A stretch of 63,971 nt of DNA, counting the filler, from Octopus bimaculoides (lineage: Eukaryota): the NCBI RefSeq assembly GCF_001194135.2. It is 6 parts of 6 records of this genome, joined end to end, with 100 filler letters (N's around TTAATTAATTAA, not from the genome) between each part and the next. Parts side by side here need not be neighbours in the genome. Positions count along the whole stretch, not along the records: positions 62,924 to 63,971 come from NW_026386580.1; 5 more parts are not named here. The stretch is one strand, 5' to 3'. Below the pieces are notes generated by a model. The model was given only the letters and a program-made list of their open reading frames with translations. It made no database searches and was not told where the DNA came from. The translations under genes were made by a program, and so were the position numbers. Shown here in pieces: positions 1 through 63,971 of this stretch (positions within the stretch are counted from its first letter, which is position 1; each line of letters opens with the position of its first letter).

Positions 1-299
1 TATACTATTTTAATATTTATTAATATTTTTTACTTTGTCCCTTTTGATTTTTATTATAGGTCTTTTTAGTGTATTTACTTATTTAATTTTTCTATATGTG
101 ATTGTGGATTTTCATGGATGAATTCAATAGTTGGTGGTTTTTTCTGTATATTATATATTTATATATTATATATAGTGAAATTTAATTTCATTTTAATTTT
201 GATAAATTAAATTGAATTTTTCCCTGTAAATTTGGATTTTTATCCCTAATATATATATATATATATATACATGCACATATATATTGCAGAATTACAGGA

Positions 300-1300
300 A
301 GCACTATCAAATTAAGGGAGAATAATGTTGGTGCTAGCGTACAGACATGCCTGACCAGAGATATAGTAACAAGCTGCATACAGTTGAAATTTATCGATGT
401 CATTTACATTTCGGCTCTCATTCCACTCTGTGAGGGCTCTTTCACAAGAGTGAATACATTTTAGTGCTTTACAAACCTCCAGAGCCCCTCTCACAAGCTT
501 GATTGGTTTATTGTAGAGAATGATTTGTGAAGTCAATAAGGACAACATGCAAAGCATCGTCCTATTCCACAAATTCTCCTGTGGTTGCTGCAGGCAGAAC
601 ATCAATTATTTTTATCGAAATCCTTAACTCTTTGAACTCAATTACAGGTATCTCATTTTCTTATCCTATCTTTTGTTTAATAAGAATATTTATACTAGAA
701 TCTTCCTGATGATACCAAGCATACATATCTGTTTATAATTCCTAGAATCATTTTTCTCAGTCTTCTTAAATATAGGGCCAATACTAGCATCTTTCAATTG
801 TTGTGTTACATCTCTACATTACCATGACTCCAAAATTAACTGTCTCTACTGTGTACATCTCTAAAGGTGTCCCAAACACTTATTGGTCTTTTTTTAGCCA
901 CTAAAGTTATGTTTGCTGTAAACACCCTTTTTACGCTCATCGAATCATCCCCGGATAAATCAAAACACTCACGTGCCTTATTTTTCACACTTTCTTGCTC
1001 AAAGTATCGAGATTCAGAAATTGCAGGATGTTATCTACAAATAAATTAAATATTTATCCTTTTCTCTGGAAGATTGTTGATCAATGTAATTAGCACTCGT
1101 CTTTTAAGTTCCGTATATATCTTTCTGTCTTTTGAGAAACTACATGTTCTAGTGAAATCGAAAACCATCAAATATTTCAATTCGTAATCATAATAGTTTT
1201 TCATATATTACATAATAAGGTTATTTCTTTTAAAAGTCTTAATACATTTAATAAATTCATAACTAATTCTTGTATCGAAAAATCTCAAAGGTTTCTAATA
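300..1300 (-). mobile_element. Decayed RTE-clade LINE, reverse transcriptase region
   Basis: Manual minus-strand translation with stops and frameshifts gives W*CRDVTQQLKDASIGPIFKKTEKNDSRNYKQICMLGIIRKIL and IDVL..QPQE..DDALHVVLIDFT. These match the RTE RT motifs VPQQLKDASIVPIFKKG..NYRGISLL..GKIL and QEKC.EQ..LH.VFIDF. Ends are approximate. Confidence 0.75.
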
Positions 1301-2189
1301 ATCATTACGTAGAATTCTTATCTTTACTTTTTATCTATCTTTACTTTTTAGTTATCCAGTGACGTCAAAAATAGTTGAATACAACAATAGCGTTTTTTTA
1401 GATTAGACTTCTTTATATTTCTAATTGTCATAATGTGCAATTCTTGTGCGTTTTTTTATTATTATTATTATTATTTCGTAATCCACTAACGTCACCAATT
1501 GTTGAATAGAAAAATGACATTTCTTAAATATGTCTATTTTTTTATTATTAGCTTTTTCGTTATCCACTGACTTCACCATTAGATGAATGCAACAACATCT
1601 CAAGCTGAATTCAGTTTCAGCGTTTTTCGTTTCTTTTTTGTAGGCGTTTCTGTACCAGTAATACTTCAGAAGTTCAATTCGAAATTCATTAATGTTCAAT
1701 CGTCTTGATAACGTTGTATTAACATGTATTTGCGGAAATATTAATATTAATATTAATGATATATATATANNNNNNNNNNNNNNNNNNNNNNNNNNNNNNN
1801 NNNNNNNNNNNNNNNNNNNNNNNNNNNNNNNNNNNNNNNNNNNNNNNNNNNNNNNNNNNNNNNNNNNNNNNNNNNNNNNNNNNNNNNNNNNNNNNNNNNN
1901 NNNNNNNNNNNNNNNNNNNNNNNNNNNNNNNNNNNNNNNNNNNNNNNNNNNNNNNNNNNNNNNNNNNNNNNNNNNNNNNNNNNNNNNNNNNNNNNNNNNN
2001 NNNNNNNNNNNNNNNNNNNNNNNNNNNNNNNNNNNNNNNNNNNNNNNNNNNNNNNNNNNNNNNNNNNNNNNNNNNNNNNNNNNNNNNNNNNNNNNNNNNN
2101 NNNNNNNNNNNNNNNNNNNNNNNNNNNNNNNNNNNNNNNNNNNNNNTATATATATATAATCAAAATAAGCAACAGGATATCCAGAGATG

Positions 2190-2278
2190 ATGCGGCATGA
2201 CCGTTTCAAGCAGCTCCATTTAATTGCTCAATGCAATCATTACATCAATTTAAATGCAGGGCTATCATCAGCTTCACA
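2190..2278 (-). ncRNA. Degenerate type I hammerhead-like motif with long stem II
   Basis: Minus strand: gtgaag-CTGATGA-TAGC..GCATTTAAATTG...CAATTAAATG..GCTG-ctt-GAAA-cggtca-tg-ccgcat. The core and a long stem II hairpin are visible, but the cleavage triplet and stem I are degenerate. Confidence 0.4.
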
Positions 2279-2279
2279 A

Positions 2280-2313
<34 letters not shown>

Positions 2314-2395
2314 CATTGCAATAGAAGCAATTGATGGCTTTATGAGGTGGTATCTGTAATAAAGATGTAATTTTTTCCATACGTATATTTTGTTC

Positions 2396-2477
2396 TCACT
2401 TGCCCAAAGTGCAGCGCAGTGAGACTGAACCCCGAACCATTTGGTTTGGAAGCAACCTTCTTTCCACACAGTCACTC
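2396..2477 (-). mobile_element. SINE family A, head fragment
   Basis: Reverse complement of the family A head (..gtgactgtgtggaaagaaggttgcttccaaacc..ggttcagtctcactgcgctgcactttgggcaag). Confidence 0.75.
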
Positions 2478-2629
2478 AGAATCTCAGATGCTCTGAATTT
2501 CTCGAAATTCTACCAAAGTATATTTGGATTTATCTGCCATACTTCAGGATTTACATGGGGTCTGTATTCTATATTCATTTACTGGTGTCTAATTGCTGAA
2601 CATTTGTAACCAGTAACCATTCTCTTTTA

Positions 2630-2765
2630 AAACTGAGACCGATAGAGTCAGTAGCATGCTGAAAAAGAATGGAAAGTACTGGGCTCCATTCATTCGTCTA
2701 AAATTCTTCAAGGCAGGGCCCCAGCACGGCTGCAGTCAAATGACTGAAACAAGTAAAGGAATAAC
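2630..2765 (+). mobile_element. SINE family A, 3' tail fragment
   Basis: gagaccgatagagtcagta...ccagcacggctgcagtcaaatgactgaaacaagtaaa matches the family A tail seen intact at 62100-62225. Confidence 0.8.
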
Positions 2766-2768
2766 AAA

Positions 2769-2822
<54 letters not shown>

Positions 2823-2873
2823 NNNNNNNNNNNNNNNNNNNNNNNNNNNNNNNNNNNNNNNNNNNNNNNNNNN

Positions 2874-2905
<32 letters not shown>

Positions 2906-4118
2906 TGTGTGGAGAGTGTGAGAGAGAGTGGAAGGGAGGAGGCGGCAATGAGATATCATTGTGGAGAGAGAATAACTAAGAAACTAGGGAAGCGGCCAAG
3001 GAAAGCCTCAGGAAAATTAGACTGAGTGTGATATAATTACTACATGATAAAACCTTCTTAAGAATTTAACTTGCCAACCAAGTGACAATCTAGATGTGTT
3101 ATAATTATCCTACAATAAGAAAACGGGGAACCATGGGTGAATAAAGTGAAAACTCTTGTCGAAAAATAATGCACTTAGGTTTTCTATATGTCTTTGAGCA
3201 GCATAACAAAGCAAAAATGAAAGTGAATGTGAGTCAGAACAAGATGCAACATCGTTTCGCAACATAAGTCCTGCATTGAACAAGCTGTACGTTACATGCA
3301 AAAAAGAAAAGGCTTCAATGGATGGATAAATCAAACGCAACGTAATGTTATCGCTCCCTACTAAGATCTTCTGATAAAGTTGTTAAGAACATAATATTTC
3401 TATAAATAGCCAATGTAAGAGAGATAATTTATATCAGCAGTATCAAAGCAGTGTCAGAAGTGTAATGGACGGAAAATATGAGTGATAAATTCCGAATAGG
3501 AAACAGGATATCGAGAATAAAACGAGTGGATCAAAGTTAGAGGAAGTATTAGAAATTGGCGTTTAAAGGAATAAATAGAGTGCAGTGAAATTTTCGAGAT
3601 AATTATCGAAACCTGTAGGTGTTCAATCGTAATATAAAATGCGATTGTAGGTATGCTCTTTGAGTATGCATGTATACGTTTGTAGATATATATACATGTG
3701 TATATGCTCAGAAATGCATATATGCACAAAGCTACAAAGCTATATTTATATGCGTACATATTTGTGTGTGTGTGTGGTGTGGTGTGTGTGTGTGTGCGTG
3801 TGTGCGTGTGTGCGTTTGTGCGTGTGTGTGTGNNNNNNNNNNNNNNNNNNNNNNNNNNNNNNNNNNNNNNNNNNNNNNNNNNNNNNNNNNNNNNNNNNNN
3901 NNNNNNNNNNNNNNNNNNNNNNNNNNNNNNNNNNNNNNNNNNNNNNNNNNNNNNNNNNNNNNNNNNNNNNNNNNNNNNNNNNNNNNNNNNNNNNNNNNNN
4001 NNNNNNNNNNNNNNNNNNNNNNNNNNNNNNNNNNNNNNNNNNNNNNNNNNNNNNNNNNNNNNNNNNNNNNNNNNNNNNNNNNNNNNNNNNNNNNNNNNNN
4101 NNNNNNNNNNNNNNNNNN

Positions 4119-4170
<52 letters not shown>

Positions 4171-4329
4171 AAGAGATAGAGAAAGAAAGAGAAAAAGAGA
4201 GAGAAACAGACGAGTGCCTAATGAATCCGTTCATTCGTAAACAGTAATTTGTTACTTAACGATGGACGTCTGACGTATGAAACATTACGGCCAGCGGTTA
4301 TAGCCACCTAATCTGCAACAGAACAGGAA

Positions 4330-5090
4330 AAATGCTGCTGAGATGTCTGTAGTGTCTTGTAGCAGCTCTTTTGCAATATATTCTTCACAAGTATCATTTG
4401 ATAATTTTTCTTATATAAATATTCTCAGTGATTTATACACGAGCTCTAACTTGCTATCCTAAAGATAATGTTCTGTAATAAAAATAATGTGTTGTGTGGT
4501 GCATTACTAACAAGAACAACCCGTTTTGCCTTGATGACTTCCGTAACATTGTATTGAGGTAAAATAAATTAAACTTGATTTCGACAACCACAACTTTGTT
4601 TAACGCTTTGAATCTGTCTCCACTCTTACTAATCATCAGTACGGCGTTCATGAAGCCAGATGCATGGGCTCTCACCTTCGTGAATTTCGGTAAAGCTGTG
4701 TTGCTCTCACTATCAGCAAAACATCTTAAAGTGTCTAGTACTCGAATCTGCTGCAAAACCCACCTGACAATAGTATCCATCCGCTTCTCATCCAGTAGAC
4801 AGATAGCTTACGCCCTGGTGTGTGTATTAGAGAGAACCGCTTGTGTACGGCAGGTTTCGCTCTTTAATTGACACTTCCTCGAAATCATCTCTTATCAATT
4901 CTGCACTGACATCAAGAATCTGTGTGTCCCCTCATGGTGTCATGTCACTTGTCTACCTCAACAGAACCCCTTCACATATCAAGAAAACAAATTACAGCCC
5001 ATAAGCTTGTTTCAAAAGCTAGGCGTAACTATCACCGACGATGTATCCTGGCGAACAAATATCTTTAACATAGCAACATAAGTATTTCAA
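4330..5090 (+). mobile_element. Decayed L2/CR1/Jockey-group LINE, reverse transcriptase region
   Basis: Fragments LTNHQYGVHEARCMG (compare LSD.QYGFR..RSTG), FGKAVLLSLxISKTFESV (compare ALDISKAFDRV) and QKLGVTITDDVSWRTNI (compare YLGVTI..DLSW..HI), with many frameshifts. Confidence 0.7.
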
Positions 5091-5231
5091 GGTGAAGAGA
5101 GGAAGTAGGTGTCAGATGAAGAGAGAAGGGGAAGATGTGCGAGTTGGAGGAGTCGGAAGGCTCGGAGTATGGTGCGTTGGAGAGCAGGATGGAGGGTTGG
5201 TGGGTGACACATACATATATATATATGATTG

Positions 5232-5276
5232 CCCGAAATGGGGAGTAGATAGACAGACGACAACTAATGAAGGGTC
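5232..5276 (+). ncRNA. Twisted-permutation hammerhead-like motif, subfamily A, 5'-truncated
   Basis: CCC-GAAA-TGGG-gagtagatagacaga-CGACAA-CTAATGA-A-GGG is near-identical to 63817-63859. The cleavage strand is missing (a TA repeat lies upstream) and the core has G5>A. Confidence 0.55.
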
Positions 5277-6082
5277 ATTCTTTGTATAGCTCTTTGTCCT
5301 TTTCTTCTTTCGTCATTTGCGTATTTAACTCATTTGTTTTCGTATTTCATGTTGTTTACTGTTAGTGACATCCTGTATCCATATATGCATATATAAATAT
5401 ATACATACATACATACNNNNNNNNNNNNNNNNNNNNNNNNNNNNNNNNNNNNNNNNNNNNNNNNNNNNNNNNNNNNNNNNNNNNNNNNNNNNNNNNNNNN
5501 NNNNNNNNNNNNNNNNNNNNNNNNNNNNNNNNNNNNNNNNNNNNNNNNNNNNNNNNNNNNNNNNNNNNNNNNNNNNNNNNNNNNNNNNNNNNNNNNNNNN
5601 NNNNNNNNNNNNNNNNNNNNNNNNNNNNNNNNNNNNNNNNNNNNNNNNNNNNNNNNNNNNNNNNNNNNNNNNNNNNNNNNNNNNNNNNNNNNNNNNNNNN
5701 NNNNNNNNNNNNNNNNNNNNNNNNNNNNNNNNNNNNNNNNNNNNNNNNNNNNNNNNNNNNNNNNNNNNNNNNNNNNNNNNNNNNNNNNNNNNNNNNNNNN
5801 NNNNNNNNNNNNNNNNNNNNNNNNNNNNNNNNNNNNNNNNNNNNNNNNNNNNNNNNNNNNNNNNNNNNNNNNNNNNNNNNNNNNNNNNNNNNNNNNNNNN
5901 NTAGGATCCACAATGAGCAGAACTTACCTGCAGGTATTGGTAGTACAAATCAGAGGTGCAATCTGTGTGGGTGTTTTTTCAAAACATTGTCTGGTTTAAA
6001 AAGCCACGTCAGACGCCATGAAAGGGCTAAGGTGTAGGTGCAGGAGGTGGTCAAACTCTGTGTAAGGAGTAGACAACCACCA

Positions 6083-6130
<48 letters not shown>

Positions 6131-6524
6131 CACAAAATTATTACACATGAAATATACATAGGATCGTATTATGGATTAATAAATTTGAGGTGAACAACCT
6201 GTAACCTTGCAATTCTAATGAACATAAACTTTTCAGTTCAGCTGAAATAGGATCTATACCTTTTGAAGACATCATGAAATATTCAAAAGCAAATACGTGA
6301 TTACTATTCGAAAAGCAATGATAAAGGATAGAGAACATTGGCAATCAGTCTCACGAGAATGTAGCGATTCACTTGAAATTTTAAAATCTAGCTGTCATTC
6401 TGTAACCTGTTCATACGCATTTAGAAGAAGCTTTACGTGTGTTTGGTAATATATTTGTCGATGGCAGCGATGTATCATGTCATGCATTTCACGTGTAATG
6501 TGGAAAATACAGGGGTGTCTGAAA

Positions 6525-6618
6525 ATGATAAGCTTCCTCCAAGGCGCCGGCGTTGTTTTGTGCTTAACAATCATGCTTCTTACGTTGTGTCGGGTTCGGG
6601 CAGAATCTGTAACGAATT
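6525..6618 (+). CDS. Candidate first coding exon with signal peptide
   Basis: gaaaATG start, MISFLQGAGVVLCLTIMLLTLCRVRA/ESVTN, then a GTGAGA donor at 6619 in phase 1. No downstream exon was identified. Confidence 0.3.
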
Positions 6619-7599
6619 GTGAGATTGCGTTTTACCATAAACTCGGATTAGCCATTGCATTTTATGTGGAGTTTGGACAACAGTGTTACTTATAAATGTT
6701 TGAGGTACAAGCAACAATGTTTTGACATGATACAACAGTCGTTAATGTTGTATATTAACTCAAGTAGTGTATGTGAATGGTTTGCAGATAAATGTGCACG
6801 CGTACACGTAATATACATACATGTATCCTTACTGTCCGTGCTTAAATAGCAATTAGATCTCAGAGCCGTCTCTGCAGTAGAATAAGTAGGAACCACATGT
6901 ATGCTTCCTGCTTAGTTCATATTGTAAGGTATTCNNNNNNNNNNNNNNNNNNNNNNNNNNNNNNNNNNNNNNNNNNNNNNNNNNNNNNNNNNNNNNNNNN
7001 NNNNNNNNNNNNNNNNNNNNNNNNNNNNNNNNNNNNNNNNNNNNNNNNNNNNNNNNNNNNNNNNNNNNNNNNNNNNNNNNNNNNNNNNNNNNNNNNNNNN
7101 NNNNNNNNNNNNNNNNNNNNNNNNNNNNNNNNNNNNNNNNNNNNNNNNNNNNNNNNNNNNNNNNNNNNNNNNNNNNNNNNNNNNNNNNNNNNNNNNNNNN
7201 NNNNNNNNNNNNNNNNNNNNNNNNNNNNNNNNNNNNNNNNNNNNNNNNNNNNNNNNNNNNNNNNNNNNNNNNNNNNNNNNNNNNNNNNNNNNNNNNNNNN
7301 NNNNNNNNNNNNNNNNNNNNNNNNNNNNNNNNNNNNNNNNNNNNNNNNNNNNNNNNNNNNNNNNNNNNNNNNNNNNNNNNNNNNNNNNNNNNNNNNNNNN
7401 NNNNNNNNNNNNNNNNNNNNNNNNNNNNNNNNNNNNTATATATATATATATATATTTGTATGTATGTATGTATGTATGTATGTATATACTAAGATATATT
7501 ATGCGTGTTGCAGAATATTACTTAATGGATATTAGAGTACATTACAGTATGCTACAGCATCTATCTATATAGAGCTATATTGCTTTAAATTTTGTGTAC

Positions 7600-7976
7600 T
7601 AGGTGAGCAATTTCGTGTGGAGGTAAGTCGATTACATGAATACCTGTGCTCAAATGGATCTTATTTTATCCACCCTGAAAGAATGAAAAATAAGGTAGTC
7701 GTCGGCACACTTTTGAACCCAGAACATAAAGACAGGCGACAGGTCTCTTCGCCATCCTTATGCACATAAGTCGGCGAGGACCGTTGATACACCTGGTAAA
7801 ATACTTAGCAGCATTTCGTTTGTCTTTACAATCTAACTACAAATTGTGCTGAGGTCGATTTTTGCATTCACTCTCTCGGGTTCCAAGATATAGGTACTTG
7901 CTGAGCATTGAGATCGATGTAATTGACACATCCCATTTTGTGAAATTGCAGGCCTTGTCCCAAAATGTTAAGTCAA
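7600..7976. mobile_element. Two diverged SINE family B copies, head-to-head
   Basis: 7600-7735 is a minus copy (ccctgaaagaatgaaaaataaggtagtcgtcggcacacttttgaacccagaac). About 7797-7976 is a plus copy (aaaatacttagcagcatttcgtttgtctttac...gaggtcgatttttgc...gcaggccttgtc). Confidence 0.6.
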
Positions 7977-8000
7977 TATATTACACAATATATTGTACTA

Positions 8001-8177
8001 GGTGCAGGAGTGACTGTGTGGTAAGTAGCTTGCTTACGAACCATATGGTTTCGGGTTCAGTCCCACTGCGTGGCACCTTGGGCAAGTGTCTTCTACTATA
8101 GCCTCTGGCCGACCAAAGCCTTGTGAATGGATTTGGTAGACGGAAACTGAAAGAAGCCCGTCGTATATATGTATATG

Positions 8178-8229
<52 letters not shown>

Positions 8230-8378
8230 TGTGCATGTGTGTATGTTTGTGTGTGTGTGTGTATGTTTGTGTGTGTGTGTGTGTGTGTCTGTGTGTGTGT
8301 GCATGTTTGTGTGTCTGTGCTTGTCCCCTCACCATCGCTTAACAACCGATGGGGTGTGTTTACATCCCCGTCACTCAG
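8001..8378 (+). mobile_element. SINE family A, tRNA-derived with CORE-like ccttgggcaag segment, 3'-truncated
   Basis: Head ggtgcaggagtgactgtgtggtaag with B-box-like ggttcagtccc, ccttgggcaagtgtctt, and an internal (TA)/(TG) microsatellite. It resembles described octopus OR/OK-type SINEs, but I cannot assign which one. Confidence 0.9.
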
Positions 8379-8647
8379 TGGTTCGATTCCCGGCGATGCG
8401 TTGTGTTCTTGAACAAGAAACTTTATTTAACGTTGCTCCAGTTCACTCAGCTGGCAAAAGTGAGTAGTACCTGTATTTCAAAGGGCCGGCCTTGTCACGA
8501 AATGTGTCACGCTGAGTCTCCGTGAGAACTACGTTAGGGGTACACGTGTCTGTGGAGTGCTCAGCCACTTGCACGTTAATTTCACGAGCAGGCTGTTCCG
8601 TTGATCGTATCAGCTGGGACCCTCGTCGTGGTAACCGACGGAGTGCT
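8378..8647 (+). mobile_element. SINE family C, 5'-truncated
   Basis: gttcgattccc..gttcttgaacaagaaact..ttgctccagttcactcagctgg..ctgtggagtgctcagccacttgcacgttaatttcacgagc..gacggagtgc. Confidence 0.9.
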
Positions 8648-9111
8648 CCTCCTTTACAGTATATTATCTGATATATATTACCTTATGTTACTTCATTTGC
8701 ATTACAATACGTTACTTAATACATATTACATTATGTTAAGGTATGAGTATTACAATATATTGTTAAATATATATTACATTGCATTGCTTAATATGTATTA
8801 CTTTATTATTTAATCTACATTGCAGTGCTTTGTTTCATGTGCATTATATTATATTCACATATGTGTACTGCTGCATATTACTTGATGTATATGGCAGAAT
8901 GATACTTAATGTTTATTTCCGGAAAGGTTCAAAAGAGTAGCCTATGGAGAACCTGGAACAATGAAGCTAAATTATGCAAACCATTTTATGTAACACTCTA
9001 CTGATTTTCTTGCCGTTTTTCGGAATAAATATTATAGGTTGCTGGCTTACCATTTCCTTATGATGTACTACAATATCCCAGCGTAGTCAACAATGTATGA
9101 CATGTATGCAT

Positions 9112-9209
<98 letters not shown>

Positions 9210-10054
9210 TATTAATAAATTTCAGGGTAGCAGAAAGAATTTAGAAATTTTTTGCTACCAGTGGTCTAGCGAGAAGAAAAAACTAGTCAATAGACTATGT
9301 ATTATTCATATAAATACAGTGTACATTTAACATATAAGAGATCGTCTTTCGAAAATACCCTAATAATGGTTTGTGTACGTAGGTGTGTATGCGTGCGTGT
9401 GTGTACATGTACGTGTATGTGTCTAAGGTCTTTGTTAATTTGTTTAACCTAACATATACATGCATGCGAACATAAGCAGGCATGCAGACGCCCACTTGAA
9501 ATTCTCTTATTTCTTTTTCAGCTGTCTGACTACATTTTGTGAAGAAACGCTGAACCATTCACTAAAGCTGTATATTTAACGCAAACATAACACCACGCCT
9601 TATCTAAACAGAATAATATCTATTCCCACAGCTATTGGACTGTTATGTCTCAAGATACTCCTATCTAGCACCTTCGGATGATCTCTATTCAACCGCTACA
9701 CAACTGCTACTCGACTGCTACTCAACCCTTGGGAGATCCTACTTCTTCGCCTGGGGGCATCGACACAACATGGACGCAGCTAGATATGAAACCAGTTAAG
9801 TGCGTTTATATAACATATGTACATATATACATACGTACATATATACATACGTACATATATACATACGTACATATATACATACGTACACACACACATACAT
9901 ACTCATATGCTGAAATTTGAATAAATCTTCATAAATTCTCCGTGCATTTTATGCTTTATATAATTTTTATATATACGCATACGTGTGGGTGCGTGTGCGT
10001 GTGTGTGTGTGTGTGTGTTTGTGTGTGCATGTGCGCAGGTGCATATACATAACT

Positions 10055-10362
10055 GGTACTCTGCCGATCACATCCACGAGGGTTCCTGTTGATCTGATCA
10101 GCGGAACAGTCTGCTCACGAAATTAACGTGTAAGTCGCTGAGCACTCAGCAAACACGCGTGCCCTCACACTAGTTCGTAAGGAGATTCAGCACGATACGG
10201 AAAGTGACAAGGCTGGCCCCTCTGAAATACAGGTGCAACTCATTTTTGTCAACTGAGTAGATCGGAGCAACGTGAAATAAAGTGTCTCGCTCAAGGAAAC
10301 AACACACGATAGGAAATCGAACTCACGACCTTACGATCGTAAGCCGAGTCCGCCTAACCATG
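10055..10362 (-). mobile_element. SINE family C
   Basis: Reverse complement of the family C consensus seen at 37496 and 56297. Confidence 0.85.
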
Positions 10363-10553
10363 TCAGAAGCAGTATCAATACCAAAAGTCAGTCTTTATCT
10401 CCAACTTAACATGGAGGTTGTATCAGAACAAGGAATACTACATTATTTGTCTTGAGAAGAATTTTCATAAGGCGTCGTGATGCATAAACGCCCATCGTAA
10501 TTATATCCTTTACTGATGAGAACCATCTACTTCGGCCACTGCAACTGGCAAAC

Positions 10554-11350
10554 CCCGTGATTTCGCCCTGTTACGTCGCTGCTAGACATCTGTCACTGAG
10601 AAGGCTATAGCAGGGCGAAATCCCGTGGTCTGTTTGCAACTGCTTTTATGCTCTGTTGATCTATAAGAGATCTTCTCATGGTATATGAAGCAATATTCTG
10701 AGTGGTCACAACATCCAAGTTAAGTTGGAGATCAAGGTTAACATTTGATATTAATACTACTTCTATCGCTATGAATCCCTTTTTAATAACCACACCGGCT
10801 ATTTGCAACGCTAATGCCTGAATAGTTACTGACTTCTATATATATTACTGATGGGAGATTCGGCTGTAATGTCGCTGCTAGATGTCTGTCATAGCAGGTT
10901 GATGTCGCGCAATTTTCCAGTTCTGTCGGCTGTAATTCCGAGTGTTTTTATTCACCACTTGCCCTTATGACAGATCCTCTTAGGATAAATAAGCAGTATT
11001 CTACGTCCTAACACAAACACTATATTAATTTGTTGATCAATATTGCCTTTTTGGTATTAGTACCTCTTCTCTTGTTAATTAAAATCTAATTAAATAATAA
11101 AAGTATCAAAGAATCACAAGCCCGCTGATTATTTCGGATTCCAGTGCTTGCATAGACAGTGATATTTTAAATGTCGTTGACAAGAGATTTGGTGGTTATG
11201 TCGCTGTTGAGCAGCTGTCACTGAGAAGACCATAGCAGGGGGAAAACACGTGATCTGGTAATTCCGGTAGCAGTGTGAGATATCCTGTCATGGTAAATAT
11301 TTCAACGTTCTGTGTTCTACCACAACGTCCAGCTAAATGGATATCAAGAG
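10554..11350 (+). repeat. Three dispersed copies of a hairpin-forming unit about 300-330 bp apart
   Basis: Motif gtcgctgYtaga.atctgtca(ctgagaagg)catagcagg at 10575, 10871 and 11200. Copies 1 and 3 stay homologous for about 160 bp downstream. Confidence 0.75.
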
Positions 11351-12424
11351 TGCCTATATATACATATATATTGGAGAGAGTGACAAATTTGAAAGAACCT
11401 ATTCCCTGACAATTAGAATTAAGAACTCAAGAGAACTATGGCGGGGTGGGTGTGGAATAAACTATTTAAATTATAAACGTTATTTTTTCAAAATATATTT
11501 TTCCGAAATCACGATTATGAGCTAAATTTCATATGCATTGTGTGTGCATGCGCACGTGTTGATGCTTGCACGTCTACAGATAAATAGATTGATAGAGATA
11601 TGTATTTATGTGTATGTAGTTATATAGTTGGTGAATATTTACAATGCAATAACCTTAAGCATGTAGGAGAAAAGGTTGTACAAAAAGATTTAAGATATCA
11701 CGTCTGGCGATTTAGTTACTTTGTATTGTAAATATATGGTACAAGTCTTTAGCATATCTCTGTGTGTTCCTGACATTCTATGGAATACCATTGAACATTG
11801 CAATATTTAAATCTCACTAGTATTAGCATAGAAAAGCTATGAATCTGTCGACTTGTCGGATCTTCAAACTGGTTGCGTTACTCTGGCGAAGCTTCACATC
11901 ATTTCACATCACTTCGCTTCAAGAACGCCGCTAATAATTAAGCAAAGCCTGAACATTACCCAAACACATTTCTATTCACCTTGAGCGTTCACAAGGGCTT
12001 GAACGTTCCAGTTTACCATTTTATTTCTAATAAAATATAGAATTTTATGCAGATCTGCTTTTTGTTCTGATTTATAGCCCTCTTTCTACATATGAGAATA
12101 ACATCTCAGAGGTGCACGAATAATGCTTATAATATACAACATACTCTAAAAGTGTTAAAGACCGGAATTCCACTGATCCTGCATTTACTTTCGCTGCTCA
12201 ACGCTAAATAGCCGTAAGTCAAATTTTTACCTCCCTTGGTACAAGGGAAAATTTCTGGAAATTCTGATATATAACACTGTCTGTTAGAAAAATAAAGTGT
12301 TTTCACTTGTAAAAAGCGTAAATAGTAGAATTGAATCCATGGTTGACCTCATTGTTCATTCTTTATGAGTTATTGAACTGGCGTGATCCAACGTATATCC
12401 TTTTTATTTCTAATTAATATATTT

Positions 12425-14000
12425 GCTTGTGGTGACGACCACAATGGCTATTCATGGCTAACTACAAAGGAGGCATCAACAATTACAGACTGAACAAACG
12501 TAATCGTTACACGTGAGGGGCTGATCTTGAACATTCATGGACCAGGATGCAAAACGTTCATGGAGCTGATCAACGAGGCGAGTTCAAATCACTGGCAAAG
12601 TTCCTATCTTTCTCACTGGTAGGAAAACTGTCGTATATTTTGACGTTGAATTTCAAGAGATATTCATATCTCCTTGGTGGCCTAGGAGTGAACACCAGCC
12701 ATTGGCTTCTTCTCCGTAAAACAGGCCTCCTTTGGAGCAAGACATCTTGTCTAATGGATCTGGATCTGGATGAAATCTGTGATCCATTCATCTCCTCTGT
12801 ATCCCACACGTCTACATTTACGTACCTTGTTCTTCCACAAGATACGACAAAGTCTTGGAGATCACCTTAGGTCTAGGTTCACACATATTGGTGGGGCCAC
12901 GTACAGTTGCCATTACTATATAAAAGCATGGTAAAGATAACGCCCCGATAAACATCGATTTTCGTTCTAATGCGTATTCCTTGCTTTGACTACGGTTTAT
13001 AGTGCACTCATCCAAAAATGCAGTTTGTTTCCCTTTCTGTAGCATGATCTTATCGGTCATATTAACATTCTTAAGAAAGCGCTTCTTCCATAGATAACAT
13101 CACTTTTATGATCGAGCGCATGCACAAGTAGAAACTCCTTCTTCGTCTCTGCCTATGAGTGCTGGAAGTTGCAAACACCATTCTCTCCCTAGGATCTAAT
13201 GGACGACTCTACTATAGTCTCTGAAAATGCTCTGGTGTATATCAGAGATGATAACTAACAGATGTGATACAATGACCCAGCCCTATATGGTTCAATTTCA
13301 TGATTTAAATGCATGTAACGTACCTTCAATGTTTCTGCTGCAGACCTTCCTACAATGATGTTATGAGAGAACGATCTTAACAAATTATAATGAACACCAA
13401 ATCTTCTCAAAGAATCACCAAATTCCTTCACAACTTACTGCACGGAAAACGTTATTGAAATTCACGAAGATATACTAAAGATTAAGATTTTATTTTCTAA
13501 TTTCCCTTGTATCCACCAGTTTGTGAACATTACACCAGAGATGGCTCTGTTAGATCTGACTTGACGTTGACTTTCTGAGAAACCGTTATCGAAGTGGGAG
13601 GTGAGACGCTTTAAGATCACTCTAGCAAATAATAGCTTACCAGATATATTCAGAAAGCCAATACTTCGGTGATTGTCATACATCTATCTGTTACCTTTAT
13701 TCTTTTAGATTTAGATCGTCAGCCTTCACGTCTTACTATTTTCTTTAACCATAGTAGTCGAATAATTTCGACCACGAGCATGATTCGAATATCATCTCCA
13801 GGTCTTTTTCTGGTAAGAAGTATCATAGTTGCTATAATCGTTCCTACAACCATTGGTGTGTTGGTGGGTTCGTTAGCCAATAAGTTGTTTCCTTTTTCGC
13901 CAATTTCATGGAGGGCGATTGCCGACTAACGATTAAAAGGACAAAATATTTCTGCTACTATCTTGTGAAGATTGTCCGTCCTTTAACTATAGTTTGCCGC
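12425..14000 (-). mobile_element. Decayed RTE-clade LINE, RT to 3' end
   Basis: ORF 13462-13683 YDNHRSIGFLNISGKLLFARVILKRLTSH..SESQ matches NHRGISLL.IAGKIFARVIL.RL..LPESQ. Further pieces are VSCEGIW..RFG, a degenerate NGVKQG region, LPCFY (compare LP.LLYG) and a C-terminal Cys/His-like remnant. Ends are approximate. Confidence 0.85.
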
Positions 14001-14790
14001 TCTAGTTGAAAAGAAAGCAGAAACACCCAGACAATTTTCCGTAGACAAGTATGAATGCAGTAGAATGGTTACATATTCTTTGGATAGAGAATAGCCAGCA
14101 GTTTCCTCTCATCTCATGACGTTATTTTGCGCTATTTGTCTTGTAAAAGTCTTATATTGCACGTCATACGCGGTATGGCTTACGCGTCCAACGTGCATAA
14201 AAGGAAAATACTACATTATCCAATATAATATTCACTCAGCCTTTTCGTATCTACTCTGGCTACATTAAGAAATCGATATTTCAATGTCAGTGAAGATCCT
14301 ATAGTATGATAGAAAATTTCCGGTGAGCTGAGGATCTGATACACGTTAAGAGCACAATGGAACCATTACAGGTAATATTTTCCTCGTCCCTGCCATATTT
14401 TGTAATCGTGATCAATGTACTAGCTTTCACCTATATCATTTTCTATTTTTCTATTTTTCTATTGACACTTAAAATACCGTAAAGGAAAACGAAGCTTTCA
14501 GCAGCGAAACAATATGCAATTACATTCGTTTTTGTCTTTTCGTGTTCATTATTAGTATTTGTTTTTCTTTTTAGATTTCCATGTCTTATGACCAGACACT
14601 TCATTTCGATAATGTATCATATCACATCGTGCGTTTTATCAGTTTTAGATATTGTCAGCGCCCACATACGTGCACGGCATTTAAATGCAAGATTCATTGT
14701 GTAGATAGAGGTGAAAACATTTCTATTGCGGCCGGGATTCAAGCTAGCCCCAAACTAAAGTCTTGTTTTGATTTCTATCTATAGGAATAT

Positions 14791-14852
14791 TTCCCCTGAC
14801 GAGGAGAATGGATCTCTTAAGAGGTCTCTAACGCCGAAATTGCAATAGAGAA
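14791..14852 (+). ncRNA. Type I hammerhead ribozyme-like motif with palindromic stem III
   Basis: TTCCC-CTGACGA-GG-(GATCTCT ta AGAGGTC hairpin)-CC-GAAA-TTG/CAA-TA-GAGAA. The core is intact and stem I pairs at 4 of 5 positions. Confidence 0.65.
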
Positions 14853-15577
14853 TTAACCAGTTATTTTCAAGCTGTGGGTTCTATTTGCCATGTCGCACGA
14901 AGAGAGTTTTTATCATCAGGAGAAATGATTTCGTGATATAATGGCTTTATAGCGGTTTTGGCTGCTATTTTTAACATGTAAATGTTTTTGAACCCTCTTA
15001 GTTATNNNNNNNNNNNNNNNNNNNNNNNNNNNNNNNNNNNNNNNNNNNNNNNNNNNNNNNNNNNNNNNNNNNNNNNNNNNNNNNNNNNNNNNNNNNNNNN
15101 NNNNNNNNNNNNNNNNNNNNNNNNNNNNNNNNNNNNNNNNNNNNNNNNNNNNNNNNNNNNNNNNNNNNNNNNNNNNNNNNNNNNNNNNNNNNNNNNNNNN
15201 NNNNNNNNNNNNNNNNNNNNNNNNNNNNNNNNNNNNNNNNNNNNNNNNNNNNNNNNNNNNNNNNNNNNNNNNNNNNNNNNNNNNNNNNNNNNNNNNNNNN
15301 NNNNNNNNNNNNNNNNNNNNNNNNNNNNNNNNNNNNNNNNNNNNNNNNNNNNNNNNNNNNNNNNNNNNNNNNNNNNNNNNNNNNNNNNNNNNNNNNNNNN
15401 NNNNNNNNNNNNNNNNNNNNNNNNNNNNNNNNNNNNNNNNNNNNNNNNNNNNNNNNNNNNNNNNNNNNNNNNNNNNNNNNNNNNNNNNNNNNNNNNNNNN
15501 NNNNNNNNNNNNNNNNNNNNNNNNNNNNNNNNNNNNNNNNNNNNNNNNNNNNNNNNNNNNNNNNNNNNNNNNNNNNN

Positions 15578-15608
<31 letters not shown>

Positions 15609-15713
15609 ATAAACAAGAGTGAAAAAACTACAGAAGGCTTGTGTTACATGGTTAAAGTATATATTTAAAATATGTCAGAAAAATGTTATAAAATTTTTTT
15701 GGTATATAAACAT

Positions 15714-15782
15714 TGTCGAGGTGATTGCACGACAACTGTCGAGGTGATTGCACGACAACTGTCGAGGTGATTGCACAACAAC
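15714..15782 (+). repeat. 23-bp tandem repeat, three copies
   Basis: Unit tgtcgaggtgattgcacgacaac at 15714, 15737 and 15760 (the last has one mismatch). Confidence 0.95.
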
Positions 15783-15903
15783 GTGAGGTGAGATGAAGTG
15801 TTTTTTTGCTCAAAAGCACAACGATCCAACCGGTCTAGAAATAGTAACAACTGTCTGGCGATCGCCAGTGCAACACCCTAACCACTAGACCATGCATCCT
15901 CAC
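15783..15903 (-). mobile_element. SINE family C head fragment
   Basis: Minus strand gtgaggatgcatggtctagtggttagggtgttgcac (A-box) ... gtgcttttgagcaaaaaaacacttcatctcac. Confidence 0.75.
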
Positions 15904-16356
15904 TATAACACATGTGTGTGTTTGTGCACGTGTGTGTGTCTGAATATATATACATGTATATAAACATATATAGATTTTACAAAAGTTATTATAAAACAAT
16001 AATCAAAGCCGTGACTTTCAATATCTGCCCAGAGAGCCAATTAATATCGCAAGTAGAAGCAATGACAGATTCTTAAATGACTTATTTTACAAAAATAGAG
16101 ATATGCATAAAAATAAAGAGCGATAACCAAGAAGATATAAAACACGGGAATATAATAGAAAATTTCGTCTCTTTAATTACACGGTTGACTAGTTACAGTC
16201 CTTGCAATACATTTCAATTTCTTCTCCCTCGTTTTCGCCGTCTTTCTCCCGCGGTTGTCGATAGTGTCGCTACTGTTGCTACCGCTACCGCAAACTGCCC
16301 TCTCCCCCACTTCCTCCTCCTCCTCCCCAAAATATCACCATCACCACCAGGACCAT

Positions 16357-16393
<37 letters not shown>

Positions 16394-16598
16394 GACATTG
16401 GAAAGAAAAAATTTTGAAAACCTTTCCTATTAAACTCTATTACTACACACAATTTTGCATGCATTTGTATTTGTGTATGGGTGTGTGTGTGTGTGTGTTT
16501 ATGTATTTATATATGCATATATGTATGTGTGTGCATATCATTCGTGTGCATATCATTCGTGTGCGTATGCATACGTATATATATTCATATATGCATAG

Positions 16599-16631
<33 letters not shown>

Positions 16632-16835
16632 NNNNNNNNNNNNNNNNNNNNNNNNNNNNNNNNNNNNNNNNNNNNNNNNNNNNNNNNNNNNNNNNNNNNN
16701 NNNNNNNNNNNNNNNNNNNNNNNNNNNNNNNNNNNNNNNNNNNNNNNNNNNNNNNNNNNNNNNNNNNNNNNNNNNNNNNNNNNNNNNNNNNNNNNNNNNN
16801 NNNNNNNNNNNNNNNNNNNNNNNNNNNNNNNNNNN

Positions 16836-16888
<53 letters not shown>

Positions 16889-19831
16889 CCTGTCCTATTT
16901 GTTGTTGTCTAATTTGTAATGAAAAATCTGTTTCTAGGCTGCAAAACAGTAGGTAAGAAATATTTGGAATAAACTAGGGTAACATATTTGCATGCATGCA
17001 TACATACATACATACACTCAACACAGAGAGAGACATACACTTACATTCAAACATAGAGACATGTTCATGTACACACAGCCATGCATACATACACATATAC
17101 ATGTATTCATACATGTATGCATGCATTCATACATACAAGCAAGAATACACACTAGCCTTCATCTCTTTCTAAAGCATACCGTTCTGATTTGAATGTTTTT
17201 CCCTTTTACACATATATGGCTTTGTTATTTCGCTGTTTCAGAAACAAGCAGAAGCGAATATGGTTAAAGACAAAGGTTCAACAGTAAAAAAAGTTTGATC
17301 AAATAATCCATCTATATTGTTATTAACGCCTACTTCGCTATGAAACAGAATGCATTAATATTGAAATATGTCATGAATTATAATTGATTCCTTAGATATA
17401 GTGTTTTCATATAAAAATCTACAAAAAAGAACGAAACATTTCTTCATTAGAAAATATATTTAAAAACAACATTTTAAAATGCTTTGTCTTTGAACAAATA
17501 AATTCCTTCCACAATGAATAATAAGAAAAGTCGATTTTCAATAAGTAAACTACGTTAACGATGAAATAAATTGATCTATATATCTCTCTTGCTTTCTAGA
17601 TATCTAGCTGTCTAAAAAGTAGATTTTTGCTATTTGTCTACACTTCTACACACGCGAAAAACAGACGGACACGCACATATGCAGAAACACAACACACACA
17701 CACACTCAGGCTTATTTATGCTTATAGTTGTCAATCAAATCTGTTGGTGACTGTTCCTTCTTCATTTGTGAATCCTTTGATTCACTAATGACAGAGAATA
17801 TTAATTATTGGTATACAGTTTTGTTTTCAGACGATTTGGTTGGTGATGACAAGTATGTCTCTGTATTTATGAGACTAACTCACTTCCCCGGGTACCACTT
17901 GATATCTTTCCTCGATACCATTACCTTTCAAAGAGTAAGAATATTATTAAATTGGGCAGTTGGTAACAATATCTTCAACTCTTCAAATGTTGCTGTTCCT
18001 CTTCTATATGTTGGTCCTCAACTTGATCTGAACCGATTCTTTAATTTTCCAATCAAACAACCGAACGTTGATTAAAATAGATCTTGCGGGTACGGCATGT
18101 GTCACATGTGTTCACATGTGTTCAAATGTGTGAATTGATGTTGCTTTCGTGTGTATTCAATGATACAATTGTTAGTTCAACGGGGGATATTTCTATGTGA
18201 CTCTATTTCATCAGGTGATGAAAGGATATTAAGTGATTTCCGGAGTCTTAATGTGTCGGCTGTACGTGGTTTATTATGTCTCACAAACATACAACAGAGT
18301 GGAAATACATCGCCTCGAACAGACAGACAGTTAGACTGTTTAGTGTCTTTGTATATCTGTAACGTGTGTAATTTTCTGATCAGTAAAGAAAAGTGAGGTT
18401 CGGCTGATGAAAATTCGATTTGGATTTAGAATCAGCATAAGATGATTGCGAGATGGCGTATGGGTACTAAAATCGCCAAAAAGGAAGAGTTAATTCAGAA
18501 GCAGCGAGGAATGGGGCTGGAGTATTGCAGGTGCCGGGAAGGATTTTCAGAACGGTGAGAAGTGGTGAACGAAACAGAAAACAAAAACATTTAGAGAATT
18601 AGGGGAGGGGAATTTAAGTAACTGTAAAACTGTCTTTTGTGATATACAACTGGTAGACCTAAATGGTAGGTAAAGTATCATGTACACACTCAAGGTATGA
18701 TATATATCTTTCTGGCGTAGCTATGAGCAAAGAAATATTGCCAGAGGAGTGAAGACAGACCATGGATAAGAGGTGAGGCATATGAAATGTGAAGAATAAT
18801 ATGCAGAGTGGTTTGCATCTTAGAATGAGAGTAAATATGGAATCTATATTGGAACGGAATCTACAGATATTCAGAATGAATGAGAGTTGTATATACATAA
18901 TTGTGTATGCGACTACATACACACATGACGGTTGCAATTCGGTTTTCGGCAATTCCAATGCCCGATTATTTCCTTAAAGCAGCATGGATGTAGCCTTTCT
19001 GTCCTGCTCTGACCTATACTCATTTGCACAATTAAAGATATCGTAACAACGGGCGTCTCTTATGACACGTGTTCAAAGAATTACCACACACGCTGACACT
19101 TGCTATTATATTATTATAGAATTTCCATTGACTTTGGGGAGTTTTTTTATGCATCTCATAATAGGGATGTTAAAAATCAAGGGATATCATTAACTGAATC
19201 TTTGTGAAGTGAGGACAGGTCTATAGGGACTAATGAAAGAAAACTCAGACTATAAAATGAGTCCTTCGCGCAGTTTTCTCTTTTTTGGATATGATAGGAC
19301 TAAACCTGGAGTTGAAATTACTGATTTTTATATCATGCAATACACATACATTAATGTGCCTGTGTTTCTTATTTATTCGATATTTGAAACAACAGACTAC
19401 GAGCATAAACGAATTTTCAATCGAGTATATGTCTCATAAAAGACAATAGGAAAATATATTAGCGGATTGTGAATTATAAATAACTTAATGTAAATGTACA
19501 CAATAATAGATTTGTTCATTTATTTTTATATCTAAATTTGTTGTGATGTGAGCGAAAAATATTTCCTGATCATTCAAAGGATTACAAATACAAAAGATAA
19601 AAAAACATATATAAGCATTGATTCACGTGACAAGTAGGCCTGCTCTTCATAAATTTTAATTACAGGAAAATAGCTTGATAAGAATTTTATTGGATGAAAC
19701 AATTTCGGAAAAAATATTGAGATATATCTTTATACCAGATGTATTGTAATTCATTGAAATTTTGCCGTTGAAAAACTCATAACTTACACAGATAATGGCT
19801 GCGTGATAGCGTGATGTTATGTAGTCCTATT

Positions 19832-20047
19832 TAAGGCAGCGAGCGGGCAGAATTGTAACCGCGCCGGAGATAAGGCTTAGCGGCATTCCGTTCTACTTCA
19901 CAGTTTGAGTTCAAATTCAGACGGGGTCGACTTTGTCTTTCATCTTTCCGGAGGCAATGAAATAAATACCATTTAAGCACTGGAGTCGATTACATAGATT
20001 TAACCCTCCACCAAATTTCAGGGCTTATGCCTTTTGCAGAAGAGATT
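19832..20047 (+). mobile_element. SINE family B, tRNA-derived
   Basis: aaggcagcgagcgggcagaattg..gagttcaaattcagacggggtcgactttgtctttcatc..aaatttcagggcttatgcc. Confidence 0.85.
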
Positions 20048-20145
20048 ATAACGCCTATTTAAATCAACGCCTTTTGTAGTTTATGGTAGTAAAGTGAATG
20101 TATGCTTGTGTCTACATACAAACATGAGTTTGCATACATGCATGC

Positions 20146-20240
20146 TTGTCATGATATATATGTGTGTGTCATGATATATATGTGTGTGTCATGATATATA
20201 TGCGTGTGTGTGTGTGTGTGTGTCGTGATATATGTGTGTG
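20146..20240 (+). repeat. About 20-bp tandem minisatellite (gtcatgatatatatgtgtgt)n, 3-4 copies
   Basis: Read directly from the sequence. Confidence 0.8.
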
Positions 20241-20679
20241 TGGGGGGTGAATGAGTTGACAAACGAAAGAAGGGCACTCAACACATTTATTGAGAGTGAC
20301 ATGTGTAGATCAAAATGGCTTGATCAGAATCCTTGGGTTCTGAATGAGAATTCGATTGAAATGAGTTTATTACTGGATATTTATTATTGTTTATTACTTG
20401 ACGTTAGCCTGCGATTAGTCGAGAAAGGTTATGCGGTATAGCGGTTTGTTNNNNNNNNNNNNNNNNNNNNNNNNNNNNNNNNNNNNNNNNNNNNNNNNNN
20501 NNNNNNNNNNNNNNNNNNNNNNNNNNNNNNNNNNNNNNNNNNNNNNNNNNNNNNNNNNNNNNNNNNNNNNNNNNNNNNNNNNNNNNNNNNNNNNNNNNNN
20601 NNNNNNNNNNNNNNNNNNNNNNNNNNNNNNNNNNNNNNNNNNNNNNNNNNNNNNNNNNNNNNNNNNNNNNNNNNNNNNN

Positions 20680-20719
<40 letters not shown>

Positions 20720-21882
20720 TATATATGCCTATATATTTGCTTGTATGCATTCGTACTTATACGAGTGTATATGTATGCTTAGATGTATATTTGAGCATTC
20801 GCGCGGACACACACACACACAAAGGCACACACTCACCGCGCGCGCGATATATATACACATACACGCACACACATACACACGGACACACACAAACACGCAT
20901 GCACACTTTTATCTCCATGTACATATGCACACGAGCACACATGAACGTGCACGTGTACATATATGCACACGTACGTATATGGGCGCACACATCCGTACGC
21001 ATGCATACGGTAAGCAGATGCATATGTGAACTCGCGTACATACCCGTGCGCGTACATATACTCGTGTGGTTATGCACAAGGGGTGATGTACAAGCGGCGA
21101 GAGCATGCGATTAGATAAGCATGGAGAAGTGTTGGGGATGGATGATTTTCGGTGCTGTTCACGGAGTTAATTTGTTGCGGTGACTTTAGGGCAGGCGGTG
21201 CTAGGGGTGGCTGTTACTAAGGAGGATTATCCGGGTTGTCGGCGGCCAGTGGCTTGAAATTTACCAGAAGGGTGTGTTTCTGGTGACGGCAATACGATAC
21301 CTCGTATTTCTTGTTGATGGATACTGCATGTTATTTTAAATTTATGTGTATGTGTATATTTACGTATATATGTATGTGCATGTATGTGCAAGTGTGCACG
21401 TGGTGAATATTTCGAGGCTTTGTTAGAGAGAGAAAGTTACACATGAAGAAGAAAAGGAATAGAACGAAAGACATGTGTGATTTTCTTGAATGTTGGTAAT
21501 TAATGACACTTCAAAAAGGTAATTGAAATACTGGTGTAGGGGGAGATAACTCATTCTGACATTTACAGCGCAGAGTATTTCTCATTAGATATACTCGTGT
21601 TTGGATTGTCCATGCACAGGGGCCATCCGGACTCCCGTTTGCGCCGTGAACAGAGATTAATCTTCTATCTTCGCTCCTTTGCGCCACATGGGCTCAACTC
21701 CCCTCCACTCTTCATCTAACCCCCTCCTCCTGTCTCTCTCCCCCACCCTCCCTCCTACCACCCATCTCTCCCCTCTCCACCTCCTGCTCCGACTCCTACT
21801 TCTTTGTACGTCTCTTCAGCTCTCTTCATACTTCTCTCCACTCCCACTTATCTTCACCCCTACTCTTTCTCTCCTCTCTCTT

Positions 21883-21982
21883 NNNNNNNNNNNNNNNNNN
21901 NNNNNNNNNNNNNNNNNNNNNNNNNNTTAATTAATTAANNNNNNNNNNNNNNNNNNNNNNNNNNNNNNNNNNNNNNNNNNNN
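21883..21982. other. Artificial scaffold join N44-TTAATTAATTAA-N44 (also 30806-30905, 48636-48735, 58305-58404, 62824-62923)
   Basis: An identical 100-nt structure with a six-frame stop linker occurs five times. Confidence 0.95.
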
Positions 21983-22171
21983 TATATATATATATATATA
22001 TATATGCACAGGCATGGCTTTATGTTAAGAAGCTAGCTTCCTAACCACATGATTCTGGGTTCAGTCCCACCGTGTGGCACCCTGGGCAAGTATCTTCCAC
22101 TATAGCCTTGGGTTGACCAAAGCCTTGTGAGTGGATTTGGTAGACAGAAACTGAAAGAAGCTAGTCATATA

Positions 22172-22447
22172 TATCAAGTACAGGACATCAGCAATGAGTG
22201 AAAAATACGTAAACACACGAGCGATAAGTAGACAAAATACCAAAAAAATATACAATATAAGAACAGGACACCAACGACTGAAAAATACGTTAACACATAA
22301 TGAGTGACAAGTATGGGACAAAATACCAAAGGGAGACTAACCCCTCCTCAGTTGTCAACTGTTTATTACTCCCTATCTCAAGCTTTCAACAACAAGATAG
22401 GAAACCTTCATAAAGCAGCAGCATCCAGAAATTTTAAAAATATAAAA
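22172..22447 (-). mobile_element. Non-autonomous ribozyme-bearing repeat, subfamily B (putatively Penelope-related)
   Basis: Homologous in reverse to 43945-44225 (ttctggatgctgctg..tcctatcttgt..gtaataaacagt..gacaactga, then a T-rich duplicated segment). Confidence 0.8.
22341..22403 (-). ncRNA. Twisted-permutation hammerhead-like motif, subfamily B, degenerate
   Basis: TTCCTA-TC-TTGTTG-ttgaaag-CTT-GAGA-TAGGGA-gtaataaacagt-TGACAA-CTGAGGA-GGGG. Stem III pairs fully, and GAAA is changed to GAGA. Confidence 0.6.
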
Positions 22448-22499
22448 TTTGTGGTGAGACCATGCAGCCTTGTCACAGTAAGTTTTTACTTATATATAT

Positions 22500-22792
22500 T
22501 CGAGCGAGGTCATTGCCAGTGCTGCTGGACTGGCTCCTGTGCAGGTGGCACGTAAAAAACACCATTTGAGCATGGCCGTTGCCAGTACTGCCTGACTGGC
22601 CCTCGTGTCGGTGGCACGTAAAAGCACCCACTACACTCTCGGAGTGGTTGGCGTTAGGAAGGGCATCCAGCTGTAGAAACTCTGCCAGATCAGATTCGAG
22701 TCTGGTGCAGCCATCTGGTTCGCCAGTCCTCAGTCAAATCGTCCAACCCATGCTAGCATGGAAAGCAGACGTTAAATGATGATGGTGATGAT
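22500..22792 (+). mobile_element. LINE 3'-tail-type repeat ending in (GAT)n, probably RTE-related
   Basis: ..aggaagggcatccagctgtagaaactctgcc..ccaacccatgctagcatggaaagcagacgttaaatgatgatg. The tail is shared with 23926-24150 and 27110-27347. Confidence 0.7.
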
Positions 22793-22793
22793 A

Positions 22794-22831
<38 letters not shown>

Positions 22832-23055
22832 TGTGTGCCTGTGTTTGTCCCGCCACAGTCACTTGACAACTGATGCTGGTATATTTACATCCCTGTAACC
22901 TGGTGGTTTGGCAATAGAAACCAATAGAATAAGTACTAGGCTTACAAAGAATAAGTCCTGGGGTCAATTTGTTTGACTAAAACCCTTAAGGCAGTGTTCC
23001 AGCAAGGTTGCAGTCAAATCACTGAAACAAGTAAAAGAATAAAAGAATATATATA

Positions 23056-23288
23056 CAGGGTTGACCAAAAGTCACTCGACAGTAAACCAAAATTCCATAA
23101 ATACTATTTGTAATTTTATATTGACTCAAATGGAAAAATGTGTCGCTCCAGAATGACTTCAGTTTGAACAATTTTCATGATGTTTCATATTTAAATACTT
23201 TTATTAAATTTGTTGAGTTATTAAACATAAATAAATCTTGGAATTAAATGGTTTTGATTTACTGTCAGGTGACTTTTGGCCAACGCTA
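23056..23288. mobile_element. Tc1/mariner-derived MITE, 233 bp
   Basis: Roughly 37-bp imperfect TIRs (CAGGGTTGACCAAAAGTCACTCGACAGTAAACCAAAA versus TAGCGTTGGCCAAAAGTCACCTGACAGTAAATCAAAA) flanked by TA. Confidence 0.8.
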
Positions 23289-23876
23289 TATACACATATA
23301 CACACACATATAATATGGTTTCAAATTTTGGTACAATGCCAGCAGTTTTTCAGGGGCTAGGAAAATCGATTGCCTTGACTCAAGTACTTGATTGGTACTT
23401 TTTTATTGACTCTAAAAAGAAAAAAATCCTAAGTTAACCTTGGTGGAAATTGAACTTAGAATATCAAGACAAATGAAAAGCCACTAAACATTTTCTCTGG
23501 AATGCTAACGATTGTGCCAGCTCACAGTCTTATTTGTAAATACCTAATATAATAAGTACACATATAATGTAATTTATATGAGTGTGTGTACATGCATGTG
23601 TATGTGTGAGGTGTGAGTGTGTGTACATGTGTATATATATATATACACACACACGCATACACATATGTATGTATGTATGTATACACACACACATGCACAC
23701 ACATATATACACACATGTATAATTTTTGCTTTTATGTTAAGCTATGCATGTATGTGTGTGTGAATTGTACCACTTTAGTAATATTGCAAAAATATATTAA
23801 AACTTATGTGTCCAGCGATACTGAAATAGTATATTAAACCCATGTCTTAATATATGCTTCATTTGTGTGCATGCAC

Positions 23877-23908
<32 letters not shown>

Positions 23909-23925
23909 TTGTGTGTGTGTGTATA

Positions 23926-24150
23926 CCCTTCTCTTGACATCATATGATGGTTGTAAATTAGCATCGCTGTTATACGAGCAGTGTTGTTCATTTCTAGTCA
24001 TCCATGAAGAATATGTCAGGCCATGAGGTAAGATTACTTTGCTTGGAAACAGGTGAAGGTTTGAGCCAGGAGAAGCATCTGGCCCTAGAAAAATCTGCCT
24101 CAACAAATTCCCTCTGATCCATGTTAAAGCTTAAACGATGATGACGATGA
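23926..24150 (+). mobile_element. SINE tail of LINE-3' type, ending (GAT)n
   Basis: ttgcttggaaacaggtgaagg..aaaatctgcctcaacaaattcc..aaacgatgatgacgatga, homologous to 27110-27347. Confidence 0.7.
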
Positions 24151-24154
24151 TATA

Positions 24155-25042
24155 CAGGGTAGGTGAAGAGTAAGTAGGCATTAAAAATTGGTAATAAAAT
24201 CCATGTTCTTTTTACAAATTTATTGCAACAAATGATGCATGTTCTTTATTACATGGGAAAATGAGAGTAAACCTTTATATTTCAATGTAAGTACCGCTGG
24301 CATCAACCAGTTTCTTCAAACAGCCAAGGATGGAATGAACAACCTTCTGAAAGACGCCATCTAGGATATCATTGAAGACCTCCTGAATCTGTGTCTCCAA
24401 GTCTTCCAGTGTGCGAGGTTTTGTCTTGTAAACTTCCTCTTTTGTGTAACCCCACAGGTAAAACTCACATGGAGTGAGATCTGGACTTCTTGGAGTTCTG
24501 GACTTCTTGACTTCTGTGGTCACAGTCTTCAGGTTTTAGCTCCTGCATGTAATGGGGTTTTCATGGACAAAGATTCAATTCTTTATGCAAAACCATACAT
24601 ATTGTATATCTTGTTAGTCCACTTTCACGAGCTGCTTGACATGTTGATCTTTGTGTGCTGTGATTAAACATTTCCTGCACTGTTGCCACAGTCTCTACTG
24701 ATTGGAATGTGGTTGGACGGCCACTTCTTCTTGTATCATTCACAGAGCCTGTAGTCATCAGCTTTGCATGACAACTCATTTTTTGATGTCTCCAGACATA
24801 GTATTGCATACTTACTTTTCCATGCATGTCACCATCTCTGAACCAAACAATAGAATTCCACACTTCGTAGCATGCTGCTATCTTAGCTTGCTCCTGAACA
24901 AACGACTGGCCATCTGGAAAATAAGAAAATAAGAAATCCCCATTAATGTTGTCTGTTTAAGAAAATGTTTTTGTCATGGCTTCAGTGATACTAAAAATTC
25001 TATAATCAATTTCTAATGTCTAGTTACTTTCCACCCACCCTG
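24155..25042 (-). mobile_element. Internally deleted Tc1/mariner DNA transposon, 888 bp
   Basis: 28-bp imperfect TIRs CAGGGTAGGTGAAGAGTAAGTAGGCATT and CAGGGTGGGTGGAAAGTAACTAGACATT with TA on both sides. The N-terminal HTH (TGSVNDTRRSGRP) is joined almost directly to PRSPDLTPCEFYLWGY..KEEVY. Confidence 0.92.
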
Positions 25043-25130
25043 TATATGTAAACATACATATCAGTAAGTGTGTGTATTTCTTTATGTTTAATGAAAGAGA
25101 GAAAAGATATAGTTTTATTGTCAATATATA

Positions 25131-25390
25131 GGAGTAGCTTTGTGGTTAGAAGCTTGCTTCCTAATCGCATGCTTCTGGGTTCAGTCCCACTGCATGGCAT
25201 CTTGGGCAAGCTTGACAACCGGTGTTGGTGTATTTATGTCCCTGTAACTTAGCATTTCAGCAAAAGAGACTGATAGCATAAGTACCAGGCTTAAAAAGAG
25301 AAAGTGCTGGGGTTGATCCATTCAACTAAAAATGCTTCAATGTGGTGCTCCAGTATGGCCACAGTTTAATTGCTGAAATAAGTAAACGAC
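25131..25390 (+). mobile_element. SINE family A with central deletion
   Basis: The head is joined directly to the tail at cttgggcaag|cttgacaacc. Confidence 0.85.
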
Positions 25391-26096
25391 AAAAAAATAA
25401 CAAATATAAGACATGAATATATATTGTATTTTTAGCCAATCACAGTTTGGCATGAATACTTTCTGAGCTCATCTGATTGGATCTGGTGCTTTCAACCAAA
25501 AATCACTCGAACAGACTAAACTCACATACACATACACCCACAAACCTGCATGCCTTCACATTTGTGTAAGTCTTATATACAGATGTCTTGGTATTATTGC
25601 ACACACAAACTTACATTCACAAACACATGCATCTGTATATGAGTTGATATATATGTATTTATCTAGTTGAGATATATGTTCACCTGTGTAAATTAATAAC
25701 TAGGTATGTAGATAAATATGTATATGTGTGTGTGAGTGTATGTGTGTGTGAGTGTATGTGTGTATATGTATACATTTATATGTACATACATACATATGTA
25801 TATACATATAAATGTATATATATACAAACACATACACATATATATATTTATTTACATAAATATGTATGTATCTATGTATACAATATGTATACATAGGTAC
25901 ATATATAGATATGTATGTATCTATGTATACATATTGTATACATAGATACATACATACACAAATATATATCATATATGTATGCACACAAACATATATATAC
26001 ATATATATATAAAAATGTATATAAAAGTATATTTGTCATCATCATCATTATTTAATGTCCCTTTTTCAGTGTGTGTGTGTGTGTATATGTATATAT

Positions 26097-26179
<83 letters not shown>

Positions 26180-26361
26180 TATGTATGTATGTATGTATGT
26201 ATGTATGTATNNNNNNNNNNNNNNNNNNNNNNNNNNNNNNNNNNNNNNNNNNNNNNNNNNNNNNNNNNNNNNNNNNNNNNNNNNNNNNNNNNNNNNNNNN
26301 NNNNNNNNNNNNNNNNNNNNNNNNNNNNNNNNNNNNNNNNNNNNNNNNNNNNNNNNNNNAT

Positions 26362-26406
<45 letters not shown>

Positions 26407-26479
26407 CACACATACAGAGAAAAGGGGACATTAAAGGATGATGATGATGATGACATAAATATACATTATATATATATAT

Positions 26480-26572
<93 letters not shown>

Positions 26573-26867
26573 TATTGTACATGCTACTGTGCCAGTGTGA
26601 CAACAATGAATGATATTTTGAATATCCAATTTATCATGTAATAAACTAGATATATTTAGAATGACTATATTAATATCTACATTTCTATCAGTCTATCTAT
26701 GATATTTTGACATGCTACAAATGTAAATATTGAAATAAGTTTGCTATAAACCATGTTTTCGTATTCAGACATGTTTGGTAGCTTGTACTTCTGTTTCATG
26801 TACATTATTAATTCCAGTGTATTGTATATTGCTGGCTTTGTGCCTGAATTAGAAACTATTACATGCA

Positions 26868-27057
26868 TACAGATGCAGCTGTGTGGTAAGAAGTTTTCTT
26901 CACAACCTCATGGTTCTGGGTTCAGTCCCACTGTGTGTCACCTTGAGCAAATATTTTCTATGTCTCCCGGTGGACCAAAATCTTGCAAGAGGATTTGGTA
27001 GACAAAAACTGAAACAATCCAATCATATAAGTCTCTGTGTGTATGTGTGTGCAGGGT

Positions 27058-27099
<42 letters not shown>

Positions 27100-27347
27100 A
27101 CATGAGAGTATGTTTGTGTCTCCTTGTCTTGACATTGTGTGATAGTTGTAAAATGTTTGTCCCAATCATATAAACCATGTCATTTATTTCCAATCTTGTC
27201 TGGCCATGGGGCAATATTACCTTGCTTGGAAACAGGTGAGCATTGGCAACAGGAAGGGCATCTGGCTGTAAAAAATCTGTCTTGGTAAACTTTATCCAAC
27301 CCATGCAAGCATAGAAAAGGGGAGACACTATAATGATGATGATGATT
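26868..27347 (+). mobile_element. SINE with family A head and alternative (GAT)n LINE-type tail
   Basis: Family A head at 26868-27030, then a microsatellite, then a tail at 27110-27347. Confidence 0.75.
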
Positions 27348-27355
27348 ATATATGT

Positions 27356-27416
<61 letters not shown>

Positions 27417-27705
27417 GAAAGAGAGAGAGATAAAGAGAGATAGAAAGGAAAAAGGCAGAAGACAAAAGAAAAATTAATTTATCTTTCAATATAAATTTAT
27501 ATCATTGGTTACCCACCACTCACTACACCCAACCCTATACCCAATTTTTATTGCTGTTGCCTGCTTCCCCCTCCTCCTCCTCCTATTTCCCTTCCTCCTG
27601 CTCCCCATACAAGTTTGTAAACTCCTGACACACCCCACCCACCCTCTTCTACTCACCTCCTACCATGGGAGGCCACCAAGATACCTTTCTCTTTGCAGCA
27701 CCTAC

Positions 27706-27820
27706 TGATCATTCTTGCCTTCTCTTCTAAATGTAAATATCTATGCAGCTCTTCTGCAACCACTTGCTCTGCTCCGACCTCTTTGTTCTGGATCATAATG
27801 CCAATCTTGCCTGTATGGAT
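27706..27820 (-). CDS. Candidate 115-nt internal exon of an unidentified gene
   Basis: Acceptor ttaaatttttgtAG, donor CA|GTAGGT, purine-rich. Frame 0 is open: IHTGKIGIMIQNKEVGAEQVVAEELHRYLHLEEKARMI. No homology recognised. Confidence 0.3.
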
Positions 27821-29297
27821 CTACAAAAATTTAACATCAACTGAATTGATATCCTCAGGTTGTAAAAAAACAAATAAAGATTATGGGGTCAGTCACCCCT
27901 CCACTGGTTAATTAATTATAAAAAATAATCGATGAAAGATTTGTGTTATTGTCACTATTTAGTCCCAGGTCAGCCCTGGTCAAGAAGACTTATGATCAGA
28001 GGCATTCTAATTGTGACAATCCCATATTTTTGTGTATTTTATCTATGAGCATGGAAGCCAGGGATACATTAACCATAGTGTTGTTATTGCCATTTGGCCC
28101 CCAGATCAGTTCTGATCAAGAAGATTTATGATCAAAGGCATTCCATTCACGACCATCCCATCTTTTTATTTATTTTCCCTATCTGCAGGGAATCCAAAGC
28201 TTACATTATCCAATGTGTTCTTTGCCAAGTCAGAGGTGTGTAATTTAAGAGAAATTTAGTTGCTATTTCTGGCAAGGTGAATGACCATATAGAGACTTTC
28301 TTGGTCGGCTTGATGAATTAAAGGTCATGATAGATTATAAGAGCCAACACATACAAGAACTAGTAGGCTACTTAACTCTTTCATTTTTGTTACAAAGGAT
28401 AATTTTCTTCTGACCTCGTTCATTTATAAAGGAATTCTCATTATTGTCACAAATAATTTTATTATCAAGATATATTGTTGGAGTCCACGTAGAATTATAT
28501 TTTAAGTATATGCCTAAGGTGATCTTACACTTAATACCATTTCTTCTCTATCTCTCTCCTTCCATTTCTATCTCTCACCCTCTCTCTCTTTCTCTCTCTT
28601 ACACGCACACATACAGATTCTGAAGCTCATGATAAGAACATAATTCAAACATAAAATGAAATTTAAGATATGAAGAATTTGGTAGAAACCATATAATCAT
28701 GCATTGCATCTCTCACCCAATCCCACCCAATAGTACTCATACTTCTAAGCTAATTCAGCTACATTCTGATTAAAATTACTGGACAGTGTCCAGATAAAAG
28801 CATATCACGTTTAGATGTTCCCTGCTATATTTGTAACAGCTCAAAGTAATTGACCTGGTTATGATATTATGGTTATCAATATCTCACTGTGGTAATTAGT
28901 CAGCTCTTTGTCTTCATGATTGGTTCAGCTTGTTGTGAGTAATAAGCAATGGTGAACTAGTCGAATTGTATCAACTTTTGAGGATCTATTCTCAACCATT
29001 CTTCTCTGCTTTATTGGAATTATTCCCGGATCTCTTCTCATTTGAAAATAATGAAACTACAGTGATTTTGTAATGGCTGATTAAAACTTTAACAAGTCTG
29101 CCAAATGCTGGCATTTAGTTAAAAGGATATTTAGTTTTGACTGATAATTTCTCATTTTATAAGCACTAGATCGGTGATTAAGAATGCTTTCAAAGTACTG
29201 GGCTTCTGTGATCTGAGTTCAAATCCTGTTGAGGTCAACTTTGCCTTCAATTCTTTCTTCTTTTTGGACCAATAAAATAAAGAGTTACATCATTATG

Positions 29298-29639
29298 GGC
29301 ACAGTATTGCTGTGTGATTAAAGAATCTTGCTTTTCAACTATGCAGTGTCAGATTGAGTTCCACTGTGTGGCATCTTAGGTAAGTGTCTTCTATGATAAC
29401 CCCAGGTCAACTAATGCCATTTGAGTGAATTTGGTAGATGAAAATAGTGTGGAAGCTCATCAAATATATGCATATAGGTGCAGGAGTGGTTGTGTAGTAA
29501 GAACCTTGCTTCCCACCCACATGGTTCCAGGTTCAGTCCCACTCCTTGGGCAAGAGTCTTCTACTATGGCCTCGGGCTGACCAAAAACTTGTGAGTGGAT
29601 TTGATAGATGGAAACTGAAAGAAGCCCATTGTATATATA

Positions 29640-29679
<40 letters not shown>

Positions 29680-30130
29680 TATATGAATGTATGCGTTTGC
29701 TATTTGTGTCAGTGTTTGTCTCCCCACCATCGCTTGACAACCGATGTTGGTGTGTTTACGTCCCCATCACTTAGCAGTTAGGCAAAAAGAGACTGATAGA
29801 ATAAGTACTAAGCTTACAAAGAATAAGTCCTGGGGTCAATTTATTCGACTAAAGGTGATGCTCCAGCATGGCCACAGTTAAATGACAGAAACAAGTAAAA
29901 GAGTATGTGTGCAGATGTGTATGCAAATGTGTGTATTTGATCATCACCACCTCTCACTGCTTGACAACAGATGTTGGTTTGTTTATGTCCCCATCATGTA
30001 GCAATTCAGCAAAAAGAAAAAGAGAAAATAATGCCCCGACATGTAGGCATGTACTGGGGTTGATTTATGCAATCTCATTCTTCAAGGCAATGCCCCAGAA
30101 TGGCAAGTCCAATAACTGAAACAAGTGAAA
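29298..30130 (+). mobile_element. Cluster of SINE family A copies (old head 29298-29465, full 29477-29904, old tail 29950-30130)
   Basis: Each matches the family A head and/or tail. Confidence 0.85.
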
Positions 30131-30737
30131 GTCAGAAGATATCTAATAAGCAGAAAGACCAGTTGAAATAACTGTTGGCTTCACATCTTAAAGAGTCTCG
30201 AGGTTTAAGACCACAACAAGTGATAGCACAAGTTCAGTGAGTTTAAAATGATTGATATTCATAAATGTTAGTGCAAGCCGAAAAAACAAACAGGTATAAG
30301 CTGAGATCTTCAGTGACATAGTTCTGTTATGTTTAGCAAGATATATGAGAAGTTGGATGCAGGTTATTTCACTTGATATTGAGGTATAGCATGCAAATGC
30401 AGATGAGAAGATGCTATTTTTTTTTTTAATATACGCAAAATGTAAATATAATATAGTGAAAATCAAAAGAACAGATATATATATATATATAATAAAACTA
30501 AAGATGGGAAAATAAAAAAATAAAAAAATAGAACTTGCAATAAAAATAAGCATAGCAAGAGATAATATATATATATGATCGAATGTGTGGCATAGTGACA
30601 TTTCCTGTTCAAATGCAAAGAATACAATACAGGCCAAAAATATATAAATCAATGCAAATAACAGAACGGATTTTAATATGGATGTTTTATTTTTATGAGA
30701 CACAGCTGCTCTTATACATCAGGAGTCACTCCTGATA

Positions 30738-30772
<35 letters not shown>

Positions 30773-30905
30773 TATATAGAAAAAAGAAATAATAAATGTA
30801 TATATNNNNNNNNNNNNNNNNNNNNNNNNNNNNNNNNNNNNNNNNNNNNTTAATTAATTAANNNNNNNNNNNNNNNNNNNNNNNNNNNNNNNNNNNNNNN
30901 NNNNN

Positions 30906-31160
30906 GGCGAACCCTGCTGTACTCTTTCACCACAACTTTCTCTCACTCTTTCTTCCTGTTTCTGTTGTGCCTGTATTTCAAAGGGCCAGCCTTATCACAC
31001 TGTGTCACGCTGAATATCCCCGAGAACTACGATTAGGGTACCCGTGTCTGTGGATTGCTCAACCACCTGCACGTTAATTTCACGAGCAGGCTGTTCCGTT
31101 GATCGGGTCAACTGGAACCCTCGACGTCGTAAGCGACGGAGTGCCAACAACAACAACAAC
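30906..31160 (+). mobile_element. SINE family C 3' part with (CAA)n tail
   Basis: ctgtatttcaaagggccagcc..gcacgttaatttcacgagcaggctgttccg..gacggagtgccaacaacaac. Confidence 0.88.
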
Positions 31161-31600
31161 GAATATCGTGTAATTATGTAGATGAAAAGCGTTGGTGAAA
31201 GGAAGAATTACTCTGGTACTCTGTTCGAAAAGTTGCGATTTGAAACTGTTGCTCTTGTACAGAACATAGACTTGGCGATCTAACAGATAGTTTGTCAGGT
31301 CAGCATTATCTTAAGGAGGAGTTGAGTATTTTTCTTCGTAGTTTTGTGAGAAGTGGAGTTTCTGGCTTTGCTGATGTCGATAGCTTTTAGAACGGTTCGG
31401 GTCGGAATTTATTTTTGGTAGTGTGTAACTCAGTACTGTGCATCGAGATGGGACAAAAAATGGTGCAGGTAAAGATTAGAAAGATCGAGTAAGGAGAAGC
31501 TTCTACACGATTGCTCGATCTACAAGAAATTGCAGCTAAGTCTTCCTTAAATGCTATCCTGCCGTCTTCAAAGAAATTGTTAATGGTAAATAAACTAATA

Positions 31601-32110
31601 TTGGTTTCAAATTTAGCTACAAAGCAAGCAAGTTCGTAGGAGGGATTAATTCTACCCCAGTGTTCAACAGTTACTTATTTCATCGACCCCGAAAAGATGA
31701 AAGGCAAAGTCAACCTGGGCGGAATTTGAACTCAGAACGTAAAAACAGGCGAAATACCACTAAGCATTTTGCCCTACGTGCTAACGATTCTGCCAGCTCG
31801 CTTGCCTGCAAAAGATAAACATTCCTTTCAAATTTTAGCACAATGCCAGCAGGTTCGGGTAGGGGACCTCAGTATTCAAGAGGTACTTATTTTATCGACC
31901 TCGATTGATGAAAGGCTAAGTCGACCTCGGCGGAATTTGAACTTAGAACATAAAGACTGACGAAATGCTGTTAAACATTCTGCCCGGCGATCTAACGATT
32001 TTGTCAGTTCGCTGCCTTCAAAGGATGATTTCAAATTTTGGCACAGGGCCAGCAAATTCGGCTCAGTGGGTAAGCCGATTACATCGACTCCAGTGTTTCA
32101 CTGGTACTGA
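31601..32110 (-). mobile_element. Tandem SINE family B copies (31601-31807, 31822-32018, partial 32026-32110)
   Basis: Repeated gaaaggcaaagtcgacctcggcggaatttgaactcagaacgtaaa motif, all in one orientation. Confidence 0.85.
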
Positions 32111-32146
32111 GCCATGGTATGGAGTAGTGATGTCTATTATAATGTA

Positions 32147-32361
32147 CGAGGGGTGTATAAAGTTCCTGGATTTGGGTAAAAGAGAATACAGGAGAATCAG
32201 TTAATTATGATTGAATTCAATCTATTCCTCTCTCAGATTCACACACTTATTGCAGTGGTCCTTCAGTTTTTCTTAGCCCAGTAAAAGAACTCGGAAGGTT
32301 GGGCCTCCAGCCAAGCCTTTCGCGACACCCTTAAAGCTAGGAACCTTTCAGCACTCCCTCG
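32147..32361. mobile_element. Mariner-derived MITE, 215 bp
   Basis: TIRs CGAGGGGTGTATAAAGTTCCTGGATTT and CGAGGGAGTGCTGAAAGGTTCCTAGCTTT flanked by TA. A second partial copy lies at 52558-52708. Confidence 0.82.
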
Positions 32362-32859
32362 TACAGTAATCTAATATAACGCAGTGAAGTTTAGTGCTGT
32401 GTGGTACGGCCTAATGTAGTGTGTCACAGACTAGTGTTATATAATATATTGCTGTGTAGTGTAGAGTTGTGATATGCCAAGGTGGTGCCCCAGAATGGTC
32501 GCAATCCACTGGAACAAGTAAAAGGTAAAATGTATCGGGAAAAAGGTAACTTGCCACTCGTTAATTATTATTCCATTATTCCAGTCTTCTAGTGTTCTTG
32601 GGGTCCGGTATACCAATATTTTTATAATGACCAATATTTTAAAATTATATTAGTTTCCTTAAAGAAAAGAAGAAATGGTTGTGTCCTTCCATCTGGCACA
32701 AAGTAAGGGCAATATCAGATTGTTATGGCTATTGCTGTTGTTGTTGTTGTTGTGAAATTGCACACCTCGGTACATGTGTACTGACATCAACAATCGACTT
32801 ATATGTCACCCTACCAGAGATGAGGGCACGTTGAACTCTACATATCCTGTCTTCACACG

Positions 32860-33078
32860 CATATATGCACACTCACTCACATACACACACACACATATAT
32901 ATACACTCATACACACGAATAATCTATCTCTCTCTCACCCCACCACACACACGAACACTCTCTATCGCACACACACATACACACACACACACACATACAT
33001 ATACAAGCATTCGAATAAATACTGTGCGTACGTAAACGTACATATTCACACTCATTCTTTCACTTACTCATTCTCACT

Positions 33079-33115
<37 letters not shown>

Positions 33116-33170
33116 ATATACGTGTGTGTGTGTTTGTGTTTCGTGCATATATACTTATACATACACACGG

Positions 33171-33214
<44 letters not shown>

Positions 33215-33938
33215 GTATGTATTCGCTTGCACACATATATGCACACACACACACACACACACACACATCCAGGCAGTTGCTACACATACACACTTTTTCT
33301 CTATCCCCTCCACACACCCTTAAACACGCACATACACACATACATTCACAAAAATACTCCCAAGCACACAACATGTATTGACACACGCGCGCACACACAC
33401 TCGCACATATTCACACACTCAAACACACACATACAGTCACACACACTCACACACGCATTCATGCACACACATACTCACACAACACATACTCACATATATT
33501 CGCACACTCACACGCACACACACAATTACACGTTCACACATCCACACACGCTCTCTCTCTCCCTCACACACACACACACGCTCCCACATATATTCACACA
33601 CTCAAGCTCACACACACACACACACACAAGATTACACATTCACACACACTCTCTCTCCCTCTCACACTTACACACGCACCCACACATATTTACACACTCA
33701 AATACTCACATATATTCACACATACACACACACACACTCACACATACATACGATTACACACTCACACATCCATTCTCCCTCACACACACACACACAAGAT
33801 TACACATTCACACATCCACACACACTCTCTCTCCCTCACGCACACACACACACACATACGCACCCACACATATTAACACACTCAAATACATATATTCACA
33901 CACTCACACACACACGGTTACACACACGATTACACACA

Positions 33939-33980
<42 letters not shown>

Positions 33981-33986
33981 TATTCA
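32860..33986 (+). repeat. Degenerate (CA)-rich low-complexity tract
   Basis: Read directly; includes (TCTA)n and recurring cacatatattcacacactcaa units. Confidence 0.9.
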
Positions 33987-34315
33987 NNNNNNNNNNNNNN
34001 NNNNNNNNNNNNNNNNNNNNNNNNNNNNNNNNNNNNNNNNNNNNNNNNNNNNNNNNNNNNNNNNNNNNNNNNNNNNNNNNNNNNNNNNNNNNNNNNNNNN
34101 NNNNNNNNNNNNNNNNNNNNNNNNNNNNNNNNNNNNNNNNNNNNNNNNNNNNNNNNNNNNNNNNNNNNNNNNNNNNNNNNNNNNNNNNNNNNNNNNNNNN
34201 NNNNNNNNNNNNNNNNNNNNNNNNNNNNNNNNNNNNNNNNNNNNNNNNNNNNNNNNNNNNNNNNNNNNNNNNNNNNNNNNNNNNNNNNNNNNNNNNNNNN
34301 NNNNNNNNNNNNNNN

Positions 34316-34865
34316 GGTGGTGTCAGTGTCGCAAAAGGTAGCGGTGGTAGGAGTAAGGATGGTTGTAGTAACAACGTTGGTATGCGTTGTGGTAGTGGTG
34401 ATGCTGGCGTTGTTGTTGCTGTTGTTGTTGCTGGTGGTGGCGTTGGCCATCGTAGTGGTCGTGTTAGTGGGTTGGTGTCGGTTTTAGTAGTGGCTGTGGT
34501 GGTGGTAGTGGTGGTAGTAGTGGTTGTGGCGGTGGTGGTGCTGGTGGTCGTAGTGACGTTGGTTGTGGTGCTGGTGGTAGTGTTGGTCGTAATGGTAATG
34601 GTAGTGGTATTGGCGTCAGTCTTTCGTAGAGGTGGTAGTGGTAGTGATGGTAATTGTGGTAGTTGTGTTGGAAGTAGCCGTGGTGGTGCCGCGTAAAGCT
34701 GATAGTTAGTAACATTAGAATCGGAATTGGTTGTGGTTTGGGTGATAGTATTAATGATGCAGTTGTTGTTGGTGGTCTTGAGTTTGGTATAGGTGTTAGT
34801 GGCGGCGGTAGTAGTTATGCTGGTGTTATCACTGGTAGCGATGGCGGAGGTGGCTGTGATATTAG
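34316..34865 (+). repeat. Degenerate GGT/GTA/GTT trinucleotide tract
   Basis: Read directly; abuts the tail of a minus-strand SINE B. Confidence 0.85.
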
Positions 34866-34871
34866 TTACGA

Positions 34872-36345
34872 ATCTTGGCACAAGAGCTGCAATTTCAGGT
34901 GACGAATAAGTCAAATACATCAACCCCAGTGCTCAATTGGTTTTTGTTTTTATCGATCTCGAAAGAATGAAAGACAAAGTGAACCTCGGCGGAATTTGAA
35001 CTCAGAGCGTAGAGACGGATGAAATGCCGTCAAGCATTTTATCCGGCGTGCTAACGATTTCCGCAGCTCGTCGCCTTAGAGGTGCTGGTTGAGATGTTCT
35101 TTTCTATTCTAGGCACAAGGCCCGTAATTAAATCCACCCCAGTAAGCAACTGGTACTTAACTTATCGACCCCCGAAAGGATGAAAGGCAAAGTCGACCTC
35201 GGCGGAATTTGAACTCAGAATGTAAAGACAGACGAAATACCGCTAAGCATTTCGCCCGGCGTGCTAACATTTCTGCCGGCTCACCGCCTTACTGGTTGAG
35301 ATATTGTTTGTTAATTTTGATGTTGTTAGTTATTGGTTACCGTTGTTGTTGCTGTTGTTGTTGTTGTTATTGTTGTTGCTGTTGCTGCTGTAGTTGTTGT
35401 TGATACTGTCGTCGTTATTTAGGGGAGGTGTCAGGTGTGGCCCCCCCCGAAAGTCAATCCCGATCGAATAGTCCTATTCCCTCGCAAGTACTGGGCCGAA
35501 AGACCCAATCTTCACCTCTTCACAGTTAAACACCACGATCCCGACTGGCTGAAGATGGTGCAAGGATGCAGCATGATAACCTAGACCTATTGTCGTTCCT
35601 CAACTATCCGGTCAATTTCTATAATCTCACAGACACTACAGTCTCCGACATTCAATGATAAATTGTGTGGAATACGGACTGATAGCCAAAAAACGTATTG
35701 CATTTGCTCCACAGTTCAGTAAATATTATTTATAAGCATTTTTTTTCTATAATAGGCACAAGGCCTGAAATTTTATGGAGAGGGTGTAGACGATTATATG
35801 GACTCCAGCACCCCACTGGTACGCGTTTTATCCACCTTAAAAGGACGAAAGGCAAAGTCGACCTCTGTAGAATTTGAACTCAGAACATAAACACGGACGA
35901 AATGCCGCAAAGCATTTTGTCCGGCGTGATAACAATTCTGCCAACTCGCCGTCTTTTTAAATATTGACATCAAATTCTGATACAAGGCTAACAATATCAG
36001 GAGAGGGATTAAATCGATTATATCGATCCCAGTGTTTATGGAGCTCAAAAGGTTGAAAGCAAAGTCGAGCTCGGCGGATTTTGAACGTGTTGTCCGGGGT
36101 GCTAACGATTCTGTCGCCTTTTTATATATTGCTTTCAAATTTTGGCTCAAAGGCAGAAATTTTGGAGTTAAAGGGCTTTTATCGGTTACATCGACCTTCA
36201 GTACTCAACTGGTATTTATTTCATCAACCCCAGAAGAACGAAAAGCAAAACCAACCTCAGCTGAATTTGGACTCAGAACGTGAAGACGGATAAAATGCCA
36301 CTAAGCATTTTGTCCGGCGTGCTAACGATTCTGCCAGCTTACCAC
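34872..36345 (-). mobile_element. Five co-oriented SINE family B copies (34872-35078, 35098-35290, 35744-35953, 35965-36120, 36133-36345)
   Basis: Each carries aaggcaaagtcgacctc..gaatttgaactcagaac..taagcatttt..gtgctaacgattctgcc or a variant. Confidence 0.88.
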
Positions 36346-36836
36346 CCTCTTTGTATTTGATACATTCACCATCGTCTAAGGAATTTTCCTTTAGGCTATT
36401 CCTTGCTCTAAGGTTGTGGGTCAGTTCTGTCCCTTTTCTTCTCCCAGCTTCAATGAGAATTACTCATCTAATTTTGTCCATCTTTTGGATATGTTACTCG
36501 ACACTGAGGACAATGGTTGTGTAGTCATAGCAGTTTTGGTACTTAATTGCTCTTGCTCTGTCGAGTCTCAAGAACAATTTATGATATACCCTACACGCAT
36601 CAATTTTGTACTAAAATTCTGTTTTTTTTTTACCTTTTTAGTGTTATTTATAGTAGTATTGTTGTGTGCCATATGTCAATGCCCTAAGTTTGGGGGCGGC
36701 TATTTTCAATAAAAAGCTTCAATAAAGAAAAATAATTGGTAAAACTTCTTCCTATATTATACAATGTCGCATGTTCACACCACACATATGTATCTGTATA
36801 AATATATATGCATACATATATACATAAAGATATACA

Positions 36837-36869
<33 letters not shown>

Positions 36870-62798: not shown

Positions 62799-63474
62799 TA
62801 TATATGTGTGTGTGTGTGTGTGTNNNNNNNNNNNNNNNNNNNNNNNNNNNNNNNNNNNNNNNNNNNNTTAATTAATTAANNNNNNNNNNNNNNNNNNNNN
62901 NNNNNNNNNNNNNNNNNNNNNNNTATATATATATATATATATCACTCTTAAATGCATACAGTCCACAGTCTTATTGGGGGAGCGGTGTGAGCTGATACGG
63001 CGTATTTACACCAGTTTAACTAAGCAACAATCTCACAAACCTCGGAGAGCCTGAAGGACTCCTAGGCTCTGCTCTTTCCTTCAGTTTCAAGCAGGAAGAA
63101 AAATTATACGCTTATATGTGTATAAAGACACGCGCACGTATGTACTTAATATGTTAATGTATGTATATATTCACATATTCATGCGTATCTACCTACCCAT
63201 CTAATTATATATGTGTATATGTGCTCGCACATGTATATGTGGATATGGGTGCTTGAAGTATGCGAGTATATTCATATATGTGTTTGTTTGGTTACATAAC
63301 TACATACGATATACGCTACATGCAAATATATGTAGCTACAGACACATACATATATATATATATACATATATATACATATATATACACATATACATACATG
63401 CATATACGAACACACATGTTTATATATATATAATAAATAATAAATAATATATGTTTATATATATAGAGAGATAG

Positions 63475-63556
63475 ATAATCATAAATATATAGGGATTGAC
63501 AGTAACCTTCTCCTGGAGAAGCAGGTTACTGTCAATCCCTATATATTTATGATTAT
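63475..63556. repeat. 82-bp near-perfect palindrome
   Basis: Perfect 34-bp arms ataatcataaatatatagggattgacagtaacct (63475-63508 and 63523-63556), with an inner cttctcc/ggagaag stem. Confidence 0.95.
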
Positions 63557-63656
63557 AAATGATTTTACCGAAAAGGGTTTTTCATACTGAGCTACCCGGC
63601 AAAATTGTTAATTATTAATTTTATTACTAATTGACGATTCCCTGCCCTGCATATCT

Positions 63657-63723
<67 letters not shown>

Positions 63724-63797
63724 TACATGCATAAATGGGTACAGGATGTCGACAACGGTGCAAATAACATATTTATGGGAGCAACGGTCTTTGAAGA

Positions 63798-63859
63798 CTC
63801 ATATTGTCGTTCAATGCTCGAAATGAGGAGTAGATAGACAGCCGACAACTGATGAAGGG
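63798..63859 (+). ncRNA. Twisted-permutation hammerhead ribozyme candidate, subfamily A, most intact copy
   Basis: CTCA-TA-TTGTCG-ttcaatg-CTC-GAAA-TGAG-gagtagatagacagc-CGACAA-CTGATGA-A-GGG. All core nucleotides are present and all three stems pair. Confidence 0.75.
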
Positions 63860-63971
63860 TCGTTTCTCTGTGTTTACTTGTCCTGTTTTCCATTTTTTCT
63901 CGTTGTTTACGAATTCCACTCCATTTCCCCTCGTTTGTTTACGTATTTTATATTATTTGCATCATTGGTCA

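What the first reader, a model, noticed from the sequence alone, without database searches (positions are those of the whole stretch)
63798..63859. Intact hammerhead ribozyme candidate with a non-circular ('twisted') strand order in an octopus-type dispersed repeat
Seen: CTCA(63798-801)-TA-TTGTCG(63804-809)-7 nt-CTC-GAAA(63820-823)-TGAG-15 nt-CGACAA(63843-848)-CTGATGA(63849-855)-A-GGG. CTCA pairs with TGAG (stem III), TTGTCG with CGACAA (stem I) and CTC with GGG (stem II, one G-U). This gives a full core with a predicted cut after A63803. Established: canonical hammerheads of types I, II and III run cleavage strand, CUGANGA strand, GAAA strand in cyclic order. Here the order is cleavage, GAAA, CUGANGA, which no circular permutation can produce. 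I recall 'twisted' hammerheads being reported from the Weinberg lab in 2023; verify this, and I do not know whether cephalopod or repeat-borne examples were included. Inference: four copies in two subfamilies within 64 kb suggest a high-copy mobile RNA, possibly a Penelope-dependent non-autonomous element or a retrozyme, that self-processes with this unusual fold.
Basis: partly seen in the sequence, partly recalled or inferred. Interest (0 to 1): 0.9.

Follow-up and report, generated by a model that had tools for sequence, protein, structure and literature searches.

The report
Permuted hammerhead look-alike in a repeat
One copy of a short dispersed repeat carries every letter needed for a rearranged ("type-SGC") hammerhead self-cutting RNA, but the only other copy I could retrieve lacks two catalytic letters, so it is more likely an accident of sequence decay than a maintained ribozyme.

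Summary
Its block order (cleavage site, GAAA, CUGANGA) is the published "type-SGC" non-circular hammerhead permutation (Eckert et al., NAR 2023), not a "twisted" hammerhead. All 12 conserved core positions are present. Stems I (6 bp) and III (5 bp) are sound, and stem II is marginal. A match this good is rare per 64-kb window (at most about 8e-4). It is expected several times in a gigabase-scale genome, and about 0.5 times at one mismatch in a genome's repeat library. One relative was recovered, a Logan contig about 80% identical over the repeat with unrelated flanks. It has U4>C and G12>A, so its catalytic core is not conserved. The U of CUGA here sits where the relative has a CpG, which suggests deamination created it. 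There are no Penelope or retrozyme hallmarks: no tandem units, no reverse transcriptase, no type I hammerhead. The motif lies between inverted-repeat arms flanked by microsatellites. Verdict: most likely a fortuitous look-alike in a decaying repeat. A cleavage assay and a genome-wide census of copies remain decisive.

The parts
63798..63809 (+). Block S: stem III 3' strand CUCA plus U16.1 (63802), cleavage-site nucleotide A17 (63803), and stem I 5' strand UUGUCG
63810..63815 (+). Linker from stem I to stem II. It is 6-7 nt; the published type-SGC ribozymes typically have about 3 nt.
63816..63827 (+). Block G: stem II 3' strand (G)CUC, G12-A13-A14-A15.1 (63820-23), and stem III 5' strand UGAG
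63828..63842 (+). Linker from stem III to stem I. It is purine-rich and resembles the GATA microsatellite. Positions 63828-35 and 63838-41 can pair with 63868-79 as a candidate fourth helix.
63843..63860 (+). Block C: stem I 3' strand CGACAA, CUGAUGA (63849-55), one inserted A (63856), and stem II 5' strand GGG(U)
63868..63879 (+). 3' strand of the candidate fourth helix (CUGU-GUUUACUU). It lies 7 nt after stem II.
63769..63971 (+). Stretch of the repeat shared with Logan contig L008. The gap-free core is about 80% identical. The copies differ by one unit of about 31 nt, and their flanks are unrelated.
63725..63786 (.). Left inverted-repeat arm. It is homologous to the reverse complement of the right flank of the L008 copy.
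63930..63971 (.). Start of the right inverted-repeat arm. It is cut off by the end of the piece.
63863..63947 (+). Three degenerate tandem units of about 32 nt (TTTCTC..GTTTAC..). The L008 copy has one unit fewer.
63657..63723 (.). (ATAG)17 microsatellite that abuts the left arm

Best explanation
This is a fortuitous hammerhead look-alike. One copy of a short repeat, AT-rich, flanked by microsatellites and carrying inverted-repeat arms, happens to hold all hammerhead core nucleotides and three complementary segments in the S-G-C order. Selection does not maintain it as a ribozyme. The likely history (inference) is that the ancestral repeat read CCGA(U/G)GA at the C block, one letter short of the core. 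A CpG-to-TpG transition in this copy then produced CUGAUGA. If the strand is transcribed, most molecules should fold into the nested hairpins that sequester blocks S, G and C. A minority might adopt the type-SGC fold and cut after A63803 by ordinary hammerhead chemistry, with G12 as general base, giving a 2',3'-cyclic phosphate and a 5'-OH. That would be an accident without a biological role, comparable to the single-sequence GCS-1 case of Eckert et al.
For: 1. The only relative found is L008, which is 79.9% identical over 139 gap-free positions. It has U4 (63850) T>C and G12 (63820) G>A, that is 2 of 12 conserved core positions changed (17%). The rest of the alignment differs at 16-22% (the same was first inferred from codons). 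2. At 63850 the relative reads CCG and this copy reads CTG, which is the signature of CpG decay in this copy. 3. Stem II is marginal: GGGU/GCUC at -1.5 kcal/mol, against -4.8 to -8.6 kcal/mol in the validated SGC-1, SGC-2 and SGC-3. 4. The stem I to stem II linker is 6-7 nt rather than about 3. A 7-nt spacer separates stem II from the candidate fourth helix, where the published ribozymes have about 1 nt. 5. The fourth helix is not better than composition-preserving shuffles (p=0.16), and two of its pairs are broken in L008. 6. Nested folds of the region are no more stable than shuffles (z -0.18 and +0.30) and they tie up blocks S, G and C. 7. Sequences one core mismatch away from a match this good occur at 1.2e-7 per nt. 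That is about 0.5 expected in a 2-Mb repeat library and about 630 in a 2.7-Gb genome, so a repeat family one CpG decay away from the motif is not surprising. 8. There are no retrozyme or Penelope hallmarks. 9. Eckert et al. searched all of RefSeq for type-SGC with a covariation filter, and I found no eukaryotic genomic family reported in the sections and supplement passages I read.
Against: An exact match of this quality is rare per window: at most about 8e-4 per 64 kb, with 0 hits in 478 Mb. The single extra nucleotide between A9 and G10.1 is in the same place as in nearly all published type-SGC ribozymes, although it is A here and U there. [quoted passage not shown] All four differences from L008 that fall in stems I-III keep the pairs: two are C-G to U-G, and one is a double change from C-G to U-A. 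My rough estimate is that this happens by chance with p about 0.05-0.1. One decayed relative says little about whether this copy is active. The direction of change at 63850 rests on CpG logic alone, for which I estimate a likelihood ratio of only about 2-3.
Confidence: 0.62

Rival explanations
1. This is a genuine type-SGC hammerhead carried by a dispersed element with inverted-repeat arms. This copy is active, or was recently, and L008 is simply a dead copy. The RNA cuts itself after A63803, with the fourth helix (63828-41 with 63868-79) holding stems I and II together.
For: The core is complete and all three stems are in the correct register. The window-level chance rate is at most about 8e-4. 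The 1-nt insertion after A9 matches the published type-SGC ribozymes. A fourth helix can be drawn. Stems I-III stay pair-compatible in L008, including one compensatory pair, 63817/63859. Hammerheads are common in metazoan repeats.
Against: There is no conservation of the core in the only relative. Stem II is very weak and the spacers are longer than in the validated examples. The fourth helix is not significant and is not conserved. I found no eukaryotic type-SGC family reported in the parts of Eckert et al. I read, although they searched all of RefSeq. There is no evidence of transcription.
Confidence: 0.2
2. The RNA is catalytically competent only between molecules or in tandem copies. Blocks from two copies or two molecules would rebuild a canonical S-C-G (type III) junction, as minimal Penelope hammerheads do when they act as dimers.
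For: In principle, S and C of one unit plus G of another would give a nested three-way junction. The weak stem II and long linkers argue against a compact monomer.
Against: There is only one CUGANGA and one usable GAAA in the piece, and no tandem duplication of the unit. The upstream CGACAAC 7-mer is at chance level. L008 also carries a single unit.
Confidence: 0.05
3. The conserved pairings belong to another structured or hairpin RNA made from the inverted-repeat element, for example a foldback or MITE-derived hairpin transcript. The hammerhead letters would then be incidental.
For: Inverted-repeat arms flank the centre. The helices are pair-compatible in both copies while catalytic letters are not conserved.
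Against: Nested folding of the centre is not better than shuffles. L008 lacks a clear left arm. There are only two sequences, so the apparent conservation of pairing is weak.
Confidence: 0.08

Closest known systems
Type-SGC hammerhead ribozymes (HRIMA-1 motif and type-SGC variants; Eckert, Friedrich, Weinberg and Weinberg, NAR 2023, PMC10085705)
   Same: The 5'-to-3' block order is the same: cleavage-site block, GAAA block, CUGANGA block. The conserved core nucleotides are the same. Stem III is 5 bp including A15.1-U16.1, and stem I is 5-6 bp. One extra nucleotide sits between A9 and G10.1. A helix between the stem III-to-I linker and the 3' tail can be drawn.
   Different: The published examples (583) come from metatranscriptomes and viroid-like RNAs and show covariation and cleavage. 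Here the sequence is genomic repeat DNA with one relative, and that relative lacks U4 and G12. Stem II is 3-4 bp with wobbles instead of 5 Watson-Crick pairs. The stem I to stem II linker is 6-7 nt instead of about 3 nt. The inserted nucleotide is A, not U. A 7-nt spacer precedes the fourth helix. The invariant HRIMA-1 stem I (AUGUU/AACAU) is absent.
GCS-1, the single-sequence type-GCS candidate from Caballeronia peredens (same paper)
   Same: It is also a lone descriptor match with a full core and no covariation support, so its biological relevance is unclear even if it cleaves.
   Different: GCS-1 was shown to cleave partially in vitro, and nothing has been tested here. It is bacterial and has a different block order.
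Hammerheads of metazoan repeats: Penelope-like elements and non-LTR retrozymes (Cervera and de la Pena 2014, 2020; Li et al. 2026 preprint)
   Same: The animal repetitive-DNA context and the association with microsatellites.
   Different: Those are canonical type I (C-G-S) hammerheads in pseudo-LTRs or in tandem units of 150-400 nt. Here the order is S-G-C, the unit is single, there is no tandem array and no reverse transcriptase nearby.
Foldback or MITE-like elements with inverted-repeat arms
   Same: Arms of about 60 nt in inverted orientation surround a centre of about 146 nt. The element is AT-rich and abuts microsatellites.
   Different: Element ends and target-site duplications could not be defined. 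The second copy lacks a clear left arm. Copy number is unknown.

Membership tests
Type-SGC hammerhead ribozyme | Blocks in the order S (cleavage site), G (GAAA), C (CUGANGA) on one strand | tested here: met
   This is the only solution in the piece, and it is on the + strand.
Type-SGC hammerhead ribozyme | All conserved core nucleotides: C3 U4 G5 A6 G8 A9, G12 A13 A14, A15.1-U16.1, H17 | tested here: met
   CUGAUGA is at 63849-55, GAAA at 63820-23, U63802 and A63803.
Type-SGC hammerhead ribozyme | Stems I and III directly adjoin the core blocks | tested here: met
   Stem I is 6 Watson-Crick bp (-5.5 kcal/mol). Stem III is 5 bp (-3.1 kcal/mol). Both are similar to SGC-1, SGC-2 and SGC-3.
Type-SGC hammerhead ribozyme | Stable stem II starting with G10.1-C11.1 (5 Watson-Crick bp in the published examples) | tested here: inconclusive
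   G10.1-C11.1 is present after a 1-nt insertion. The helix is only GGG(U)/(G)CUC with 1-2 wobbles, at -1.5 kcal/mol against -4.8 to -8.6 kcal/mol.
Type-SGC hammerhead ribozyme | [quoted passage not shown] | tested here: inconclusive
   A 12-bp interrupted helix can be drawn at -9.4 kcal/mol. It is not significant against composition-kept shuffles (p=0.16; p=0.014 against iid sequence). It is offset by a 7-nt spacer, and 2 of its pairs are broken in L008.
Type-SGC hammerhead ribozyme | Short linker (typically about 3 nt) from stem I to stem II | tested here: not met
   The linker is 6-7 nt, UUCAAU(G). This feature is typical rather than strictly defining.
Type-SGC hammerhead ribozyme | Conservation of the core and covariation of the stems among homologues | tested here: not met
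   The only homologue has U4>C and G12>A. There is one compensatory pair, and two sequences are too few for statistics.
Type-SGC hammerhead ribozyme | Site-specific self-cleavage that a G5 mutation abolishes | not testable with these tools
   This needs in vitro transcription and mapping of the cut.
HRIMA-1 motif (the narrow family) | Invariant stem I AUGUU/AACAU and association with hairpin-ribozyme-bearing circular RNAs | tested here: not met
   Stem I here is UUGUCG/CGACAA. The context is microsatellite-flanked repeat DNA.
Canonical hammerhead types I, II and III (Rfam RF00163, RF00008, RF02275-7) | Nested three-way junction in cyclic order S-C-G | tested here: not met
   There is no Rfam hammerhead hit at E<=10. 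The descriptor finds no canonical arrangement on either strand.
Non-LTR retrozyme or Penelope-like element | Type I hammerhead in each unit of a tandem array or in a pseudo-LTR, with a reverse transcriptase / GIY-YIG ORF in autonomous copies | tested here: not met
   There is a single unit, no tandem copy, and no long ORFs in the piece or in L008.

The most novel reading that the evidence does not exclude
The repeat family is a genuine carrier of an active type-SGC hammerhead. That would be the first non-circularly permuted ribozyme encoded in an animal genome, residing in a new kind of host element: inverted-repeat arms rather than a Penelope pseudo-LTR or a retrozyme array. L008 would then be a decayed copy.
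Probability: 0.13. Interest if true: 0.8.

Novelty: not a real feature. Interest (0 to 1): 0.28.

Why it matters
If it were real, it would move non-circularly permuted hammerheads from uncultured viroid-like RNAs into animal chromosomes. It would also show that permuted ribozymes can ride on a different class of repeat, which would be useful for ribozyme evolution and for searches that currently assume circular orders. As the evidence stands, the case is mainly a caution. A full-core, three-stem descriptor match can look highly significant for one window. It is nevertheless expected by chance once whole genomes, repeat families and CpG decay are considered. Covariation or a cleavage assay is needed before a lone match is called a ribozyme.

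Tried and rejected
- Rfam cmscan at E<=10 on the piece and on L008 gave no ribozyme hit of any class. The only hits were microRNA-like matches on microsatellites and two C/D-box snoRNA matches at noise level over UGAUGA. This negative result says little, because Rfam hammerhead models are nested.
- Canonical type I, II or III readings and a minus-strand reading are rejected. There is one CUGANGA, no GAAA downstream of it, and nothing on the minus strand.
- A tandem or dimer origin is rejected. There is no internal duplication, and the upstream CGACAAC is at chance level.
- The metagenome pattern scan gave 7 hits, all unrelated in their flanks.
- Four viral scans and one scan of prokaryotic genomes gave 0 hits.
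- Exact look-up of six spurious ORFs found none in the collection.
- Three word-indexed protein searches with spurious ORFs covering the motif found nothing. P0001 shares only two 5-mers with the query, which explains why the first search missed it.
- Full-text search for the sequence strings found only unrelated primers.
- Literature searches for octopus or cephalopod hammerheads and for type-SGC outside Eckert et al. found nothing relevant.
- I considered building a covariance model from the published HRIMA-1 alignment and did not do it. Such a model cannot encode the pseudoknots, and it would mostly score the HRIMA-1-specific stem I, which is visibly different here.
- A recollection, not tested: the C block and what follows it (GACAAC-CGATG ... 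TGTGTTTAC) resemble a segment of an abundant octopus SINE that reads CCGATG. If that is right, it would support an ancestral C at the U4 position. It is a lead from memory only.
- Procedural note: the look-up of encoding contigs states that it accepts only certain proteins. I asked once with P0001, which came from the search of protein representatives, and the tool accepted it.

Full report
OBSERVATION. The piece (62924-63971, 1048 nt, 67% A+T) was read directly. Assigned by standard hammerhead numbering, the blocks are as follows.
- Block S is CUCA-U16.1-A17-UUGUCG (63798-63809).
- Block G is (G)CUC-G12A13A14A15.1-UGAG (63816-63827).
- Block C is CGACAA-C3U4G5A6U7G8A9-A-GGG(U) (63843-63860).
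Stem I has 6 Watson-Crick pairs. Stem III has 5 pairs including A15.1-U16.1. Stem II is G-C, G-U, G-C plus an optional U-G. A descriptor I wrote accepts any of the six block orders. It finds this as the only solution in the piece, on either strand, in order S-G-C. The same rules recover the published ribozymes SGC-1, SGC-2 and SGC-3.

WHAT THE ORDER CORRESPONDS TO. Eckert, Friedrich, C. Weinberg and Z. Weinberg (NAR 2023, PMC10085705) described non-circular permutations of the hammerhead. They named them by block order, and S-G-C is their "type-SGC" (HRIMA-1 motif plus variants). They report 583 predicted examples from metatranscriptomes, with covariation in all stems and experimentally mapped cleavage. 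In those RNAs stem I is joined to stem II by about 3 nt. A fourth helix joins the linker 5' of stem I's 3' strand to the tail 3' of stem II, and disrupting it abolished cleavage of SGC-3. Their supplementary alignment shows CUGAUGA-U-GGNCC in nearly every row, which means one extra nucleotide between A9 and G10.1. They searched all of RefSeq with a covariation filter, and I found no eukaryotic genomic family reported in the sections and supplement passages I read. I found no other paper that mentions type-SGC or a cephalopod hammerhead of this kind.

IS IT MORE THAN CHANCE? In composition-matched random sequence, a looser version of the descriptor gave 19 hits in 220 Mb. That version requires stem I of at least 5 bp, stem III of at least 4+1 bp and stem II of at least 3 bp. 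This is 0.011 per 64 kb on both strands. Matches as good as the observed one gave 0 hits in 478 Mb. My analytic estimate from the stepwise frequencies is about 3e-9 per nt. That corresponds to about 4e-4 per window and about 17 per 2.7-Gb genome. Matches with the same stems but one core mismatch occur at 1.2e-7 per nt (30 in 258 Mb). That is about 630 per genome of that size and about 0.5 per 2 Mb of repeat consensus. The motif is therefore striking for a single window. A repeat family that sits one mutation away from a full motif is, however, an expected occurrence at genome scale. Once such a family exists, its copies will show "intact" motifs wherever that one mutation happens.

ANATOMY COMPARED WITH VALIDATED TYPE-SGC RIBOZYMES. 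Stems I and III are comparable in length and energy to the validated examples. Stem II is much weaker, at -1.5 kcal/mol against -4.8 to -8.6 kcal/mol. The stem I to stem II linker is 6-7 nt rather than 0-3 nt. The inserted nucleotide after A9 is A instead of U, but it is in the same place. A fourth helix with the right topology can be drawn: 63828-35 and 63838-41 pair with 63868-79 (12 bp, 3 G-U pairs, a 2-nt bulge, -9.4 kcal/mol). A purine-rich linker facing a pyrimidine-rich tail gives such a duplex in 16% of composition-preserving shuffles, and in 1.4% of iid sequences. The helix also starts 7 nt after stem II rather than 1 nt. Nested folding of 63790-63870 and of 63740-63900 is no better than shuffles (z -0.18 and +0.30). 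The nested minimum-energy structures sequester blocks S, G and C in local hairpins. Validated type-SGC ribozymes also have competing nested folds, so this point is weak.

RELATIVES. DNA pattern scans of the metagenome, viral and prokaryotic collections returned only chance hits or nothing. The source is evidently a eukaryote absent from those collections, so I used spurious open frames that cover the motif as protein queries. Three word-indexed searches failed. A full HMMER scan of 1.84 billion representatives with the 72-residue minus-strand frame found one real relative. This is P0001: 85 aa, E 8e-8, 62% identity, from a Logan assembly, and a singleton cluster. Codon logic alone already forced 17 nucleotide differences in 132 positions, including U4>C and G12>A. 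The look-up of encoding contigs then returned the contig, L008 (SRR11869394_2933549, 1238 nt).

TWO-COPY COMPARISON. The stretch 63769-63907 aligns without gaps to L008 (reverse strand) 956-1094 at 79.9% identity. Farther downstream the copies differ by one unit of a tandem repeat of about 32 nt. The flanks are otherwise unrelated, so these are dispersed paralogous copies and not one locus.
- Core. L008 reads CCGAGGA instead of CUGAUGA (U4>C; the N7 change is harmless). It reads AAAA instead of GAAA (G12>A). Both U4 and G12 are among the positions that established hammerhead mutagenesis and crystallography show to be essential, with G12 acting as the general base. So 2 of the 12 conserved positions differ (17%), no fewer than in the surroundings (16-22%).
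- CpG sites. Both core differences lie at CpG sites. At 63850 the CpG is in L008 and this copy has TpG. At 63819/20 the CpG is here and L008 has CpA. By the usual asymmetry of CpG decay, the ancestor more likely read CCGA...CGAAA, that is without U4. This is an inference, and I estimate a likelihood ratio of only about 2-3.
- Stems I-III. All four differences keep the pairs. Positions 63798 and 63800 change C-G to U-G, and 63817 with 63859 change C-G to U-A. Most of these are C>T changes opposite G, which preserve pairing automatically, so I rate this as weak evidence (roughly p 0.05-0.1).
- Fourth helix. One pair improves and two are broken.

CONTEXT. The left flank 63725-63786 is homologous to the reverse complement of L008's right flank (score 28 against a null of 8.4 +/- 1.4). 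Positions 63930-63960 match the start of that same flank. This copy therefore has inverted-repeat arms around a centre of about 146 nt that holds the motif, and the right arm is cut off by the end of the piece. L008 has no clear left arm. (ATAG)17 abuts the left arm, and the stem III to stem I linker (TAGATAGACAG) itself looks like microsatellite. There is no tandem repetition of the unit, no second CUGANGA, no type I hammerhead and no reverse-transcriptase-like ORF in either contig. The Penelope or retrozyme suggestion therefore has no support.

INTERPRETATION. The best-supported reading (confidence about 0.6) is a fortuitous look-alike. The repeat was one letter short of a full S-G-C hammerhead constellation, and this copy acquired the missing U by CpG decay. 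Nothing indicates selection for catalysis. I would not exclude that the RNA cleaves weakly in vitro. My subjective estimate is about 0.3, given how tolerant hammerhead cores are and the precedent of GCS-1. That alone would not make it a biological ribozyme.
The main rival (about 0.2) is a real type-SGC ribozyme family of which L008 is a dead copy. In its favour are the low per-window chance rate, the shared insertion position and the pair-preserving changes. Two minor rivals are a dimer or trans-acting arrangement and an unrelated structured hairpin RNA from the inverted-repeat element.

MEMBERSHIP AND NOVELTY. At the descriptor level the sequence meets the order, the core and the stem I and III criteria of type-SGC. 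It is inconclusive for stem II and the fourth helix. It fails the typical linker length, the conservation and covariation criterion and the HRIMA-1-specific stem I. Cleavage is untestable here. I therefore do not file it as a member. If it proved active and conserved, it would be a new member of a known kind (type-SGC) in a new host context. As the evidence stands I classify it as not a real functional feature.

LIMITS. Only one relative could be retrieved, and a decayed copy says little about whether this copy is active. Copy number, the family consensus and the species are unknown. The decisive tests are a genome-wide census of copies with covariation statistics and a cleavage assay with a G5 mutant control.

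Noticed in passing
window 63475-63556: An 82-nt near-perfect hairpin: 40-nt arms, 95% complementary, 2-nt spacer. The RNA minimum free energy is -54.2 kcal/mol, with z -12.7 against shuffles. It could be a foldback or MITE-like insertion or a hairpin-RNA locus. It is not present in L008, and there was no exact match in viral contigs.
   Followed up: partly
window 63725-63786 and 63930-63971; L008 (reverse strand) 1087-1170: The hammerhead-like centre is flanked by inverted-repeat arms in this copy. The left arm equals the reverse complement of the right flank of the L008 copy. The right arm is cut off by the end of the piece. L008 lacks a clear left arm.
   Followed up: partly
window 63863-63947: Three degenerate tandem units of about 32 nt (TTTCTC..GTTTAC..). 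The L008 copy has one unit fewer, a difference of 31 nt.
   Followed up: partly
window 63657-63723 and 63831-63841: An (ATAG)17 microsatellite lies upstream. The linker inside the candidate (TAGATAGACAG) is a near-copy of it, so part of the 'ribozyme' is microsatellite-like sequence.
   Followed up: partly
window 63123-63430 and 63819-63873; L008 29-127: There are sub-threshold Rfam hits: mir-297, mir-466 and mir-1277 on TA/CA-rich low-complexity DNA, and the C/D-box snoRNA models sR14 and sR17 over UGAUGA (E about 2). All are far below gathering scores, and I take them as composition artefacts.
   Followed up: no
L008 (Logan SRR11869394_2933549), whole contig: The about 950 nt on the side of the repeat that corresponds to our upstream side has no similarity to this piece beyond microsatellites. 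It has no ORF above 60 aa. The species of the run could not be looked up with the tools.
   Followed up: no
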